Shown one piece after another: positions 1 through 64,000 of a stretch of 64,000 nt of DNA. Source of the DNA: Myxococcota bacterium (GTDB lineage: Bacteria > Myxococcota_A > SURF-8 > G963663525); assembly GCA_963676915.2 (NCBI GenBank), contig CAXXVK010000072.1, positions 64,001 through 128,000 of the forward strand. The letters are read 5' to 3'. The number at the start of each line of letters is the position of its first letter. Positions within the stretch are counted from its first letter, which is position 1. The notes beneath the pieces were generated by a model that worked only from the letters and a program-made list of their open reading frames with translations, was not told the DNA's origin and made no database searches. The translations under genes were made by a program, and so were the position numbers.

Positions 1-250
1 GGTTAAAAAATTCGAGGAATGATCTTCATTGTTGCAATTTCTTTGTGAGCCGCTTTTTTCGTAAATTCACGCTTTTACACGAATTTCAAATCAATAATGG
101 GTGGACTTTTGAGGTTTTTTGCCTCAAAATTTCATTCTTGCCGCCGGTCGTCGATTATTGGGAAAGAGGCCAATTCGTAGAGCTTTCCGAATTCGTCTGC
201 CGGAGACATACGACGACGATTACAGGAATACAAAATTACAGGAGTTTCGA

Positions 251-2014
251 ATGTCCGCGCATTCCCGCTGGTTGACGCTTTTCGTCTTCGTGTTCGCACT
301 CGTCCCTCATATGGCTGCCGCCGATGTCATCTCCGCCGACCGGCGAGTGGATTGGAGTGTGGCCGGTTATCCGGGCGAGATTCCCCAACCGGCGAACCTC
401 GTGAACGTCACCGATTACGGTGCCTCCACCACTGGCAGCAGTTCCACCAACAGTGCGCTGTCGGCGGCGTTTTCCGCATTGGGTGGACAGCCGGGCGTGG
501 TGTACTTTCCTGCGGGAACCTACCTGTTTACGTCCACCGTTTCCATTCCTGCCGGGGTGGTGATACGGGGTACCTCAAGCCAATCCGTCACCCTGCAATT
601 CGACCTCAACGACGCGGCGGTCAACGCCTTTGCCGTTTCCGGCTCCAGTGGGTCGGGGTATATCGCGGTGCAATCCGGGTATACCAAAGGCTCCAGTACG
701 TTGACGGTCGCCGACGGCTCGGTTTTTCAGGCTGGCGATTACGGTGAATTACACGAAACTAATGGAAGCTGGGACACCAATCCTGCGGACTGGGCTGCTT
801 ATGCCGTGGGTCAAATCGTTAAAATCACTGCGGTAAACGGCAACACGTTAACACTCGATGCACCATTGCGTATCACCTATACCGCCAGCTTGAATCCCGA
901 AATCCGCAAACTACGCCCTAAAATGGATGTCGGTATCGAAACCCTGAAAATCAAGCGCATCGACAACCCGGAAGGCGCCGGGTACAACGTCGGTTTCGCA
1001 TATGCCGCCAACTGCTGGGTAAAAGGCATCGAGAGCGAGTACAGCGCCGGGTCACATGTCATGATCAACGCCAGCACCCGTATCGAAGTTACGGGCAACT
1101 ACATCCACCATGCCTTCGGTTACGACGGCAGCGGGACGCGAGGGTACGGCGTAACACTCAACAACCACGCCGGGGAATGCCTCGTTGCAAACAATGTTTT
1201 CAACCACTTGCGCCATGCGATGATGACTAAAATGGGCGCGAATGGCAACGTGGTGGCTTACAATTATTCGATCGACAATTACCGTTCCGAAACATTTCAC
1301 GATCTGGGCGGAGATATTTCGCTACATGGGCATTATTCCTATGCCAATCTGTTCGAAGGCAACATCGTCCAGACGATCATGACGGACCACTACTGGGGAC
1401 CGTCCGGTCCGTACAACACGTTTTTCCGTAACCGGACCGAACTGTATGGTTTGAACTTCACCAGCGCCACGGGGGGAGCCCAGGCGACCGCCAATCAGAA
1501 CATCGTCGGCAACGATATTACCAAAGACAATTACAGTTTCTTTTTCTATGTTGCATACGGCGGATATTACGAACCCCGAGGAAGCGGACATTTCGAATAC
1601 GGTAACCGAGTGGATGGCGACCTCACCCCCAGCAATACCGGTACTCTTACCGATGAGACCTATTATCTTACCGCAGGAGACGACACCTGCCACCTGGCCT
1701 CCACCTGGCCACCTATCGGTGTACCGCAAAGGGTTCAAATCCCACAACAATCGCGCCAAAGACCGTTGGAGCGCCGGAGGGGTGAAAACCTATTACGATC
1801 TCGTCGTCGATGCCGGAGAGGACAAGGTATCGGAAAACGGCCAGATGGTAGCCCTCGACGGCTTCGCTCGTGGCGGTTGGGGCAACCGAACCGTGCTCTG
1901 GGAACCGGCTACCGGGTTGGACGATCCCACGTCCCTGACTCCCCACGCTTTGCCATCCGAAACGACCACTTACCGGCTGACGGTTACGGACGGCTACGGC
2001 TGCCCGATCTATGA
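251..2014 (+). CDS. Secreted pectin-lyase-fold (GH28/GH55-like, Pectate_lyase_3) beta-helix protein, N-terminal part. The real frame likely shifts at ~1727 into ORF 1548..4190
   Basis: AGGAG SD at 240-244 and ATG at 251. Signal peptide (MSAHSRWLTLFVFVFALVPHMAAA), DWSVAG, VNVTDYGA and GVVYFPAGTY motifs, beta-helix repeats. After WPPIGVP (~1725) the translation becomes Arg-rich nonsense. Confidence 0.75.
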   Translation: MSAHSRWLTLFVFVFALVPHMAAADVISADRRVDWSVAGYPGEIPQPANLVNVTDYGASTTGSSSTNSALSAAFSALGGQPGVVYFPAGTYLFTSTVSIPAGVVIRGTSSQSVTLQFDLNDAAVNAFAVSGSSGSGYIAVQSGYTKGSSTLTVADGSVFQAGDYGELHETNGSWDTNPADWAAYAVGQIVKITAVNGNTLTLDAPLRITYTASLNPEIRKLRPKMDVGIETLKIKRIDNPEGAGYNVGFAYAANCWVKGIESEYSAGSHVMINASTRIEVTGNYIHHAFGYDGSGTRGYGVTLNNHAGECLVANNVFNHLRHAMMTKMGANGNVVAYNYSIDNYRSETFHDLGGDISLHGHYSYANLFEGNIVQTIMTDHYWGPSGPYNTFFRNRTELYGLNFTSATGGAQATANQNIVGNDITKDNYSFFFYVAYGGYYEPRGSGHFEYGNRVDGDLTPSNTGTLTDETYYLTAGDDTCHLASTWPPIGVPQRVQIPQQSRQRPLERRRGENLLRSRRRCRRGQGIGKRPDGSPRRLRSWRLGQPNRALGTGYRVGRSHVPDSPRFAIRNDHLPADGYGRLRLPDL

Positions 2015-4190
2015 CGAAGTGGAAGTGCGGGTTACAGGAACCGTTGAAACACCTGAAATTTCGCCACCTTCGGGCACGTACGGCACGCTTTTCAATTTCA
2101 GTGCAAGTTGTGCAACGCCACAAAGCACTCTCTATTACACAACCAATGGTTCGGACCCCACCCAAAGCTCGACGCCGTACGTTTCTCCGATTCCCATTTC
2201 GGAAACGGTAACGATCAAAGTTCGTGCTTTTCGCGAGGGATGGGAGCCAAGCGCTATCGCTACGGCAAGCTATGTCTTTGAAGATACGAACGAATGCGAG
2301 GAAGGAACCGACACTTGCGACTCCCACGCCGCCTGTGTCAACACCGTTGGTGGGTACGATTGCTATTGTCTCGAAGGATTCGACGGCGATGGGTATAGCT
2401 GTAGTCCCATCTGCGGTGACGATATTGTGGTAGATGGCGAAGACTGCGACGACGGCAACCGAAACGATGGCGACTGCTGCGACTCGGATTGTCATTTCGA
2501 ACCGATGACCGTGGTATGTCGTGCCGCTGCCGATACTTGCGATGCAGCGGAAACCTGCACGGGGACTTCCGGCACCTGTCCGATCGATACGTTCCAGCCT
2601 GAAGGAACGATCTGCGGTTCCGGTCCGGCCGCATGTTCTGCACAAGACGCCTGCGACGGTTCCGGCAACTGTCTGCCTCACGATTTCGCCGACAACACCC
2701 CTTGCGACGACGGCAACGCCTGCACCATCGAGGATGCGTGTTCATCCACGGTTTGTGCAGGAATTCCACGCACCTGCGAGGATGACAACGAGTGCACGTC
2801 GAACCAGTGCAACCCGACTGAAGGCTGCTATTTCGATCCCGTCTCCGATGGCACTTCCTGCAACGATGCCGATGCCTGCACGGTAGAAGATGCCTGCCTG
2901 GCAGGAGAATGCCGAGGAAATACAAGAAATTGCGACGACGAAAACCCCTGCACCTCCGACAGCTGCGACTCTATGCAAGGTTGCCTACACGATGATCTCG
3001 CCGACGACACCGTATGTAGCGATCAAGACGCCTGTACGGCAGATGACGTTTGCCGGTCGGGCGAATGTCTGGGAACTACCGTGGAATGCGACGATTCGAA
3101 CCCCTGCACCACGGAATATTGCGATACGGAGCAAGGCTGCCTGTACGAAAATATTCCCGACGACAGCAGTTGCGACGATGACAATGCCTGCACGGTGGCG
3201 GATGCCTGTTTGAGCGGGGAATGTTATGGCGAGACGAGAGATTGCAACGACGACAACACCTGCACCTCCGACTCCTGCGATCCTGTGCAAGGTTGCCAGA
3301 ACGAGAATCTTCCCGACGAAACGGCATGTGACGACGAGGACGCCTGCACCGTCGAGGATGCCTGCTTCGCCGGAGAATGTCTTGGAAATACAAGGGATTG
3401 CGATGACGATAATCCCTGCACCATCAATGGCTGTGACGTGCAGGAAGGTTGCCAGTCCGAAAGTCTTCCCGACTGGACCAGTTGCGATAGTGCTTCGGAG
3501 GGGGATTTCCAGTGCGTCGATGGACAGTGCTTGTCCATCAGTGACGGCGAGCAGTGTGTGCGACCGATTTCGTTGGAAGTCGGAGTACCGATGGCGCTGA
3601 CCACCGAAGGATTTCTCGATACTTACGCCGAGCACCCTCCGTGCCTGACGCTTTCGACCCTCGGCCCCGAAGTCTTTTTCGAAGTGCAGCCGGAGGCCGG
3701 TGAATATCGGGTAACCCTCACTCCCGATGAGAGTTTCAACCCGGTGCTGTTGCTGTTGGACGAATGTGCGCCTCAAACGTGCCCGACGATCGTAAACGCC
3801 GGAAATTCCGGTGAAATCGAGCAGTTCGCTCCTGTTATCATCGACGAAGATAGCACTTCGCTGCTGCTTGTGGTCGATTCCACCGATCCGACCGAGGTTG
3901 GGGCATTTACCATTCTGTTCGAGAAAATCGAAGCCGTGGACGGCGACATGGATGAGGAAGCCCTGGAAGCCGAAGAAGAATTTCCCGCCGACGAAGATGC
4001 GGATACCTTCGATGAACCATGGGAACAGGAAGATGTTTCCGAGGAAGATTTTGAAGGAGAAGACGAATTCGCAGAACTCGAAATCGAAGTGACAGCCGAG
4101 GAGGAGCTTTCGGGCGAAGCGGACGTTGCCGAAATCACGGAAGAAGACGCAGACGAGGGCGGCAGGAGATCCCGGTACAGGTGGCGATGA
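1548..4190 (+). CDS. Middle part of the same large surface protein: PKD/Ig-like, Fn3-associated (CHB_HEX_C-like), Ca-EGF, myxobacterial Cys-rich and disintegrin-like, Cys/Asp tandem repeats, PPC-like domain, acidic linker
   Basis: VDAGED...TTTYRLTVTD; TPEISPPSGTY...YYTTNGSDPT...TIKVRAF; DTNECEEGTDTCDSHAACVNTVGGYDCYCLEGFDGDG; CGDDIVVDGEDCDDGN; CDAAETCTG. Sensible protein from ~1730 to ~4158. Confidence 0.75.
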   Translation: MLHTADITNPEEADISNTVTEWMATSPPAIPVLLPMRPIILPQETTPATWPPPGHLSVYRKGFKSHNNRAKDRWSAGGVKTYYDLVVDAGEDKVSENGQMVALDGFARGGWGNRTVLWEPATGLDDPTSLTPHALPSETTTYRLTVTDGYGCPIYDEVEVRVTGTVETPEISPPSGTYGTLFNFSASCATPQSTLYYTTNGSDPTQSSTPYVSPIPISETVTIKVRAFREGWEPSAIATASYVFEDTNECEEGTDTCDSHAACVNTVGGYDCYCLEGFDGDGYSCSPICGDDIVVDGEDCDDGNRNDGDCCDSDCHFEPMTVVCRAAADTCDAAETCTGTSGTCPIDTFQPEGTICGSGPAACSAQDACDGSGNCLPHDFADNTPCDDGNACTIEDACSSTVCAGIPRTCEDDNECTSNQCNPTEGCYFDPVSDGTSCNDADACTVEDACLAGECRGNTRNCDDENPCTSDSCDSMQGCLHDDLADDTVCSDQDACTADDVCRSGECLGTTVECDDSNPCTTEYCDTEQGCLYENIPDDSSCDDDNACTVADACLSGECYGETRDCNDDNTCTSDSCDPVQGCQNENLPDETACDDEDACTVEDACFAGECLGNTRDCDDDNPCTINGCDVQEGCQSESLPDWTSCDSASEGDFQCVDGQCLSISDGEQCVRPISLEVGVPMALTTEGFLDTYAEHPPCLTLSTLGPEVFFEVQPEAGEYRVTLTPDESFNPVLLLLDECAPQTCPTIVNAGNSGEIEQFAPVIIDEDSTSLLLVVDSTDPTEVGAFTILFEKIEAVDGDMDEEALEAEEEFPADEDADTFDEPWEQEDVSEEDFEGEDEFAELEIEVTAEEELSGEADVAEITEEDADEGGRRSRYRWR
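2703..3482 (+). repeat. Five intragenic tandem repeats of 156 nt (52 aa; CDDxxACTxxDxC...CDDxNxCTxxxC)
   Basis: Equivalent Cys codons at 2703, 2859, 3015, 3171, 3327 and 3483 give an exact 156-nt period. Confidence 0.9.
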
Positions 4191-4332
4191 AGACGTGCAC
4201 CCCGGCGTGATCGACGACGGCTGCCACACGGTTCCCGTAGATTTTCGAAGTGGAATTTTGTGGATCAGTCTTTTCCTGCTGGGATTCGGTCTGCGGTTTC
4301 GCTGGAATCGACGCAGTTTGAAACGAGATTGA
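4126..4332 (+). CDS. C-terminal sorting tail (MYXO-CTERM-like) of the 251..4332 protein, out of frame from ~4158
   Basis: AAGDPGTGGDED...DDGC, then hydrophobic ILWISLFLLGFGL, then basic RFRWNRR. Confidence 0.65.
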   Translation: MPKSRKKTQTRAAGDPGTGGDEDVHPGVIDDGCHTVPVDFRSGILWISLFLLGFGLRFRWNRRSLKRD

Positions 4333-4342
4333 ATGATTTGAC

Positions 4343-4414
4343 AAGGTCGGGTGATTTTCACCCGACACTTTTCAAACCATCATCCCTATTGTCGGACGAA
4401 ATCACCCGACCTAC
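4343..4414. repeat. REP doublet (REPIN-like), GTAGGTCGGG family
   Basis: AAGGTCGGGTGATTTTCACCCGACA plus inverted copy TGTCGGACGAAATCACCCGACCTAC, between convergent genes. Confidence 0.8.
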
Positions 4415-4436
4415 TTGTGACTATTCCGATAGACTA

Positions 4437-6293
4437 TTAAGCGGGATTGGGTTCGTCGTCCTCTTTCGGTCGACGTAATGGAATGTCGAAGTAAAACACG
4501 CTTCCCTCTCCAGGCTTGGATTCTACGCTAATGTGCCCGCCGTGAATTTCGACGATGTCCTTGGAAATCGACAAGCCCAGTCCGGTGCCGCCTTTCTTGC
4601 GACGGTTCGAAGAGTCCAACTGCTGGAATTTCTGGAATAATTTGTGTTTCTGTTCCTCGGGAATCCCCGGTCCTTGATCGTGTACGGACACCTTTAGCCG
4701 GTCATTATCAATGATTTGCTGTTCTACACGGACTTCCGCACCTTTTGGTGAGAATTTTACGGCATTGGATACAAGGTTGGTGATGACCTGCACCATTCGA
4801 TCGTGATCGACTTCGGCAACGACAGGTTGTACCGAACACGTCAAGCAGACTTCGGCTTCTTCAGCCATGGACTGTAATCCATCCAACGTGGATTGTATGA
4901 GTTTGCCGATGTCCTCAGGTTCGAAGAAAAACTCCTGTTTGCCGGATTCGATTTTTTCGATATCCAGAATGTCGTTGATCAGTCGGATCAATCGGTCGGT
5001 GTTACCCAACGCCATACGAACGATTCCCGAAGCTTTTTCCGGCAATGTTCCCAGTACTCCACCATTGAGCAATCCCAAGGATCCTTTGATCGCTGTAAGT
5101 GGCGTCCGCAATTCGTGGCTGACGATGGAGATGAACTCGTTTTTCATCCGGTCGATTTCTTTGCGCTCGGAAATATCTCTAAAAATTCCACGAGTTGCAA
5201 AAGGTTGTCCTGCTTCGTATTTGCAAGTAATGCTGCCTTCCACAGGGATTTCCCTGCCGGATTTGGAACGGAAAACCGCTTCGACACGATCCAGCTTTTC
5301 TCCCTGCATCACTTTTTGGAAAGATTCAATGCAATGGTCTTTCGATTCTTCGGAAATGAAATCATCCAAACGAACGTTGCCGTTTAAAATCTCCTGACGG
5401 TCGTATTCCATTGCCTGGCACCATGCTCGGTTGGCATAGCTCAAGCGGCCTTCCACATCGACCATTTGAATCAGGTCGTTGGCGTTTTCGAAAAGATCCC
5501 GATATCGCTTTTCACTTTCCATCAGTGCCTGTTCCGTTTTGCGACGTTCGGTAATATCGCGCAAAACTCCTGCAAACACCACCCGTTCGTTCAATTCCAT
5601 TTTATTGACGGTCAATTCCAGCGGAAAAATCGAATCGTCTTTTCGCTTTCCTTCCACTTCATGCCCTGCACCTACGACTTTGGAATCTCGATGGTCCATG
5701 TACCGAGCAATAAATTTATCGTGTTTTTCGGCAATGTGATAGGGCATGAGAATCTTAACGTTTTTTCCTAAAATTTCCTTTTCGGAATAGCCGAACATCC
5801 GTTGAGCAGCCGGATTGAAGCGCTCGATGATTCCTTCCGAATTGATGGATACGATGCCGTCCACCACCGTCTCGACAAAGGTTCTCATCCGCTTTTCGCT
5901 GTCTTGAAGCAAGCGTTCGTTGAGTTTGCGTGTGGTGATATCGTAAGCGATGGAAGATATGCCCAGAGCCTCTCCCTTGTCTCCATAAATCAGAGAAAGC
6001 GTTAAAGCGACTTCCACCTTGGAGCCGTCGTGACAGATACGAACGGTTTCGAATGGCTCTACATGTAGACCCACCGAAAGACGGTTGTAAAGGCTTTCGA
6101 GTTCCTCCCGTAGCTCTTTAGGAACCAGCACCATGGCGCTTTGGCCTAGCATTTCCTCTTCGGTGTAGCCGAACAGCCGTTCAGCGGCTGCATTCCAGAT
6201 TTGAATTTCACCGTCCAGCGATTCGGCGATAATGGCGTCGTTGGAGCTTTCCACAATGGCGGCGAAGCGGCGGATCTCTTCCCGAGCCTGCAT
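4437..6293 (-). CDS. Multi-PAS sensor histidine kinase, C-terminal part (3 PAS + HisKA + HATPase)
   Basis: H-box EFISIVSHELRTPL, N-box QVITNLVSNAVKFS, G1 DQGPGI, G2 GGTGLGLSI, and three PAS/PAC repeats. Confidence 0.9.
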   Translation of the reverse strand: MQAREEIRRFAAIVESSNDAIIAESLDGEIQIWNAAAERLFGYTEEEMLGQSAMVLVPKELREELESLYNRLSVGLHVEPFETVRICHDGSKVEVALTLSLIYGDKGEALGISSIAYDITTRKLNERLLQDSEKRMRTFVETVVDGIVSINSEGIIERFNPAAQRMFGYSEKEILGKNVKILMPYHIAEKHDKFIARYMDHRDSKVVGAGHEVEGKRKDDSIFPLELTVNKMELNERVVFAGVLRDITERRKTEQALMESEKRYRDLFENANDLIQMVDVEGRLSYANRAWCQAMEYDRQEILNGNVRLDDFISEESKDHCIESFQKVMQGEKLDRVEAVFRSKSGREIPVEGSITCKYEAGQPFATRGIFRDISERKEIDRMKNEFISIVSHELRTPLTAIKGSLGLLNGGVLGTLPEKASGIVRMALGNTDRLIRLINDILDIEKIESGKQEFFFEPEDIGKLIQSTLDGLQSMAEEAEVCLTCSVQPVVAEVDHDRMVQVITNLVSNAVKFSPKGAEVRVEQQIIDNDRLKVSVHDQGPGIPEEQKHKLFQKFQQLDSSNRRKKGGTGLGLSISKDIVEIHGGHISVESKPGEGSVFYFDIPLRRPKEDDEPNPA

Positions 6294-6319
6294 ATGTGAA
6301 GTGATGTCCTGCGCTACTC

Positions 6320-7126
6320 CTAAAAAGCCCGAAATTCCCCGAGTTCATCTCGTAAAGCCGTTATCGACAATCGCACGGGAAAGGACGTTCCATCCTGGCG
6401 AATCAACGTCCATTCATGCTCGTCAGGCATTCCCATCAAGGCTCGAACCGTAAATACTTCCAAACCGGGTTCTACGACACTTCCCAACTCTTCCGTAAGC
6501 ATCTGAGCCCGCATTAGGATTTCGTCTGGGTCGTGGAACAAGGTCCAGAATTCTTCATCCATGACGTCTTGTGCGGAAACTCCCAGTTTTCTTTCGCTCG
6601 TACGATTGAAAACCTTGATTCTTCCCGATTCATCCGTCGAGAAAATCATATAGTTCGTGCTGTCCAGAATGGCCTGATACAGCGTTTCATCCGCGTTTTT
6701 CTGGAAAAAATGCTTTACCGCCGTAATGTCGCGCAAAACGATGTAGGTTTCGTTTTCCACAACACGAGTATGCCATTCCATCCATTTATACATACCGTCT
6801 TGGCAACGAAACCGATTTTCGAATTTTACAACGCGACCTCCAGGCAAAACCTGGCGTATTTCTTCAGAGGTTCTTTCACGGTCTTTGGGATGTACGAAAT
6901 CAAGCAGGGGTTTGGAAAGCAGCTCTTCTTGTGAATGGCCGAAAGCTTTGCAAAATGCGGGATTGACTTCTTTCAAATAGCCATCGTTCCCGATGATGCC
7001 AAACGAATCCATGGCCATCTGGAAAAAGTGATCGGTTTCTCGATCCGAACGCATACCTTTACCCATTCTTGCTTGGACCCCTTTGAACAGTGACCCTTTT
7101 GCAATGTTATTAACCTTTTTTCTCAT
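6320..7126 (-). CDS. N-terminal two-PAS part of the same kinase (1-nt frameshift at ~6333; exact start uncertain)
   Basis: PAS motifs VNPAF...FVHPKDR and LIRQDGTSFPVRLSITALRD. Adding 1 nt restores the PAC ending GEISGFLGVAQDIT in frame with MQAR of 4437..6293. Confidence 0.8.
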   Translation of the reverse strand: MRKKVNNIAKGSLFKGVQARMGKGMRSDRETDHFFQMAMDSFGIIGNDGYLKEVNPAFCKAFGHSQEELLSKPLLDFVHPKDRERTSEEIRQVLPGGRVVKFENRFRCQDGMYKWMEWHTRVVENETYIVLRDITAVKHFFQKNADETLYQAILDSTNYMIFSTDESGRIKVFNRTSERKLGVSAQDVMDEEFWTLFHDPDEILMRAQMLTEELGSVVEPGLEVFTVRALMGMPDEHEWTLIRQDGTSFPVRLSITALRDELGEFRAF

Positions 7127-7173
7127 ACAATTGTATTGAAAGCCCCATATTTTTTTCTTTTTTCATCCATTCC

Positions 7174-7246
7174 TGTCGAATTCTCGACACGGAAAAAAAT
7201 TGTCAAAACCCGAGGCGCTTTTTTCAGCAACTGACAAAAAGTGTCA
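7174..7246. promoter_or_regulatory. Palindromic operators, candidate sigma-54 activator (bEBP) sites
   Basis: TGTCGA-ATTC-TCGACA (7174-7189) and TGACA-AAAAG-TGTCA (7232-7246), ~165-235 bp upstream of a -24/-12 motif. Confidence 0.5.
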
Positions 7247-7409
7247 ATTCCACTGTATATAACCTTAAAAATCACCTGTTCAAGCCATTTACATCTACTG
7301 TTTAGGGCTGTTTTGATGCTGATGCATTATTTCTCGGATTTGGCTAAAATACATTAAATATCTATTGTTATGCTGCAAGAATTAACTAAAAAGTCAATGA
7401 AACAAAACA

Positions 7410-7425
7410 TGGCACGGTTGATGCA
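7410..7425 (+). promoter_or_regulatory. Sigma-54 (-24/-12) promoter
   Basis: TGGCACGGTTGATGCA has GG-N10-GC spacing and is close to the consensus TGGCACGNNNNTTGCW. Confidence 0.7.
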
Positions 7426-7435
7426 ATTTCAAAGA

Positions 7436-7611
7436 GCATCGTTACTTTGAAACAAAAATCGCTCTTTCCAAACCGGATGACATCGACGCGGAACCTTTGG
7501 TTTCGCTGTGAATATCGTGTGTGACTCTGCCAAAGCCAAGGGGACGTGGGTAAGCAGGTAGCAGCTATAAGGGGGGAACCCCGCCTCAAATGAGGCGGGG
7601 TAATTTTTTTT
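7436..7611 (+). ncRNA. Candidate sigma-54-dependent small RNA (~175 nt)
   Basis: Lies between the sigma-54 promoter and a strong intrinsic terminator. No sizeable + strand ORF. Not matched to a known family. Confidence 0.4.
7578..7611 (+). terminator. Intrinsic terminator, possibly also serving the convergent transporter gene
   Basis: ACCCCGCCTCA-AA-TGAGGCGGGGT hairpin followed by AATTTTTTTT. Confidence 0.8.
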
Positions 7612-7656
7612 GTTCCAAACAGAGAGAACCTTTGAAACGCTTTTTTTAGGGCTTGT

Positions 7657-8682
7657 TCACATTCCGAACGCTAGCATTGTCGCTCCGACCAACAAACCGA
7701 CCACGAAGTTGATTGCCTTGACTTTCAGGAATCCCATTCGGGAATTGGCCAACAGGGGAAGCAGTCCGTGGCCATCCTGCACGATGGAACTTGTTACGAG
7801 AATGCTTAGTGGAATGCTGCCGGTCGCGAAAAGCGACACGAAAATCAAATGAGGACCGGACTCGGGTAAAAGTCCCAACATTGCAGCGAATAGAAGCACC
7901 AGCCAGACATTCGAACGAACCACATTGTCCAAATGGAAATAATGATCCAGAAGATGTACACCACCGATCACTACAACGGCCCAGAAAAAGAGTCGAGGCA
8001 GATGGGATTTGACGACGTGCTCCCAAACGTGGTCTTCAAGGAAATGGTCGGAAACCGTAGCCAGCACCAGCAACGTCAACCCACTTACAACCAGAATCGT
8101 AACGGTGACCCACAACGGTGCTTCGTGTCCGATGCGACCGGTTGCGATGGCCAGCGCATAGAGCGACAGGACGAAAAACGGAATCCCTCTGGCAGGAGAC
8201 AAGTTACGGATTTCTTTCAAGGTTTGCTTGTCCGGCAAAATTTTAAGGGCATACTCTTTATGGACGTGCAACTCGTGACAGTATTTTGAGTCGTCTTCGG
8301 TTTTCCGTGTAAAAAGTAGGTCGGTCAACGCGCCACTTGCAATTCCCAACACAAAAAGCCCGCCGAAAAGCCACAGAGCCGTTTCGGGAACCATTCCCAG
8401 CATCACGAAAGATTCATCGCCGGAGGTTGCGATCATACATGCCACAACCGCGCCGAGACTGACCAGCCGGTGTGTGTAAAGAGTTACCAGGGTAAATGCG
8501 CCCAGGCATCCGGGAATTATCCCCAGAAACGCAGCGAGGCCGTATTGCATCCAGCGAGATTTCCCCAGCCCCGATTGCAGACGTCCCAGTGTAATGACAT
8601 TAATATACTCTACGAGAATCATCATGGTGGCCACGAATCCCGTGACCATCAAGGCATGTTCGCCCAATTCGAAAAGTTCCAT
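7657..8682 (-). CDS. Putative manganese/metal transporter (DUF2899-like integral membrane protein)
   Basis: LGIIPGCLGAF, ATSGDESFVML, PESGPHLIF and IVQDGHG motifs, ~9-10 TM segments, His-containing loop CHELHVH. ATG at 8682 with GAGG SD. Confidence 0.75.
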   Translation of the reverse strand: MELFELGEHALMVTGFVATMMILVEYINVITLGRLQSGLGKSRWMQYGLAAFLGIIPGCLGAFTLVTLYTHRLVSLGAVVACMIATSGDESFVMLGMVPETALWLFGGLFVLGIASGALTDLLFTRKTEDDSKYCHELHVHKEYALKILPDKQTLKEIRNLSPARGIPFFVLSLYALAIATGRIGHEAPLWVTVTILVVSGLTLLVLATVSDHFLEDHVWEHVVKSHLPRLFFWAVVVIGGVHLLDHYFHLDNVVRSNVWLVLLFAAMLGLLPESGPHLIFVSLFATGSIPLSILVTSSIVQDGHGLLPLLANSRMGFLKVKAINFVVGLLVGATMLAFGM

Positions 8683-9163
8683 GGAAACCTCAATATTGTT
8701 TTCCTTTGTTTCGCCAGTAGATAATAGGACGACCTTCAGGAAAAACAAGCGGGACAATGGTTCCATTCAGAAATTTTCTCTTTTTTTTCCATAACTTCGG
8801 TGCGTTCCAACAATCGGCTCAAGAGTATTGATCTTGTGTAAGGAGTGTGTTAGGCTTCACTTACTGGAGGGAGAATCCTGGAGTTCTTCTCGTGTTTTCG
8901 TTATTTAGGGGCGATAAGACCGAAACCACGTCATATTAACTATCAACTCCGCATTCAAGCTTCCGAGCGGCCATCCGTTCCCACAAGCTTTCGATTCGTC
9001 GCCGCCTTCCGGTTGAAAGTCACCTTGACGCCGGTCCATTTTTGTTTGTTTCACGAGTTTTGAAACCGGACCCAAGGCATACCCGCCGTGTCGGTGCATC
9101 GCGCTTGGAGGTGGAATCTCGTTTGCCAGGCGGAACATTGACTAGCAGTGGAAAGGAGTTGGA

Positions 9164-10981
9164 ATGACACAGGAAAATGTACTTTTTGAAGCTACGGAAA
9201 CACAGGAACATTCATCTTTTTTCCATACGTTACTCGAAGAAGAAACGGAATTTTTCGCAACTCTGAGCCATTGCAAGTCGTTGGAGGATGCCAAGCAGCA
9301 TATCACCGATCACGTCGCTCTCTGGGAACATCAGGCGTTTTCGAACGAAAACCGCAGTATCGATGAAGTAAGCCGCGTGCGCGATTGCGCCAGCCAGTTT
9401 CGTTCCATGCTTACCGAACGTGCGGAAAAAGCCAGTGGTTTCAGTCTGGCAGAGACCCTTTACGAACTTGCCACCGAACCCCAGCGATTGAAGAATTGCA
9501 AACCCGGTTTCTTTGCCGAATTATTGTTTCTTTTCAGAGGCTTGGAAAACCGTTTCAAAGTGGAAGACAAGGCCGATTTTCGTATGGACAACGAATTGTC
9601 CGGCCGGGATGCTTCCTTGAAACGTTCCAATCAACTCGACCGACTGGCTGAGATGTCCGATTTCTTCATGAATCGGTATCGACATGGACTGGAACCGGAA
9701 ATCGTCGAACTGCGTGAAAAAAACAAGCAACACATCCTCGAAGTGCTCCAGGGAACCGAGAAAAACTGGACAGACTGGGTTTGGCAAACACGCAATGTCG
9801 TGAAAGATCCGAAAAAACTGGATCGTCTCGTATCCTTGAGCGATACGGAACGGACGAGCATCGAAAAGGCTCTGCGCCTGAACCTTCCTTTTGGGGTTAC
9901 GCCTTTTTATCTTTCATTGATGGGTGGCGAGCAAGGGCAGGATCGTTCCTTGCGCTATCAGGTTTTCCCGCCTTCGCAGTACGTCGAAACCATGGAAGCC
10001 CACCGGGACGACCTGGAATACAGCATGGATTTCATGGGCGAACACGACACCTCGCCGGAAGACCTGATCACCCGGCGCTATGTCGGGGTGCTGATTCTCA
10101 AACCGTACAATACCTGCCCACAGATTTGCGTTTACTGTCAACGCAACTGGGAAATCGACAGCGCCATGGCTCCCAATGCCATGGCATCCCCCGAAGAACT
10201 GGAACGTGCCATCGAATGGATTGCCGAGCATCCATCCATCCACGAGGTGCTTGTCACCGGCGGCGATCCGCTGATTCTGGGAGACGGTCGCATCCGCAAG
10301 ATTCTGGAACGCCTCGCCGAAATCGATTCGATCGAGCGCATCCGTATCGGCACCCGGATTCCGGTCACGATGCCTATGCGCATCACCTCGGAACTTGCCG
10401 ATATGTTGGGAGAAATCCGAGATCCCGGTCGTTTGGCGCTGGATGTCGTCACGCACATTCAACACCCATACGAAATCAACCCGGACATGGTGCTGGCCGT
10501 CGACCGTCTGAGGACACGCGGTATCATGGTGTACAATCAGATGGTCTATACTTTCTTCAATTCCCGACGTTTCGAAGCATCGTATTTAAGGCGATTGCTC
10601 AAACGTGTCGGCGTAGATCCCTACTATACGTTCAATGCCAAAGGCAAAGAGGAAACCGTAGACTACCGGGTACCGATCGCTCGACTGCTCCAAGAGCAAA
10701 AAGAAGAAACAAGACTCTCCCCCGGTCTGGCTCGAACGGACGAGGCCGTGTTCAATGTTCCGCTTTTGGGCAAAAATTATCTTCGAGCGAACCAGTATCA
10801 CGACTGGATCGGTCTTGCTCCCGACGGATCGAGAATTTTCGAGTTTCATCCCTGGGAACGCAACATCGCCAAGCAGGATACCTACGTCTACCAAGATGTC
10901 CCAATCCTGAGTTATCTCAATCGTCTACAGAACATTGGCGAAAACCCGGACGATTACAGTACGATTTGGTATTATTTCTGA
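9164..10981 (+). CDS. KamA-family (lysine 2,3-aminomutase-like) radical SAM protein, long form
   Basis: NWTDWVWQ, FGVTPFYLSL, ITRRY, CPQICVYC (CxxxCxxC), EVLVTGGDPL, RIRIGTRIPVTMPMRIT. AAGGAG SD. Confidence 0.85.
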   Translation: MTQENVLFEATETQEHSSFFHTLLEEETEFFATLSHCKSLEDAKQHITDHVALWEHQAFSNENRSIDEVSRVRDCASQFRSMLTERAEKASGFSLAETLYELATEPQRLKNCKPGFFAELLFLFRGLENRFKVEDKADFRMDNELSGRDASLKRSNQLDRLAEMSDFFMNRYRHGLEPEIVELREKNKQHILEVLQGTEKNWTDWVWQTRNVVKDPKKLDRLVSLSDTERTSIEKALRLNLPFGVTPFYLSLMGGEQGQDRSLRYQVFPPSQYVETMEAHRDDLEYSMDFMGEHDTSPEDLITRRYVGVLILKPYNTCPQICVYCQRNWEIDSAMAPNAMASPEELERAIEWIAEHPSIHEVLVTGGDPLILGDGRIRKILERLAEIDSIERIRIGTRIPVTMPMRITSELADMLGEIRDPGRLALDVVTHIQHPYEINPDMVLAVDRLRTRGIMVYNQMVYTFFNSRRFEASYLRRLLKRVGVDPYYTFNAKGKEETVDYRVPIARLLQEQKEETRLSPGLARTDEAVFNVPLLGKNYLRANQYHDWIGLAPDGSRIFEFHPWERNIAKQDTYVYQDVPILSYLNRLQNIGENPDDYSTIWYYF

Positions 10982-11003
10982 TTGTTTGGGGAAATAGGAT
11001 TCG

Positions 11004-12017
11004 CTATAAGCCCATCTTTTTTTCCAAGGCGTCCGCCAGTCGAATGGCTCCTTCGCCGTCGATGAGTTGTCGGCCTTTTTCGGAGAGACTCTTTCGTGTG
11101 TCGGGATCTTCCAGAATTCCAGACATCAATTCGGTTACCCGGTTGGAAGGCGTACACTTCAGCGATCCGTAATAGATGGCAGCCTTGCACTTGGATACTC
11201 GCACGGCCTCTTCTCGCTGAATACGGTGGATGGAACCGATCATACACGGAACACCTAGCGTCAGGGCTTCCATCATGCGAAGACCTGGAAACGAGATAAA
11301 ACCATCCGTTTCGGCAAATAGCGGTTCAAAATTGCTGGGTGGCTCGATGATTTTCAGCCGATGCGGCGCGATGGCGGCGACGTGTTCCAATTCCCGGCGA
11401 TGAATCGCGTCTTTGGGTAACGGCACGGTGATTTCGAGATTGTCACCAAACGCGTTTTCCAGAATACGCACGGTCGAACCCACGGCAAAACCCGGATCGG
11501 ATTCGGTCCAGATGAGGATTTTTTTCATCACGGGAACGATCTCTCGCTCCTGTTCACGTGCTTCTCGAACGCTTTTCCGAATCGGAATGTAGCGGTATCC
11601 GCCAACGCGGGAGGGAGACCCGTTTCGTACTGGGTGCAAAAACGGTCCTACCAGTAGATCGGCGGATTTTTGGCTGATAGGAAGAGGGGTCACTGCCGCG
11701 AGAGGACGGATTTTGCGGACCTGCTGAAGCTGATCTTCGTCTAAATCCGGGCGGTCGATCCAGATACAGTCGATTTTTTCTTCTGCAACGAGATCCTTGA
11801 AAAACAACAGGTCTTCGTTCCAGTGACATTTTGGATCGATCTCGACTTTTTTGATGGGCAGGTCGTCGAAGGCATTGTCCAGCCAGGTGGGAAGCGTTTT
11901 GGAAAGCAACACGCATTGGTGCCCACGCGAGGTGAATTCCTCAACCATGGCAGCGGTATGGAGCACGCTGTCCGACCCGATCACCGGGTTGCTTTCACAA
12001 TGCATCAGAATGCGCAT
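11004..12017 (-). CDS. PseG/SpsG-like GT-B-fold UDP-sugar hydrolase/glycosyltransferase (degenerate)
   Basis: N-terminus MRILMHCESNPVIG, EALTLGVP, and C-terminal GRQLIDGEGAIRLAD typical of SpsG/PseG. Confidence 0.65.
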   Translation of the reverse strand: MRILMHCESNPVIGSDSVLHTAAMVEEFTSRGHQCVLLSKTLPTWLDNAFDDLPIKKVEIDPKCHWNEDLLFFKDLVAEEKIDCIWIDRPDLDEDQLQQVRKIRPLAAVTPLPISQKSADLLVGPFLHPVRNGSPSRVGGYRYIPIRKSVREAREQEREIVPVMKKILIWTESDPGFAVGSTVRILENAFGDNLEITVPLPKDAIHRRELEHVAAIAPHRLKIIEPPSNFEPLFAETDGFISFPGLRMMEALTLGVPCMIGSIHRIQREEAVRVSKCKAAIYYGSLKCTPSNRVTELMSGILEDPDTRKSLSEKGRQLIDGEGAIRLADALEKKMGL

Positions 12018-12578
12018 ACAACGTCCTTCGTGACCAATTCCTCCATATTATTAAGCTATATTATCATAAATAAGTTTTAATTACCACTTAATATTGCATA
12101 ACAATATAAAACTTTTGACTGGGATTTTCCACTACCATTCTTTCCCCGTCGGAAAGGCAGGAAACTCGAAGTCCACGATCCGGTTCAAAACGTTGTCCCA
12201 CGGAAAAGGGACGACAAGATTATCCATAAGATCATCAATGCATGAATTTGCAACAGTGTACCTGATTTTTTGCATGTTGAATAGACTTTTCTTTTTCAGG
12301 AAAACATTCCATCGACATGTTTCGTTATTGCAACGTTGCAAACCATGAAAAGACACTAGAAGCCATCCTAAAAATACACTCCTCTCGTCTTTCGGATGCT
12401 TTCGGTCGACTTCGCCGCCGGTCTCGACTTGAAAGACTCCCGGTATTCCGCGTCTCGCCAACGACGAATTCGTCTCGAAATCACCTCGAAATCCTCGGTC
12501 GGTAGTTTTAGGATGACTTCTAGAAAAGGTTCAATTTACACAATTACGATGTTTCAACGTTCTTTTCCACAAGGATAC

Positions 12579-12606
12579 TTGCACTATTCAACGTTTTGAC
12601 TATGAT
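12579..12606 (+). promoter_or_regulatory. Candidate sigma-70 promoter of the glpA-like operon
   Basis: TTGCAC-16 nt-TATGAT, 32 nt before the ATG at 12639. Confidence 0.4.
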
Positions 12607-12638
12607 GCCACCGGCAGAACAAATACGGAGGTTCGCCG

Positions 12639-14087
12639 ATGTTGTACGATGTTGTAATTATCGGAGGCGGTGTCGTCGGCTGCTGCATCGCGAGAGAGCT
12701 GTCACGCTACAAACTGAAATGCGCGCTTATTGAAAAAGAGTGCGAAGTCGGTTTCGGCACCACGAAAACCAACAGTGGAATCATTCACGCCGGTCATCAC
12801 TCCCCACCGGAAACCGTCAAAGGAAGCCTGGTCGTTCGCGGAAACGAACTGTACGAACAGCTTCACAAAGATCTGAAATTCGGTTTCGAGCGTATCGGAG
12901 AATTGACCGTTGCTCTGAACGAGGAAGACCTGCCGGTTCTGGAGCATTTGCGGGAACAGGGCGAGAAAAAAGGTGTCCCCGGCATCGAAATGTGGGATCG
13001 CAAACGCCTGCGCCGGGAAGAACCCAACCTCAGCCCCAATCTCATCGCTGCGCTGCATACGCCGTCCGCAGGGGTTATCAATCCCTACGAACTCAGTTTC
13101 GGTCTGGCGGAATCCGCCATGAACAACGGCGTGGAAATGATCATGGAAAATCCCGTCGTCGGCATCGAAGCCAAAGACGGGGTTCTGACGGTCAAAGGGG
13201 CGCGAACCACGGTTTCGGGTCGGTTCGTGATCAACGCCGCCGGTGTTTTCGCCGATAAAATCGCCAATCTGCTGGGTATGAACGATTTCTCGATTCATCC
13301 CCGCAAAGGTGAGGAATACCTGCTCGATAAACGCCTGAAGGGCATTGTCAAGCGGCTGATTTTCCCGACGCCTCAGCCGAAAAGCAAGGGCATCCTGATT
13401 ATCCCCACGTTCGACGGCACCTTGATGGTCGGTCCGACCGCCGAGGATATGGACGACCGTGAAAACGTGGATACGTCTCTTGAGGGATCGAAAAAGGTTT
13501 TCGAATCGATCCGAAAATACTGTTCGGCCATTTCCGAGCGGGACACGATTACCGAATTCGCAGGACTTCGCGCCGTATCGAGCACCAACGATTTCATTAT
13601 CGGCCCGACTTCGGTAAAGGGATTTATCAACGTGGCGGGAATCCAGTCTCCCGGCCTGACCGCCGCCCCGGCCATCGCCGAGTATGTTCGCAATATCCTG
13701 AAAGACGAAGGCTTGGAGCTTATCGAGCGGGACGATTGGGAGCCGGAAATCGAAGGTCCGGTCCGTTTCGCGCTGCTCAGTGCCGAAGAACGAAAAGAAC
13801 TGGCTCGTAAAGATCCCCGACACGGGCGGATCGTCTGCCGCTGCGAAGTCGTCACCGAAGGCGAAGTGATCGACGCCATCAAGCACGGTGCTCGCACGCT
13901 GGACGGGGTGAAATTCCGCGTCCGCGCTGGAATGGGGCGCTGCCAGGGAGGGTTCTGCACGGCAAGAGTGATGGAAATTCTCGCCGAACAGACGGGAGTT
14001 CCTTTCGAGGAAATCACGAAACGAGGCAAGGGGTCCGAACTGTTCTATCCCCGCTGGGACCATGACGATCAAGGAGACGAACAATGA
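12639..14087 (+). CDS. FAD-dependent oxidoreductase with C-terminal BFD-like [2Fe-2S] domain (glycerol-3-phosphate dehydrogenase GlpA-like/LhgO family)
   Basis: GGGVVG Rossmann motif, [32 protein letters not shown]...[12 protein letters not shown]. Confidence 0.85.
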
Positions 14088-15343
14088 AACCGCAACTTGC
14101 CGAAAAATATGATGTTCTGGTCGTCGGTGGCGGTCCTGCCGGATTGGGTGCAGCCCTGGGCGCACGGGAAGCCGGTGCCGAGAAAATCCTCATCATCGAT
14201 CGTGAACGGGAAGCCGGCGGCATCCTCAACCAATGCATTCACAACGGTTTCGGATTGCATCATTTCAAAGAGGAACTGACCGGTCCCGAATACGCCGAAC
14301 GTTTTATCGGAATGGCGCTGGATCAGGGAATCGAAATCCTTACCGGTTCCTACGTGCTGGATATCAACCCGGCGCTCGGCGTCCAGATTCTCAGCGACGC
14401 CTATGGCCTGATCGAAACCCACGCCGGAGCGGTGGTTCTGGCAATGGGTTGCAGAGAACGTACACGCGGCGCGATCCGAATTCCCGGTTCGCGTCCCTCG
14501 GGTGTATTCACTGCCGGATTGGCCCAGAAAATGGTCAATCAATACGGGCTATTACCGGGAAAACGCATCGCCATTTTGGGATCGGGCGACATCGGCCTGA
14601 TTATGGCGCGGCGGTTGATTCTCGAAGGCTGTCACGTAGAAGGCGTATACGAAATCATGCCGTACACCAACGGTCTGGCTCGTAACGTGGTGCAATGCCT
14701 GGATGATTTCGATATCCCCATGCACCTTTCGACCACGGTTGCGAACATTCAAGGCAAAAACCGCGTCGAAAAGCTCACGCTTGCACCGGTTGACGACAAA
14801 TGGAGCCCGGACATGCAACGGGCCTGGGATATCGAAGTCGATACCCTGCTTGTCGCCATCGGATTGATTCCCGAAAACGAACTTTCCCAGCGCTTGCGTC
14901 TACGGATGGATGTAGCCACCGGCGGACCCGTCGTTTCCAGTACGCTGGAAACCTCGCTGCCGGGCGTATTCGCCTGCGGCAACGTGCTGCACGTTCACGA
15001 CCTGGTGGATTTCGTGACCGAAGAATCCATTCGTGCGGGTGGTTTTGCCGGGGAAGTCGCTTTGGGTAAGCGCCGTCCCCAGGACAACATCGTTCTCCAA
15101 CCCGGCGACAACGTTTCCTACTGCGTACCGCGTACTCTTTCGCCGGACCGCGAACAGACCGTTTACATGCGCTGTCGCAAGCCGATGAAAAATGCCGTCC
15201 TGACTGTCGGCAACTTGGTAGAAAAGAAACTTCGGCTGGTGGTTCCTTCGGAAATGATCAAGTTGAAACTCAAACCGGAAGTGCTTGAACGCTACTTCGA
15301 GGAACAGTTGACGATCCACATTCGTCCTGCGGAGGCCGTCTGA
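14084..15343 (+). CDS. NAD(P)/FAD-dependent oxidoreductase (pyridine nucleotide-disulfide family)
   Basis: [58 protein letters not shown] overlap with the upstream gene. Confidence 0.85.
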
Positions 15344-15717
15344 TGAATAATACTACGCACGAACTGACCTGTATCGGCTGCCCGATGGGGTGTCCGCTGG
15401 AACTGACCATCGAAGGCAAGGAAGTCGTCAAGGTAACAGGCAACGAATGCCGCCGAGGCGACAAGTACGCACGCCAGGAGTTCACCGATCCCCGGCGCAT
15501 GGTCACGACAACCGTGGCTTGTTCCAACGGCTTGTGGTCCCGGGTGCCCGTTAAAACCTCCGAAGCGGTTCCCAAGGGCAAAGTCATGGACATCGCCGAA
15601 GCCTTGCATCAACTGAACCTGCAAGCCCCTGTCACCGTGGGACAGGTGGTTCTCGACGATGCGGCCGGTACGGGGATTGCGGTTATCGCAACCCGGTCCA
15701 TGCCCGTGCAGTCATAA
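15343..15717 (+). CDS. DUF1667 (CxxC-containing) small subunit of the glpA-like operon
   Basis: CIGCPMGC...VTGNECRRG...PRRMVTTTV...VPVKT. Confidence 0.85.
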   Translation: MNNTTHELTCIGCPMGCPLELTIEGKEVVKVTGNECRRGDKYARQEFTDPRRMVTTTVACSNGLWSRVPVKTSEAVPKGKVMDIAEALHQLNLQAPVTVGQVVLDDAAGTGIAVIATRSMPVQS

Positions 15718-15734
15718 AAGAGAATTTTTCATGT

Positions 15735-15747
15735 AATCAACAGGTTA
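15735..15747 (+). promoter_or_regulatory. IHF consensus site
   Basis: AATCAA-CAGG-TTA matches WATCAANNNNTTR exactly. Confidence 0.45.
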
Positions 15748-15789
15748 CAAGGAAGATTCAAACGGGAGACCTAGAAATTCAAAAATTGT

Positions 15790-15819
15790 AGCGGCGAGGC
15801 GCAAGCCCGCCGCTTTTTT
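15790..15819 (+). terminator. Intrinsic terminator after the glpA-like operon
   Basis: AGCGGCG-AGGCGCAAGCC-CGCCGCT followed by a T run. Confidence 0.7.
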
Positions 15820-15886
15820 GTGGCTACGGCCGAAACATCGTGCAGATTTTCGAAATGGTTTATACTATTTCGCTATCAAGCATTCC

Positions 15887-15951
15887 GTAGGTCGGGCAAA
15901 TTTCTTGCCCGACATTGCCAATCTGTCGGGCTAAAAATTAGCCCGACCTAC
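15887..15951. repeat. REP doublet (REPIN-like), GTAG family
   Basis: GTAGGTCGGGCAAATTTCTTGCCCGAC plus inverted GTCGGGCTAAAAATTAGCCCGACCTAC. Confidence 0.85.
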
Positions 15952-15994
15952 TACTACTGCTAGAACCGAAGCCCATGGAGGTTTTCGAAATGGT

Positions 15995-16165
15995 TTACAA
16001 AGCCTCCAGTTCACGGCGCTTTTCTGCAATCTGCTCTTCCAACTCCTCGATTTCCATGAGTTGATGCGGTCGCACGCTATGCGCGGGGAGCCGTTTTTCA
16101 GCATCTTGCAATGTTTTGCGCAACGCTTCAATTTCCTTGAGAAGTTTTTCTTTGGGATCTTCCAT
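15995..16165 (-). CDS. Small (56 aa) helical-hairpin hypothetical protein with LPAHSVRPHQ motif
   Basis: ATG at 16165 after AGGAAG. Two amphipathic helices flanking PAHSVRP. Confidence 0.7.
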   Translation of the reverse strand: MEDPKEKLLKEIEALRKTLQDAEKRLPAHSVRPHQLMEIEELEEQIAEKRRELEAL

Positions 16166-16215
16166 GGCTTCTTCCTGTCGGCTCTTTTCGTGATACTTCG
16201 TCGCAAAACGGTACA

Positions 16216-17601
16216 TTATGAAACGATTCGTTCCGCTTCAACACGATGTTTCACCCATTCCAAACCATCTTCGAGACTCGCGAACTCACCGTTGAGTTGC
16301 GCCTCGTAGCACTGATCCAATAGAGCCCCGAACCATGCCCCCGGTTTCAGCCCCATTTCGATAAGATGTCGCCCCATCACGAGCGCCTTGGGTGCGCTGT
16401 CCTGCACGTCGAGTTCTCGCGCTTTTTCCAGCAACCAACGTCCTTCGGGAAAATCCTCGGCGGGAATCGGCGGACGCCCGAACGAATCGGCACGAGCAAC
16501 GCGCACCAGTCGATCGATACGGCCGACTTTTCGCGCCAACCGACGAATCGCCGCACTCGAAACCTTCGTCTTAAAAAACTCCGTGGGTCGTAAGTGATGA
16601 TGTACGAGCGGTTCGACGGCTTCGATCAACCGCTTCGACGCTCGGATACGCTCCAGAAAGGTTCGTGTCGGTTGCAATCCTAAAGCTTCGTGACCGGGCG
16701 ATCGAATATGATCCCGGTCGAATACCGTGGTAGCCGGTTTACCGAAATCGTGGCACAGCACGGCAAAACCGACGATCAGATCTTCGTCATCGTCGCCGAT
16801 TCTCTCTTTGGCGAATGCATCGAGACAATGCCCCGTATGACGGAACACATCGCCCTCGGGATGCCATTCCTTATCCTGCGGACAGCCATCCAGCGCGTCA
16901 ACCTCTGGGAAATACTGCAACCACCCGCTTTCCTTGAGGAAATCCATCCCCATGGACGGCTTTACTCCCTGAAGAAGCAGCTTTTTCCACTCCTCGAACA
17001 AACGCTCGGGAGCGAGGTTTTCCGGGGTTAGCGAACGGCAAAGCGTGACAGTGGAAGGATCGGCTTTCAATTCGAAACGAGCGCAAAACTGCATTCCACG
17101 CAACACCCGCAAAGGATCTTCCGCGAATTTTTCGGAGACATGGCGCAAACGATGGTCATACAGGTCTTTTTCTCCGCCATACGGATCATACAACGTTTCG
17201 GCATCCAGATCGTAAGCCATCGAATTGATCGTAAAATCCCTGCGTTGCGCGGCCTCGGGGATGCTCATAAACGGATCGGCATCGATTTCGAAGGCTTTGT
17301 GTCCTTTCCCTGTTTTCGATTCCCTGCGTGGCAAGGCGATGTCGATGGGCAGACCATGCACTTTCATCACGCCGAACGAGCGCCCTACGATGTCGAGACG
17401 AAAGGTTTTAGAAAGGATCTCGTGCAGTTTTTCGACAGGTAAATCGTACACTTCGATATCGAAATCATGGGGAATGCGACCGAGAAGCATGTCACGCACG
17501 CACCCTCCCACGAGGACAGGTCGTCCTCCGGCTTCCCGGAGGATGTCCAGTATTTGGTGGACGGTCATTTCCAATGACCGATTGGGAAAACGAAGGTTCA
17601 C
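16216..17601 (-). CDS. cca: CCA tRNA nucleotidyltransferase (class II) with HD domain
   Basis: LVGGCVRD...DFDIE, RRDFTINSMA, EDPLRVLR, ERLFEE, HPEGDVFRH, LCHDFGKP. Confidence 0.85.
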   Translation of the reverse strand: MNLRFPNRSLEMTVHQILDILREAGGRPVLVGGCVRDMLLGRIPHDFDIEVYDLPVEKLHEILSKTFRLDIVGRSFGVMKVHGLPIDIALPRRESKTGKGHKAFEIDADPFMSIPEAAQRRDFTINSMAYDLDAETLYDPYGGEKDLYDHRLRHVSEKFAEDPLRVLRGMQFCARFELKADPSTVTLCRSLTPENLAPERLFEEWKKLLLQGVKPSMGMDFLKESGWLQYFPEVDALDGCPQDKEWHPEGDVFRHTGHCLDAFAKERIGDDDEDLIVGFAVLCHDFGKPATTVFDRDHIRSPGHEALGLQPTRTFLERIRASKRLIEAVEPLVHHHLRPTEFFKTKVSSAAIRRLARKVGRIDRLVRVARADSFGRPPIPAEDFPEGRWLLEKARELDVQDSAPKALVMGRHLIEMGLKPGAWFGALLDQCYEAQLNGEFASLEDGLEWVKHRVEAERIVS

Positions 17602-17648
17602 GAGAAAGAAAACGCTTTTTGGACCTGGAAACGAACCTGCTTCACAGA

Positions 17649-18806
17649 TTACAAATTGGCGGAAACCAGGTATTGATCCATGGTTTTGACAACCTCGTCT
17701 GAAAGATTATCGATGGCCAGTGCCAACCCGGCTTCTGCGTCGGACTGTCGAGCCATGTTATCCGTCACAACGTGGACCACTTTGGCTTGTACCCAGATTT
17801 CTTCGAGATCTTCCGGCAGGATGATCCCGAGGTTGATCGAATCGCCGCGTTTCATATCCGGTACGGGAGAAATCGGAAGGAACATACCCCCCATTTTAAT
17901 ATTGTTTTCGAACTCGCTACGCATTTCTTCCGAACGCTTGAATTCATAGAGGAAATCATTATTGGCAAGCTTGATGTCGTCCTCTTGGCGCTCCCGATTG
18001 ATGAGGTAATGCAAAAGTTTCAGGAATTCCTGACCCCGTTCGACGATCCTCATGCCGGTTTCGTAGTAAACGGCATTGGTTTTCATATCGGGAACGTGGC
18101 GCAGCCATTTCACTTCACCCACCAAGTTGCTGAAAATCTTGCCTTTCAGCGGAATACGTACGTCGCAACGCGAAGCCACGGGAATCATGTCGCGACCACG
18201 GAAACGAATGCCTCCGGCGGAAATGTTCAGCGTGAAACCGTGGTAGGTTCGGTTGTTGAAGGTAACGTCGATGCCGGTTTTCATCGTCAGACGAAAATGC
18301 TTTCGGCGTGGGTCCACTTCCTTGACTATGGGAATGTGCTTGAATTTCGGGTCGAGTCGTAAAATCGGTGTCGAACCCGAAGCGGCGGCTCGTAAACGGC
18401 TTTTGCGGGTGGCGGCGTCTTCCTGGGGCACTTCGGCAGCTTCGATCGGGGGTTTGATTTCACCCGAACGGATTTTCTCCAGGTGATCGCGCAGGTCTTT
18501 CCGGTTGAGGTCGGAAACGCGGACAAACTTCAAATGACAACGGTAGGGTACATCCGTTCCGATGGCTCGCTTGGGAATGAATCGGTCGGTGATTTCCGAT
18601 TTGGCTTCAACAAGGTTGTCGGCCTCGATATTGATCTGTACCTTCAGTTCGGCTCCTACGGCTAGAGGTAAATCCGTTACGAGCAAACAGCTATCTTCGG
18701 CCAGATGTTCAACGAAACCAGCCGTTTTGCAGATTTTTGCACCGAATTTTGCCGGATACATTCCGTTTGGAGCTTCTTGAAATCGTCCTTTGATGGTTCC
18801 CACCAT
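17649..18806 (-). CDS. Multi-PilZ-domain protein (three PilZ-like modules)
   Basis: The central module has RRKHFR and NISAGG. The C-terminal module has NIKMGGMF...AKVVHV...GLALAI. The N-terminal module is degenerate. Confidence 0.75.
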   Translation of the reverse strand: MVGTIKGRFQEAPNGMYPAKFGAKICKTAGFVEHLAEDSCLLVTDLPLAVGAELKVQINIEADNLVEAKSEITDRFIPKRAIGTDVPYRCHLKFVRVSDLNRKDLRDHLEKIRSGEIKPPIEAAEVPQEDAATRKSRLRAAASGSTPILRLDPKFKHIPIVKEVDPRRKHFRLTMKTGIDVTFNNRTYHGFTLNISAGGIRFRGRDMIPVASRCDVRIPLKGKIFSNLVGEVKWLRHVPDMKTNAVYYETGMRIVERGQEFLKLLHYLINRERQEDDIKLANNDFLYEFKRSEEMRSEFENNIKMGGMFLPISPVPDMKRGDSINLGIILPEDLEEIWVQAKVVHVVTDNMARQSDAEAGLALAIDNLSDEVVKTMDQYLVSANL

Positions 18807-19346
18807 TACTCATCCCCCGGTCTTCCTGATTGAAAAAGGACAAACGCTTTTTGCATCGAACTGCCCCCACTCGAAATCCATTCCGCTTGCACGGGATTTG
18901 CGAGTTGGTAACCTGTTTCTATTCTTCATCAAATAATCTTACATGAATTCAAAAAGGGAATCAATGAAATCCATCTTACGTTTTCTGTAAAAAAGTTCCA
19001 CTCTTGACAGGGATAGAAATTCCTTGAGTCTTTTCAATACCCTGTGCTACGTTGCCCTCCGCCGTACACGACCCTGGGAGGGCTGTGGGAGCAGACATAA
19101 AAGGTTATTTGTTCGTGCTTTTTACAGCCTGTTGCGGTATGGCAAGATTCATCCGGTTTTTCCCACATAGACGAATGGATCTTTCGTAAAACAGTAGCAA
19201 CGGGAAAATAAATTTACAGTAGCCCATCCCCATGAAATCGTTGCGTTATTTCGGGTTGGACAATATTCGGAAGCCTTTATGAAACCTATCACCGATCAGT
19301 TTTCGAACATCCGTCCACGGATTTCTTCCAATGGCCAGAGGCACCT

Positions 19347-20852
19347 ATGGGCTTGAAATCCAACGTAGAAACCCGAATACAACCGTTCGTCCAACGGCTA
19401 AAAAACTCGCCGATCGGACTTCGATTGGCCAAAGGGGTTTTCTGGTCCGTCGCCGGAACGTTCATTGCTCAGGGATTGATGTTCTGCGCATCGATTCTTG
19501 TCGCACGTTTTCTGGGAAAAGAAAGCTACGGCGAGTTGGGGATCATACGGTCTACCGTTGCCATGTTTGGAGTTTTCGCCGGTTTCGCGATGGGGCTGAC
19601 TGCTACCAAGCATGTCGCCGAATATCGGGAATCCGATCCTGCACGAGCGGGGCGCATCATCAGTTTGGCGGCTACGTTTACACTGGTGACCGGTGGCATT
19701 ATGGCGTTGGGAATGGTCATTTTCGCTCCTTGGCTCGCCGAACATACGTTGAATGCTCCGCACTTGACGGGATTGTTGCGTATTGGTGCGATTATTTTGT
19801 TCATTACGTCGCTCAACGGTGCCCAGACCGGTGCGCTAGCCGGTTTCGAAGCATTCAAAACCATTGCCAAAGTCAATCTTTTCATCGGAATGCTTTCCTT
19901 TCCCATTCTCATTACCGGAACCTACATCAAAGGACTCGAAGGTGCGGTTTGGGCTATGGTGATCAATCTGGGAATCGGATGGACGTTCAACCATCTTGCT
20001 CTTCGTCGGGAAATGAAACATCATGAGGTTCCAGCTTCGTTCCATTTCACACACGATGACTGGAGAGTATTCTGGACGTTCTCCCTGCCTTCCATGCTCG
20101 GAGGCATTTTGGTCGGACCCGTTCGCTGGGCTTGCAATGCTTTCCTTGTCAATCAACCGGAAGGCTACGCTCAGATGGGAATTTTCAACGGCGCTTTGAT
20201 TTTCCAAAACCTGCTGCTTGTCGTCAACGGTATGCTCAATGCTCCCCTATTATCCTTGCTTTCCAATGTAGGATCGAAAAAAAGCAACAAGCTTGAAACG
20301 GCGAATATTCTTTCTTCCTGGCTTTTGGGACTTGTTCCCGCCATGCCTTTGCTTTGCCTTCCGGAAATCGTGCAGGTCATGCTCGGTCCTGAATACCAGG
20401 GACAGACTTTCAAAACCACTTTCGCCGTGGTTGTGTTTTATTCCTGTATTTTGACATTCCGTAGTGGTTTGCTGCGGGTGCTGATTTCCAAAAACCTGCT
20501 GTGGTGGGGATTCGCCAACAACGTACTGTGGGCAGCGGTCTTGCTTCCTTCCGCGTATTTCTTTTCCGAATGGGGGGCAATAGGTTTATCCTCGGCTTTT
20601 GCACTGGCCTACGTTGTCATTTCCATCGTTTTCGTTCCGATTTACATGAATAAAGCCGGAGTTCCGAAAAAACTGCTGATTTCCAAAGAAACCGTGACGA
20701 TTTGGGCGATTATTACGGGATTGACCGTTGCATCTTTCTGGGATATACCCATTGTATACCGTATCGTGGCGTTGCCGTTTGTTCTTGGACTTATAGGGTT
20801 GGCGTTCAAAAGGGTTTGGTATCAAAATACCGCAGAACCCAGTCACGAGTGA
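19347..20852 (+). CDS. Wzx-type oligosaccharide flippase
   Basis: ~12-14 TM segments, ARFLGKESYGELG, GLTATKHVAE, GALAGFEAFK. Confidence 0.85.
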   Translation: MGLKSNVETRIQPFVQRLKNSPIGLRLAKGVFWSVAGTFIAQGLMFCASILVARFLGKESYGELGIIRSTVAMFGVFAGFAMGLTATKHVAEYRESDPARAGRIISLAATFTLVTGGIMALGMVIFAPWLAEHTLNAPHLTGLLRIGAIILFITSLNGAQTGALAGFEAFKTIAKVNLFIGMLSFPILITGTYIKGLEGAVWAMVINLGIGWTFNHLALRREMKHHEVPASFHFTHDDWRVFWTFSLPSMLGGILVGPVRWACNAFLVNQPEGYAQMGIFNGALIFQNLLLVVNGMLNAPLLSLLSNVGSKKSNKLETANILSSWLLGLVPAMPLLCLPEIVQVMLGPEYQGQTFKTTFAVVVFYSCILTFRSGLLRVLISKNLLWWGFANNVLWAAVLLPSAYFFSEWGAIGLSSAFALAYVVISIVFVPIYMNKAGVPKKLLISKETVTIWAIITGLTVASFWDIPIVYRIVALPFVLGLIGLAFKRVWYQNTAEPSHE

Positions 20853-20927
20853 TTGGTTAGAACCATTTAGAAAGATACCGGGGATTTTTCGCATCGTTTC
20901 GGTGCGGACGTTTCAAGGAGAAGAGCT

Positions 20928-21047
20928 TTGATCAAGAAAACCGCTGGAAAGATTACGGAAAAGCTGTTGGGACCGCAATTCAAATCCGTTATTCGCGATT
21001 ATACTGACGTTCCGGGGATGCTGGTCAAGAAGATTTTCAACATATGA
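20928..21047 (+). CDS. 39-aa ORF; either a coupled small ORF or the frameshifted N-terminus of the nitroreductase
   Basis: AAGGAG SD and TTG at 20928. Its TGA overlaps the ATG at 21044 (ATGA), and that ATG has no SD of its own. Confidence 0.3.
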   Translation: MIKKTAGKITEKLLGPQFKSVIRDYTDVPGMLVKKIFNI

Positions 21048-21868
21048 TCGATCAGATTCGGATGAAGCAAAAATACCTGAACGATCCAGAAGTTGTCCTC
21101 GGTGGACTGCGTACCTCGGCTCATATCGTGGATAAAGGGCTTCAGTCCGACGAATGGCAAGTGGGGCGCAGCAAAATATTTTACGGGAGAATGTGTCAAC
21201 AGATCGATACATTGAAAAACTCCGATCTAGTGGATGACCCCTCCTATCAATGGGCGGTGGACAAACAGCGCGAATACGATGAGGCGCAGGAAGCCGGACC
21301 GAAAGAATATTCCTTAGAAGACTCTCAAGAACCGCTCGTAGACAAGGACGCTTTGAAAAAGCTTATTCTGGGGCGACGCAGCACGCGCTCGTTTATCGAT
21401 CGACCGCTTGAGGTCGAGACGATCAAAGAGCTTGCCGATGTCGTAAACTGGTCTCCTACCAGTTGCAATCGCCAACCGGCCAAGCTTTTCGTGACGCAAA
21501 ATCCTGAAAAAGTGACCAAAAGCCTGCAACAATGCGCCGGTGCTACCTGTATCGGACCGGCGACGCCGTGTTTCATGGCGGTTTGTGCGGATACTCGCTT
21601 GTATATGGTCGTGGACCGAGAAGTGCCGCTGATCGACGTTTCGTTGGGATTGCAAAATATGCTGTTGCTCGCCCATGCTCAAGGTATTGAAGCTACCTTG
21701 TTGAATTGGATGCATCACACGCCTGAACAAGATGCAGCCTTGCGAGAAACGTTAGGAATTCCGGAATATTACCGGATCATCGTCAATATTTTAGCGGGAT
21801 ATCCCGCCAAGTCGGCACCGACCCCGGAAAGAAAAAGCTGCGATTTGGCCTGCAAAATCGTGGAATAA
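21044..21868 (+). CDS. Nitroreductase family protein (polysaccharide-locus type)
   Basis: RRSTRSF, SPTSCNRQP, IDVSLGLQNMLLLAHAQGI. Confidence 0.85.
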   Translation: MIDQIRMKQKYLNDPEVVLGGLRTSAHIVDKGLQSDEWQVGRSKIFYGRMCQQIDTLKNSDLVDDPSYQWAVDKQREYDEAQEAGPKEYSLEDSQEPLVDKDALKKLILGRRSTRSFIDRPLEVETIKELADVVNWSPTSCNRQPAKLFVTQNPEKVTKSLQQCAGATCIGPATPCFMAVCADTRLYMVVDREVPLIDVSLGLQNMLLLAHAQGIEATLLNWMHHTPEQDAALRETLGIPEYYRIIVNILAGYPAKSAPTPERKSCDLACKIVE

Positions 21869-21896
21869 GGGAAAAACTCGGGGATTCGATACAATC

Positions 21897-23669
21897 TCAG
21901 GGCAATAGTTTTCCAACAATGGCTTCCACCGTGCGGCGAAGGGCTACCTCGCCTTGGCAGGCGAAAAACGCCTGGGCGTTCTCTGATTCCCAGGTAAAAT
22001 CGGAACCTTGCACGGTATCGGTCAGACTGTTTAGCAATTCCTCCATCGTTTCCACTTCTTTCGCCAATCCCATTTCTCCAAAAGGCATTAAAGGTTTACG
22101 CCCTTGGGGACGCAGTACGATGACAGGTACGCCTTGGATGAGACTATCGAAAATCGTTGTGGAGAACACCGCAACAGCGGCGGAAGCGTTTTCAAGGCAC
22201 TGCGATATTGGAATGTGCTTTACGATGTCGAGGTTCCGTGCTCCCAATCGCTTTGCGGTGTTTGAAAACTCATGCCCATCATTGCTCGGATGAGGATGAA
22301 GCTTGACGACGAACCGCCAGTCCGGTTGCAACGTCGCCACTTGTACGAACATTTCGACCATACGGCGGTAATCCAGCCAATTGAGTTCGCTTCCGGGCGG
22401 GGATTGGAGAAATACAACCGTCGGAACTTCAGAGTTTGACGACCTTTTTCGAGATTCAACAAGGAGATTTCCGGTTTCAGCCAAGGGGACACCCGTTACA
22501 ACTATGTTGTTCTCTGACAGTCCACAATGGGTTAAGTTCCGTCGATACGTCTCCCCAAACACCGTATAAATATCCGGTTCGGGCTTGGAATAATAGGGAG
22601 GATACTCCGGGATGTTGCCGTGCATCGCTATCGCCGTTTTCATTCCCCGTTGGCTGGCACAATCCAATAGGATTCGATACGCAGGCCATATCGCTACGGA
22701 AACGAGGACCGACTCAGGTTGTATTCTATCCAAAACCCGCGTCCAAAAACGTTCCCAGCCCATGGCTTGTACCAGTAGCAACAGTACTTGCATTCGTGCC
22801 CATGAGGAACGAAACACCCGATAATCCTCATGTTTTTCGATGAACTCCGAGCTTCCCAAAATCTTGAACAACGTCGCTAACTTTGCGAATTCGCTTTTAT
22901 CCAAGAATGGCTTTCGTTCTCGTTCCATTTTGAGAATATCGAGGTTGAAGTTGCGGTACTGCCATTCTCCCGCATCGTCGGAACACAACGCAGCGCTTTG
23001 TTCCCTGCCGATTCGATCGATCAATGGTGCCAAGACGCGAGCATGGGAAGCCATATCGCTGAAAGTCAGGAGTCGCCGTCCGGCCATTTTTTCTATGGCG
23101 GAATCCGGGACAAACCAGGGACGGGTTTCCTTTAACACGCGCAGACATTCTAACGAGCCATCCGCTAGGCGATGAAACGCTCCCAAGCCTCTCGAACGAA
23201 TTTGTATTTGAGAATCCACGTTCACGACGGACGCCAATGCGGAATCCAGAAAAACGACACGCTTGGGAGATCGCTTTTCGATCACTTTTTCCGTTACTAG
23301 AACTGCTATGAGAAATTCTTTAAGTACTCGAAACCACTCGGCTTCGATCGCTGTAGAAAAGCGTTCGATTCGATCCTGGGACCAGCCGAAATCGGAGGAA
23401 ATTTTCAAAACATCCTGTAACCAGTTTTTTGCCACCCCATACGCCGATGTTTCTGCGGTCTCAAGGGTCTTTCCTTCGGTATATTCCAGAGGATCGATCC
23501 TTTGTCCTCCGAAACCGGGCTCCCCTTCACCCAGGAGATCGAGCCAGTTCCCACGAAAGCGGAGAATGGAACGAAAAACGGCCTGTTCTCCACCCGACAT
23601 CAGGCGTTGAAACCTGCGGCGTAGCTCCGTTTGACTCTGAGGGTAGGACGTAACGATCAACTCGGACAT
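21897..23669 (-). CDS. Surface/capsular polysaccharide biosynthesis protein (GT-B-like; CDP-glycerol/sialyltransferase-like C-terminus)
   Basis: AMHG, VFGE, IVVTGVP, VKLHP, FSTTIFDSLIQGVPV. Confidence 0.6.
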   Translation of the reverse strand: MSELIVTSYPQSQTELRRRFQRLMSGGEQAVFRSILRFRGNWLDLLGEGEPGFGGQRIDPLEYTEGKTLETAETSAYGVAKNWLQDVLKISSDFGWSQDRIERFSTAIEAEWFRVLKEFLIAVLVTEKVIEKRSPKRVVFLDSALASVVNVDSQIQIRSRGLGAFHRLADGSLECLRVLKETRPWFVPDSAIEKMAGRRLLTFSDMASHARVLAPLIDRIGREQSAALCSDDAGEWQYRNFNLDILKMERERKPFLDKSEFAKLATLFKILGSSEFIEKHEDYRVFRSSWARMQVLLLLVQAMGWERFWTRVLDRIQPESVLVSVAIWPAYRILLDCASQRGMKTAIAMHGNIPEYPPYYSKPEPDIYTVFGETYRRNLTHCGLSENNIVVTGVPLAETGNLLVESRKRSSNSEVPTVVFLQSPPGSELNWLDYRRMVEMFVQVATLQPDWRFVVKLHPHPSNDGHEFSNTAKRLGARNLDIVKHIPISQCLENASAAVAVFSTTIFDSLIQGVPVIVLRPQGRKPLMPFGEMGLAKEVETMEELLNSLTDTVQGSDFTWESENAQAFFACQGEVALRRTVEAIVGKLLP

Positions 23670-23865
23670 GTGTTGCAGAAAACCTTCTTGGAAGAACGAA
23701 AAAAACGGCTCTTCGGGAATTCTCCCATGCTATCCGTGTATCTGACAAGGCGATATTTCGCAATCATGGTACCGAGCCACATGCTGAAACGCAAGAAAAC
23801 CCACGAGATTCCGAAGGCTTCGAGAATTTCAGGTTTTTCATTCCGAAAGCGGTTTGCCGAATGCT

Positions 23866-24717
23866 TTACCGTAACCCCATCTTTTCCTTAACCCAACTGA
23901 CCTCAAGATGGGTTAGATAGATGGCCCCGGTCAACGCCACCATGCAAGCCCCGGTGGGTAATTCCCAAATGAAGGAGAGATAATATCCCATTCCTGCCGA
24001 AAACAAGCCTATGATCACGGCGATGGTGAATGCACCCAACATGGAGCGACCCATCCGCAGCCCGGTTAGCGCTGGAAAGATGGTAAACCCAAAGACAGGC
24101 AGTGCTCCAATCGCACGGGTAGCGATGGCGATCATAAGGGCGAAACTCAAATAGAGCAGGATTTCGTACCGTAGGACGGGGATAGCGCTGGCACCCGCAG
24201 AGTCGGTGTCGTAACTGGAAAAAAGAAAGCGACGATAAAAGAGGAAATGTACTAAACCGACACATAGTGCCGCCGTAGTGACATAGACAATCTGCACCGT
24301 TTCTACCATGACGGCGTTTCCGAATAGCAGGCTCGATACGTCGTGGAGATCCTGACGGATGAATCCGCCCAAAATCAGGACTGTTGCTGCCGATAAAAGG
24401 TAAGCGACGACGGTTGCCTGCCCGTTATCACGACGGGGTCCGGCGAAGTAGACTGAAGCCAGACCCGCGAATAGCAACGACATCCACGTCGGATCGAAAA
24501 CGTTTCTTGTTCCGGTGTGGCCAAGCCAGTCGCCGAGGAGAAATGCGGCCACAACCCCCACCGACGATACCTGAGTCAGCGCCAATGGGACGTAGGTTAC
24601 ACGTTTGAGTACGACCCAAACCCCAAGATAAGAAAGCGCCGCTGCCGAAATCAGGGCAACGATCATCGCGTCACGCCAGACGAAACTGGACTCCCAGAAT
24701 GAAACGGTTTCCATCAT
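23866..24717 (-). CDS. Zn/Mn ABC transporter permease (ZnuB/MntB-like)
   Basis: SYLGVWVVLKR, SLLFGN, IATRAIGAL, SFIWELPTGACMV. ATGA overlap with the ATPase gene at 24714-24717. Confidence 0.85.
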   Translation of the reverse strand: MMETVSFWESSFVWRDAMIVALISAAALSYLGVWVVLKRVTYVPLALTQVSSVGVVAAFLLGDWLGHTGTRNVFDPTWMSLLFAGLASVYFAGPRRDNGQATVVAYLLSAATVLILGGFIRQDLHDVSSLLFGNAVMVETVQIVYVTTAALCVGLVHFLFYRRFLFSSYDTDSAGASAIPVLRYEILLYLSFALMIAIATRAIGALPVFGFTIFPALTGLRMGRSMLGAFTIAVIIGLFSAGMGYYLSFIWELPTGACMVALTGAIYLTHLEVSWVKEKMGLR

Positions 24718-25478
24718 GGCGTTCCTCCTACAGCGTGAACCAGGATATCTTCGCCGTGTCGATCCACCTGGATCGGACGTCCGTACGCAGAGGAAAGGCG
24801 TTCGTCGGTCAGCATGTCGTCCATCTTTCCCGTGTCGAAAAGGTCGGCGTCTTTGTTGATCAGACACAGGTGATTCGCAACGGATACGACGGAACCGATA
24901 TGGTGGCCGATCATCAGCACCGTGATACCGGTGCTTTGGTGGTGTTTTTTGAGAAAGGTAAGGATGTCGGTTTCACCGGGAAGATCCATTCCTGTGGTCG
25001 GTTCGTCGAGAACCAGTACGTCCGGGTCGCTGGCCAGGGCACGAGCCAGAAGGATTCGTTGCTGTTGCCCGCCGGACAACGAAGCGAAGGGCTGTTTTTC
25101 TGCGGCTCCCATGCCCAGTCGCTCGATTTCTTCCTGCACTCTCTTTCGATCTTCGGTGGAGGGACGTTTTCCCCAACCGATGCGATCCGTACGGCCCATC
25201 ATCGCCACATCGAAGGCGGTCAATGGGTAGTCCGAGTTCAATAGGTGACGTTGGGGTACATAGCCGAAGCGCGGTTTTCCCAACGGATAGCGCACGGCTC
25301 CTGAAACCGGTTTTAGAAGTCCCAAAATGGTTTTCACGAGCGTGGTTTTGCCTGACCCGTTGGGACCGACAATGCCCCAGACATCGCCTTCTTCCACCGC
25401 CAGGGTGAACGGGCGCAGAAGCGCCCGTTCGTAACCGATGGCGGTATTCGTCATTTCGATTCGTTTACGTTCGTTCAT
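24714..25478 (-). CDS. Zn/Mn ABC transporter ATP-binding protein (ZnuC-like)
   Basis: GPNGSGKT, GYVPQ, LSGGQQQR, LDEPTTG. Confidence 0.9.
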   Translation of the reverse strand: MNERKRIEMTNTAIGYERALLRPFTLAVEEGDVWGIVGPNGSGKTTLVKTILGLLKPVSGAVRYPLGKPRFGYVPQRHLLNSDYPLTAFDVAMMGRTDRIGWGKRPSTEDRKRVQEEIERLGMGAAEKQPFASLSGGQQQRILLARALASDPDVLVLDEPTTGMDLPGETDILTFLKKHHQSTGITVLMIGHHIGSVVSVANHLCLINKDADLFDTGKMDDMLTDERLSSAYGRPIQVDRHGEDILVHAVGGTP

Positions 25479-25479
25479 T

Positions 25480-26202
25480 CTACCGGTCTTCGTGTTCTTC
25501 ACCGATTTCAAGAATCAGGATTTGCACTTGTTCAGCCTCGTTTTCACCGAAGCGGATGATCTGTGGTTTTACCGATCCGCTGTCATTGGTGATTTCCACA
25601 TGCCAGACTTCCTTGAAGTCCCCCGGACAGTCGGAGTTTTCACCCTCGTTGTGGGCTTCGAGTTCGTTTTCTTCGGCATCCAGGAATCCATCGACAATTC
25701 CAACGGTATCAATGAAAACAGCCACTTCGCCCGTTTCTTGACCGGGAAAATGGACAAAGTTTTCGGAGCCGGTTGTCAACTCGATTTGCGCCAGATGTTC
25801 CAAATCCACATGGGCGTTCGAAAATTCATCGAAGGAGGAAACCGCCGAGACTTCTTCAGGCGTGTCGCCCAGATGTTCGCAAGCGTGCTGCTCGAGATCC
25901 TCGGTTTCCTGTGAATTGTCTTCATTGTCGCCGCTGCAGCCCTGTTGCAGACAGTATTCCGCACCGCCGATTTCGGTCGGTTCCTGGTCGGAAAAGCAGT
26001 GGCATTCGTTTCCATGGCTATGTCCGTCCGGTCCGCAGGTGTCGATGTCTTCGATAGGAACGCATTTCGTGCCTACAAGCAGTTGTGTCTCGTTGTCGCA
26101 GGTCGGGCAGGTTATTTCGTCACCATCTTCCGTTGCGCAGGATGTAGCAAGGATGACCAGGACGAAGGAAAGAAAGACAGCGCTAAGTATTTTAATTTTC
26201 AC
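25480..26202 (-). CDS. Cys/His-rich acidic lipoprotein within the metal-uptake operon
   Basis: GTG at 26202 after AAGGAG. Lipobox LATSC, CPTC, CGPDGHSHGNECHC, EQHACEH. Confidence 0.75.
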   Translation of the reverse strand: MKIKILSAVFLSFVLVILATSCATEDGDEITCPTCDNETQLLVGTKCVPIEDIDTCGPDGHSHGNECHCFSDQEPTEIGGAEYCLQQGCSGDNEDNSQETEDLEQHACEHLGDTPEEVSAVSSFDEFSNAHVDLEHLAQIELTTGSENFVHFPGQETGEVAVFIDTVGIVDGFLDAEENELEAHNEGENSDCPGDFKEVWHVEITNDSGSVKPQIIRFGENEAEQVQILILEIGEEHEDR

Positions 26203-26221
26203 GAGAATTCTCCTTTTGATG

Positions 26222-27121
26222 TTAAGGCGTTGCCAGCAGGGTGGCGATACGGTCGAATTTATCCCAGATCGTTTCCATGCCGGGTTCGGCACCTACCATG
26301 GAAGGCATGATGACCAACATCGCCCCGGCTTTTTCGGCGAAGATCTTCGACAGGTTCGTTGGATGGTAGATTTCCTGAAGCACGAAACGTACGTTTTCGG
26401 ATTTGACCTTGTTCAGCAGTTTCGATACGTGGGCCGGACTGGGAGGAATTCCGGGAATCGGCTCCAATGATCCGACCTTGCGAACGCCCAGCCAATCCAG
26501 CAAATAGACCCAGCTTTCGTGGTACACCACAACGTTCGCACCTTTAAGGGGAGCTAAGGCCGTTTTCCATTGTGCCGTTTTCTTTTGGTATTTCGTGTCG
26601 AAAGCGGTCCATCGTTCTTTGTAGTAGGAAGCACCATCCGGGTCGAGTTGCACGAGTCGCCGATGTATTCCGCCTGCGATGCGGTACAATTCATGTGGGC
26701 TGGTGTAGTAATGCGGATTGCCCGCGCCGTGAATATCTCCCATCGAGCGATCGGGATTCGCGACGACATCTTTGGCTTCGATCAACGTCGAGGCGTCCAG
26801 GTATCCCGGTTTTCCAGGGTGTATGTCGCCGTTTCTCGCTTGAGTCAGCAGTACGGGTAGCCAGCCGTCTTCCAAACCCATGCCGATGAGGATCAGCAGA
26901 TCGGCTCGGTTGACTTTGAGAATCAGCGAGGGTTTGGCATCTACGAAGTGCGGGTCTTGCGTTCCCTTGATGAGCGATTCGGCTTCTACACGTTCTCCAC
27001 CGAGTTCGGTGGCCAATGCGGCGAAATCAGGTAAGGTTCCCACCACTCGCAGTTTGGCCGAGGCGAGTCCCGGAAAGCTCAGCACGATCAGGATAGCTGT
27101 CAATAAGGTCCAGCGTTTCAC
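26222..27121 (-). CDS. Metal ABC transporter substrate-binding protein (ZnuA/TroA cluster A-I)
   Basis: QDPHFVDAKPS, GMGLEDGWLP, GDIHGAGNPHY, YHESW, EPIPGIPPS. Signal peptide. Confidence 0.9.
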   Translation of the reverse strand: MKRWTLLTAILIVLSFPGLASAKLRVVGTLPDFAALATELGGERVEAESLIKGTQDPHFVDAKPSLILKVNRADLLILIGMGLEDGWLPVLLTQARNGDIHPGKPGYLDASTLIEAKDVVANPDRSMGDIHGAGNPHYYTSPHELYRIAGGIHRRLVQLDPDGASYYKERWTAFDTKYQKKTAQWKTALAPLKGANVVVYHESWVYLLDWLGVRKVGSLEPIPGIPPSPAHVSKLLNKVKSENVRFVLQEIYHPTNLSKIFAEKAGAMLVIMPSMVGAEPGMETIWDKFDRIATLLATP

Positions 27122-27124
27122 GGT

Positions 27125-28381
27125 TCACCTCCTTAGAATTTGTGGGCCATGTGCTCGCCCACACCGATTTCGAGTTGTAAAAAGGCAGCATGATACAGGT
27201 TGTGATGCTCTTCCTGTCCTGCGTCGTATTGCAGGCGGATTTTGGAAAAAATGCGTCGGCATGAACGTCACTGCCGTTCCACCACGCCACTGCCTTTCCG
27301 GAATTTTTTCTGCGTCCGGTGTTTCTCCTGTGAGAATGTCGGTGTAGTCGCCTCGGACGCCGACCATCCAACGGCGAGTCAACTGGACATCCAGTTGGGC
27401 GTATCCACCATGATCCTGAACGAGATCCCCCGGAACCTGTGTCATTCTCATCAGGTATTCGACGGTCAACCCCACGGCAAGCGCGTCCATGCCCGAGGTG
27501 ATCGGTCGCCACTTGAGATAAAGGTCCGTTCCGTACAAGTCCACTCGATCATCCGGGACATAGGGGCTTTGTCCCCAGGCACCGGAAAGTCCCCAGTCGA
27601 GCGACCAGTTGTCGGTAATGTCGAAGAAGTTGTTGATTCGTGCGAGATACACGAAGTCTTCCAGGCCATCCAGCCTTCCGTTTTCCGTCAGATCGACGGT
27701 GCCGAAAGAGCCGGAACGAAACGCCGATTCGGGTTTGGTATCCATCATCTGCCCGCCGACCGTCATGTACCAGGGAAGCGGAAGCAGGAACGATAGCTCG
27801 GTGCCAAGCCCGCTAAAATGTTCTTCCCCCATGAAGCGGCTATGGGAAAGAGGTGGATTTACGTAGTTCCAGCTATGGAGATGTTGTGGGTTCTGGCGGC
27901 CGAAAGCGGCGTTCATGTATCCGGCCCTGACCTGCATGTTGATCGGAAGCGATAGCGAGGTGATGTAGGCTTCTTCCAAGTGCAAGTGGGAAATCTCAAA
28001 ATTCATGTCGAAACGAAAATAAGGATCGACGGCCCCGGAAACAGCCATTTCCAGACCTTGGAGCGTAAATCCGTTTTCATCGATGGCATGACCGCTCTGG
28101 CGGATGTGATCATCGCCGAAAAACCAGCCGAATCCGACATCAACGATGAAGCTGATATCCGGTATGAAGCTCGCCGCCGTGGGAGTGACGTTTTCCCGAA
28201 GGGTGTCGCTGAGACTCGGAGGATTTTGGGGTGGTTCACTCGTTTCACTGGCATCGGCCTGAATGGCTTCGGCGAAGTCGGGATCTATGGTTTCGTTTTC
28301 TTTGGAAAAGGCCGGCAGAGTCCATAGCAGTACCAGAGGAAGAGCCAGCAGGCTTCCCCAGGCAAGTGTAGATTGTCGCAT
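27125..28381 (-). CDS. Outer-membrane beta-barrel metal (zinc) uptake protein. A 1-nt frameshift at ~27250 puts the true stop at 27133
   Basis: PDISFIVD, AVDPYF, LEEAY, FGRQNPQHLHSW. Removing one T gives ...PTHFSKIRLQY...LQLEIGVGEHMAHKF*, a His-bearing barrel C-terminus. Confidence 0.75.
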   Translation of the reverse strand: MRQSTLAWGSLLALPLVLLWTLPAFSKENETIDPDFAEAIQADASETSEPPQNPPSLSDTLRENVTPTAASFIPDISFIVDVGFGWFFGDDHIRQSGHAIDENGFTLQGLEMAVSGAVDPYFRFDMNFEISHLHLEEAYITSLSLPINMQVRAGYMNAAFGRQNPQHLHSWNYVNPPLSHSRFMGEEHFSGLGTELSFLLPLPWYMTVGGQMMDTKPESAFRSGSFGTVDLTENGRLDGLEDFVYLARINNFFDITDNWSLDWGLSGAWGQSPYVPDDRVDLYGTDLYLKWRPITSGMDALAVGLTVEYLMRMTQVPGDLVQDHGGYAQLDVQLTRRWMVGVRGDYTDILTGETPDAEKIPERQWRGGTAVTFMPTHFFQNPPAIRRRTGRASQPVSCCLFTTRNRCGRAHGPQILRR

Positions 28382-28456
28382 AGCGCAATACTCCCCGTAT
28401 TGAAGTGGAGGGAATCGTGGGCGACGTGTCGCCCCGTCTTTAGAATTTACGCAATC

Positions 28457-28906
28457 TTAGACGGAGGGCGGGGAGTTTTTCGGTGCAAGGGAAAGTTGAG
28501 AAACGAAAAGGAAAACGGGCTTTTGCACGGTTCCGACGGACTCGTCCGAGACATCGATGCGTTCGCAGTCCGTTGGGCAGGACATGGCATTCGATGTTTG
28601 AATGAGTTGGGCGAGGACAGTACAGACATCGTGCGGTTCTGAAAACCGATCCGAATGCGATTGGAGTGAGGTCTCGTACCCCGCTACAGGACGAGAAAAA
28701 CCAACTCCGGTTTTCCAGATCGTATCGCCAAGATTGTGATTGTCGTTGGTTGGGTGATGGTGATGAACGTGCTCGAAGCGCTGGTGCTCGATGCACCAGA
28801 CATGTTCGTGACGAGCGAACAAAAACGGCGTTACCAGCCAGTTGGCCACGAAAACGGCCACCAGCAGGACGGCGAAAGTGTTCTTTGAGGTTCTCGTCAT
28901 CAACAT
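28457..28906 (-). CDS. His-rich exported leader protein ending in APKNSPP (DUF2946/CruR-like candidate)
   Basis: N-terminal TM/signal, HEHVWCIEH...HVHHHH, HDVCTV, C-terminal LAPKNSPPSV. First gene of the metal operon. Confidence 0.6.
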   Translation of the reverse strand: MLMTRTSKNTFAVLLVAVFVANWLVTPFLFARHEHVWCIEHQRFEHVHHHHPTNDNHNLGDTIWKTGVGFSRPVAGYETSLQSHSDRFSEPHDVCTVLAQLIQTSNAMSCPTDCERIDVSDESVGTVQKPVFLFVSQLSLAPKNSPPSV

Positions 28907-29078
28907 AAAGCCAATATCCGATCCAAGTAGGTACAGTTAAGCACTGTTAACTTAGACTCGCTTTATGCAGGTTGCAAGACACAAAAGCGTTTTTTTCCAA
29001 CTTTTGTGTAAAGATTACATTTTTTTCTTTGTCGTAGGAGAAAGTAAATGACGTTTTTATAAGAAGCAAAGTGCTTGA

Positions 29079-29426
29079 TTATTCGGCTTCTTCTTCCGTT
29101 TCATTTTCGGTTACTTCGGTTTCCTCTTCATCGCCTTCGTAGGGGTAAGGACCGTATTCGGTGGCATAAGGTTCATCGTCGATTTCGGCTTCCGCTTCAT
29201 CGATGTCGCCTTCGGCTTCGGGATTCTGGAGGCACCAGCCGTCATCACTGCAATAGTAATCCTCACCACCCCATTCGATGCACTGCTCGTCATCGGTACA
29301 GGCAGGACCGGGACCGTACATGACGTTTCCCTCCTCGTCGTCTCCACAACCGGAAAACAACACCGATGCAGGCAACAGCAGCATGAAAATCGACGCCAGC
29401 CAGCCGCGAATGGTCATGAGGATCAT
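29079..29426 (-). CDS. Small acidic Cys-containing lipoprotein with two XYGP motifs
   Basis: GAAGGAG SD, lipobox FSGC, VMYGPGP, TEYGPYP, four further Cys. Confidence 0.75.
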   Translation of the reverse strand: MILMTIRGWLASIFMLLLPASVLFSGCGDDEEGNVMYGPGPACTDDEQCIEWGGEDYYCSDDGWCLQNPEAEGDIDEAEAEIDDEPYATEYGPYPYEGDEEETEVTENETEEEAE

Positions 29427-29673
29427 GGGAATCTCCTTCGAATCGGTAACCTATCTATATCTTATCTGTATATAGGACGAACGACGAAACGGCAAGTATT
29501 TCGTAAAGATGCCTCTCTTTGAATGAAATTGAATGCTTTTTATGCACGATGTCCGATAGTTCAGGTTTTCAACCTGAACCGAAACGTTTAGGGCGGTATC
29601 CACTCTGAATCATGGATAGAAATTCATCCTCTTTCTGCAAAGATTCGCAGTTCCGCTACAACGAGAAACGCCG

Positions 29674-32600
29674 CTATACCAACATGACCGTATCTTTTCC
29701 CAAAATGGATTCCAGTCGGTTGAGCAACTCGTCCGTCAGGCCGATACTCCACGTGGTGACGGGAAGTTTGACCTCGGCGTCGAAGCGTCCCGGTTCGGCG
29801 CAGTGCATGGATACCGGGACATCGCCCGGGTTTTCTTCGAACAATCCCTTGAGTTCCTGCAACAAGGTGCGATCCGTGCCGGGAGACAGGCTGAGGTGAA
29901 TCCGGCGTGTTTTGCGCTCGACGATTTTCGCAAGCTGTTGCAGACGGTCCACGCGGATTTTCCGCCGTACCGAGTCTTCGGTCTGCTCGACGATCATTTT
30001 TCCGGTGACCACTAAGGGTTCGTCCGCCAGCAGGTTTTCGCTATAATCTTCGTAGACACGACCAAACATCAGGCAATCGATGGAGCCTACCGGGTCTTCC
30101 AGTTTGAAAATTGCAAAACGTCCTTTGCCGTTTTTTGTTGGCTTGTCTTTCAACTCGGACATGATCCCGATCACCGTGACCATTTCCTGGTCCGCCATCC
30201 TATGGACGGTTTCAAGCGTCAGTTTGGTGTAGCGCCTGGCTTGCACGGTGTAGCGATCCATTGGATGGGCCGACAAAAACAGGCCGAGCGAGGCTTTTTC
30301 GGCCTGAAGACGTTCTTTTTCGGTCCAGGGTGGAACCTCGGGATATTCGTAATTCGTCAGCGCCGCCATGGCTTCGCCGCCACTGCCCGCAAAAGCGTCG
30401 AACAAGCTGACCTGACCCGTTTCGCGATCCCGTTGTTTTTGCTGGGCGGCTTCGACAGCTTTGGGCACTGCAGCTAAAAGCCGGTGTCGCTCGACGCCTT
30501 CGAAATCGAACGCTCCGGCGTAGACCATCGCTTCGATGCCGCGCTTGTTCAGTTTCTGAGAGTCGATCCGGTCGCAGAAGTCGTAAAGATTGTCGAAGGG
30601 GCGGGTGTTGCGCTCTTCGATCATGGACTCAATTGCGCCCTTGCCCAATCCTTTAATTGCGCCGAGGCCAAATCGGATACCGCCATCTTCGACGGTGAAT
30701 TCCAAGCGGCTGTTGTTGACGCAAGGGGGGCGCACAGGAATGCCCATCTGCTTGGTTTCGTGAATGAATTTGACCACTTTTTCGGTGGATTCCATGTCGC
30801 AGGTAAGCGTTGCGGCGAGGAACTCCAGCGGATAGTAGGTTTTCAACCAGGCCGTGCGGTAGGAAATGACGGCATAAGCCGCAGCATGGGACTTGTTGAA
30901 GCCGTATTGCGCGAAATCGACCATTTCGTTTTTCACGCGCTCGACCACCGTTTTGTCAAAACCTTTTTCGACAGCCCCGCTTACGAAGTCGTCCAGCAAC
31001 TCGGCCATCAATTCGGCCTTTTTCTTGCCCATCGCTTTGCGCAGTTTGTCGGCCTTGCCCATGGTGAATCCGGCCATCTGCACGCCGATTTGCATGACCT
31101 GTTCTTGATAGACGATCAGGCCGTAGGTTTCACGCAGGATCGGTTCGAGAATCGGGTCCACCAGCTTGATTTCCTCGCGTCCGTGCTTTCGGGCTACGAA
31201 GGTGGGGATGATCTTCATCGGACCGGGGCGGTACAAAGCCACGGCAGCCACGATATCCTCGAAGCGGTCGGGCTTGAGCGTCCGAAGCATCTGCTGGAAA
31301 CCGCCGGATTCCATTTGGAAAATACCGTTGGTGTCGCCGGTGGAGATCAGCGAATAAACCTTCGGATCGTCGAGAGTGAGTTTTTCGATATCGATGGGGT
31401 CTTCCCGGTCCCGGTTGACCAGCTTCATCGCCTCATCGATGACGGTGAGGGTTTTCAGCCCCAGAAAGTCGAACTTGACCAGCCCGGCCGCCTCAACTTC
31501 TGACTTGGCGAACTGACTGACATATTGCCCAGTGGAGCGGTCGCGGAAGATCGGGCAGTATTCCCACAACGGCATTTCACTGATGACGACTCCCGCCGCG
31601 TGAAGGCCGGTGTGTCGGTGCAAACCTTCCAATTTCAGTGCGGTTTGCAGCATTTCGGAGTATTTCGGATTGGATTCACAGGTTTCCCGAAGCTTCGGTT
31701 CGTCGGCCACCGCCTTGGACAACGTGAGGTTGGGAGGCATGGAGGGGATCATCTTGGCGATGGTGTCAGCCTCGGCCACTTTGATGTCCATTACTCGGCA
31801 GACATCGCGAACAACCCCGCGTGCTTTCAATGTTCCGTAGGTGACGATCTGAGCTACGTTGTCCGCGCCATATTTCTCGGTGACATAACGGATGACTTCC
31901 TCGCGGCGATTCATGCAGAAGTCCACGTCGAAGTCAGGCATGGAGATTCGTTCGGGGTTGAGGAAGCGCTCGAAGATCAATCCGTGATGGATCGGGTCGA
32001 GGTCGGTGATTCTCAGAGCGTAGGCCACCATCGACCCAGCGCCGGAACCACGGCCCGGTCCCACTGGAATGCCGTTTTTCTTGGCGTAGATGATGAAGTC
32101 CTGCACGATCAGGAAGTAACCGGGGAAATCCATTTTCAGAATGACGCCGATTTCGTATTCCAGTCGTTTGAGATAAGCTTCCTCATCCACTTCGTAAGGC
32201 AGCTCGGCGATGCGCTCTTTCAGACCTTCGCGGGCCAATTGCTCGAAATACCCGGCTTCGTCCATGCCTTCTGGGACGGGGAAGTGCGGCAGAAAATTTT
32301 CTCCCAGCGGAATTTCGCAGTCGATTTTTTCCGCGATTTTTACGGTGTTTTCAAGTGCTTCGGGGATATCTCCGAAGTCCTGCCACATTCGCTCGGGACT
32401 GCGCACATGATGTCCGGTAGTGTAGGCTTCACCCATTCCGGGATCTCCCAGCAGTTTGCCTTGTCCAAGGGCAAGCAATGCCTGATGGGCTTGGTGGTCT
32501 TCTTCGGTCAGAAAGTGGGCGTCGCAGGTGGCGATCAGGTCGATATCCAGTTCTTTCGCCAGCCGGATCACGCCCTCATTGGCGATTTCCTGTTCCCTTG

Positions 32601-33243
32601 TGCCATCCCGTTGGATTTCGAGGTAGTAATCCTCGCCGAAAAGTTCTTTGTGCCAGAGTGCCGCTTTTTTTGCAGCCTCGTATTCGTTTCGAAGAATTAG
32701 TTGAGGAATCTCGCCCGCTCGGCAAGCGCTGGTGACGATCAGTCCTTCCTTGTGCTTTTCCAACAGTTCATGGTCGATACGAGGCTTTTTATAAAACCCT
32801 TCGATGTTGGCGAAAGACACCAGCCGACAGAGGTTGCGGTAGCCTTCGAGGTTTTTGGCCAACAGTACGAGATGATAGTTTTTTTCCTTGTGAATCCGGG
32901 AACTTCGACCGCTTGGCGCGATGTAGGTTTCGACGCCGATCAGAGGTTTGATCCCTGCCTTTTTCGCTTTCTTGAAAAACTCCACCGCGCCGAAAAGCTG
33001 GCCGTGGTCGGTCAGTGCTACGGCATTCATCCCGTGCTTTTTGCAGTGTTCCATCAGGTCGCCGATACGAATCCCGCCGTCCAGCAACGAATAGCTGGTG
33101 TGCAGATGCAAATGAACGAAGGGCGGACCTTTCGGGCTGTCTTCTTCTTTTGTTTCCTCGGGGGGAGCCTCGGAAGCGTTCACCTCGGGAACCGAAGTGT
33201 TTTCGGGGGCTTTTTCGTTGGAAACGGGAGTTTCTTCGGACAT
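29674..33243 (-). CDS. dnaE: DNA polymerase III alpha subunit
   Basis: PHP domain FVHLHLHTSYSLLDG, GPGRGSGAGS, FERFLNPERISMPDFDVDF, KFDFLGL, YGFNKSHAAAY, C-terminal OB fold. ATG at 33243 preferred over the longer ORF start. Confidence 0.97.
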   Translation of the reverse strand: MSEETPVSNEKAPENTSVPEVNASEAPPEETKEEDSPKGPPFVHLHLHTSYSLLDGGIRIGDLMEHCKKHGMNAVALTDHGQLFGAVEFFKKAKKAGIKPLIGVETYIAPSGRSSRIHKEKNYHLVLLAKNLEGYRNLCRLVSFANIEGFYKKPRIDHELLEKHKEGLIVTSACRAGEIPQLILRNEYEAAKKAALWHKELFGEDYYLEIQRDGTREQEIANEGVIRLAKELDIDLIATCDAHFLTEEDHQAHQALLALGQGKLLGDPGMGEAYTTGHHVRSPERMWQDFGDIPEALENTVKIAEKIDCEIPLGENFLPHFPVPEGMDEAGYFEQLAREGLKERIAELPYEVDEEAYLKRLEYEIGVILKMDFPGYFLIVQDFIIYAKKNGIPVGPGRGSGAGSMVAYALRITDLDPIHHGLIFERFLNPERISMPDFDVDFCMNRREEVIRYVTEKYGADNVAQIVTYGTLKARGVVRDVCRVMDIKVAEADTIAKMIPSMPPNLTLSKAVADEPKLRETCESNPKYSEMLQTALKLEGLHRHTGLHAAGVVISEMPLWEYCPIFRDRSTGQYVSQFAKSEVEAAGLVKFDFLGLKTLTVIDEAMKLVNRDREDPIDIEKLTLDDPKVYSLISTGDTNGIFQMESGGFQQMLRTLKPDRFEDIVAAVALYRPGPMKIIPTFVARKHGREEIKLVDPILEPILRETYGLIVYQEQVMQIGVQMAGFTMGKADKLRKAMGKKKAELMAELLDDFVSGAVEKGFDKTVVERVKNEMVDFAQYGFNKSHAAAYAVISYRTAWLKTYYPLEFLAATLTCDMESTEKVVKFIHETKQMGIPVRPPCVNNSRLEFTVEDGGIRFGLGAIKGLGKGAIESMIEERNTRPFDNLYDFCDRIDSQKLNKRGIEAMVYAGAFDFEGVERHRLLAAVPKAVEAAQQKQRDRETGQVSLFDAFAGSGGEAMAALTNYEYPEVPPWTEKERLQAEKASLGLFLSAHPMDRYTVQARRYTKLTLETVHRMADQEMVTVIGIMSELKDKPTKNGKGRFAIFKLEDPVGSIDCLMFGRVYEDYSENLLADEPLVVTGKMIVEQTEDSVRRKIRVDRLQQLAKIVERKTRRIHLSLSPGTDRTLLQELKGLFEENPGDVPVSMHCAEPGRFDAEVKLPVTTWSIGLTDELLNRLESILGKDTVMLV

Positions 33244-33546
33244 GAGGACGATCCTTTGCAATCTCGAAACCGGACCGGAATATTTTATTTTTTCGATCCG
33301 ATTGGAACGTGTTTTTGTAGCACTGAATATAGCGCTCGAACCTGGGGGCGGCAATCGAAAAAATCAGGATATCGGAGCACCGAAAGGACGTTTGAGTCGT
33401 AAGTATCGAAGGGTAAACGACAAATACCGTTTGAAGAGGTGAATTTATTTTTTGGCGAATTTGGAATGGACCTGGAAGCTCGCATAAATTGGATGGTTTT
33501 CATCCAACAATGTTCGAAAACGAATCCCTGTATCGGATGAGCTCAG

Positions 33547-33623
33547 GTAGGTCGGGCAAATTTTTTACCCGACAAAGCCAAAGATAATGCCAAGGTGTCG
33601 GGCAAGAAATTTGCCCGACCTAC
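33547..33623. repeat. REP doublet (REPIN-like), GTAG family
   Basis: GTAGGTCGGGCAAATTTTTTACCCGAC plus inverted GTCGGGCAAGAAATTTGCCCGACCTAC. Confidence 0.85.
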
Positions 33624-33675
33624 GTGTTAATTGCTTATGCTTTATTGATGGAAGTTACTGAAAGCTAAAGGTAAT

Positions 33676-34284
33676 TTACTGTTTCCGTAGGGAAAATTCG
33701 AAGCGGCAGTTCGGTGCTCCTTCGGCCAACGTGCCTGGTCGCTTGAGTTCGACCGGACCGGAGGCGAAAAACGCAAGGTCGCCTTTGCAAAACAGTGGGG
33801 CCAGTTCGGGAACTCCGGCTTTTTGGCACAGTGGAACGAAGCGGCAGGCGGTGACGCGGTAGACGAAGCCGGTTTCCTCTACGGAATCAAGAACGCTGGT
33901 GGCGTTGAAAAAGCGTGAGGTCAGGGATTCGATGGTTTTTTGTCGCTCGGTCTGATTGCTGGCAAGATAGTTGGGGATGTCGAGAGGGCCGATGGTCTTT
34001 TGAAGGTGGACCAGCGTTGCTCGGACGATGACCTTTTCCATAACGTCAAGCGCTTTAGTCTGGCCGAAAGCCTCGCGAAGCAGGCTGTAGAGCTTGACCG
34101 CCGAGCGGATCTGGTCGCGGGAGAGCCGGTCGTTTTCGTTTTCTGGAGGTCCGAGAGTTTCGAAGGGGTCGGTCATCGTTTCGGAACGCAGGCCGAAACG
34201 TAACGCATCGACGGGACCGAGACGGCGAACCAGTTCGAAAAATCCAACTACTTTCAGGCGTAATTCATGCAACGACTCGTTCAT
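33676..34284 (-). CDS. L-2-amino-thiazoline-4-carboxylic acid hydrolase (ATC_hydrolase) family protein
   Basis: VTACRF...GVPELAPLFCKGD...RPGTLAEGAPNCRFEF Cys triad pattern. Confidence 0.7.
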   Translation of the reverse strand: MNESLHELRLKVVGFFELVRRLGPVDALRFGLRSETMTDPFETLGPPENENDRLSRDQIRSAVKLYSLLREAFGQTKALDVMEKVIVRATLVHLQKTIGPLDIPNYLASNQTERQKTIESLTSRFFNATSVLDSVEETGFVYRVTACRFVPLCQKAGVPELAPLFCKGDLAFFASGPVELKRPGTLAEGAPNCRFEFSLRKQ

Positions 34285-34295
34285 TAAACCAACCT

Positions 34296-35309
34296 TTATT
34301 CTCCTGACAAGGATTCGTCAGCCGGACCGGTTTCGTCGAACACCCCGGTTTCATTGAGTTTTTCAACAGCCGGAACCAATAGCCGGGGGATGTCGGTTTG
34401 CAAAAGCAATACTCCCGCATCGACATAGTTTTTCCAGCCGGAATAATCGCCGCTCATTCCTAAGATATCGCCTCCGGCCATGACATCCTGTTGGACTTTA
34501 AGTCCCAGTGTTCCGGCCTGGGTGCAGAAATCGGCGTCGGCGCCCACCTTGGACAACTCCACGATGGTCAGCGTCGGTATTTCTTCTTGGGCGGCTGATA
34601 ATTCTTCCGCATCGGAAAACGGCGGCATGACTAGCAGTTGGTCGTCTTGGGTCGCCATTTGCGAAACAATGCTGAAATCGTCGCGAACGAGCGATTGTTC
34701 GTAATACGGTCCGGCTTGGATCGCTTCAAGTACCAGCTCCCATCGTCCGGTTTTTTGGTCGATGTAAAGCATGATTCCCAACTCTTTCGCCAACGCCAGA
34801 ATCTCGGAAAATTGGGGGACTTTTTGCGTTTCCGGGTCGGCGGCATCGGCGTCCGCGAGCGTCAGTTGTTGGATTTCATCCCAGGTCATTTCATCGACGT
34901 ACCCCGTCCCGTCGGTGGTACGATCCACGTCGCTGTCGTGCATGAGTACCAACACGTCGTCGGAGGTTTCCCGCACGTCCACTTCCACGAAATCCGCCCC
35001 GTGTTCGGCGGCGTCACGAAGAGAGGCCAGCGAATTTTCGGGAGCGTCGTGGTGGTCTCCTCGGTGTGCCGCTACCATTCGACGAGTGCAGGACGTGTCG
35101 ATCAGGCAGGCGTAGGCGGAAAACGGCTTTTGTTCTTCCGCTTCGGCGTCGAGATCGTTCTCGGCGCTTTCTTCTTCGACCACGTCCGTATCTCCATCGG
35201 AAACGGTGGAAGTGTCGTCGTCGGAACAGGAAAACAGAAATCCCGATGAAATGAACAACAACAAGGCGGCCAGCCATCTCAACCGTTTTATCCCGATAGT
35301 TTCGTGCAT
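34296..35309 (-). CDS. Glycerophosphodiester phosphodiesterase, lipoprotein
   Basis: AHRG, PENSL, EVDVRETSD, LMHD...DRTT, QTD. Lipobox LFSC. ATG at 35309 after GGGAG. Confidence 0.88.
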   Translation of the reverse strand: MHETIGIKRLRWLAALLLFISSGFLFSCSDDDTSTVSDGDTDVVEEESAENDLDAEAEEQKPFSAYACLIDTSCTRRMVAAHRGDHHDAPENSLASLRDAAEHGADFVEVDVRETSDDVLVLMHDSDVDRTTDGTGYVDEMTWDEIQQLTLADADAADPETQKVPQFSEILALAKELGIMLYIDQKTGRWELVLEAIQAGPYYEQSLVRDDFSIVSQMATQDDQLLVMPPFSDAEELSAAQEEIPTLTIVELSKVGADADFCTQAGTLGLKVQQDVMAGGDILGMSGDYSGWKNYVDAGVLLLQTDIPRLLVPAVEKLNETGVFDETGPADESLSGE

Positions 35310-35565
35310 AACGTGCTCCCTGAACCCTGGCGAAATTTCCATGAAATCGGATTGTTCGCGAGTATACCTCAGTCTTGCTCCATCCTGTGAATTTTTATTA
35401 TGGTGAAGCCAAGCTGAGTTTTTGTGGTTCTCCAGTATGTTTTGGAGCAATTTATCGCATCTTTTCCTGTTCGGGGAACCTTTACTCTTTTAAGGGATAA
35501 CGGTAAGATAGCTTCTCCACGATAGAAACTGACCATGATGAGTCCCGATTCAGGAGAGAAACACG

Positions 35566-36291
35566 ATGGATCGATACAGGACATTCGGTTTGGGAATACT
35601 GTGCTGGATGATGCTTTTAGGCTGTCTCACAGCCTGCGATTCGTCCGGTTCATTCGAAGCGACACCCGACCGGGACCGTGAAATCGAAAAGTTTTTGGAG
35701 ATCTTCCGCTATACGTTGCTGGATGGCAACCAGCAGGAGTACCTCAACCTGTTTTCCGAGAAAAGCATCGTTTTTATGCCGGAATTGGGTCGTACGTGGG
35801 TCGGAAAACCCCAGGTTCTGGGTCTTTACTCGCTGTTCCACAATGATTTCAAATCTTTCGAAATCTGGTTCTGGGATCATCAGGTTGTGACGGCGGGCGC
35901 AAAAGCCGTGGTGAGTTTCCAGATCAAATTCCTGGGAGTTCACCCGGAAGGTTCCAAAGAGTTTTGGACCTCTTCCGCCATGATGACGATGGTCGTCGAA
36001 GACGGAATCTGGCGTATCGATTCCTTGTTTGCCAAGGATACGCCGTTCGATATCAAACCCTCCAACGCGCTGATTCCCCCGCAATCTCTGCTTGTTTCCA
36101 AGGCGAAACTCAAGGAAATGATGGAAAACATGCGTCTGGAGCGGCCATTTCTTTTCGGGTTTCCTCCCGGAAAAAATCCGATGGATTTCGGCCCGAATGG
36201 TGCTCCAGGAACGCCAAATCCAGGACTGCGTGACGAACAAGGGGCTTTTCCCGCTCCTCCCGCTCAACGTTTCGAATTGCCGGAAGAATAG
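35566..36291 (+). CDS. Lipoprotein with NTF2/SnoaL-like domain and Pro-rich tail
   Basis: Lipobox LTAC, alpha/beta NTF2 pattern ending EDGIWRI. AGGAG SD. Confidence 0.6.
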   Translation: MDRYRTFGLGILCWMMLLGCLTACDSSGSFEATPDRDREIEKFLEIFRYTLLDGNQQEYLNLFSEKSIVFMPELGRTWVGKPQVLGLYSLFHNDFKSFEIWFWDHQVVTAGAKAVVSFQIKFLGVHPEGSKEFWTSSAMMTMVVEDGIWRIDSLFAKDTPFDIKPSNALIPPQSLLVSKAKLKEMMENMRLERPFLFGFPPGKNPMDFGPNGAPGTPNPGLRDEQGAFPAPPAQRFELPEE

Positions 36292-36297
36292 CCATCG

Positions 36298-36951
36298 ATG
36301 GAATCCCGAAATAATCATACCCGGTTGATGGATAGCATCTACGGGAAGCAGACGGCGATTTACGACCTGACACGCAAATACTACCTGCATGGTCGGGATA
36401 TGTTGCTCAAAGAAATCGAACGGGAATCCGACGGGCGGGTGCTCGAAGTCGGTTGCGGAACGGCGCGCAACCTGCTCGTTTTGCACCACCGTTGTCCCAC
36501 GTTCGAACTCTACGGACTCGATGCCAGCCGGGTAATGCTGGAGGTTGGCGAACGAAAGCTGGCCCGTCGGGGATATCCCGAAAACCTGCGATTGGTCCAC
36601 GGTCTGGCCGAAGACGTTTCACCGGCGCTATTCGGTGCGCGTGAACCCTTCGATACGGTATTTTTCTCGTTTTCGTTGAGCATGATTCCCGACTGGGAGG
36701 CTGGTCTCAAAGCTGCACTGGCCTCGCTGAAGCCTGGGGGAAGGCTGTATGTCGTGGATTTCGGAGATCTTTCCGGTCTTCCTGTGCCTCTTCGCCTGGG
36801 ACTTGCCTGGTGGCTCGACCGTTTCCACGTCCACCACCGCCCCGAAGCGATCCGATTTCTGCAACAACAGGCCGAAGAGGGCAGGGGTACTTTCGATTTA
36901 CAGATCTTTGCGGGAAACTATTCCTACCGGGTGAAGTTTACGAAAGCGTGA
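36298..36951 (+). CDS. btaB: Class I SAM methyltransferase, BtaB-like (betaine lipid DGTS N-methyltransferase)
   Basis: MDSIYGKQTAIYDLTRKYYLHGRDMLL, VLEVGCGTARNL, FSFSLSMIPDW, VVDFG, WLDRFHV. Confidence 0.7.
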   Translation: MESRNNHTRLMDSIYGKQTAIYDLTRKYYLHGRDMLLKEIERESDGRVLEVGCGTARNLLVLHHRCPTFELYGLDASRVMLEVGERKLARRGYPENLRLVHGLAEDVSPALFGAREPFDTVFFSFSLSMIPDWEAGLKAALASLKPGGRLYVVDFGDLSGLPVPLRLGLAWWLDRFHVHHRPEAIRFLQQQAEEGRGTFDLQIFAGNYSYRVKFTKA

Positions 36952-36964
36952 ATTTTTGCATTCG

Positions 36965-37133
36965 AAGAACTTGCATAAATCCCGAAGATAAATCTTCAAG
37001 GTACGGACCGGAAGGTCCGGGAGACTGTGCAAACTATTGAAAACACAGCCTTCCACGCTTCGCGCGTAAGACTATGGCACACATGGGTTTTGTAAAAACC
37101 ATCAAAATCCTGATTTATGCAAAAGCCACCTAA
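36965..37133. mobile_element. Candidate MITE (~165 bp) with IS5-like terminal inverted repeats
   Basis: TTGCATAAATC (36971-36981) and GATTTATGCAA (37112-37122) are perfect 11-bp inverted repeats. No ORF; between convergent genes. Confidence 0.5.
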
Positions 37134-37152
37134 GGCATTTCGACCGTTTTGT

Positions 37153-38817
37153 TTACTCCCCTTCGTGTCCTTCCAAAACTCGCTTGTAGATTTCCTCGAT
37201 GCTTTCGTTTTCGAAATCTCCCAGAGGTTTCGGGGTACGCATCAGGCGCACGAAGCGGTCACGGACCGTAGCAAGGTAGCTTGCGTCGTGGATGATACCC
37301 TCGCTTGTGTACGGCAGGTCGAAGAAGTCAAGCGTCGTTTCCGTTTCCGGGGCGATGTCCATACCGAGAAGGTCGGGTTTGGAATGCGCCAGACAGTTGC
37401 GGTTGAGTAAAAAAGTCTGCAAGATCGTCATGTGAATGTGCTGTCTGTGGCGCAGGCAGAATTTCAAGGTATGTTCGAACTCTTGCCGGTCTTCCTCCGG
37501 GCTTAGGATCAGGTACACGCTGGTCTCGATCCCCTGCGCGCTGGTGTTTTCCAGCATTTTCGGCACCTTTTCCAGATCGATACCCTTGCGGTAGCTTTTC
37601 AACCGCTGTTTGTGGGCGGTTTCCAACCCGAAGAAGATGATTCGACACCCGGCGCGGGCCAGCAGTTCGGTGTATTCGGGATCGGCGAATTCCTTATTGA
37701 AACGAGCCTGCATAAACCATTCGATCTCCAGTTTTTCGGCCAGCAGTCGTTCGCAGATTTCCTTTGTAGCTTGTGCGTTGACCGCATTGTCGATGAACGA
37801 AAAACGCCGGACGCCCGTCTGCTCGATGTATGTTCGGATGCGGCGGACGATTTCCTCCGGGTCGAGTTGAATCCATTGGCGGTCGTTGTAGTTGTGCCAG
37901 CAAAACGTGCATTTGCGGTAATAGCACATGCTGGCGCGTTCGATGGGCAACGAAAGTTCGGTGTAAAGGTCGAAATTAAGGCCGGAAAAATCAGGGGGCG
38001 GCAGGTGATCCAACGGCAGAGAGGGCTTTTCGTGGGTCGCTTGGGGGTGACCGTTTGCGTCGCGATAGATCAGGTTGGGTGTTTCTTTGAAATTTTCCTT
38101 GTTTTCGGTGAGATTCACCAGATCGAGCAAAGGTTCTTCTCCGTCGCTAGTGACGAAGAACTCGAAAAAGTCGAAGAAAAACGCATACTCTTTCCGTGTA
38201 AGAAAATCTCGTCCTAGCTTTACGTACGGTCCACCGGCGACCAGTGGAAGGTTGGGGCGAAAGCGTTTCAATTCACGGGCGAAGCGGCAGGCGTACACGA
38301 CCTGTTGCGGAGATACCAGCGAGATGCCGACCACGGACGGCTCGAAGCGGTCGAAAAACGTTTTCAGGCGCAATTTCAAAAAGGTATCCATCAGCGGATC
38401 GCGCACCTGGAGGCGTTCGAGCAGTTTGTCCCGGTTCAGACGATGGATTTCGGTTTGTTCGTAAAGCCAATTGAACAATTCTTTGCGATTTTCGTACACG
38501 AAGCGTCGCAGAGATTCCCCCGAAACGATGTTGCGATCCAGAAAACGCGCGTATAGCTGGCGGACCGAGCGGTAAAAGCCTTCGTCGCCTACTGAAAACG
38601 AGGTTTTGAGCCGTTTCATGAACAGCTCGAACGGGCCTTTTCGAAACAGAAAATCTCCCCAGTACAAGGCGTTCCAGTCGGCTTGCTGTACCGATTTTCC
38701 CTGTGTTTTCAGGTAGGCCGTAAGGCGGGGGAGGGCGATCTCCGGCATGAAATAGCATTCATAGGAGGGCGGAAAAACCAGCCAGGCATCGAGGGGTTGT
38801 ATATCTCGTGGCATCAA
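37153..38817 (-). CDS. Cobalamin-binding-domain radical SAM protein
   Basis: N-terminal WLVFPP...PEIALPRLTAYLK, VVGISL, VAGGP, DGEEPL, CYYRKCTFC, FFGLET. Start overlaps the upstream stop. Confidence 0.85.
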   Translation of the reverse strand: MMPRDIQPLDAWLVFPPSYECYFMPEIALPRLTAYLKTQGKSVQQADWNALYWGDFLFRKGPFELFMKRLKTSFSVGDEGFYRSVRQLYARFLDRNIVSGESLRRFVYENRKELFNWLYEQTEIHRLNRDKLLERLQVRDPLMDTFLKLRLKTFFDRFEPSVVGISLVSPQQVVYACRFARELKRFRPNLPLVAGGPYVKLGRDFLTRKEYAFFFDFFEFFVTSDGEEPLLDLVNLTENKENFKETPNLIYRDANGHPQATHEKPSLPLDHLPPPDFSGLNFDLYTELSLPIERASMCYYRKCTFCWHNYNDRQWIQLDPEEIVRRIRTYIEQTGVRRFSFIDNAVNAQATKEICERLLAEKLEIEWFMQARFNKEFADPEYTELLARAGCRIIFFGLETAHKQRLKSYRKGIDLEKVPKMLENTSAQGIETSVYLILSPEEDRQEFEHTLKFCLRHRQHIHMTILQTFLLNRNCLAHSKPDLLGMDIAPETETTLDFFDLPYTSEGIIHDASYLATVRDRFVRLMRTPKPLGDFENESIEEIYKRVLEGHEGE

Positions 38818-40346
38818 AAACGCTCCGCAAGCCGGTCGAACAACGGATGTTTCTTGCGCCCGGCGAAAATTTCGGCCTTCGAAAACAGCTTGAGATTGAA
38901 GGTTTTGTAGACATCTTCCATGAACGTTACCGGCAACTCGGGAGAAGCCAGCGGAAACAGGAAGGAATCGAGGTCTTCCAGTCCACGGTCTTCGTACAAA
39001 TGTCGGTATTTGTCGAAATCCTCCGTTCCCGGAATGGGGGTATAGACCCGGATGTCGATCAACACATGTCGCTCGATGATCGCTTTCAGGTCGTCGAGCA
39101 CGTCGTTTTCAGTTTGTCCCGGATAGCCGATCATGATGACCGCGTTGATACGCTGTCGTTCGAATCCTGCTGTCAATGCCGTTTCTACACCGGTATCGAA
39201 GCGCTTAAATAAGTGTCTACGGTGGAATTCGGCGATTTTGTCTTCTCGGGTCGTTTCGAGGGGCATGATGATGTCTTTGAAACCCACGGCTTTCATTTTT
39301 CGAGCCAGATCCATATTAAAACGAGCCAGGGAAAAACCGCTTGGCACGCCAAGGGAAATCCCTCCTTGCAAGTGTATCAACAAATCGAGCAATGCATGGG
39401 CTTGATCGAGATCCAACAATAGATCCGAATCCCAGAAATGCAGTTCACGCAGTCCCCACGCGGAATAGGTTTGCAACTGCTCCAACAGGCTGTCACGATC
39501 TAAAGAGCAGGCCCGGCCTTCCAGTTTACGAACCGCGCAATAGGAGCAATGGTTGTTGCAGCCGTACGAGCTTTTCAAGCTCATTGCCGGGCTTGCATAG
39601 TGTTTCCAGGTGGGTTCGTCGATCCACTGAGCGGCGAGTTCGGCATCCGTGCCGACGATGATTTCGTCCGCGCCGCTGTGCTCGGCATGTTCCGGGCAAA
39701 GGCTTGGATAAATGCCTCCCATCTTGACGTGAGCCGAAGGATAGCGTTCTTTTACCAGTTCGACGGCTTCCCAACTTGTCGGCCAACAGTATGTAAATAC
39801 AGAGGAAATCGCTACTTCTTCCACACCATCGGGAAGGCTTTTAAGTCGCTGCCGGATGTCGTCGGGCATCATGCCGATACGAAACACGGGACGGGCGATG
39901 CCTTCGTTTTCGTAATTGCCGCAGGGAGCCATCCTTCGAACCCGCTCACGACGGAAAAAGGTTTTCCGATTCATGACCGCAGAACCGAGGTTGAAGGCGT
40001 CGAGCAGGTGAACGTCATACCCCTGTTTGCGGTACTGGCTGACCAGTTTCAAGGCGGCAAGCGGAAAATTCGTGACGAAATCGAAGGCGTAGTCCATTAC
40101 CGCCATGGCCGGGTTTTCGAGCGGCGGTACGATAACCAACGCACGTTTCGTTTTTTTCAGCCTGGGAACGCCGGAAAGCGGAACGAAAGAGACACCACTG
40201 CTTTTAGAGATGCTTGTTGGTGGGAAGTTTTCGTGGCTCAGGGGCTTTTTCGTGACGGAATGAGGAGTTTTGGAGTTTTTTTTTTCGTCTCTTGTACAAG
40301 AGCGCCGGGGACTTCCATGCGACCGAAATCTTTCAGACGGTCGCAA
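38814..40346 (-). CDS. Cobalamin-binding-domain radical SAM module, probably the C-terminal half of a fusion with 40238..41782
   Basis: ALVIVPP, ISSVFTY, MGGIYPSLCPEHA, SYGCNNHCSYC, MIGYPGQ, YTPIPGT. No ATG or SD ahead of the domain. A10 run at 40276-40285. Confidence 0.8.
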   Translation of the reverse strand: MRPSERFRSHGSPRRSCTRDEKKNSKTPHSVTKKPLSHENFPPTSISKSSGVSFVPLSGVPRLKKTKRALVIVPPLENPAMAVMDYAFDFVTNFPLAALKLVSQYRKQGYDVHLLDAFNLGSAVMNRKTFFRRERVRRMAPCGNYENEGIARPVFRIGMMPDDIRQRLKSLPDGVEEVAISSVFTYCWPTSWEAVELVKERYPSAHVKMGGIYPSLCPEHAEHSGADEIIVGTDAELAAQWIDEPTWKHYASPAMSLKSSYGCNNHCSYCAVRKLEGRACSLDRDSLLEQLQTYSAWGLRELHFWDSDLLLDLDQAHALLDLLIHLQGGISLGVPSGFSLARFNMDLARKMKAVGFKDIIMPLETTREDKIAEFHRRHLFKRFDTGVETALTAGFERQRINAVIMIGYPGQTENDVLDDLKAIIERHVLIDIRVYTPIPGTEDFDKYRHLYEDRGLEDLDSFLFPLASPELPVTFMEDVYKTFNLKLFSKAEIFAGRKKHPLFDRLAERF

Positions 40347-41782
40347 TAGAACAAATCGTGAAGGCGGTAGTAGACCACGCGATCCACACCCGCTTTCAGC
40401 AGCAGATTGGGGAAATCCCGGTTGTCGGGATCGACGTAAGCCACCACGGTCACGTTGCGTTCAGACAGTCGCTTGATTCCCGCCAGCATGTGCTTGTGGC
40501 CGTTTTCGATGCGGACATACGCATCGTATTCCTCGGGTGTTTGTCCCCACACCGGAACGTGAACCTCGCGAAGTCCCGCTCGCGCGGCTTTTTCGGCCCG
40601 TTCCAGCGTGGCGAAGATCCGGGCGTTGCTGACGGCACAGGCATTGTAGCCGTGCTGTGTGATTTCCTCTAGGATATCAAAAGCTTCCGGGTGTAAGAAA
40701 GGCTCGCCGCCACGTAGCCAAATGTCGGAATAATGAAGCGTTTCGGTGTTCCAAAGCGCATCGAGTTGAGAACGGATGTCCGGTCCCATGGATTCGCTGC
40801 GGCTCTGGCATTCCGGACAGCCGTTGGTGCAACCGGTGTGGAACTCGATTTTTTGGAAATCTCCCAGCGGATACAAGTGGCTTTGGGGGTCCATGCCCTG
40901 CTCGATCATCCGCAAAAACTCCGGCGTCATCATCGGACAACGGGCCTCTTGGTGCCGTGGTGTGAAGAAATGATGTCGTTTGGCACGATCGAGGATGATT
41001 TCCAACGGTTCTTCGCGAATGTTGCCCAAATAGACCGGAACGAAATTACAGGGCTGCACTTCACCATAAGGCGAAATAAATAGCGAACCTCCGCTGATGG
41101 CGGGACAGCCTTCGAAGTCTGGCAGGTTCATACCTTCCGAAACGAAGACGAAGCGGTTGTCTACGTAACGGTTGACGGCGGCTTTTTCTTCGTCGGTAAG
41201 CAGGATGTCGTCGTTGTCGAACCAACTGCCGGATGCCAGCGGATACAACAGACGGATACCATTGACTTTTTTCCGTTTCGCTAGGGCGATCAGCTCTTCG
41301 AGTCGGCCGTCTTTGAGGTGTTCTCGGAAGATACAGGTCGAATAAAACACCGGGATACCTTCGTTTACAAGGATGTCCGTCGATTCCATGATTTCATCGA
41401 ACACGCCTTTACGACGATGCATCTGCTCGTTGAACTCGGGATCGGCGGAAAACAAACTCATATAGAGCAGGCTCAGGCGGGCTTGTTTCAGTTTGCGGGC
41501 GATGTCTTCGGTGATCCGTACACCGTTTGAGTCTAAGGTAAGGTATTGTGTTTTATCGCGAACCGCGTGGAGGATGTCGAAGATATCCTCTCGCAACAGC
41601 GCTTCCCCGCCGAAAAGATTCAGCTCTTTGAGTTTGTGTTCGGACGCGGCCTCGACGACGCGCCGGATTTCCTCGAAGGTCAATTCTCCTTTAGGATCGA
41701 CCGGGTACGAACCTTGAGAGCAATGCACGCAACGACACTGGCAACGATAGGTTACACCCAAAATCAGTCGTTCCAGTTTCAT
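40238..41782 (-). CDS. Tandem radical SAM protein: rSAM + SPASM/twitch + second rSAM domain
   Basis: CQCRCVHC...FGGEALL; GCPA...ISPYGEVQPC...GNIRE...RCP; CTNGCPEC...RGGEPFLHP...SNARIF. ATG at 41782 after GGAG. Confidence 0.85.
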   Translation of the reverse strand: MKLERLILGVTYRCQCRCVHCSQGSYPVDPKGELTFEEIRRVVEAASEHKLKELNLFGGEALLREDIFDILHAVRDKTQYLTLDSNGVRITEDIARKLKQARLSLLYMSLFSADPEFNEQMHRRKGVFDEIMESTDILVNEGIPVFYSTCIFREHLKDGRLEELIALAKRKKVNGIRLLYPLASGSWFDNDDILLTDEEKAAVNRYVDNRFVFVSEGMNLPDFEGCPAISGGSLFISPYGEVQPCNFVPVYLGNIREEPLEIILDRAKRHHFFTPRHQEARCPMMTPEFLRMIEQGMDPQSHLYPLGDFQKIEFHTGCTNGCPECQSRSESMGPDIRSQLDALWNTETLHYSDIWLRGGEPFLHPEAFDILEEITQHGYNACAVSNARIFATLERAEKAARAGLREVHVPVWGQTPEEYDAYVRIENGHKHMLAGIKRLSERNVTVVAYVDPDNRDFPNLLLKAGVDRVVYYRLHDLFYCDRLKDFGRMEVPGALVQETKKKTPKLLIPSRKSP

Positions 41783-41836
41783 GCCTGTATACTCCAAAAG
41801 ATTCGACGAAAAAGCCGATAACGTTCGATTCAAAAG

Positions 41837-41864
41837 AGTATGCGATGATTCGACCGGCTGTCAA
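41837..41864 (-). promoter_or_regulatory. Sigma-70-type promoter of the radical SAM operon
   Basis: TTGACA (41864-41859)-16 nt-CATACT (41842-41837), ~55 nt before the ATG. Confidence 0.5.
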
Positions 41865-42071
41865 GGTACATGGTTAGTAAGCACGAACATTGATTGAAAA
41901 ATGGGGAACAATTCTTCTTTTTTCAGAGAGGAAAATTGGAAAAAGAAGGAAATATCTGCATTTTCGGTGAGAATCGTGTTTGCCTCCTTGATTTCATTCA
42001 TGATTTCCCGATAAATTACTATTAGGTGTTTATGTTCGATTTGTATTGTTGAAAAAAAGGAACAGACGGGT

Positions 42072-43655
42072 ATGTCGGGTTCTATGGTGCAAAAAACATA
42101 TTTCGCGCCAGCCGAGCGGGCTTCGAAAGAAGAAATCAAAGAGGCGTGGCACAAGGTGCTGGATGCTGGTCTTGTATCTTCCGTTCTCGATGCCATGCCT
42201 CAACCGGCCATGATTCTCAATAGCCAGCGGCAAATCATTGCTGTGAATCGGCATATGGTCAAAGAATTGGGGTTTTCCTCCCATGAAGAGGCATTGGGTA
42301 ACCGCCCCGGAGAACTTTTCGGTTGCTACGAAGCGAAAGAAGCTCCAAACGGTTGTGGAACGGGAAAAAATTGCCGATATTGCGGACTTCTTAAAACGGT
42401 TTTAACGGCTACGAAGGCGGATACCGAAGTCGGTGGGGAGTGCTCTGTTCGTTTGGCTTCCGGAAAAGCCATGGAATATCATGTGCTTGCAGCTTTGAAA
42501 AAAATCGACGACCTATCGGTTGTGTTTATTGGATTGCGGGATTTGTCTGCCGAAAAACGCCGGAAAATTCTGGAACGCACTTTTTTTCACGATATTCTTA
42601 ATACGGCTGGTGGTATCAAAGGTTTCATGACGTTGATCGAGTCTGAAAATCCAACCGATGCCAACAAAGAATTCCGTGAATCCATTGCCGCGCTTTCCAA
42701 CGTACTGGTCGATGAAATCCACAGCTACCGTCAGTTAGCCCAAGCTGAAGACGATTCGCTCGTTTTGCACAAAACCACCATTTCCATTCGCCGTTTCATA
42801 GAAAACCTGCGCATTCTCTACAAAGGGCACCAGGTTGCGAAAGGCAAGACGATTCGAATTGCTGTCTTCGATGACCGAAGGCTTCATACGGATCTCTCGC
42901 TCTTGCGCCGTGTTCTGGCTAATATGCTGAAAAACGGTTTGGAAGCCACCCCCGAAGGTGAATCCGTCGTTCTCGACGTTTGTAACGGTGCCGATTTCGT
43001 TGAGTTTTCGGTGGCCAATCCGGGCGTTATGTCTCCCGAAATACAAGCGCAGATCTTTCACCGTTCTTTCAGTACCAAAGGACAGGATCGTGGTTTGGGA
43101 ACCTACAGTATGAAACTGTTGGGAGAACGATACCTCGGAGGCTTAGTGACGTTCGAAAGTCGCCCGGAAATCGGCACCGTTTTCCGTTTTCGACTTCACG
43201 GAGAAACGGCGAATCAGTCGGAAGAAGAGACGCTTGTTCCCGTTGTGGAAGAAAAACAGGATGAGCAGGAAAAACTGAGTCGGATTCGAGTGTTGCTGGC
43301 TGATGATGACCGTTTCAGTCGTACGGTCAATGCCATTATGCTCAAAGACATGGTTGGTTCGGTTCATGAGGCGGAAAACGGCCGGGACGTGTTGAAATGC
43401 CTGCAGCCGGGGATGTTCGATATTGTCCTGCTCGATGTGCACATGCCGGTTATGGATGGTTTGGAAACCGCTCGGGCCATTCGAAAAATGGATGGTTTGA
43501 AGGACTTGCCGGTTCTCGCCATTACCGCCGGGACGTTGGAGGAAGACCGGATTGCTTGTCTCGAAGCCGGAATGAACGATTTTATCGATAAACCGGTAGA
43601 TCCCGACGATCTTCGTCGTAGCCTGATCCAATGGGCTATCGATAAAACCTTCTAA
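42072..43655 (+). CDS. Hybrid sensor histidine kinase (Cys-rich PAS + HK + receiver)
   Basis: GNRPGELFGC...GCGTGKNCRYC, FFHDILN, NMLKNGLEA, FSTKGQDRGLGTY, receiver LLADDD...LLDVHMPVMDG...KP. Confidence 0.9.
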   Translation: MSGSMVQKTYFAPAERASKEEIKEAWHKVLDAGLVSSVLDAMPQPAMILNSQRQIIAVNRHMVKELGFSSHEEALGNRPGELFGCYEAKEAPNGCGTGKNCRYCGLLKTVLTATKADTEVGGECSVRLASGKAMEYHVLAALKKIDDLSVVFIGLRDLSAEKRRKILERTFFHDILNTAGGIKGFMTLIESENPTDANKEFRESIAALSNVLVDEIHSYRQLAQAEDDSLVLHKTTISIRRFIENLRILYKGHQVAKGKTIRIAVFDDRRLHTDLSLLRRVLANMLKNGLEATPEGESVVLDVCNGADFVEFSVANPGVMSPEIQAQIFHRSFSTKGQDRGLGTYSMKLLGERYLGGLVTFESRPEIGTVFRFRLHGETANQSEEETLVPVVEEKQDEQEKLSRIRVLLADDDRFSRTVNAIMLKDMVGSVHEAENGRDVLKCLQPGMFDIVLLDVHMPVMDGLETARAIRKMDGLKDLPVLAITAGTLEEDRIACLEAGMNDFIDKPVDPDDLRRSLIQWAIDKTF

Positions 43656-43688
43656 TCTGCTGCACTTTTCTTGGATGAAGTAGATGAC

Positions 43689-43720
43689 GTAGGTCAGGCT
43701 AGTTTTTTTACCCGACCTGC
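43689..43720. repeat. Single degenerate REP, GTAG family
   Basis: GTAGGTCAGGCTAGTTTTTTTACCCGACCTGC, just downstream of the kinase gene. Confidence 0.65.
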
Positions 43721-43853
43721 TTCGTTGCATTTTGTGATGTCGTAACCTCACCAATCCTCAAAAGATTCCATGCTAGACAATCCTTGACGCTTCCAGTAGA
43801 CTTGAGACACTTTCAGGGAACGGTTCCCGCGAGATGTTCAGGAGGCGCAGGAT

Positions 43854-44702
43854 ATGACGCACGTTGCTCGAAAATGTGGAATGATATCGGTTCTTTTCGT
43901 TTTTCTACTGTTTAACGGCTTTGCGTCGGCGCAGGATGCTAGAGACTTCATTCCGGGGCGAGACAAAAAGCCGACCATCCAGCACCTCGGTCCCTCCAAA
44001 GTGATTCCCGTGAGTTCACGGGACATGTTTTACTACGACGAAAAAGGGCAAAAACGCGAACTGACTCAGGATTTTCAGTTTGTGGGTTGCCAGTTCAAGA
44101 AAGCGTATGCCGACAAACAAAGTCGGTATACCTATTACAAAAACAAAGTGCGCTTGGTGGTTTCCGAACTCAAGGAAGAAGAGTTGCTGGAACGAGGAAT
44201 TTATGGTTTGCGTCTGTTGCCGGGAGCGGATGAAAATAAATGGAACGTGATGGCGGAATGGATGAGGAACGACAAAGAGTTGGATTTCTCCTATCGCGTG
44301 TTCAGTGAAGTCCCGAAAAAAGGTTTTAAGAAACTGATGTTTCTTACGGATCGTATCGAACTGGCCTTTGTTGCCAAACCCGACGAAAAACGGCTGGCTC
44401 AACTCGCCGCCGATTATCCCATAGAGCCGGTCGGTAAACTCGAAGGAAACCGCTTGACGGTGCGTATGCTGGATAAAAAAGAGGACAGCATCAACCTCGC
44501 CAATGTCATGCGCAGAGCCAAAGATATCAGCTATGCGGTGCCGGAATTCATCGAAATTCAAGGACGCCCTGTCACCAAGGAAGATGTGGACAATCTGCCG
44601 CCTATGCCACAGGACATGATGCCCATGCCGGACCCGACCAAACCGCCCCAGCGCAAAATCAATCCTCCCCGAGCGCCACGGAAAAAACCGGGGAAACAAT
44701 GA
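43854..44702 (+). CDS. Secreted protein resembling stand-alone protease prodomain modules, with Pro-rich tail
   Basis: Signal peptide (ASA-Q), TDRIELAF...DSINLANVMRRAKDISYAVPEFI. AGGAGG SD. Confidence 0.55.
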   Translation: MTHVARKCGMISVLFVFLLFNGFASAQDARDFIPGRDKKPTIQHLGPSKVIPVSSRDMFYYDEKGQKRELTQDFQFVGCQFKKAYADKQSRYTYYKNKVRLVVSELKEEELLERGIYGLRLLPGADENKWNVMAEWMRNDKELDFSYRVFSEVPKKGFKKLMFLTDRIELAFVAKPDEKRLAQLAADYPIEPVGKLEGNRLTVRMLDKKEDSINLANVMRRAKDISYAVPEFIEIQGRPVTKEDVDNLPPMPQDMMPMPDPTKPPQRKINPPRAPRKKPGKQ

Positions 44703-45175
44703 ACCGCCTGATTTCCATTGCAGGTATGTTCTTGGTGTTCACCGTCTTTTCTTTTGCCCAGGCGGCGGATACTTCCCACTATCTGGTGCAGGTTCGTTTT
44801 GGGACCGATTCGCTTGAAATTCTCGATAGCTGGCAGAAAAAAGGACCGGCATGTCAAAAAAAACAGGTTACACGTTCGAGGGCTTCCCATCGTCTGGTAT
44901 TGCTCGATGACGCCGGTAAGCAACGGTGGTCTCGAAGGCTGGACGATCCTTTTCGGGTTCGTGTCCCTTTGCCGGAAAATTCCGAACAAAACCATGTTTC
45001 TTCGGTTCCGATTGAAACATCGGTTTTGTTGATCCGGCTTCCCGAGTCGGCGTTGCCGGGGTGGCTGGTATTCGAAAAAGCGAAAGATAGTGGTAACGAA
45101 AACCCTGTGTCTTATGTTGAAGTGGCTAAAGTTCGTGTCGATGCATCCCTGTTGAAACAGAAAACGGACGAATAA
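44699..45175 (+). CDS. Secreted hypothetical protein
   Basis: Signal peptide (AQA-A), beta-rich, ATGA overlap upstream, stop 1 nt before the M64 gene. Confidence 0.7.
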   Translation: MNRLISIAGMFLVFTVFSFAQAADTSHYLVQVRFGTDSLEILDSWQKKGPACQKKQVTRSRASHRLVLLDDAGKQRWSRRLDDPFRVRVPLPENSEQNHVSSVPIETSVLLIRLPESALPGWLVFEKAKDSGNENPVSYVEVAKVRVDASLLKQKTDE

Positions 45176-45176
45176 G

Positions 45177-46643
45177 GTGAGAATCTGCTCGATTATTACT
45201 GTTCTGGTGCTGCTTTTCGCGTTTCAGGACGTTCACGCTGATACCTATCGTTTCGAGACGCTGGAGCAAAACGGCGATCCGTCGAGTACCATCGATCTCA
45301 TTGTGATCGGCGACGGTTACCGCGAGGAGGAACAGGAAGCCTTCGTCGATCATGTGGACAGTTTTTTCAGCGGGATTTTTGCTCAAACGCCCTACAAAGA
45401 ATACCGACGTTTTTTCAATCTGTACCGTTTGCATACGGTTTCGAACGAATCCGGCGCGGATTACGGTGACACCACCGGCGGTGAGGTAGACACGTTTTTG
45501 GATTGCACCTACTACTCGTACGGAATCGAACGTTTGTTGACCTGCGATTCGGCCAAAGCGCAGAGTGTCGCGGCGCAGGTGGCACCCGACGTCGATTTCG
45601 TTTTCATTCTCGTCAACGACTCGAAATACGGTGGTTCTGGTGGCGAAATCGTGCAGACGGCTTCGGTTCATCAGTATTCTACCGAAATCGTCGCCCACGA
45701 GATGGCCCACGATTTGGGTGGGTTGAGCGACGAATACAGTTCCGCTGTTACTCCAGGAACCTATCAAGCTCACGACCACGATCCGAACGTGACGTTCGAG
45801 TCTGAGCGTGACGAGATTCCCTGGACTCTTTGGATCGAAGACGAGACTCCGCTCCCAACGCCGGTGAACGGCAGTTTTTCGGAGTATAAAGATGTGGTTG
45901 GGCTGTTCGAGGGGGCGAGGTATTCCGACACGCCGGGTATGTACGACCAACCGATCTACCGACCGAAATACACCTGCAAAATGCGGGAGTTGAGCGTGCC
46001 GTTCTGTTCCGTTTGTGCAGAGGCGATGATTGGCGGTGTCCACGAACGCACCTATTTGAGCGATCTCGGCCCTGATGCTATCGAGGAAAGCGTATCTCCG
46101 GGAGAGTCGCTTTGGCTCGATCCTCAAGCGAAAAGTCCCGATCCCGATGCCATTTCCACGACGTGGACCATCGATGGCGAAGAGGTTCAAAACTCCGGGG
46201 CGCTCGAATTCGTCGCTGACCAATATGAGGCTGGGCGGCATACCGTGGATGTCCAACTGTACGACCGGACATCCCTGATGCGGAACTCCTTGTTTTCCGA
46301 TATCTCCCGGCAGACGATCTATTGGACGATCACGGTCGAGGGCGACACGCCGGAGATCGATGGCGATACGGACGAGGATTTCTCTGAGTTTCCAGAGGAT
46401 TCCGACACCTCGGAGGAAATGACCGAGCAGGATTCTTCTCACCCCGGCGATCTCGACGAGATAACGGAGTGGGAATGGGAATTTTCCGGGGAGGATACCA
46501 GGGAAGATCGTGAAGAAGGGAAGAAGTCCGGTTCAAGCGGTTGCCGAACGTCCGAGATTGGTTTGCAAGGGTTGATTTTCATTGCAGGTTTGGCGTGCTG
46601 GTTTGGGCGCAGACGTTTGCGACGCGAAAGAAATGCTGGATGA
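45177..46643 (+). CDS. M64-family (IgA peptidase-like) metallopeptidase with acidic linker and MYXO-CTERM-like tail
   Basis: IDLIVIGDGY, SNESGAD, YGGSG, HEMAH...GLSDEY, VGLFEGA, YRP...CKMR...FCSVC; tail SSGC-hydrophobic-RRRLRR. Confidence 0.85.
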   Translation: MRICSIITVLVLLFAFQDVHADTYRFETLEQNGDPSSTIDLIVIGDGYREEEQEAFVDHVDSFFSGIFAQTPYKEYRRFFNLYRLHTVSNESGADYGDTTGGEVDTFLDCTYYSYGIERLLTCDSAKAQSVAAQVAPDVDFVFILVNDSKYGGSGGEIVQTASVHQYSTEIVAHEMAHDLGGLSDEYSSAVTPGTYQAHDHDPNVTFESERDEIPWTLWIEDETPLPTPVNGSFSEYKDVVGLFEGARYSDTPGMYDQPIYRPKYTCKMRELSVPFCSVCAEAMIGGVHERTYLSDLGPDAIEESVSPGESLWLDPQAKSPDPDAISTTWTIDGEEVQNSGALEFVADQYEAGRHTVDVQLYDRTSLMRNSLFSDISRQTIYWTITVEGDTPEIDGDTDEDFSEFPEDSDTSEEMTEQDSSHPGDLDEITEWEWEFSGEDTREDREEGKKSGSSGCRTSEIGLQGLIFIAGLACWFGRRRLRRERNAG

Positions 46644-46663
46644 AAACGAGCAGGTAGGCTCGT

Positions 46664-48880
46664 TTGTTCGAAAACGGAACCATGCCGAAATATCGACAAC
46701 AAATGGGCGGGCGGTGCATTGTTCTAGCAACTTTGATTGTGGTCATCTTTTTCCGCATGGGTCTGGCTTGTGCGGCTTCGAAGGAACCACTCGAACTCCT
46801 GATAGACAAAGGGCAAACTCTCCCCGTCGCCTTCGACGAGTGGACTCTTTCGAGCTTCGAGGCCAATCCGAGAACGCTTACCTATCTTTTTACACACAAA
46901 ACCTACGGACCGTTGCGGGTGATGTTGCAGCATCGCGACGATCGAGACCGTTGTTTCGGACGAACGAAATCATTCAACATTCTGTACGAAGGTCAACCCG
47001 CCGACGACAAGCACGGCCAGGCCATCGGTGCGTTGATGGAACGGATTATCGCTCGTATCGATTCCCGTGACGATGGATCGTTGACGCTCGAACCCTTGCC
47101 TCGATTGGGCCATGATCCTCCGGGAACCAAAGCACCGGAACATGAGTTGACTATTGCCAGTCCCGATCGCACCGGGATGGCCGACGGGCGGTTGTATGTC
47201 TGGTTGGATCGCTACGAGCGGTATTTTTCCGGCATTCTCCTTTTCCTCTCGCTTTTAGGCGTGTTGTTTCTAGTGGTTCCGTTTCGACGGAAACTTGCTG
47301 CACTATCGACGAAAGAGCGCTGGATTTTATTCTTTTGGCTCTTTATGGCGGCGCTAGTTCGGGCCGTGATTCCCTCGCGGCTGGTGATGGTCTACGGCGG
47401 TTATCCGCTGATCAACCAGGCGATCTATTTTTCCGATTTGTTGCGTTATGGTGGAGGAACGCCGGTTTTTTACCATCTTTTCATGCACGTTCTTCCTTTC
47501 GAAAACGAACAGGCTTATTTGGTACTCAATACGATCATCGGTTGGGCTACGCTGCCGTTTGTCTGGCTTTGGGTGCTGCGAAAATTCCCGAAACAAAGCG
47601 GGATGGCTCTTTGGTTCGCGGTGATTCTGGCTATACATCCGATGTTGTTGAAAGATCACAACTCCGAAAGCAACCTGATTCCGACTCTTTTCTTCTTTTT
47701 CCTTGGTCTCAACCACTGGTTCGAATTTCGTTCAACGACATCCCGAAAGCATTTTATTTTCGCACTGGCTGCGTTGGGGTTGGCGGTATTGAGCCGTCCG
47801 CTGATGATGTTTCTCGTTCCGCTGACCTTGGTCATCGACGAAGTATTTTCTTCAAAAAGCTCTGCCGGAATCCCTAAAAACGCCAAGGTTCTCGGTGGCT
47901 TAGTGCTACTGGCGTTGTTGTTGCTCCCCCATGTCGGGTTTATTTACACCTGGTGGGAGATCGAACAGCGCTTCAATCTTTCGGCCGGTTTGTCCGGCTT
48001 GGGGATTGGTGTTATCGAGGTGCTCAGTCCGCGAAACTTGTATTTTCATCCCGGTTATTCTCCCTTCGTGCTGCCTTTGGCGGTGGTAGCGGCATTCGTG
48101 CTTACACCGAAGGGGAGACGTGCTCCGCTATGGCGTTTCGCCGCGCTTGCTCTGCTGTTCTATGCACCGTATTCCATTGACAAAACGCCGCCTTCGATGC
48201 CCCGGTTGCAGATTCCGGCTCTCTATTTTCTGGCGGCGCTATCGGCGGTCGGTTTGCATCTTGTCTGGCGCAAGGCTGTTGAAATCCATCGAACGCGCTT
48301 TGCGGCGTTTTCCCTGATTTTACTGGGTATTGTGGGAATGCTTTGGCCCTTTGCTACACTTTGGACAAAGGGAAACGACCAGACCGAGCACGAGGCATTG
48401 GTCGAAGTCGCCCAACGTCTGCCGCAAGGTCGAGTGACGTTGGGGGTGCTCAAGTTGGGTGATTCGCCTTACCCCTGGGGAATATACTTCGAGTATCCCG
48501 ACTATCTGTGGCGGAGTTCGTCGAGGGACGTTCGCAGGTTTGGGCTGGGCGAGCTTGTTTCGCGTGTTCGCCGGGAAACCCTCCAGAGGGAGGGCTATGT
48601 GTATCTCGGGATTCGTTGCTACGCCCTGATGCGGGAAAAACCACCAGAAGGCGTAGGAAGTCAAACGATCAGCGCCGCAAGCGACGGAATCGACGATACC
48701 TACGTACATCCCGCCTGCAAAATGGTGCGGGAAAAACTGGAGTTGCAACCCGTGTTTGAATGGAACGCTCCCAACCTGGAGCGACAGGGCGATTTCATCT
48801 GGTATCCCGACCGTGAAACGCTGCCTGTTGGACTGTATCGAGTGCTAGGGATGAAATCATCTCCAAAGTCGAAGAAATAA
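46664..48880 (+). CDS. Multi-pass membrane protein, GT-C (PMT/ArnT-like) glycosyltransferase candidate
   Basis: ~11-13 TM segments, HP...SESN loop, LAVLSRP, extracytoplasmic N- and C-terminal domains. Start uncertain. Confidence 0.55.
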   Translation: MFENGTMPKYRQQMGGRCIVLATLIVVIFFRMGLACAASKEPLELLIDKGQTLPVAFDEWTLSSFEANPRTLTYLFTHKTYGPLRVMLQHRDDRDRCFGRTKSFNILYEGQPADDKHGQAIGALMERIIARIDSRDDGSLTLEPLPRLGHDPPGTKAPEHELTIASPDRTGMADGRLYVWLDRYERYFSGILLFLSLLGVLFLVVPFRRKLAALSTKERWILFFWLFMAALVRAVIPSRLVMVYGGYPLINQAIYFSDLLRYGGGTPVFYHLFMHVLPFENEQAYLVLNTIIGWATLPFVWLWVLRKFPKQSGMALWFAVILAIHPMLLKDHNSESNLIPTLFFFFLGLNHWFEFRSTTSRKHFIFALAALGLAVLSRPLMMFLVPLTLVIDEVFSSKSSAGIPKNAKVLGGLVLLALLLLPHVGFIYTWWEIEQRFNLSAGLSGLGIGVIEVLSPRNLYFHPGYSPFVLPLAVVAAFVLTPKGRRAPLWRFAALALLFYAPYSIDKTPPSMPRLQIPALYFLAALSAVGLHLVWRKAVEIHRTRFAAFSLILLGIVGMLWPFATLWTKGNDQTEHEALVEVAQRLPQGRVTLGVLKLGDSPYPWGIYFEYPDYLWRSSSRDVRRFGLGELVSRVRRETLQREGYVYLGIRCYALMREKPPEGVGSQTISAASDGIDDTYVHPACKMVREKLELQPVFEWNAPNLERQGDFIWYPDRETLPVGLYRVLGMKSSPKSKK

Positions 48881-48888
48881 AGCCCCGA

Positions 48889-51303
48889 CTATTCGTCGTC
48901 ATCCCCGGAATCCTGAAGGTTTTTCGACAGTTCCCGTAGACGGTTATCGGCTCGCCAGTGGATCGTGTCTTTGGGCCAGTTTCCGCTTTTCAAGCGTTTA
49001 CCCGCCTTATGGTGCATGACGATTTCCAATCCCTGATCGATAGTGGAAATGGGATAAATGTGAAATTTTCCGTTTTCCACGGCTTCGACGATTTCCCGGT
49101 CAAGCATCAGGTTGATGCGGTTTTTCTCGGGGATGATAACCCCCTGTTTGCCGGTCAATCCCTGGGTTTTGCAAATGCGGTACACACCTTCGATTTTCTC
49201 GTTGACACCACCGATAGGTTGGACTTCGCCCCGTTGGTTGACCGAACCGGTGACGGCGATTCCCTGATCGATCGGCAGATCGGCAAGGGAGGAAACCAGC
49301 GCGAACAGTTCGGCACAGGAGGCGCTGTCGCCATCGATATTGCCGTACATCTGCTCGAAAACCAGCGATGCCGAGAGCGACAACGGCTTGTTGCGTGCGT
49401 ACAGACTGCCGATGATACCGATAAGAATCAACGACGCCTTGTTGTGGATGACGCCGGTCAACCGGGCTTCACGGTCGATATTGACCACACCGCCGCTTCC
49501 GGTATAGGTCTGGGCCGTGATCCGGCTTGGAATACCGAAAGCATGGTCGCCCATATCGTACAAGGCAATACCGTTGATCTGGCCGACCACATCGCCTTTG
49601 GTGTCGAGAAGTACGGTCCCTTCACGCAGGTACTCGTACATTTCGTCTTCGACTTTGCAGGCCCGATTGCGTCGCATGGCCAGAGCCTGGTCAACGTGGT
49701 TGGCATGAACCTGCGTTGCCTTGTCCATGCTTGCCCAGTAGTTGGCTTCGGAAACAATATTGATGATGTTGATGAAACGCGTGGTCAGTTTTTTCTGATG
49801 CTCACAGGTGCGCGAGGCCAGCTCGACGATTCGGGCCAGCGCGTCACGATGGAATGGCAGGAGATCGTCTTCTCTGCAAAGTCTGGTGATAAATCCCACC
49901 ATTTTCATAATATTCGCTTTATTGCGTGGCATGAATTCGTTGAATTCCGCCTTGACTTTGAACAGTCGCTGAAAATCGTCGTCCATGTGCAGCAGGAAAT
50001 AATAAGCTTCGGCATTGCCGATGAGAATCACTTTGGTGCTCAACGGAATCGGCTGCGGTTTGGGCGAAACGGTCGATCGGGCGCGGTGCTCGATGTCGAG
50101 TTCCTGGATGGTGATTTCCTTGTTACGCAGCGATTTTTTCAGAGATTCCCAGGCATAGAAACTTTTCATCAGGTCGTGGGCCTGGATGACCAAATAGCCG
50201 CCATTGGCGAGATGTAGTGCACCGGGACGGACCAGGGTGAAATCCGTGTGGAGCATTCCGTATTGTTCTGTGTATTCCGTGCAACCGATCAAGTTGTGAT
50301 ACGTCGGGGTGTTTTCGAAGACGATCGGTGCGCCTTTGAGTCCCTTGTTGTTGACGAAAACGTTGACTTTCAGCTCTTTAAACTCGGGCTTGGGAAGCAT
50401 GGGTAGAGGCATGCCCTCCGGGTTCTGTTCTTCTTCTGTTGCTCGCTGATAGGCTTGAAACGCCTCCGGTACATGTTCGCACACCTGATCGAACCAATCG
50501 GAAATTCCGTTGGTTTTGTCGTATTTTTCCTTAAGTTCGTCGAGGATTTCTCTGGCCACCTCACGGATCTGGCTGTCTTCGAGCCTGGAAACTTTTTCCA
50601 GTCGCTGTTTTTCCAATTTCCGTTGGAAACGTAGAAATTCGCCGATTTCATCCTGGAGAGAACGAACTTGTTCTTCGTATTGGGCATGTTCTTCGGGCGA
50701 AAGGGCCTCGAATTCTTCTTGGACCAGCGGTTTCCCGTCTTTCATCACCTGGATGATCAACTCACTTTGTACGAGATCCAGGAGCAACTGCTTAGCTTTT
50801 CCTGCCCGTTGCAGTTTTTTGAACGCTTTTTCCTCTTTTTTACGAAACGTTTCTTCTATTTCGTTTCCTTTTTGCAGGAAACTATCGCCTTCCTGCATTC
50901 GAGGAATGATACGTTTGAGGTCTTCGACGAAACCGGCCATATCTTTTTTGAACGCTTCGCCTTTTCCGGGGGGGAGCGCCATGGCTTTGGGGCTGCCGGG
51001 ATCTTCGAAATTGTGAACGTAGATCCAATCGGACGGCGTTGGTTCCGTTTTGGCGCGTTTGAGGATGAGATTGCGCAAGATGGAGGTTTTACCGGAGCCG
51101 GAATCTCCAAGAAGGAAAATATTGAACCCTTTCGATTTATTGGAAAGACCGAACTCGATGGCGGTTACAGCTCTGTCGTGTCCGTAGACTCCTTTGAGTT
51201 CCTGAGCCTCGTCCGTGGTGTCGAAAGGAAACATTTTCGGATCGCATACCTGTCGTAGGCTTTTGGCAGCGAGTTCTTTGGGGGCGCTCGGATTTTTCAT
51301 CAA
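48889..51303 (-). CDS. Lon-like (LonC/AAA_32) ATP-dependent protease, S16 family
   Basis: Walker A GDSGSGKT, DWIYVHNF, PGALHLANGGYL, VGQINGI, catalytic DGDSAS and IGGVNEKIEG. Confidence 0.9.
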   Translation of the reverse strand: MMKNPSAPKELAAKSLRQVCDPKMFPFDTTDEAQELKGVYGHDRAVTAIEFGLSNKSKGFNIFLLGDSGSGKTSILRNLILKRAKTEPTPSDWIYVHNFEDPGSPKAMALPPGKGEAFKKDMAGFVEDLKRIIPRMQEGDSFLQKGNEIEETFRKKEEKAFKKLQRAGKAKQLLLDLVQSELIIQVMKDGKPLVQEEFEALSPEEHAQYEEQVRSLQDEIGEFLRFQRKLEKQRLEKVSRLEDSQIREVAREILDELKEKYDKTNGISDWFDQVCEHVPEAFQAYQRATEEEQNPEGMPLPMLPKPEFKELKVNVFVNNKGLKGAPIVFENTPTYHNLIGCTEYTEQYGMLHTDFTLVRPGALHLANGGYLVIQAHDLMKSFYAWESLKKSLRNKEITIQELDIEHRARSTVSPKPQPIPLSTKVILIGNAEAYYFLLHMDDDFQRLFKVKAEFNEFMPRNKANIMKMVGFITRLCREDDLLPFHRDALARIVELASRTCEHQKKLTTRFINIINIVSEANYWASMDKATQVHANHVDQALAMRRNRACKVEDEMYEYLREGTVLLDTKGDVVGQINGIALYDMGDHAFGIPSRITAQTYTGSGGVVNIDREARLTGVIHNKASLILIGIIGSLYARNKPLSLSASLVFEQMYGNIDGDSASCAELFALVSSLADLPIDQGIAVTGSVNQRGEVQPIGGVNEKIEGVYRICKTQGLTGKQGVIIPEKNRINLMLDREIVEAVENGKFHIYPISTIDQGLEIVMHHKAGKRLKSGNWPKDTIHWRADNRLRELSKNLQDSGDDDE

Positions 51304-51344
51304 TCGTCCTCTTTTATAAATAGTAGCCGCGTACGACCTTGTTA

Positions 51345-53807
51345 TTATTTCTTTTTCTGTCGGCGCTTCTGACGTTGCTCTGCAATTTCCCGTTTCTGAC
51401 GAGCGATGGTGGCGACGGCTTGGGTAACTGCTTTGGATTTGGAAAGAGTTTTGATTTCTTTTTCACGCAACGTTCCCATGATCTGGGTAGCGATTTGTAT
51501 TGGAGTCTTGGGGTTTTGCACGAGCGCCCAGCGCGTCTGGTAGTTCCGCATTGCGGCAGCATCCTTGGCGATGGCTTGAATGACTTCCGGCTGCACGGTT
51601 TTTGACTCGGCGGCCCGTTCGATTTCGGTTCGAGTGATTCGGGGCGATTTCAGCACCGCGACGGCGACGAGTTGAAGGCGGTCTTCGACGAGAATCTTGC
51701 GGGCTTCCATGTTGCCGCGCACCGCCAGTCGGAGTTTTTGTGGAACCGACATTTCACGAATCAGCTCGCGCATGTCCTTTTTCTGCTTGATTTTGTCGTC
51801 GATGACTTCGGCGTCGGCATCCAAATCCAGGATAGAATCGAAATCATCGGTCATGAATCCAGGGAATTCCCAGTCGAGTGTGCCGTCTTCGTTACGGGTT
51901 TCAGGAACGGCCTCTTTAAGTTTTGCTGCAGCGCTGTCCGGATCTACTTCGGCTTCCCAGTCGGGGTTGTCGCGGTTTTCGAACTGTAGAACCAGTCGTT
52001 CTTCTTCTTCTTGATTGATCAGCCGTTGGCGTTTTGCGAACTCCAACACCCGGTTCAACAGACCGATGGTTGTGTTGGGGTTGTAGGGGAACAGGAAAAT
52101 CAACTGGGGTGATTTTTGCAGTCGTACCTGGTTGCGGGAGATGATGTCCAGAATCGTTTCCGAGCAGATCGTTACCAAGGCTTCGAGCGTGTGGTCCCCG
52201 ACTGCCGAGTTGAACACGATCGTTTCGATGATTCGGTCCGGATCATCCTCGCTGAACCGTGATCGGGCGATCCAGTCCAGAATCTGGATGGGAAGTTTCT
52301 GCTCGGCGATGGGCCGCATGATGGACGCGGGCATCTCGGTCAAGCTCTTGGTGGCGGCTTGTCGGACGGCCTCGTTTTCATCGTTCATCAACAAGTAGAG
52401 GGTGTAACCCATCTCATAGTTGTTCATCGGAATGAGGTTTCGGGCCAGCAGCATCTTTCGGGCGTTGTCCGCTTCGAGCTTTTTCTTGATTTTTACAGGA
52501 ATATCCAACTCGTCGATAGGGACGTACTTCGGTTTCCAAACCGCAACGCCATTTTCATCGAAGGACGGAAGGTATTCCTTGTCGTCCATGCCGCCGATTT
52601 TTTTCTCTTTCTTTTCTTCGGCGATTTCGGTGGCCTCATCCTCATCCGATGGGGTTTCATCGTCTGTTTCTTCTTCGGAATCTGTGGTTTCGTTCGTTTC
52701 GGCAGATTCCTCTTCGTCTTCTGATTCGGCTGTATCTACCGATTCGGTATCCGAAGTCATTTCCTCGTTTTCGGCTTCGGGTCCTTCTTCGGCTACGGTT
52801 TCCATTCCCTCGACCGGTCCCAAAGCAATCACGGCGGGCGCGTCGACGGGTTCTTCTGTTTTTTCAGCTTGTTCCGGTTCCTCATCCGACGTAGATTCTT
52901 CTTCGTCCTCGTCGTCCAGTCCTAGTTCCGCAGCCAGAGAAGCAAGGTCGATACCTTCTTCGTCTTCGTCGTCATCCGTTGCGGCTTCCGATTCCGGTTC
53001 TTCTTCCGGTTCATCCGTTTCGGAATCCTCTTTACCGTCGTCGTTCAAAAGATCGACGACATCATCATCGTCGTCCTGCGATTCTTCTTCGTTTTGCTCG
53101 TCGGAGGGAGGTTCTTCCTCTTTTGAAGACTCCTCATCCGTATCCAACTGGTCGAAATTATCGTCCAGCATCATCGAAAGCTGATCCAGGTCAACCGAAC
53201 CGATGTCGTCCTCATCGGAGGTTTCTTCCTCCTCTTCCTCGGTTTTCTCTGGAGTATCGAACGGTTGAGTGTCAATGGAGGCGAGTGTGTCGGTCAAATC
53301 GTCCTGAGATTCATCTTCCGACTCGTTATCCTTGTTCGGGGGGCTTTCCAATCCGGCGACTTTCATCGCCAGTTCCATGGCTTCCTCATCCGACACATCG
53401 AGCTCCGAACCATCCGCGTTATCCAGCTCGTTCAGCATCCAGTCGAGATCCAACGGGGCTTTTTCCGGTTCGGGGTCGAAGTCGTCCAGCGTATCTTCCG
53501 GGGGCGCCCATTCTTCTTCTGCCAGGTTGGCCAGTTCGGGAACGGGTTTTATGTTGGGGGAAACCGTTGCCACCGTAATTTCGCTCGATGGCATGGAGTA
53601 TTCTTCCCCGATGATTTCGTTGTTTGTTTTTGATTTTTTGGTTTTCACGGAAGAATCGTTGTCAAATTCGTCCGTTACTTCCCAATAATCTTCATCTTCG
53701 GAGGTTTCCCTGCCGTCCGATTCCCCCTGATAGTCTAATGATGCGTCGAGTTCTGAGGATTCGGGGTTCTTATTTTTTGGTTTGCGTGTTCCGTTGGTTT
53801 CGCTCAT
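51345..53807 (-). CDS. Conserved deltaproteobacterial-type helical-repeat protein with ~400-aa hyperacidic N-terminal extension
   Basis: Asp/Glu-rich low-complexity N-half. C-half has NQVRLQKSP, NPNTT, MSVPQKLRLAVRGNMEARKILV, ALVQNPKTP. Confidence 0.75.
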   Translation of the reverse strand: MSETNGTRKPKNKNPESSELDASLDYQGESDGRETSEDEDYWEVTDEFDNDSSVKTKKSKTNNEIIGEEYSMPSSEITVATVSPNIKPVPELANLAEEEWAPPEDTLDDFDPEPEKAPLDLDWMLNELDNADGSELDVSDEEAMELAMKVAGLESPPNKDNESEDESQDDLTDTLASIDTQPFDTPEKTEEEEEETSDEDDIGSVDLDQLSMMLDDNFDQLDTDEESSKEEEPPSDEQNEEESQDDDDDVVDLLNDDGKEDSETDEPEEEPESEAATDDDEDEEGIDLASLAAELGLDDEDEEESTSDEEPEQAEKTEEPVDAPAVIALGPVEGMETVAEEGPEAENEEMTSDTESVDTAESEDEEESAETNETTDSEEETDDETPSDEDEATEIAEEKKEKKIGGMDDKEYLPSFDENGVAVWKPKYVPIDELDIPVKIKKKLEADNARKMLLARNLIPMNNYEMGYTLYLLMNDENEAVRQAATKSLTEMPASIMRPIAEQKLPIQILDWIARSRFSEDDPDRIIETIVFNSAVGDHTLEALVTICSETILDIISRNQVRLQKSPQLIFLFPYNPNTTIGLLNRVLEFAKRQRLINQEEEERLVLQFENRDNPDWEAEVDPDSAAAKLKEAVPETRNEDGTLDWEFPGFMTDDFDSILDLDADAEVIDDKIKQKKDMRELIREMSVPQKLRLAVRGNMEARKILVEDRLQLVAVAVLKSPRITRTEIERAAESKTVQPEVIQAIAKDAAAMRNYQTRWALVQNPKTPIQIATQIMGTLREKEIKTLSKSKAVTQAVATIARQKREIAEQRQKRRQKKK

Positions 53808-54555
53808 GGATGATCCTCAATCCTTGTAACGTCAGATCGGCTTGGACTTCTTCGATCCTCTCGGAATGCATGGCGATCATCGGTGCAAGTCCGCCCGTGG
53901 CGATGATTTTCGGCTCGAAATCGATTTCCGCACAAAGCCGATCCACCAAACCGTCCACGAGCGCGACGTAGCCGAAAACAATTCCCGAAGCCATGGATTC
54001 GACCGTGGTTTTTCCTAAAGCACTCCGTGGCGCCTTGATGTCCGGTCGAGGTAATTTGGATGCTTTGAAGTACAAGGCTTCGGTAGAAACAACAATGCCG
54101 GGCGAAATAGCCCCGCCGAGGTATTCACCTTTCGGAGTGATGACATCGAATGTCGTGGCGGTGCCGAAATCGACGACGATCAGCCCGCAATTGTATTGGC
54201 TGAATGCTCCGACACCATTGGCCACGCGGTCGGAACCGACCTCCCTCGGGTTGTCATACAAGATAGGCATCCCGGTTTTGATGCCAGGCTCGACAAATAC
54301 CGCCTCTTGATTGAAATAGCGCTTGCACACATTTTCGATGGTGGAATTGAGCGGAGGAACGACGGAGGCGATAATCACCGACTCCACCGCCGCAGGGTCG
54401 ATATTTTCAGAATTGAAGAGCTGTTGAAACTGAACGCCGTATTCATCGGCGGTTTTGTTTGTTTTGGTCTGAACCCGCCATTGATGGGTCAGTTGGTTCT
54501 CCTCGAACAGTCCGAGACAGATGTTTGTATTTCCCATATCGATGACGAACAACAT
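53770..54555 (-). CDS. coaX: Type III pantothenate kinase
   Basis: IDMGNT, ASVVP, YDNPREVGSDR, VDFGTATTFD, GGAISPG, IATGG, LTLQGL. AAGGAG SD. Confidence 0.95.
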   Translation of the reverse strand: MLFVIDMGNTNICLGLFEENQLTHQWRVQTKTNKTADEYGVQFQQLFNSENIDPAAVESVIIASVVPPLNSTIENVCKRYFNQEAVFVEPGIKTGMPILYDNPREVGSDRVANGVGAFSQYNCGLIVVDFGTATTFDVITPKGEYLGGAISPGIVVSTEALYFKASKLPRPDIKAPRSALGKTTVESMASGIVFGYVALVDGLVDRLCAEIDFEPKIIATGGLAPMIAMHSERIEEVQADLTLQGLRIIHERNQRNTQTKK

Positions 54556-54673
54556 CGCCGCACTCCTTGATGCCATGGAATAGTATTGGCGATAACACGC
54601 TATCGGTATGGATGCAACCTAATTCTTATTGGTCCACAAGAGAAAAAGACCATTCTGACAAGGCAATACGAAC

Positions 54674-57600
54674 TTATTCGGCAACGATTACCACTCGGTT
54701 GACTGCCGGTTTGCTTACGGCTCCACTGTCATCCACGCAGCGAACCGCGATCTTGAATTCACCCTGCGGGGGCGTTTCGATCGTCAGACGGTTAAGCTGA
54801 ATGCCTTCATGCTCGGGGTCGAAGTCTTTGCCATCGTAATTGATATCCCATTGGTAGGCGGTGATGGTGTCCCTTTTTCCGGGGTCTTTGCAGATGGCTT
54901 TGAACAGGATTTTTTTCTCGGGCTTTGCCTGCACTTCCTGGGATGGGACAATGGTGACGGTCGGAGGCGCATTCCCTACAATAAACCGGCGTTTTGCGAT
55001 CTCGCTTTCGGCTTTTTGCGGGTCGCGCACTTGAACGGCAAACGTGAAATTCCCGTCGTTGGCGAATTCCCATTCCAGATAGTTCTGATTTTTCATCACT
55101 CTGTCAGGTTCGAAACGACGTCCGTCGTAATCGACATCCCAGAGATAGGTCAATTCCTCTTTACCAAAGGAAGGATCCGAAGCTTTGGTGTATATGGTGA
55201 CGGGTTGACCTTCGGTGAACGGTCCCTGCGTGGGAATTTCCAGTTTCGGGGGCAAGTTTTCGACCTTGATTTTCACCGAAACGGGTTTTCCAACGCCGCC
55301 ATCCTCGTCGTAGCCTCTCATTCCGATCGTGAAATTTCCGTTGCGCAGGGGATAGTATTCGAGTGCCGATGCCGCCGGAATGAAGAGATCCGAATGGAAG
55401 GCACGTCCATGGTAGTCGAAATCGTACTCAATCCAATAGCTATCGAGGGTTGTGGCCGGATCGAAAATCCTGTGGTAAATCGTTACAACTTCGCCTTCTT
55501 TGACGCTATACGATGTTTTTTGGAGCGAAATCTGCGGTTCGACGTTTTTGATGGTGACGAGGAACAAAACCGGCATACTGATGGAATGTTCGTCGTCCCG
55601 TATACGAGCGGCGATGGTGTAGTTTCCGTTGTCGTACCAGGTATGCGTCAAGCGGTTTTCGAACCGTTTTTCCTCATTAACGACAAAACCTTCTTCCGCA
55701 TCGTAGTCCAGATCCCATTGCATGAAGGTGTCGCCTTGAGTGTTTTCGATATCTTTGGTGATGAATTCGAAATCCATCGGTTTGCCTTCGATCCCGTATT
55801 TCGGTCCTTTGATCGAACCGTTGAGATCGATATTGATATGTTCGACCACTTCCGATTCAATTTCCGTCAGGAATTCGAGGTACCGTTTGTAAGTGTGGAC
55901 GAGCAACAGTTGGTTCCGGTGCTTGGCGGCTTCCATTAAGTGAGAAAAGATTTTCGCGAGTTGATCGCGATGAACGCCCCAAGTCATGGCTTTGGAAACC
56001 AGTTGTTTGTAGGCAAGAGTTGCTTTTTTCTGATTTTCGTTAGGTTGAATGAAGCCCAAGAGGTTGTTGAGGCTATCGGTCGCGGTACGGATCTGATTGA
56101 AATCCTTTGCGGCCAAGGCATCTTGCAGAGCCTGCACAATGGAAATCAGCGTAATGCGGTCGATACCTTCATTCAATAACAGTTCAGTTCGGTCTAAAAC
56201 ATTGAGATCTTTAGGTTTTACGTCGTGAGGGATAACGGTAAATCCTGTTTGGCGCGACACTTTCAACGAGAGCGTCTTGAGGGTCTGGTACTCTTCCGTA
56301 TCGCCAAAAGTCGTACCTGGGACATGCGCCAGCGCTGCAACTGCCAGTGAACAGGACAACAGAATCGGCAAGAACATGTTGGAGATGTTCTCCCGCTTTT
56401 TTATCCCCATGGACGACAGCACCATCAGTAACGGCAACGTGCCGACACAACCGATGAGAAACGCAAGAAAACCGGTGTTGCTGATGTGAAATTTCATCAG
56501 CACCAAAAGAAGAAGTCCTCCCGGCAACACGACCGCAAAACGGATCAATCCCAGGGCTTTGAATAAAAATGTCAGGGGTACGCGGTCCGAACGCATCCGC
56601 ATCAGCAGCCATAACACGAGCGTCAGAGCCAATAATCCTACGCCTCCATCGACCGCGATCATCAGAAATTCCGGGAAGGCTGGAAGAACCGATCGAATCA
56701 CCGGGCGCAAAACAGGGATGGTCAACGTTGCGGGAGCCAGTCCCCAGCCGAAAGCCACGCCATCGGACAACGAAGCGACCAAGCCTTGAAACAAAAGACC
56801 GACAAATGTGATAAATCTCAGAAAATCATTGAAAAAAGGTCGTTTCTGGTACACAAGTTCCAGAATGGATTTCCAATAGATATCCGGCGAAACCAGCAAT
56901 GTGTGAATCAACTCAATGGCGATTCCCCCGGAGGTGTTCTTTTTCACCGTTGGAAAATCGGGGTCGACCGGGATCTTGCGCAAGCGTATTTTTTCCGTCG
57001 CCAGTCGAAGCCTCGGCGATTTGGAATTTTCATCGAAAACATTTTCTGTTTTCGGATCGTTTTTCTTTTTCTTTTGGTTTTCCAATGTGCGTGAAGAATA
57101 GGCATCCACGCTTTCGGGAATATCGTCGAAGAGGCTGAAAATATCGACTTTTCCGGATTGCGACTGATTGTTTGGATCGGTTTTGGGATCTTTCGGCGTT
57201 TTCTTTCCGATGACGGGCGCAACCTCCAAAGCATCCCCAATCCCGGAGTCACTTGGAGAGCTTGGAGTAAGGTTGCTGTTGAATTCTGTACTTTTCTCTG
57301 CATGAGAAAGAAAGTTCGGATCGTCTTTACCTTCAGAAGCTACGGATTCTTCGCTGTCTGGATCGAACGTGTCTTCTTCTTTGTACAGGGCACTGACGTT
57401 GATTCCGGCGGATTCGGATGGCGAGGAAGAAGAGCCTTTTCTTCGTAAGATAGGGTCCGTTTGGGATTCTGTCGCCTGGGCGGAATCGCCATGGAAATCA
57501 GCCTGATCCGTCGGGGGGGAAGACGCTCCGGCGAAATCGAAAGCCGGAACGTCTTTGGTTCCCAGCATCCCGGTTTCGATTTTTTGCAATGCGCCTCGGG

Positions 57601-57940
57601 CATGTTCCAGTCGGGCGTCATTCTCGGTAGCGGGTGCGGTCTGAACGACGGTATAGCCGAACTGACCGAACTGGTCGTCGAGAAATTCCACATCGTTTTG
57701 ACTGCACCCCAGTCGATGAAATGATCCGTCGGGACTTCGAACCACCAGCACCGTGTCAATGGCTAGAGCGGACCCGGTCCCCTGGGTTTGGGGTGGTTCA
57801 TCCGGGATTTCCGTGCAGGAAAGAAGGTTGAACCCTCGGGATTCCATGCTTAATACGATCTGTTCCTGATCGTTTGCACGGACTTGATTCCGGTGAGTTA
57901 CCCCCCGGCTATCGATATAACGAATAAGGAATCGCGCCAT
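54674..57940 (-). CDS. Large membrane protein: cytoplasmic N-domain, low-complexity linker, ~5 TM segments, four C-terminal PKD-like repeats
   Basis: Repeats WDLDYD/YDFDYH/WDVDYDG/WDINYDG followed by DNGNYTIAARIRD-like motifs and NxxP linkers. Confidence 0.75.
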   Translation of the reverse strand: MARFLIRYIDSRGVTHRNQVRANDQEQIVLSMESRGFNLLSCTEIPDEPPQTQGTGSALAIDTVLVVRSPDGSFHRLGCSQNDVEFLDDQFGQFGYTVVQTAPATENDARLEHARGALQKIETGMLGTKDVPAFDFAGASSPPTDQADFHGDSAQATESQTDPILRRKGSSSSPSESAGINVSALYKEEDTFDPDSEESVASEGKDDPNFLSHAEKSTEFNSNLTPSSPSDSGIGDALEVAPVIGKKTPKDPKTDPNNQSQSGKVDIFSLFDDIPESVDAYSSRTLENQKKKKNDPKTENVFDENSKSPRLRLATEKIRLRKIPVDPDFPTVKKNTSGGIAIELIHTLLVSPDIYWKSILELVYQKRPFFNDFLRFITFVGLLFQGLVASLSDGVAFGWGLAPATLTIPVLRPVIRSVLPAFPEFLMIAVDGGVGLLALTLVLWLLMRMRSDRVPLTFLFKALGLIRFAVVLPGGLLLLVLMKFHISNTGFLAFLIGCVGTLPLLMVLSSMGIKKRENISNMFLPILLSCSLAVAALAHVPGTTFGDTEEYQTLKTLSLKVSRQTGFTVIPHDVKPKDLNVLDRTELLLNEGIDRITLISIVQALQDALAAKDFNQIRTATDSLNNLLGFIQPNENQKKATLAYKQLVSKAMTWGVHRDQLAKIFSHLMEAAKHRNQLLLVHTYKRYLEFLTEIESEVVEHINIDLNGSIKGPKYGIEGKPMDFEFITKDIENTQGDTFMQWDLDYDAEEGFVVNEEKRFENRLTHTWYDNGNYTIAARIRDDEHSISMPVLFLVTIKNVEPQISLQKTSYSVKEGEVVTIYHRIFDPATTLDSYWIEYDFDYHGRAFHSDLFIPAASALEYYPLRNGNFTIGMRGYDEDGGVGKPVSVKIKVENLPPKLEIPTQGPFTEGQPVTIYTKASDPSFGKEELTYLWDVDYDGRRFEPDRVMKNQNYLEWEFANDGNFTFAVQVRDPQKAESEIAKRRFIVGNAPPTVTIVPSQEVQAKPEKKILFKAICKDPGKRDTITAYQWDINYDGKDFDPEHEGIQLNRLTIETPPQGEFKIAVRCVDDSGAVSKPAVNRVVIVAE

Positions 57941-58193
57941 GAGAAGTTATCGTTCCCGTTTTCAGGGACAAAATGCACAAGATGAATTCAATGTTGTTTT
58001 CAAGGATAAACGATTTATTGCTTCTTGAAAAGGATTCTAGAATAAAAAAAGACGATAAAATATTGTAAAATTCAATAAAATTTAGCAGAATTATGTTTAA
58101 CGATAGTGGTTCGTTCAAATAGTATGTTCAAGTTGTTTACGTTGGTCGTGCGAGAATTGAAAAAATTGCGAATAAAGACAGCGAGAGAACTCG

Positions 58194-58223
58194 TTGACGT
58201 AAGGGGGAAAAATTCGCTATAAC
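58194..58223 (+). promoter_or_regulatory. Candidate sigma-70 promoter
   Basis: TTGACG-18 nt-TATAAC in an AT-rich divergent intergenic region. Confidence 0.45.
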
Positions 58224-58310
58224 ATGGATGAAAAGCTGGACGTAAGTCCTATAATTTAGATACGTTGCAATTCTTGGCCATGGCTACCGAGGACGGGTTT
58301 AGGTGACACC

Positions 58311-60281
58311 ATGACGATACATTGCCCCAACTGCGGAGTTGGATTCGAACTGGAAGACGGAACGGGAAACCGGGCGGTCTGTCCGTTGTGTTCCCATGAA
58401 TTTCAGGTCGAATCCGATACGGCACCTGCTGGTCAGCCGGTTTCCGCGCCTTCCCTCGCCGAAGAAACGGATTCGGTAGTCGATGACGTTCTTGTTTCCG
58501 TAGCTGCTGGAGAGCCACCCGCGAAACAAGCGGTACCGCAAGAGATTTCTGAACCTCTACCTAAAATTCACTATACCGAACCTCCCTCCGCGAAGCGTGT
58601 TCCTCGAGAACCGGCTGCGTTGACGGAATCTCAGGAAATGCTCTTGGACCTCAGCGTGCGATCCGCACGCAAAGATGCCTCCCAGGAAATTGGCATTCGT
58701 AAAATTCCCTATACCAGTTCCCCAACAGCTGATATTGCTGCAGCGGTGCCACAGATATCCGCCGGTGAACCTCCTGCCAGAAAAGGCACGGAGCCTCCCC
58801 GTGTAGTGATGACACAGGAATTCGGTCAGGTGACCGAAGCACCGATGGCTCCTCCCGAGGAAAGCCAACCGGTAAAAACCCTTTTCATGGATAGCCTTTC
58901 CGTGACGACTCCGGCTCGCGAGCCGGAACCTCGAACGCCGATTTCCCGTGGCGAACCGGACCCGGAATTTCCTTTCCGTAATCAACCGCCAGTTTCGGCA
59001 ACGGAACCAGAACCGCAAACCGTCGCACAAGAACCTTTACCTGCGCTCGAACCTCTCGAAGAGGAGACGCTGGAAGAATTGGAGCCACTTGTCGAGGAAG
59101 AGAAGCAGCCCGATATCCATACGGCTTCAACCATGGAAATCGACCAGATCCGCAGCAAGCCTCCGGCAACGAGAGAAGTTCCTCCGCCCACTCCGAAAAC
59201 TTCAGCGGATGTGCCACAACTCTCTGAATCTGCAAGCCTGTTGGCGGCGGCGATCAGCGGGATGGATACCCCGGAGCCTCAAATCGCTCCCGAGCCTTCT
59301 TCCTCCTCGGTGTCTTCCGAAGTTTCGACCGATCTGCCAGCCATTTCGGATACCCAGGCGGAAACCCTTCCTGCCGTTCCGACACCTGATGTGTCTTCGT
59401 CGCAAAGTGACATGCACATCGAAATCGTGTCCGAAACCGGCGAAGTGTTTCAAGCAAAAACCACCGAGAAAGTCACCGAGAAGCCAAAGATTGAGTCACC
59501 TTCGTCTACGTCTCGAACCGGTCAAATGGAGACAAGCTTTTTCGATAAAAAGGAAGCCGTATCCAGAAGCCAGTACCAGATGGATTTGTCAGATACGGAT
59601 TTTTCCGATCTCGATGACCACGACGCCCACAGGGAAGAGGTACGGAAATTCGCGATTTATTCGTCCATTATTGCGGGTATCATCGTGATTGTTGCCGGTG
59701 GATTGGCGTACATGTTCTACCTGAAATCCGAGGAAAACGGCCATCAGGCAAGTGCCGCCATTTACGAAGAAGAACCCGCCGAAGAGACGGTTTCCGGCTT
59801 CGAGCAAGCCGCCAACGGTACGGTGGATGCTCTTCAGGAGGAAGCTCCCGTCGAAGAACCGATGCAGGAAGCGGTTGCCGTGGCAGAGGAGATCGACGAA
59901 GGGGCATTGGCACAAGACGAACCCGAGCCTGAGCCAGAGCCGGAACCTGAAAAGGTAGTAAAAGAAGACGTCAAACCCGAAAAGAAAACTCCTGCCGAAC
60001 CTGCAGAGTTGTCGGAGGACGAAAAGAAAGCCAAAGCCAGCGAGCATTTGATAGCAGGGAACAATGCGTTGCAAAAAGGTAAATTTGACAGCGCATTGAA
60101 GGAATACAAGAGTGTTCTCAAATACTTCCCACAGTCTTCCGGTGCTTATATGGGAATCGGCTCGGTGTATGCTTCGACGGGAAAAGACGAAAAAGCCCGC
60201 AACGCCTATCAAAAAGCGCTGGATTACGACCCGAACGGTCCCCAAGCCGCCCAACTTCGTCAGATCCTGGGCGTGGAGTAA
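58311..60281 (+). CDS. Zinc-ribbon (MJ0042-like) / Pro-Glu-rich linker / single TM / C-terminal TPR protein
   Basis: MTIHCPNC...CPLCSHEF, TM AIYSSIIAGIIVIVAGGLAYMFY, TPR AYMGIGSVY...AYQKALDYDPNGPQA. Confidence 0.85.
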   Translation: MTIHCPNCGVGFELEDGTGNRAVCPLCSHEFQVESDTAPAGQPVSAPSLAEETDSVVDDVLVSVAAGEPPAKQAVPQEISEPLPKIHYTEPPSAKRVPREPAALTESQEMLLDLSVRSARKDASQEIGIRKIPYTSSPTADIAAAVPQISAGEPPARKGTEPPRVVMTQEFGQVTEAPMAPPEESQPVKTLFMDSLSVTTPAREPEPRTPISRGEPDPEFPFRNQPPVSATEPEPQTVAQEPLPALEPLEEETLEELEPLVEEEKQPDIHTASTMEIDQIRSKPPATREVPPPTPKTSADVPQLSESASLLAAAISGMDTPEPQIAPEPSSSSVSSEVSTDLPAISDTQAETLPAVPTPDVSSSQSDMHIEIVSETGEVFQAKTTEKVTEKPKIESPSSTSRTGQMETSFFDKKEAVSRSQYQMDLSDTDFSDLDDHDAHREEVRKFAIYSSIIAGIIVIVAGGLAYMFYLKSEENGHQASAAIYEEEPAEETVSGFEQAANGTVDALQEEAPVEEPMQEAVAVAEEIDEGALAQDEPEPEPEPEPEKVVKEDVKPEKKTPAEPAELSEDEKKAKASEHLIAGNNALQKGKFDSALKEYKSVLKYFPQSSGAYMGIGSVYASTGKDEKARNAYQKALDYDPNGPQAAQLRQILGVE

Positions 60282-60288
60282 CCTCGCC

Positions 60289-61032
60289 ATGTCCGGCTCT
60301 GTTTTTTCGCGCCGGAATGTCATCAAGGGACTTCAAACGCTTGAAACGATTCTGTTTCCTTCTCGCTGCTGGTTGTGCGACTCATGGAGCGTCCAGCCGT
60401 CGAAACCTCTTTGCGCAACATGCTTGGGGCAGATGGAAGTCGTTGCACGTCCTCGCTGCCCTACCTGTTCCCTTCCATTACAGAACTCCGATGACGAATG
60501 CCCGGATTGCCGCCATTGGCCGGAACCACGAGTTGTGGTTCGTGCTCCATTCCGATTCGAGGGGGCTGTCCGTCGATTGATTCATCGTGCGAAATTCAAC
60601 GGCGCAGCCGAGTTGGGACCGATTGCCGCGAAATTGATGCTTCCGTATGCCGTTAAATGGTATGGCGCGGATACCCGTTGGCGACTTGTACCGGTTCCCT
60701 CGCATGATCGAACGCTTTGGGAAAAAGGCTATAGTTTTCCGGCGATTATGGCTCGGTTCCTCGCACGGGACATGCAGCGAAACGTTTTTCCCACGGCTCT
60801 TTCCAAAATATCTTTGACCCCTCCTCAGCGAGAGTTGAAAGCGGATTTGAGGCGCGACAACCCCGCCGGGACGTTCGCCGTTCGCCAGCCGAAAAACATC
60901 GAGAATCAATCCATTTTATTGATTGACGATGTGGCAACGACCTGCGCAACGGTCCATCACGCCGCCAAAGCGCTGGTTGACGGCGGGGCGGCACGGGTCG
61001 AGGCCTTGGTGCTTGCACGTTCCGTTCGGTAA
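60289..61032 (+). CDS. comF: ComF family protein (double zinc ribbon + phosphoribosyltransferase)
   Basis: FPSRCWLC...CATC...CPTC...CPDC, LVPVP, ILLIDDVATT, VLAR. Confidence 0.85.
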   Translation: MSGSVFSRRNVIKGLQTLETILFPSRCWLCDSWSVQPSKPLCATCLGQMEVVARPRCPTCSLPLQNSDDECPDCRHWPEPRVVVRAPFRFEGAVRRLIHRAKFNGAAELGPIAAKLMLPYAVKWYGADTRWRLVPVPSHDRTLWEKGYSFPAIMARFLARDMQRNVFPTALSKISLTPPQRELKADLRRDNPAGTFAVRQPKNIENQSILLIDDVATTCATVHHAAKALVDGGAARVEALVLARSVR

Positions 61033-61171
61033 AGTGGTAAGATTCGTTGGGTTTCCACCGTACCTTTTTTCCTTCAATTTCCTTGTTTTTCTCTTTGTGA
61101 CGCTTACCTTTTGGGTGGATTGACACCGAACCCGGCCCATATGCCGATTCTGATTTCAAGGGAGAAAAAAT

Positions 61172-62845
61172 ATGTCGGATTTCAAACTGTTGCCTCATCC
61201 CGATTTCGAGGGAGTGAAAAAGCCGCTCGTGTTGATGATTCTCGATGGTGTGGGTATGTACCGGGGCGAAGCGCAAGGCTATGGAGGAAACGCTTTCGAT
61301 AAGGCACGAACGCCGGTTCTGGACGCTCTGCTCGGTGGGCGGTTGACCACCAAATTGAAAGCTCACGGTACGGCGGTGGGTATGCCGTCGGACGGTGACA
61401 TGGGTAACAGCGAAATCGGTCACAACGCGCTAGGAGCGGGGCGGATTTTCGATCAGGGTGCGAAACTGGTGCAAAAAGCCATTGAATCGGGCGAGTTGTT
61501 CGAAGGAAAAACCTGGAAAGAGCAGGTCGAACGAGTCAAAACGCGAAAAAGTGCGCTGCATTTTATCGGGTTGCTCTCGGATGGTAACGTGCACAGTCAT
61601 ATCGAACATCTGTTGGCGATGATTTCCCGAGCCGACCGGGAAGGAGTCGAAAAACTTTTCGTGCATCCGTTGCTCGATGGTCGGGATGTGGACGAAACCA
61701 GCGCTCATCTGTATCTCGACCGTTTGGAAAAGCATCTCGAAACGTTTCGTAAAAACGGACGGTCGTATCATATCGCATCGGGCGGTGGACGTATGGGCGT
61801 GACGATGGACCGCTACGAGGCCGACTGGAGTATCGTAGAGCGCGGATGGACAACCCACGTTAAAGGCGAAGGGCAGCGTTTTGCCTCTGCGATGGAAGCG
61901 CTCGAAAGCTTGCGGAAGGACATTCCTGGCGTGATCGATCAGGATCTGCCGCCTTTCGTCATCGAAGGTCCGGACGGTGGACCGATCGGACCCATTGTGG
62001 ATGGCGACGCGGTGATTTTCTTCAATTTCCGGGGGGATCGGGCTATCGAGATTTCCAGAGCGTTTACGGAAGAGAATTTTGACGCATTTCCACGGGGAGA
62101 GCTTCCCGATGTTCTTTATGCCGGAATGATGGAGTACGATGGCGATCGCCACATCCCACCGCGCTTTTTGCAGGAACCGCCGAATATCGACCGGACGTTG
62201 TCCGAATATCTCGTGCATAACGGAAAACGCCAGTTTGCGATCAGCGAGACGCAGAAATTCGGACACGTGACGTATTTCTGGAATGGCAACAACTCTGAGA
62301 AATTCGATGAAAATCTGGAAGACTGGATGGAAATCGAGTCCGACCGCATTCGTTTCGACAAAAAGCCGGAAATGAAAGCGGTGGAAATCACTCGTGAAGT
62401 CATTGCCGCCATTTCGAAGGACTACGATTTTATCCGAGTGAATTATGCCAACGGGGACATGGTGGGTCATACCGGATCTCTTGACGCCGCCGTCATCGCT
62501 ATGGAAACCGTGGATCGCTGCCTGGGTGACGTGCTCGACGCCGTGAAGGCCGCTGGTGGAACGTTGGTTGTTACCGCCGACCATGGCAACTGCGACATGA
62601 TGTGGGAAGTCAACAAGAAGACGGGCGAAGTCAAGGCAGACGCCGAAGGCCGCCCGGCTGCGAAAACCGCGCATACGCTCAATCCCGTTCCCTTGATGTT
62701 GGTAACGCCCGACGAGGAGCGCATCGGCTTGCGGGACGATCTCGACACCCCCGGTCTGGCCAATGTGGCTGCTACGCTGCTCAACCTGATGGGATACGCC
62801 GAGCCGGAGGGCTATCGTCCGGGACTGCTGACATTTAAAGTATGA
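61172..62845 (+). CDS. gpmI: 2,3-bisphosphoglycerate-independent phosphoglycerate mutase
   Basis: MILDGVG, MGNSEIGH, LSDGNVHS, LDGRD, FNFRGDRA, SETQKFGHVTYF, NGDMVGHTG, TADHGN. Confidence 0.96.
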   Translation: MSDFKLLPHPDFEGVKKPLVLMILDGVGMYRGEAQGYGGNAFDKARTPVLDALLGGRLTTKLKAHGTAVGMPSDGDMGNSEIGHNALGAGRIFDQGAKLVQKAIESGELFEGKTWKEQVERVKTRKSALHFIGLLSDGNVHSHIEHLLAMISRADREGVEKLFVHPLLDGRDVDETSAHLYLDRLEKHLETFRKNGRSYHIASGGGRMGVTMDRYEADWSIVERGWTTHVKGEGQRFASAMEALESLRKDIPGVIDQDLPPFVIEGPDGGPIGPIVDGDAVIFFNFRGDRAIEISRAFTEENFDAFPRGELPDVLYAGMMEYDGDRHIPPRFLQEPPNIDRTLSEYLVHNGKRQFAISETQKFGHVTYFWNGNNSEKFDENLEDWMEIESDRIRFDKKPEMKAVEITREVIAAISKDYDFIRVNYANGDMVGHTGSLDAAVIAMETVDRCLGDVLDAVKAAGGTLVVTADHGNCDMMWEVNKKTGEVKADAEGRPAAKTAHTLNPVPLMLVTPDEERIGLRDDLDTPGLANVAATLLNLMGYAEPEGYRPGLLTFKV

Positions 62846-63096
62846 TGTAGAATCGTCTTCACCACGAAGTTCGAAACGTGATCGGGGAGGTGTTGTGCCA
62901 AATGTACGACGCCTCCCTTTTTTTATGTTTTTTCTCATTTATATTTCTGGAAAAATTTTTAATAAAAAACAATCCCAAAATGAAACCCGTGACGGTTTCG
63001 TGGCTCTGGATAAGTAGTGGAACCATTTGACGCGAATTTTCGTAGAGTGGAGCGGACACGATGCATAAAAGACCGACAACCAAAGGCGTAACGACG

Positions 63097-63109
63097 AATC
63101 AACCAGTTA
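63097..63109 (+). promoter_or_regulatory. IHF consensus site
   Basis: AATCAA-CCAG-TTA matches WATCAANNNNTTR, upstream of the response regulator gene. Confidence 0.45.
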
Positions 63110-63277
63110 GCGAGGTTCGGATGAAAAGCACGACGTTGCATGGTCTGTTATGTTTCAAGTTCAGGGATCTTTACTAAAATAAGCTCTTATATGAGTTGCC
63201 TTTTCAATGTTGTTTCCTTACAATATATAGATGATGCAAATCACAAGACCGATCCTTACCATCTAAAGGAGGACACG

Positions 63278-63727
63278 ATGACCAAGAAAGTTTTGATTGT
63301 GGACGACGATGTGAATAACCGGGATTTTCTGAGCACGGTATTGAAGAAAAACGGCTATGAGTCCGCACTTGCCAAAGACGGCGTGGAAGGTTTTGAAATG
63401 CTCAAAGCCGCCCCGCCCGACGTAGTGGTGCTAGACGTGATGATGCCGCGCAAGACCGGTTTCGTTTTCTTCAAACAGATGAAACGAGATGACGCCCTCA
63501 AGGACATTCCCGTCATCATGCTGACCGCTATTGCCGGAATCATGGAAGAGGACAAGACCAAGGACACCAACTGGACCATCGGCGAAATCAAAGACGCCTT
63601 CCAGGAGAAAATGGAGAACATGGTCGAGTCGTTCCGTTCGGAAGGCGAGATGAAGCCGGAAATGTTCCTGGACAAGCCGATTCAGCCGGACAAATTCATC
63701 GAGGCGATCAAGCAGGTTATCGGGTAG
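63278..63727 (+). CDS. Single-domain response regulator (receiver)
   Basis: AAGGAGG SD, VLIVDDD, VLDVMMP, MLTA, DKP. Confidence 0.9.
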   Translation: MTKKVLIVDDDVNNRDFLSTVLKKNGYESALAKDGVEGFEMLKAAPPDVVVLDVMMPRKTGFVFFKQMKRDDALKDIPVIMLTAIAGIMEEDKTKDTNWTIGEIKDAFQEKMENMVESFRSEGEMKPEMFLDKPIQPDKFIEAIKQVIG

Positions 63728-63766
63728 CCACGATCTCGTCACGCAGAGAATTTTCGGGAGGCTCGG

Positions 63767-64000
63767 ATGGAAGGCACGCCGAAAATAAAATCCGTCATTA
63801 TTGGCGGTGGCAAAGCCGCCCGAGCCATTCTCGAACTGGTTTCTTCGAAGAAACTGACGGTGTTCGACCTGGAAATTCTTTGCGTCGTCGATCCCAACCC
63901 CAACGCTCCCGGTACGCTATTTGCCAACGAGCACTGGTGGCCGACGCTCGACAGTATCGAAGAGGCGTTGCAGCTCCCCGACCTTCAAATGGTCATCGAG
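63767..64000 (+). CDS. 5'-partial gene: Rossmann-like N-terminal domain, likely a sensor kinase or sigma-54 activator (truncated by window end)
   Basis: GGGAGG SD; MEGTPKIKSVIIGGGKAARAILEL...VVDPNPNAPG is open to the window end. Confidence 0.6.
   Translation, partial: MEGTPKIKSVIIGGGKAARAILELVSSKKLTVFDLEILCVVDPNPNAPGTLFANEHWWPTLDSIEEALQLPDLQMVIE

Follow-up and report, generated by a model that had tools for sequence, protein, structure and literature searches.

A His- and Cys-bearing leader gene ahead of a porin-znuABC operon in Myxococcota is a candidate translational zinc switch

The window, the whole 64,000-nucleotide stretch of Myxococcota DNA that was analyzed, carries on its minus strand a small reading frame followed by genes for an outer-membrane channel and a metal ABC importer. 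In order of transcription these are:

28457-28906, minus strand: leader gene, 149 amino acids plus TAA (ORF and translation)
28382..28456, minus strand: leader-porin spacer, 75 nt, with the next ATG at 28381
27133..28381, minus strand: porin-like outer-membrane barrel gene, whose frame breaks near 27246
26222..27121, minus strand: ZnuA-type substrate-binding protein (PF01297, 1.5e-40)
25480..26292, minus strand: 270-aa acidic, Cys/His-rich lipoprotein of unassigned function, no family above threshold
24714..25511, minus strand: ABC ATPase of the ZnuC/MntA/AztA type (ABC_tran, PF00005)
23866..24867, minus strand: ABC-3 permease of the ZnuB type (PF00950, 1.3e-30), its annotated start probably too far upstream

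The combination of PF01297, PF00950, and PF00005 points to a zinc ABC importer of cluster A-I (ZnuA-type), in keeping with the original prediction of a Zn/Mn uptake operon. The solved structure closest to the substrate-binding protein is Synechocystis ZnuA (2OV1/1PQ4), in comparison to which the His residues of DPH, NPH, and (Y/F)H(E/P)SW (YHES in the window) are retained; we take these three to be the zinc ligands of ZnuA. The metal had been proposed as Zn, Ni, or Co, and operon context together with the three retained His residues favors Zn over Ni or Co. The lipoprotein gene sits between znuA and the ATPase gene in three relatives of the same order or genus; in a fourth relative it follows the leader immediately. 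The gene following the leader was expected to encode an outer-membrane protein. Its 418-aa ORF has no Pfam or NCBIfam match, but AF2 models an orthologue as a barrel of 16 strands that most resembles the OprP/OprO porins, and the porin family carries invariant His residues. By tblastn, amino acids 23-377 of the same-genus orthologue align in one frame and 359-414 in another; an independent contig, assembled from reads that probably come from the source sample, has one base fewer at 27246.

The leader itself contains every element that had been read from it (a transmembrane segment, HEHVWCIEH at residues 33-41, HVHHHH, HDVC, and an SPP two residues before the stop), all on the minus strand:

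28811..28894, minus strand: signal anchor or membrane helix predicted at the N-terminus, residues ~5-32, preceded by R5 and K8 (AF2)
28769..28804, minus strand: ligand motif 1, H35-V-W-C38-I-E-H41-...-H46 (150-sequence alignment)
28754..28771, minus strand: HVHHHH run, residues 46-51, a variable, often His-rich stretch
28622..28633, minus strand: ligand motif 2, H92-D-V-C95, counterpart of the DUF2946 CxxC
28466..28486, minus strand: APKNSPP, residues 141-147, with S, V, and TAA after it; proposed to pause or arrest the ribosome

AF2 gives residues 5-32 as helix (block pLDDT 91-97), a prediction consistent with an export signal or an N-in/C-out anchor, and a hydrophobic segment is common to all 32 aligned relatives. 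The anchor helix is predicted with confidence, as are a beta-hairpin (35-38/43-46, around ligand motif 1) and a further helix near the ligand motifs, and roughly two-thirds of the chain is unconserved sequence with predicted disorder (blocks of pLDDT 48-58). Single-protein scans returned no Pfam match at E <= 0.1 and no NCBIfam match.

Judged by sequence, the leader is a member of a so far unnamed family of Myxococcota that borders on DUF2946. Of 401 Myxococcota genomes, 55 have a profile match, as do 8 of the 10 genomes of the same order. At E <= 1e-3 the family comprises 398 database clusters, the best 120 of which have no Pfam domain and no name other than "hypothetical"; at the same threshold, 11 representatives were found among 1.84 billion. 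A six-sequence alignment used as query recovered a single locus from a genome and another, weak one from a metagenome, and an NCBIfam scan of 32 family members yielded only noise. The leader directly precedes the porin gene in 21 of 32 loci. The full order leader-porin-ZnuA-ATPase-permease is seen in 14 of 20 extended loci, counting one (L058) in which the query used did not detect the ATPase and two (L060 and L061) that end inside the permease gene; in 3 more of these loci TonB-dependent receptors follow the leader. Outside its motifs the leader evolves fast: the same-genus copy is 46% identical, versus 81% for the porin.

Within this family, four features are invariant in all 150 aligned relatives (the PP, C38, H41, and C95), while H35 is kept in 148, H92 in 147, and H46 in 137; three divergent family members lack C38 and H41. 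The conserved ligands read HxxCxxH...H plus HxxC, so that Cys joins the His of the His-based sensor first proposed, and the HVHHHH run shows no conservation in the alignments (His content around that region has a median of 10.8% and a range of 0-26% in 32 relatives). Six conserved positions of this kind would be just as much at home in a stable protein that binds metal.

Conservation of the tail and of its position, which the original prediction had put forward as a check, is found throughout. All 32 loci terminate in ...PP plus 1-8 residues, with a single residue after PP in 119 of the 150 sequences (range 1-8). P142, P146, and P147 are present in 150 of 150, APK[NTQSHAG]SPP in 143, and all 13 seven-residue variants finish with PP. 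The residue before SPP may be N, T, Q, S, H, A, L, or G; we know of no demonstrated arrest motif in which SPP follows N, T, or Q. Across the 32 loci the Ser of KxSPP is encoded by TCC, TCG, TCA, TCT, and AGC, and both Pro residues of SPP use all four Pro codons. This free synonymous variation means that the constraint on the tail acts at the level of the peptide. The distance from C95 to the first Pro is also held: it is 51 residues in 98 of 150 sequences and 49-56 overall. The linker, whose sequence is unconserved, varies less in length (standard deviation 2.0) than the stretch from C38 to C95 (5.0).

These properties make the leader look like a diverged relative, by sequence, of the copper-sensing, ribosome-stalling proteins CruR and CutF. 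CruR (Bp2923 of Bordetella pertussis) is the prototype of DUF2946 (PF11162) and, in the available text of Roy et al. 2022 (PMC9426467), has its CXXC at 90-93 and its RAPP at 139-142, a separation of 51 residues, with regulation impaired once the spacing is altered by 5. Like CruR, the leader falls in the range of ~145-149 aa, bears an export signal, is mostly predicted to be disordered, stands as first gene ahead of an outer-membrane importer (a TonB-dependent receptor, as for CruR, in three leader loci), and reaches the first Pro of its Pro-Pro tail, which ends 2-3 residues from the stop, 51 residues after a metal-ligand motif. In both, an uptake system would be repressed by its own metal, a logic that is proposed for the leader. 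The differences are as clear. CruR has CxxC, whereas the leader has HxxC with a single Cys (H92-D-V-C95) plus the extra HxxCxxH...H; CruR ends in RAPP, whereas in APKNSPP the Pro-Pro and its position (C95 to P146 is 51 residues) are kept but Arg-Ala is not, no Arg stands next to the small residue, and a Lys lies one residue further upstream. The Arg matters in CruR, where arrest has been demonstrated in vitro and is abolished by R139A, going by the portion of PMC12992588 at hand. CruR controls a copper-regulated TonB-dependent transporter across a 162-nt spacer by Rho termination, in contrast to a porin and zinc-type ABC operon reached across 75 nt with predicted Shine-Dalgarno (SD) pairing.

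Formal membership in DUF2946 is less direct. The proposal of a DUF2946/CruR variant is supported by architecture, by spacing, and by two family members (L070 and L071) that score 28.5 and 27.8 bits against a gathering cut-off of 23.7 bits. The window's own protein, unlike CruR, has no Pfam match: it stays below the DUF2946 cut-off and a whole-genome search of its genome did not return it, so that its membership is transitive only, by way of relatives. Sub-threshold matches of 16-22.8 bits, covering nearly the whole profile, occur in 6 of 32 loci. An hhalign comparison of the family with canonical DUF2946 gives 59% probability over 24 columns and pairs C95 with the first Cys of the CxxC, using a DUF2946 profile that is shallow because only 5 close canonical relatives were found to build it. 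An ESM Atlas search has at rank 15 a cluster with 15% DUF2946 members. Canonical DUF2946 proteins of Myxococcota have CxxC/RAPP with a Cys-to-Pro spacing of 50-53.

Other arrest peptides offer further points of comparison. The CutF-like filter of Ozturk et al. 2023, as given in the available part of bioRxiv 10.1101/2022.11.11.516240 (<150 aa, PP in the last 15 residues, an N-terminal signal, and a same-strand gene within 1000 nt), selects the leader, which is 149 aa long, has PP at 146-147 and an anchor helix, and lies 75 nt from the porin gene downstream; the family may already sit unremarked among the 29 CutF-like sequence clusters of that study. CutF of Rhodobacter capsulatus (cutFOG; PMC9973294, bioRxiv 10.1101/2025.02.05.636593) resembles the leader in that an RNA structure keeps the next gene's ribosome-binding site covered and in that an exported ligand motif could sense the periplasm. 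It differs in having CxxxC and a PPP tail rather than HxxC and SPP, and in controlling a detoxifying oxidase that metal switches on rather than an importer. The RAPP-like (RQH) arrest peptides, as far as the accessible text goes (Sakiyama 2021, PMC7897499; Fujiwara 2024, PMC10987492), are likewise small and exported and carry X-small-Pro-Pro close to the C-terminus, but precede Sec/YidC genes for protein localization rather than metal uptake genes. RSPP, QAPP, and HAPP are counted among RAPP-like tails, and NSPP and TSPP are absent from the motifs listed, in the available text of PMC10987492. A literature search found neither APKNSPP and its kin in any bacterial paper nor, among the papers listed, a bacterial zinc-responsive arrest leader.

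A family with these features could instead function in the envelope as a mature protein, for example a chaperone or a partner of the porin that is anchored in the membrane and binds zinc in the periplasm, with APKxSPP serving as a protein-contact motif and the RNA pairing described below as ordinary translational coupling of two genes required at a set ratio. Conservation of the six candidate ligands, the confident AF2 prediction of anchor helix, hairpin, and helix around them, constant partnership with an outer-membrane channel, and the invariant His of the porin itself all fit such a protein. We nevertheless consider it unlikely. It would have to accommodate a chain that is about two-thirds unconserved and disordered, yet holds its linker length to about 2 residues, and residues after PP that are free in both identity and number (1-8), unlike recognition of a C-terminus. 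In addition, the sole characterized relatives work as nascent chains whose mature protein goes undetected, according to the available portions of PMC9426467 and bioRxiv 10.1101/2022.11.11.516240.

The RNA from the leader's end to the porin gene supplies a possible output for a stalled ribosome:

28419..28434, minus strand: GGGCGA-CACG-UCGCCC hairpin, arms 28434-28429 and 28424-28419
28386..28402, minus strand: CAAUAC-GGGGA-GUAUUG hairpin, weak at -4.2 kcal/mol
28391-28396, minus strand: SD GGGGAG of the porin gene, within the CAAUAC/GUAUUG hairpin
28469..28476, minus strand: anti-SD ACUCCCCG inside codons N144-S145-P146 (MFE and pair probabilities)
28408..28414, minus strand: second, weaker anti-SD UUCCCUC in the spacer (duplex -9.7 kcal/mol)

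The 75-nt gap and both predicted hairpins (28419-28434 and 28386-28402) are there. The GGGCGA/UCGCCC hairpin folds at -9.3 kcal/mol alone and at -12.3 when extended, and the two closest relatives have a hairpin at the same place. Folding of the SD region was a further check proposed at the outset, and the 121 nt of 28360-28480 are indeed stable (-35.1 kcal/mol, z = -3.05, matched by 1 of 200 shuffles). Occlusion of the SD is thus predicted, but mainly by the leader rather than by the hairpin that had been named: in the minimum-energy fold the SD pairs with the codons AAC-UCC-CCG (P = 1.00, duplex -16.5 kcal/mol), 9-17 nt before the stop. The CAAUAC/GUAUUG hairpin was rejected as main occluder, being absent from that fold and worth -4.2 versus -16.5 kcal/mol.

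Pyrimidine-rich Ser-Pro-Pro codons are inherently complementary to any SD. None of 384 synonymous variants outdoes the native N-S-P codons in SD pairing, where these share the top place. Among seven loci with a clear SD, five pair it with the KxSPP codons (P 0.61-1.00), and there the native codons rank first or in the top 9% among synonymous variants; in the other two the SD is not so paired (0.00 and 0.29) and codon choice is at the median. One compensatory change, G-C to A-U, occurs among three close relatives. If the leader 3' end is made unavailable in silico, the UUCCCUC of the window's spacer takes over the SD, and in the seven loci the SD is still predicted to be largely paired (0.97, 0.83, 0.66, 0.82, 0.76, 0.66, and 0.43). 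Because other partners keep the SD paired, unmasking would be quantitative at best.

Incomplete unmasking leaves room for a stalling leader whose output is Rho-dependent termination in the spacer, with the stalled ribosome excluding Rho. The precedent is CruR, for which termination of transcription by Rho has been shown (PMC9426467, in its available text), and several distant relatives of the leader have long spacers of 122-227 nt. Here we hold Rho to be quite an improbable answer: the spacer spans only 75 nt, is not C-rich over G (C21, G19), and is mostly occupied by the stable hairpin and the SD pairing, and codon choice favors SD pairing. Termination and SD unmasking are not mutually exclusive. 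The C-over-G skew of the spacers, as a rut hint, showed nothing consistent, with start codons uncertain in the high-GC relatives, and neither a sigma-70-like promoter nor a terminator turned up in the spacer when it was scanned for both. An Rfam scan of 28250-29150 found no family matching leader or spacer; its sole match at E <= 1, to mir-302 (29001-29066, plus strand, 19.8 bits, E 0.7), was taken as noise.

The position of the anti-SD, 9-17 nt before the stop, also means that every terminating ribosome opens the helix. Coupling might then be passive, with any ribosome that finishes the leader freeing the SD, the PP tail and His/Cys motifs playing no regulatory part, and zinc control left to a Zur-type repressor, in keeping with the three Fur-family genes of the genome. 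We regard this as very improbable. It leaves unexplained both the invariance of APKxSPP at the amino-acid level amid free synonymous variation and the fixed Cys-to-Pro distance in common with CruR; moreover, no Zur-like box was recognized upstream, inspection by eye only having revealed none shared by seven upstream regions.

It would appear, then, with moderate confidence on our part, that the 149-aa gene encodes a leader that regulates in the manner of CruR and CutF and probably acts as a translational zinc switch. We infer arrest, the identity of the metal, polarity, and the place of sensing, the last two by analogy with CruR and CutF, which differ from each other in both. In the proposed mechanism the leader helix would hold the growing chain in the inner membrane with its N-terminus inside and its C-terminus outside, and before the chain comes off the ribosome H35-x-x-C38-x-x-H41...H46 and H92-x-x-C95 would bind a metal, Zn(II) being the likeliest. 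APKxSPP would slow or arrest peptide-bond formation at Pro146/Pro147. The paused ribosome would then hold AAC-UCC-CCG, the strongest pairing partner of the porin SD, in its E and P sites (an anti-SD inside the candidate arrest codons themselves, unlike CutF). With those codons inside the ribosome, the SD would be free and the porin translated; once the ribosome departs, the SD would be sequestered again. Since C95 is fixed about 51 residues from the Pro-Pro, it would lie just out of the tunnel and translocon at the pause, where metal binding could alter the pulling force on the chain and hence the length of the pause. The sensible polarity for an importer would be that of CruR, with zinc shortening the pause and turning the porin down. 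More tentatively, and as a possibility we would not yet bet on, this could be the first zinc-responsive nascent-chain sensor, built as a transmembrane force gauge in which periplasmic Zn(II) crosslinks H92/C95, freshly out of the translocon at the pause, to the membrane-proximal HxxCxxH...H cluster, the pull releases the ribosome, and the arrest codons double as anti-SD, so that release shuts the porin's ribosome-binding site again.

To our knowledge, metal-sensing arrest leaders have so far been shown experimentally for copper only (CruR and CutF). If the leader is what it appears to be, a phylum-wide family ahead of zinc importers would extend the arrest-leader principle to zinc, non-Arg X-Ser-Pro-Pro would join the candidate arrest motifs, and some 400 unnamed clusters of "hypothetical" proteins would gain a likely role; the OprP-like porin with its invariant His is a probable zinc channel of Myxococcota. 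The family combines a different ligand set (His/Cys) and stall motif (APKxSPP) with the same 51-residue ruler, and would be a natural test of what that ruler measures. Should the force-gauge reading also be true, a seven-residue motif would be selected both as peptide and as RNA throughout the phylum, and the same sensor would work for both porin-ZnuABC operons and TonB-dependent receptors.

Every gene of the locus is encoded on the minus strand, and the porin ATG comes 75 bases beyond the leader. The elements of the leader and the genes that follow it are these:

Features of the leader and of the downstream operon
28457-28906, minus strand: leader ORF, 149 residues
Leader residues R5 and K8, minus strand: basic N-terminus (from the sequence)
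Leader residues 5-32, minus strand: hydrophobic stretch, a confident AlphaFold2 helix
Leader residues 33-46, minus strand: HEHVWCIEH...EH (from the sequence), ligand motif 1
Leader residues 46-51, minus strand: HVHHHH (from the sequence)
Leader between HVHHHH and HDVC, minus strand: middle section with little conservation
Leader residues 92-95, minus strand: HDVC (from the sequence), then a short helix
Leader between the HDVC region and the C-terminus, minus strand: second stretch without conservation
Leader C-terminus, minus strand: LAPKNSPPSV-stop (from the sequence)
27133-28381, minus strand, ATG at 28381: porin-like ORF, 418 codons
After the porin, minus strand: ZnuA-family binding protein (PF01297, 1.5e-40)
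25480-26292, minus strand: acidic Cys/His-rich lipoprotein, 270 aa, between znuA and the ATPase gene
After the lipoprotein, minus strand: ABC ATPase (family match)
After the ATPase, minus strand: ABC-3 permease (family match)

Beyond the permease lie unrelated genes (glycosyltransferase-like, nitroreductase, polysaccharide synthesis). Ahead of the leader, 73-103 nt upstream of its ATG, a perfect 9-bp inverted repeat, ACACAAAAG-N13-CTTTTGTGT in minus-strand reading (28979-29009), could be an operator; inspection by eye of the upstream regions of six relatives finds no obvious counterpart.

A search with the single leader sequence against 1.84 billion representatives returns only 11 proteins at E <= 1e-3. 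The profile built from those 11 for wider searches has matches in 8 of 10 same-order genomes, in 55 of the 401 phylum genomes sampled, and in 398 clusters (90% identity); the top 120 of these clusters carry no precomputed Pfam domain and no name other than "hypothetical protein", and come from assemblies labelled Myxococcales, Polyangiales or "Deltaproteobacteria". The C-terminus reads [AS]-P-x-x-[SGP]-P-P plus 1-8 residues in all 32 loci extracted. An alignment of 150 leaders (129 database proteins and 21 locus translations, leaving out the three most divergent, which lack C38 and H41) has C38, H41, C95, P142, P146 and P147 invariant, and H35 (148 sequences), H92 (147), H46 (137), A141, K143 and S145 nearly so. 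Its seven-residue tail motif is APKNSPP in 101 sequences and APKTSPP in 27; the remaining sequences share 11 rarer forms. One residue stands after Pro-Pro in 119 and two to eight in 31. Codon use across the 32 loci is free at these positions (TCC, TCG, TCA, TCT or AGC for the Ser, all four codons at each Pro), so the constraint is on the peptide. Outside the motifs the leader evolves fast, being 46% identical to its same-genus orthologue where the porin is 81% identical to its own. The HVHHHH run, part of the His-rich sensor in the original prediction, proves not to be conserved in alignments of the relatives, in which the region after ligand motif 1 is nonetheless often His-rich (median 10.8% His). 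The three divergent leaders (L016, L017 and L018, from genomes G008 and G007) keep C95 and an APK/APM-x-SPP tail. A separate sub-clade (L024, L027, L032, L034) has S-P-[AIG]-x-S-P-P tails, its central Cys in C-x-W-[LM]-[ST]-W, and a second Pro-rich element, DLPPP, conserved in the linker.

With a porin HMM built from 12 orthologues, the porin directly follows the leader in 21 of the 32 loci. Among 20 loci extended to about 10 kb for sorting by gene order, 14 have leader, porin, ZnuA-type protein, sometimes a lipoprotein, ATPase and permease (three of the 14 are incomplete: the query used did not find the ATPase at L058, and L060 and L061 stop within the permease). Three have a TonB-dependent receptor in place of the porin, two of these with a fused TonB C-terminal domain; one has a lipoprotein directly after the leader, one small MORN-type proteins, and one a shortened porin gene beside IS630-like ORFs. 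The leader is thus associated with outer-membrane import channels, as is CruR. The receptors at L056:760-3411 and L057:5125-8046 (minus strand), which stand behind leaders of other sub-clades, have the unusual architecture of PF03544 fused at the N-terminus, and an ExbB gene lies further downstream at L057. Two of L016-L018 are followed by proteins of about 170-180 aa, that of L016 matching the MORN_2 repeat, and L018 has a lipoprotein in the porin's place. In G005 (L002/L012/L067) the porin ends at about 26 codons, adjoined by IS630-like transposase ORFs, and none of the ZnuABC genes is present within 10 kb.

The 418-aa porin ORF has no family match. A model of the same-genus orthologue, built with 17 aligned relatives, is a barrel of about 16 strands (pLDDT 78.6, pTM 0.77). 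Among solved structures it most resembles the phosphate porins OprP and OprO (E 7.6e-12 and 1.2e-11; TM 0.57-0.58), and two relatives give sub-threshold Porin_O_P or BBP2 Pfam matches. This OprP-like family has invariant H166, H168 and H409 (numbering of the orthologue, L011:2010-3251) and the motifs N-x-x-H-x-H-x-W and, C-terminally, G-x-H-G-A-H-x-F; the invariant His suggest a metal-selective channel. The porin frame is broken near its 3' end in the window, which is probably an assembly error and not a pseudogene, because at 27246 one base is missing from an independently assembled contig of the only public run with this DNA (depth about 4). The ZnuA-type protein, with Synechocystis ZnuA as its nearest solved structure (2OV1/1PQ4, E 1.4e-20), retains the His in each of the motifs DPH, NPH and xHxSW, which we take to be the zinc ligands in that structure. 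The 270-aa lipoprotein has no family above threshold; it has the same position in three relatives of the order or genus (L063-L065), directly follows the leader in L066, and may be a zinc-binding accessory protein. Our interpretation is that the operon encodes a zinc importer that has its own porin.

Copper-sensing leaders of the DUF2946 family (PF11162) are established in CruR (PMC9426467), whose arrest occurs in vitro (PMC12992588), and in CutF (PMC9973294; bioRxiv 10.1101/2025.02.05.636593). The leader in the window does not match PF11162, and that HMM finds nothing in its genome or at same-order leader loci. The two best PF11162 matches in the 401-genome sample are nevertheless members of the leader family (28.5 and 27.8 bits, cut-off 23.7), with HxxCxxH, HEHC and an ...APKTSPPA end, and a further 6 of the 32 leaders score 16-22.8 bits, below cut-off, across nearly the full profile. 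Profile-profile comparison with a shallow canonical DUF2946 set is weak (probability 59%, E 9e-5, 24 columns) and places C95 opposite the first Cys of CxxC. In the ESM Atlas the top places go to unnamed Myxococcota clusters (0.96-0.97), and a cluster containing 15% DUF2946 members comes fifteenth (0.93), a lead only. Spacing provides a further likeness. C95 stands 49-56 residues from the first Pro of the Pro-Pro pair, with a distance of exactly 51 in 98 of 150 leaders. In 32 diverse loci this linker shows no sequence conservation, yet its length varies less (sd 2.0) than that of the segment separating the ligand motifs (sd 5.0). From first Cys to first Pro, canonical CxxC...RAPP proteins of this phylum have 50-53 residues, in a set of 10 sequences that includes 5 near-identical ones, and CruR, with CXXC at 90-93 and RAPP at 139-142, has the same 51 (PMC9426467). 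We conclude from these sequence comparisons that the family is probably a divergent branch on the margin of DUF2946, with HxxC in place of CxxC, APKxSPP in place of RAPP, and a second ligand motif gained.

The RNA between leader and porin is also predicted to be structured. The 121 nt around the spacer fold more stably than 199 of 200 shuffled versions (z = -3.05), and the spacer yields no Rfam family and no promoter-like or terminator-like site. Two hairpins had been predicted here, one enclosing the porin Shine-Dalgarno (SD) sequence; both are present at the predicted coordinates, with energies of -9.3 and -4.2 kcal/mol, but in the minimum-energy fold the latter gives way to a -16.5 kcal/mol duplex in which ACUCCCCG, in codons N144-S145-P146, pairs with the SD, CGGGGAGU. 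A second spacer partner, UUCCCUC, reaches -9.7. Among seven loci with an unambiguous SD, its pairing with the KxSPP codons has probability 0.61-1.00 in five, 0.29 in one and 0.00 in one, where the SD partner lies instead in the codons of a tail 8 residues long. The native codons in those five are tied best of 384 for SD pairing (two loci), in the top 1.4% (one) or in the top 8-9% (two), and at the median in the other two of the seven; three of the five are close kin, making roughly three independent observations, and Ser-Pro-Pro codons are pyrimidine-rich by nature. The SD helix is common to three close relatives, with one compensatory pair (G-C to A-U). Masking the bases under a ribosome with Pro146 in the P site leaves the SD, by prediction, still mostly paired through weaker partners (0.43-0.97), so any unmasking is a matter of degree.

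A ribosome pausing at Pro146/Pro147 would cover the strongest anti-SD with its E and P sites, leaving the porin ribosome-binding site to weaker competitors and allowing porin translation; termination two codons later would let the helix form again. The ligand motifs would lie on the exported side of the anchor, their two Cys and up to four His making a plausible Zn(II) set. At the pause C95 would sit 51 residues from the peptidyl-transferase centre, and because this is about the length needed to clear the ribosome tunnel and translocon, a metal bound jointly by H92/C95, as they emerge, and by the membrane-proximal motif could exert a pull on the chain. The polarity of CruR is favoured for an importer, with metal ending the pause and expression falling. 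CutF has the opposite polarity and senses the periplasm, and for CruR the signal peptide is dispensable (bioRxiv 10.1101/2025.02.05.636593). Arrest itself, zinc as ligand, polarity, compartment and any part played by Rho are what we infer.

The CutF authors' final list holds 5,334 CutF-like proteins, and their sorting of 2,540 such proteins gave 29 sequence clusters whose sites are Cys, His or mixed; most come from Pseudomonadota and Bacteroidota, and metal-homeostasis genes often lie downstream of them (bioRxiv 10.1101/2022.11.11.516240). X-small-Pro-Pro tails including RSPP, QAPP and HAPP are recorded for Sec/YidC leaders (PMC10987492). Our literature search found no paper on an APKNSPP-type motif, and the running text of the CutF paper mentions neither Myxococcota, ZnuA, zinc nor porin. 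The leader family is new in its putative stall motif, its ligand set and its phylum, and it probably responds to zinc.

Follow-up and report, generated by a model that had tools for sequence, protein, structure and literature searches.

A conserved A10 run between the halves of a three-radical-SAM gene, a candidate recoding site in a Myxococcota genome

The window analyzed here is a stretch of 64,000 nucleotides from a Myxococcota genome (contig CAXXVK010000072.1), to which all the coordinates below refer. Its minus strand contains three co-oriented open reading frames (ORFs), A (41782..40238), the B frame (40277..38814), and C (38814..37153), which bring together four radical SAM (rSAM) cores. 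The four cysteine motifs listed in the first-pass annotation, CQCRCVHC, CTNGCPEC, CNNHCSYC, and CYYRKCTFC, are all found in the translations of these ORFs, and the four rSAM cores of the operon are genuine. The TGA of B (38816-38814) overlaps the ATG of C (38814-38812), in agreement with the coupling of these genes proposed previously. A sigma-70-like promoter, also proposed previously, is found at 41837..41864 on the minus strand (TTGACA-16 nt-CATACT, 10/12 matches), ending 55 nt upstream of the ATG of A. This match is weak by itself, given that two such sites occur in the region, against 2.9 expected; the promoter block is retained in the nucleotide alignment with a second genome of the same genus (G001). 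As had been claimed, no precursor-like small ORF adjoins the operon. No conserved non-rSAM partner or precursor peptide was found either in the window or in the flanks of eight further loci (L016, L017, L028, L030, L031, L033, L034, and L036), where the only recurrent genes encode signalling proteins or additional rSAM or B12-rSAM proteins, and Rfam returned 0 matches, and no frameshift element, over positions 36900-42200 at E values of up to 1.

ORF A (40238..41782, minus strand) encodes a 0-frame product of 514 aa from an ATG, with GGAG 8-11 nt upstream. The architecture attributed to it, an rSAM domain followed by a SPASM/twitch region and a second rSAM domain, is borne out by Pfam, in which Radical_SAM (PF04055) is matched at 125.8 bits over two stretches, core 1 (about 41755-41288) and core 2 (about 40849-40442), together with a SPASM/twitch-like region at about 41095-40964 (PF13186, 30.3 bits, against a cut-off of 21.5). 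When core 2 is scanned alone, PF04055 is recovered with an E value of 4e-10 and 40.6 bits (cut-off 29.5). Seven fused homologs share, without variation, the CX3CX2C and GGE motifs of the two cores and three cysteines of the SPASM region (C226, C245, and C282 in the numbering of the homolog P0002). A full SPASM domain has a seven-cysteine motif and two clusters, and a twitch domain has a single cluster; the SPASM region of A looks twitch-like, with one predicted auxiliary cluster. In the comparison of the homolog profile with solved structures, core 1 matches PqqE and MoaA, and core 2 matches BlsE and DesII. Among the NCBIfam equivalogs compared (AhbD, NirJ, MoaA, PqqE, and Tes), the best score of A is 119 bits for AhbD, which has a cut-off of 500. 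The dN/dS of A, relative to G001, is 0.056. Stand-alone A-like proteins of approximately 515 aa occur at 23-28% identity (P0034 and others), and the short A product could thus plausibly act as an enzyme by itself.

The B domain (38814..40139, minus strand, in the -1 frame relative to A) is formed by a B12-binding part (about 39863-39639) and rSAM core 3 (about 39572-39084). ORF C (37153..38814, minus strand), with GGAG 9 nt upstream of its ATG, likewise contains a B12-binding part (about 38352-38188) and an rSAM core, core 4 (about 37917-37456), whose motif, CYYRKCTFC, has the form CX4CX2C, not the canonical CX3CX2C. In the class B (cobalamin-dependent) rSAM enzymes, an N-terminal B12-binding Rossmann domain (PF02310) precedes the rSAM core. 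The earlier assignment of B and C to the B12-rSAM proteins holds in so far as both match both domains, with Radical_SAM at 66.7 bits in B and 64.2 bits in C, but the B12-binding matches (27.2 and 22.7 bits, respectively) fall below the Pfam gathering score of 32.1, a cut-off that is exceeded in the homologs P0002 (34.1 bits) and P0005 (66.6 bits). When B and C were compared with the equivalogs PhpK, ApyD, TIGR03975, HpnR, and BchE, the best score of B was 50 bits, against a cut-off of 575, and the best matches of C were PhpK (94.8 bits, against 600), ApyD, and TIGR03975, all far under their cut-offs. The solved enzymes nearest to core 3 are RimO, TsrM, and AprD4, and the single match of C among the PDB sequences is OxsB (1.4e-9). 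The likenesses to solved enzymes are remote profile matches (E values of 7e-14 to 1e-7), from which it is not safe to deduce a substrate. The dN/dS relative to G001 is 0.10 for C and 0.084 for B, which indicates purifying selection and rules out B as a pseudogene.

The start of B is a separate question. Stand-alone orthologs of B are present in four other genomes (G007, G118, G005, and G398), so B can work as a separate polypeptide. The first-pass annotation found no credible start for B, a claim that stands only in part. A TTG at 40344..40346 (minus strand), inside the FYCD codons of A, does open the B frame, 22 codons before the A10 run described below, and is the sole canonical alternative start upstream of the linker; it is also found in G001, given that FYCD is conserved there. 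No SD-like motif precedes this TTG, although this is only weak evidence against an internal start, because SD motifs are carried by only approximately 28% of the first starts in this genome (versus 9% in a control window). With B alone as the query, a profile search of the genome contigs gave 50 pattern matches, none of which was confirmed.

Outside the genus, the A and B domains form a single gene. All eight non-genus loci with a full-length A homolog (L017, L028, L029, L030, L034, L035, L036, and L123) have a single ORF, uninterrupted by stops, in which A runs in frame into a B12-rSAM domain; the proteins are of 934-1064 aa with three Pfam rSAM stretches, and in six of the eight the fused gene is followed by C, as is the order here. 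The nearest representatives outside the genus have 964-1064 aa and match A over its residues 1-504; P0002 (964 aa) and P0004 (1000 aa) continue past A into a B-type domain, and B is orthologous to their C-terminal halves. Three Pfam Radical_SAM stretches are found in P0002, P0003, P0004, and P0005, in the module order of A plus B, that is, rSAM-SPASM-rSAM followed by B12-rSAM, as the Pfam domains of A and B also confirm for the order proposed at this locus. Homologs always found as two separate genes had been named as evidence that would count against A and B being one unit, and the eight fused loci show the opposite. Single-ORF proteins with three, and even four, rSAM domains exist in the public data, all of them uncharacterized, and a literature phrase search found no papers on proteins with three or four rSAM domains. 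A metagenome scan recovered no genus-level relatives, and only L034, L035, and L036 at full length. None of the five fused A~B genes that were scanned contains an A/T homopolymer of at least 7. Judged from these comparisons, A and B descend from a single ancestral gene with approximately 1000 codons, of which each represents one half.

The two halves meet at a run of ten A's (A10; 40276..40285, minus strand), read in the 0 frame as ACG AAA AAA AAA ACU, which holds the heptamer A_AAA_AAA and is a candidate slippage or frameshift site. The codons of A start at positions congruent to 1 mod 3 and those of B at positions congruent to 2 mod 3, with B offset by -1 at the run. Standard decoding meets a stop 12 codons past A10, which gives the 514-aa form of A, and the addition of one A (or the removal of two) turns 41782..38814 into a continuous frame of 990 codons (approximately 989 aa), as had been pointed out previously. 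As the genome has no continuous 989-aa ORF, the fusion would need recoding. The 5.18-Mb genome contains six A/T runs of 10, including this one, and none longer. In both this genome and G001, a second conserved A10 (G000:C25:11171), abutted by a strong hairpin, separates an AAA-ATPase ORF from a VWA ORF. The T9 run of C43 was also considered as a frameshift site and rejected, being a hairpin-plus-T9 terminator instead.

The run is conserved in the genus. In G001, the 18-nt island GACG-A10-CTCC and the frame offset are identical to those of the window, in an operon that is approximately 77% identical around the island, with a flanking linker of only 27-53% identity, and at a dS between the two genomes of 1.1-1.4. 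A10 is also unchanged in a contig of approximately 94% identity obtained in a different study (X4), which differs by 35 substitutions and aligns across the run with 0 gaps; this evidence comes from assembled contigs, which drop rare variants, and the sequencing runs X2 and X3 do not cover A10. At the protein level, all four A sequences of the genus, which represent two species with two strains each and come from contigs of 254 kb, 31 kb, 1.85 Mb, and 201 kb, have 514 aa and an identical 0-frame tail. The locus therefore presents two features expected of a slippage site, namely, a run of at least approximately nine A/T at the junction of two ORFs that are joined by a one-base change, and the retention of the run and the ORF organization while their surroundings diverge, in a comparison of two species only.

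The linker downstream of A10 also bears the marks of translation in the B frame. It extends for 46 codons (40140..40277, minus strand), up to the first B12-binding strand (ALVIVPP), and is open in the B frame in both the window (46 codons) and G001 (67 codons), whereas the other frames contain stops; the shuffle probabilities of an open linker are 0.147 and 0.084, respectively, with a joint P of about 0.012. The linker of G001 is longer by 63 nt, which equals 21 whole codons. Upstream of A10, 15 of the 18 substitutions relative to X4 are synonymous in the A frame and one in the B frame, whereas in the linker none of the eight is synonymous in the A frame and five are in the B frame, a test that rests on eight sites (P 0.027, or 0.11 if only transitions are considered). 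This pattern indicates that the frame under constraint switches from A to B at A10. No ATG, GTG, or TTG occurs in the B frame inside the linker, and the residues immediately before ALVIVPP, upstream of the TTG/GTG candidates at that strand, are kept through synonymous changes.

The sequences around the run offer few further signals. A 5-bp hairpin (CUCUU-GUAC-AAGAG; 40289..40302, minus strand) is predicted 3 nt upstream of A10, as is one of 5 bp at the matching position in G001, where a single compensatory change turns a U-A pair into C-G, but neither folds better than shuffled sequence (z -0.16 in the window and 0.05 in G001), and the hairpin was set aside as a slippage stimulator, being a weak lead. 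No 3' stimulatory structure was predicted after A10, where the 70 nt of the window are unstructured (-0.6 kcal/mol) and those of G001 are unremarkable (z -0.06). An SD-like GGAGGGG upstream of A10 is found in G001 only.

Given this, we lean slightly toward a reading in which A10 is a maintained recoding site, with the three-rSAM fusion made by slippage or a -1 shift. The ancestral gene encoded a SPASM/twitch-type rSAM domain, a second rSAM domain, and a cobalamin-type rSAM domain, and the A10 conserved in this genus, located in the interdomain linker, puts the B half in the -1 frame. Decoding in the 0 frame would then produce the 514-aa protein with two rSAM domains, while the addition of one A (or the loss of two) by the RNA polymerase on A10 would lead to the fusion of approximately 989 aa, as would, by an alternative route, a -1 slip of the ribosome on A_AAA_AAA. 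A one-base slip, by either the RNA polymerase or the ribosome, is probably a requirement for making the full three-rSAM enzyme; both the occurrence of slippage and the fusion as a functional product are inferred from sequence. As C would be translationally coupled to the stop of B and slippage would yield the long form, the locus would deliver a set ratio of short and long isoforms. We regard as tentative, and just short of an even proposition, the extension of this scheme in which, in a free-living genus, programmed slippage at A10 acts as a fixed-ratio switch between the two-rSAM and three-rSAM isoforms, and also gates C through the coupling. The genus may have several A9/A10 recoding sites, of which the A10 described here would be one. 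The domain families point to a series of radical reactions, acting on a substrate encoded elsewhere and probably including steps that depend on cobalamin, such as a methylation, and an assembly line of this kind is plausible.

The main rival to the recoding reading is a true split of the gene, with no functional recoding, in which the deletion of one base from the linker became fixed in the ancestor of the genus and A10 has simply been tolerated, A (514 aa) and B being separate subunits and B being initiated either from the TTG at 40346 or from a non-canonical codon. Proteins that stand alone are known for both halves, the TTG is present in the window genome and in G001, SD motifs are not universal in this genome, and initiation at the TTG would explain the open, constrained linker equally well. 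We nevertheless consider a simple split unlikely, given that it leaves unexplained an 18-nt island that is identical at a dS of >1 while its flanks and both frames diverge freely. A change from AAA to AAG, synonymous in the tail of A, would alter only a non-conserved linker residue in B, and long A runs are described as being generally selected against in coding DNA (PMC1088944). The candidate TTG lies within a translated ORF and lacks an SD-like motif, and, if the RNA polymerase resembles those studied, A10 should still yield some of the fusion even in a split gene.

Two further readings question the length of the run itself. If the true sequence were A11, the gene would be a plain ORF of 989 codons, and a number of features are compatible with such an artefact: homopolymers are the commonest sites of indel errors, the word depth of the source run is low at the locus (6.4), neither the window genome (G000) nor G001 has an A/T run of more than 10, and a PtsI-like gene of the same genome is broken at an A9, which makes homopolymer errors in the assembly possible. 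That gene is intact (586-626 aa) in G001, G007, G005, and G004, and in the window genome it would be restored by removing an A, whereas the A10 would require an additional one, so the two cases do not reflect one systematic bias; the absence of runs of at least 11 is also near the expectation (1.2, under an iid model). The earlier suggestion of an A11 miscalled as A10 is not supported, given the agreement of both length and offset in three DNA sequences (G000, G001, and X4) from different assemblies and two studies, and the 514-aa product, with its 0-frame tail, in all four proteins of the genus. Of the outcomes that the first-pass annotation had listed as refuting its proposal, an A10 length is borne out, in contrast with the two-gene arrangement of the homologs. 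A sequencing error is thus unlikely, and the plain ORF very much so. A phase-variable locus, in which replication slippage would switch members of a population back and forth from A10, with B and the fusion off, to A11, with both on, is at least as improbable. An A10 run is hypermutable in replication, and phase variation at homopolymer tracts is known in other bacteria (PMC9187656), but random switching should differ between lineages, and all three DNA sequences and all four proteins are in one phase. The contigs contain no alternative form, although contigs drop rare variants. The maintained recoding site thus remains the reading that we prefer.

If A10 does work as a recoding site, a metabolic metalloenzyme would join the short list of cellular genes that are read in two frames, and conserved recoding, which is rare outside the mobile elements, dnaX, prfB, and the secretion systems, would extend to a core biosynthetic enzyme. 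The locus would also show that evolution can exchange a domain fusion for a tunable one. For annotation, the gene calls of 514 aa and roughly 440 aa should be treated with caution, as the halves of one unit. For rSAM enzymology, the homologs define a small, uncharacterized, and mostly Myxococcota family with three to four complete cores per polypeptide, which has a partner B12-rSAM protein, resembles all the solved structures only remotely, and lacks a substrate gene next to it.

The rSAM core and its cluster motif are common to all the solved enzymes matched here (PqqE/MoaA, BlsE/DesII, RimO/TsrM/AprD4, and OxsB), with core 1 having a predicted SPASM/twitch-like extension, and core 3 and C a predicted cobalamin-type N-terminal domain. 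The presence of several complete rSAM cores in one polypeptide is shared with FbiC, which has two rSAM domains (CofG and CofH), and with P0002-P0006, P0044, and P0066; unlike these multi-rSAM proteins, the third domain would be reached here only by the proposed recoding.

Among the recoding systems, A/T runs of at least 9 are reported to be slippage-prone and to be exploited for gene expression (PMC1088944), and in the insertion sequence IS1447, for example, an A9 after a stem-loop is reported to slip at about 16% each way (PMC6211511). As in IS1447 and the dnaX gene of Thermus thermophilus, at least nine A's lie here within a coding sequence, at the junction of two frames, according to the accounts of those systems (PMC1088944, PMC5009743, PMC6211511), and the fused product of such A9-type sites needs a one-base change in the mRNA, with a stem-loop preceding the run in IS1447. 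In Thermus dnaX, as described there, the long product is in frame and slippage gives the short one, whereas here the short product is in frame. The IS elements are mobile, in contrast with the chromosomal enzyme operon described here, in which the hairpin is weak. The -1 frameshifting of Escherichia coli dnaX resembles the proposed ribosomal route in that a slippery heptamer of 0-frame Lys codons leads to an alternative C-terminus, but that heptamer is given as A_AAA_AAG (PMC5009743, PMC1851650), whereas the one here ends in AAA, with no downstream stem-loop predicted in the window. A close likeness in organization is found in tssM1 of Citrobacter rodentium, in which an A11 before a stop is reported to give rise to a pair of variants that differ in length and are each required (Gueguen et al. 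2014, PMC4256274). In both cases, going by that account, a multidomain gene has its C-terminal domain out of frame and a poly-A run just before a premature stop, and slippage on one gene yields, or is proposed to yield, one truncated and one complete protein. The two differ in the length of the run (A11 in tssM1, A10 here) and in the protein, a T6SS membrane protein there and a metalloenzyme here. Both slippage and the requirement for the two isoforms were demonstrated experimentally in tssM1, whereas at the present locus slippage is deduced from a run that has been conserved across two species at a dS of >1.

The operon comprises three open reading frames (ORFs) on the minus strand, arranged head to tail in the order A, B, C, and the first-pass description of it was confirmed in full. 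ORF A (41782..40238, minus strand) encodes 514 aa from an ATG with a GGAG upstream, and an alternative TTG start at 41833, from the ORF tool, adjoins the predicted -10 box. ORF B is open over 40346..38814 (minus strand), and ORF C (38814..37153, minus strand) begins at an ATG that overlaps the TGA of B. In Pfam, A contains Radical_SAM in two stretches plus SPASM, while B and C each contain B12-binding and Radical_SAM domains. All four of the claimed radical SAM (rSAM) cysteine motifs were found, and the second lies in a genuine rSAM domain, given that core 2 of A, when scanned by itself, passes the Pfam threshold (E 4e-10, 40.6 bits vs. 29.5). The motif of C (CYYRKCTFC, in the region of 37917-37945) is spaced as CX4CX2C, as opposed to the usual CX3CX2C, and this spacing is kept in the C orthologs (CYWKRCVFC, CYWRRCIFC; also P0003 and the C orthologs at L028 and L029).

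The sigma-70-like promoter proposed some 55 nt upstream corresponds to a TTGACA-16-CATACT match ending 55 nt before A, which is conserved in G001, the second genome of the genus, and no precursor-like small ORF was found beside the operon, in line with the proposed absence of an adjacent precursor gene. A hybrid histidine kinase/response-regulator gene (42072-43655, plus strand) is divergent from the operon, with a possible regulatory link between the two; a gene of this type occupies the same position in G001 (L016:9793-11433, plus strand), and a Cache-GGDEF sensor adjoins the B/C pair in another genome, G005.

ORFs A and B meet at a run of ten A's (A10; 40276-40285, minus strand), where B sits at a -1 offset to A, and one extra A merges the two into a single ORF of 990 codons, as had been claimed. 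The window genome is an assembly of 5.18 Mb in 74 contigs (90.8% complete), and a miscalled A11 would account for the split by this one base. This reading did not hold. In G001 the GACG-A10-CTCC island recurs along with its -1 offset, and the 0-frame stop lies exactly 12 codons past the run in both genomes, at an amino acid identity of 85% in A, a nucleotide identity of approximately 77% over the operon, a dS of 1.1-1.4, and an identity of just 27-53% in the 60-nt windows past the run. A 615-bp contig from the DNA run of a different study (X4) aligns to 40106-40720 without a gap and carries 35 substitutions. Four distinct A proteins are found at the genus level (the window's own, P0001, that of G001, and P0156), each of 514 aa with a common 0-frame tail, on source contigs of 254 kb, 31 kb, 1.85 Mb, and 201 kb. 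P0001 is 98% identical to the window A and its differences match the X4 substitutions, which places P0001 and X4 in the same lineage, while P0156 is 99% identical to the A of G001. The window genome has only six A/T runs of 10, including this one, and none longer, and G001 has eight. Dual coding was also considered as the cause of the strict conservation of the run, and was rejected, since an AAA to AAG change in the tail of A is synonymous for A and would, for B, change only a linker residue that is not conserved. A sequencing error is very improbable; the finding is real, and more interesting than a miscalled base.

The arrangement of homologs in other genomes, the record titles of which are Myxococcota or Myxococcales MAGs, indicates that A and B were once one gene. 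When A was searched against 1.84 billion representative proteins, its own cluster (P0001, 514 aa) was followed by proteins of 964, 1064, 1000, 942, and 934 aa, whose first ~450-506 residues match A. In the aligned sequences, the A part runs on into a B-type domain in P0002, P0004, and P0152-P0155, and into another B12-rSAM domain in P0003, P0005, and P0006, with the B ortholog being a separate, following gene in the genomes of this latter type (G007 and G118). At the DNA level, A and a B12-rSAM domain share one stop-free frame in all eight of the loci outside the genus that contain a full-length homolog of A (L017, L028, L029, L030, L034, L035, L036, and L123), and in six of these the fused gene is followed by C, as in the window. 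No A/T run of at least 7 was present in the five fused A-B genes scanned. In G005 and G398, the B and C pair stands without A.

Proteins with three rSAM domains thus exist as single ORFs, given the three Pfam Radical_SAM stretches in P0002, P0003, P0004, and P0005, and in P0044 (897 aa), where a MiaB/RimO-like domain accompanies the rSAM-SPASM-rSAM module of A. Phrase searches of the literature found no published account of such a protein, and the ESM Atlas holds an unnamed 53-member cluster of ~937 aa, mostly from Myxococcota. The A module is also joined to other rSAM types in P0066 (1260 aa), which has four Radical_SAM stretches, and in P0015 (1443 aa), where a C-like B12-type domain lies ahead of it. 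Extra rSAM or B12-rSAM genes beside the fused gene (L017:10013-12402, minus; L016:1577-3025, plus; L028:9077-10441, minus; L030:6214-7767, minus) bring some of the relatives' clusters to five or six rSAM cores.

The B frame is under purifying constraint, with dN/dS between the window and G001 of 0.084, compared with 0.056 for A and 0.10 for C, by which B as a pseudogene was rejected. The linker, from the run to the first strand of the B12-binding domain (ALVIVPP), measures 46 codons in the window and is longer by 21 whole codons in G001 (67). Neither genome has a B-frame stop in the linker (shuffle P 0.147 in the window, 0.084 in G001), and the other frames of the linker contain stops. Counts were taken from 26 of the 35 X4 differences on the contig covering the run. 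Upstream of the run, 15 of 18 are synonymous in the A frame and one in the B frame; in the linker, five of eight are synonymous in the B frame and none in the A frame (binomial P 0.027, or 0.11 with only transitions allowed, over eight sites). Together, these results indicate that the linker is translated in the B frame, and that B-frame translation starts at or upstream of the run. In the window, the linker lacks a B-frame ATG, GTG, or TTG. The residues directly before ALVIVPP are preserved through synonymous changes between the window and G001, so that a TTG or GTG at this strand, or a later ATG, was rejected as the sole start of B. Two entries into the B frame would then remain, a shift at the run and a start at TTG 40346, within the conserved FYCD codons of A. 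This TTG has no Shine-Dalgarno-like motif, which counts only weakly against it, because such motifs precede just 28% of the first starts of 2769 long ORFs (9% in the control window).

A few others of the 44 A/T runs of at least 9 in the window's genome also sit at frame switches, which hints that slippage is used or tolerated more widely, and also warns of possible homopolymer errors in the assembly. A second A10 (G000:C25:11171-11180, L114:1672-1681) is followed after 11 codons by the stop of an AAA (Mg-chelatase-like) ORF, and the -1 frame holds a VWA-domain ORF that continues across the run. This A10 is conserved at the identical offset in G001 (C1:550750-550759, L122), is abutted by a strong hairpin of -11 kcal/mol in the window genome and -13.8 in G001 (z -2.55 and -2.08), and its -1 frame past the run is more conserved than the 0-frame tail; in homologs elsewhere, the AAA and VWA parts share a frame in one locus and occupy different frames in two. 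An A9 (G000:C72:200488-200496, L117:1289-1297) divides a gene for a PtsI-like PEP-utilising enzyme into two ORFs, one of 256 codons for the N-terminal part and the mobile domain and one of 369 codons for the C domain. The orthologs in G001, G007, G005, and G004 each consist of one intact ORF, 586-626 aa long, and the A run is absent from that of G001. One A fewer repairs the frame; the break reflects either a strain-specific frameshift or an error of the assembly. A further A9 (G000:C55:26720-26728, L116:1521-1529) lies in a Prim-Pol ORF of 446 codons, 19 codons short of its end. The ORF that follows, in another frame, has 457 codons and no Pfam family, an ATG occurs shortly after the run, and the two are probably just neighbouring genes.

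The key step, slippage that yields the fused A/B protein, is inferred. The run would be open to both known routes, as RNA polymerase slippage at A10 or a -1 ribosomal shift on A_AAA_AAA may each produce the same fusion. Support for stimulatory elements is weak. Both genomes have a 5-bp hairpin 3-4 nt upstream of the run, differing by one U-A to C-G change, and its stability does not exceed that of shuffled sequence; no 3' structure follows the run in the window, and no Rfam frameshift element matches the locus. The 514-aa product is plausible as an enzyme of its own, because A-like proteins occur stand-alone. The stop-start overlap of B and C (TGATG in the window, ATGA in G001) suggests that the translation of C depends partly on ribosomes reading B.

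Judging from its domains, the operon is proposed to carry out radical chemistry in several steps, some of them cobalamin-dependent, on a substrate that is encoded elsewhere and may be a small molecule or sugar, a lipid, or a peptide. The flanks of eight related loci contain no conserved non-rSAM partner gene, only further rSAM/B12-rSAM genes and signalling proteins, and all NCBIfam equivalog scores fall far below the cut-off. Remote PDB sequence matches link A to MoaA and C to OxsB, with none for B, and the profile of the fused proteins remotely matches solved structures of PqqE and MoaA in core 1, BlsE and DesII in core 2, and RimO, TsrM, and AprD4 in core 3. As for the run itself, A/T runs of at least 9 are described as prone to slippage and as exploited in gene expression (PMC1088944). 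In IS1447, an A9 preceded by a stem-loop is reported to give ~16% slippage each way (PMC6211511), and in tssM1, an A11 is reported to yield two isoforms, both of which are required (PMC4256274).
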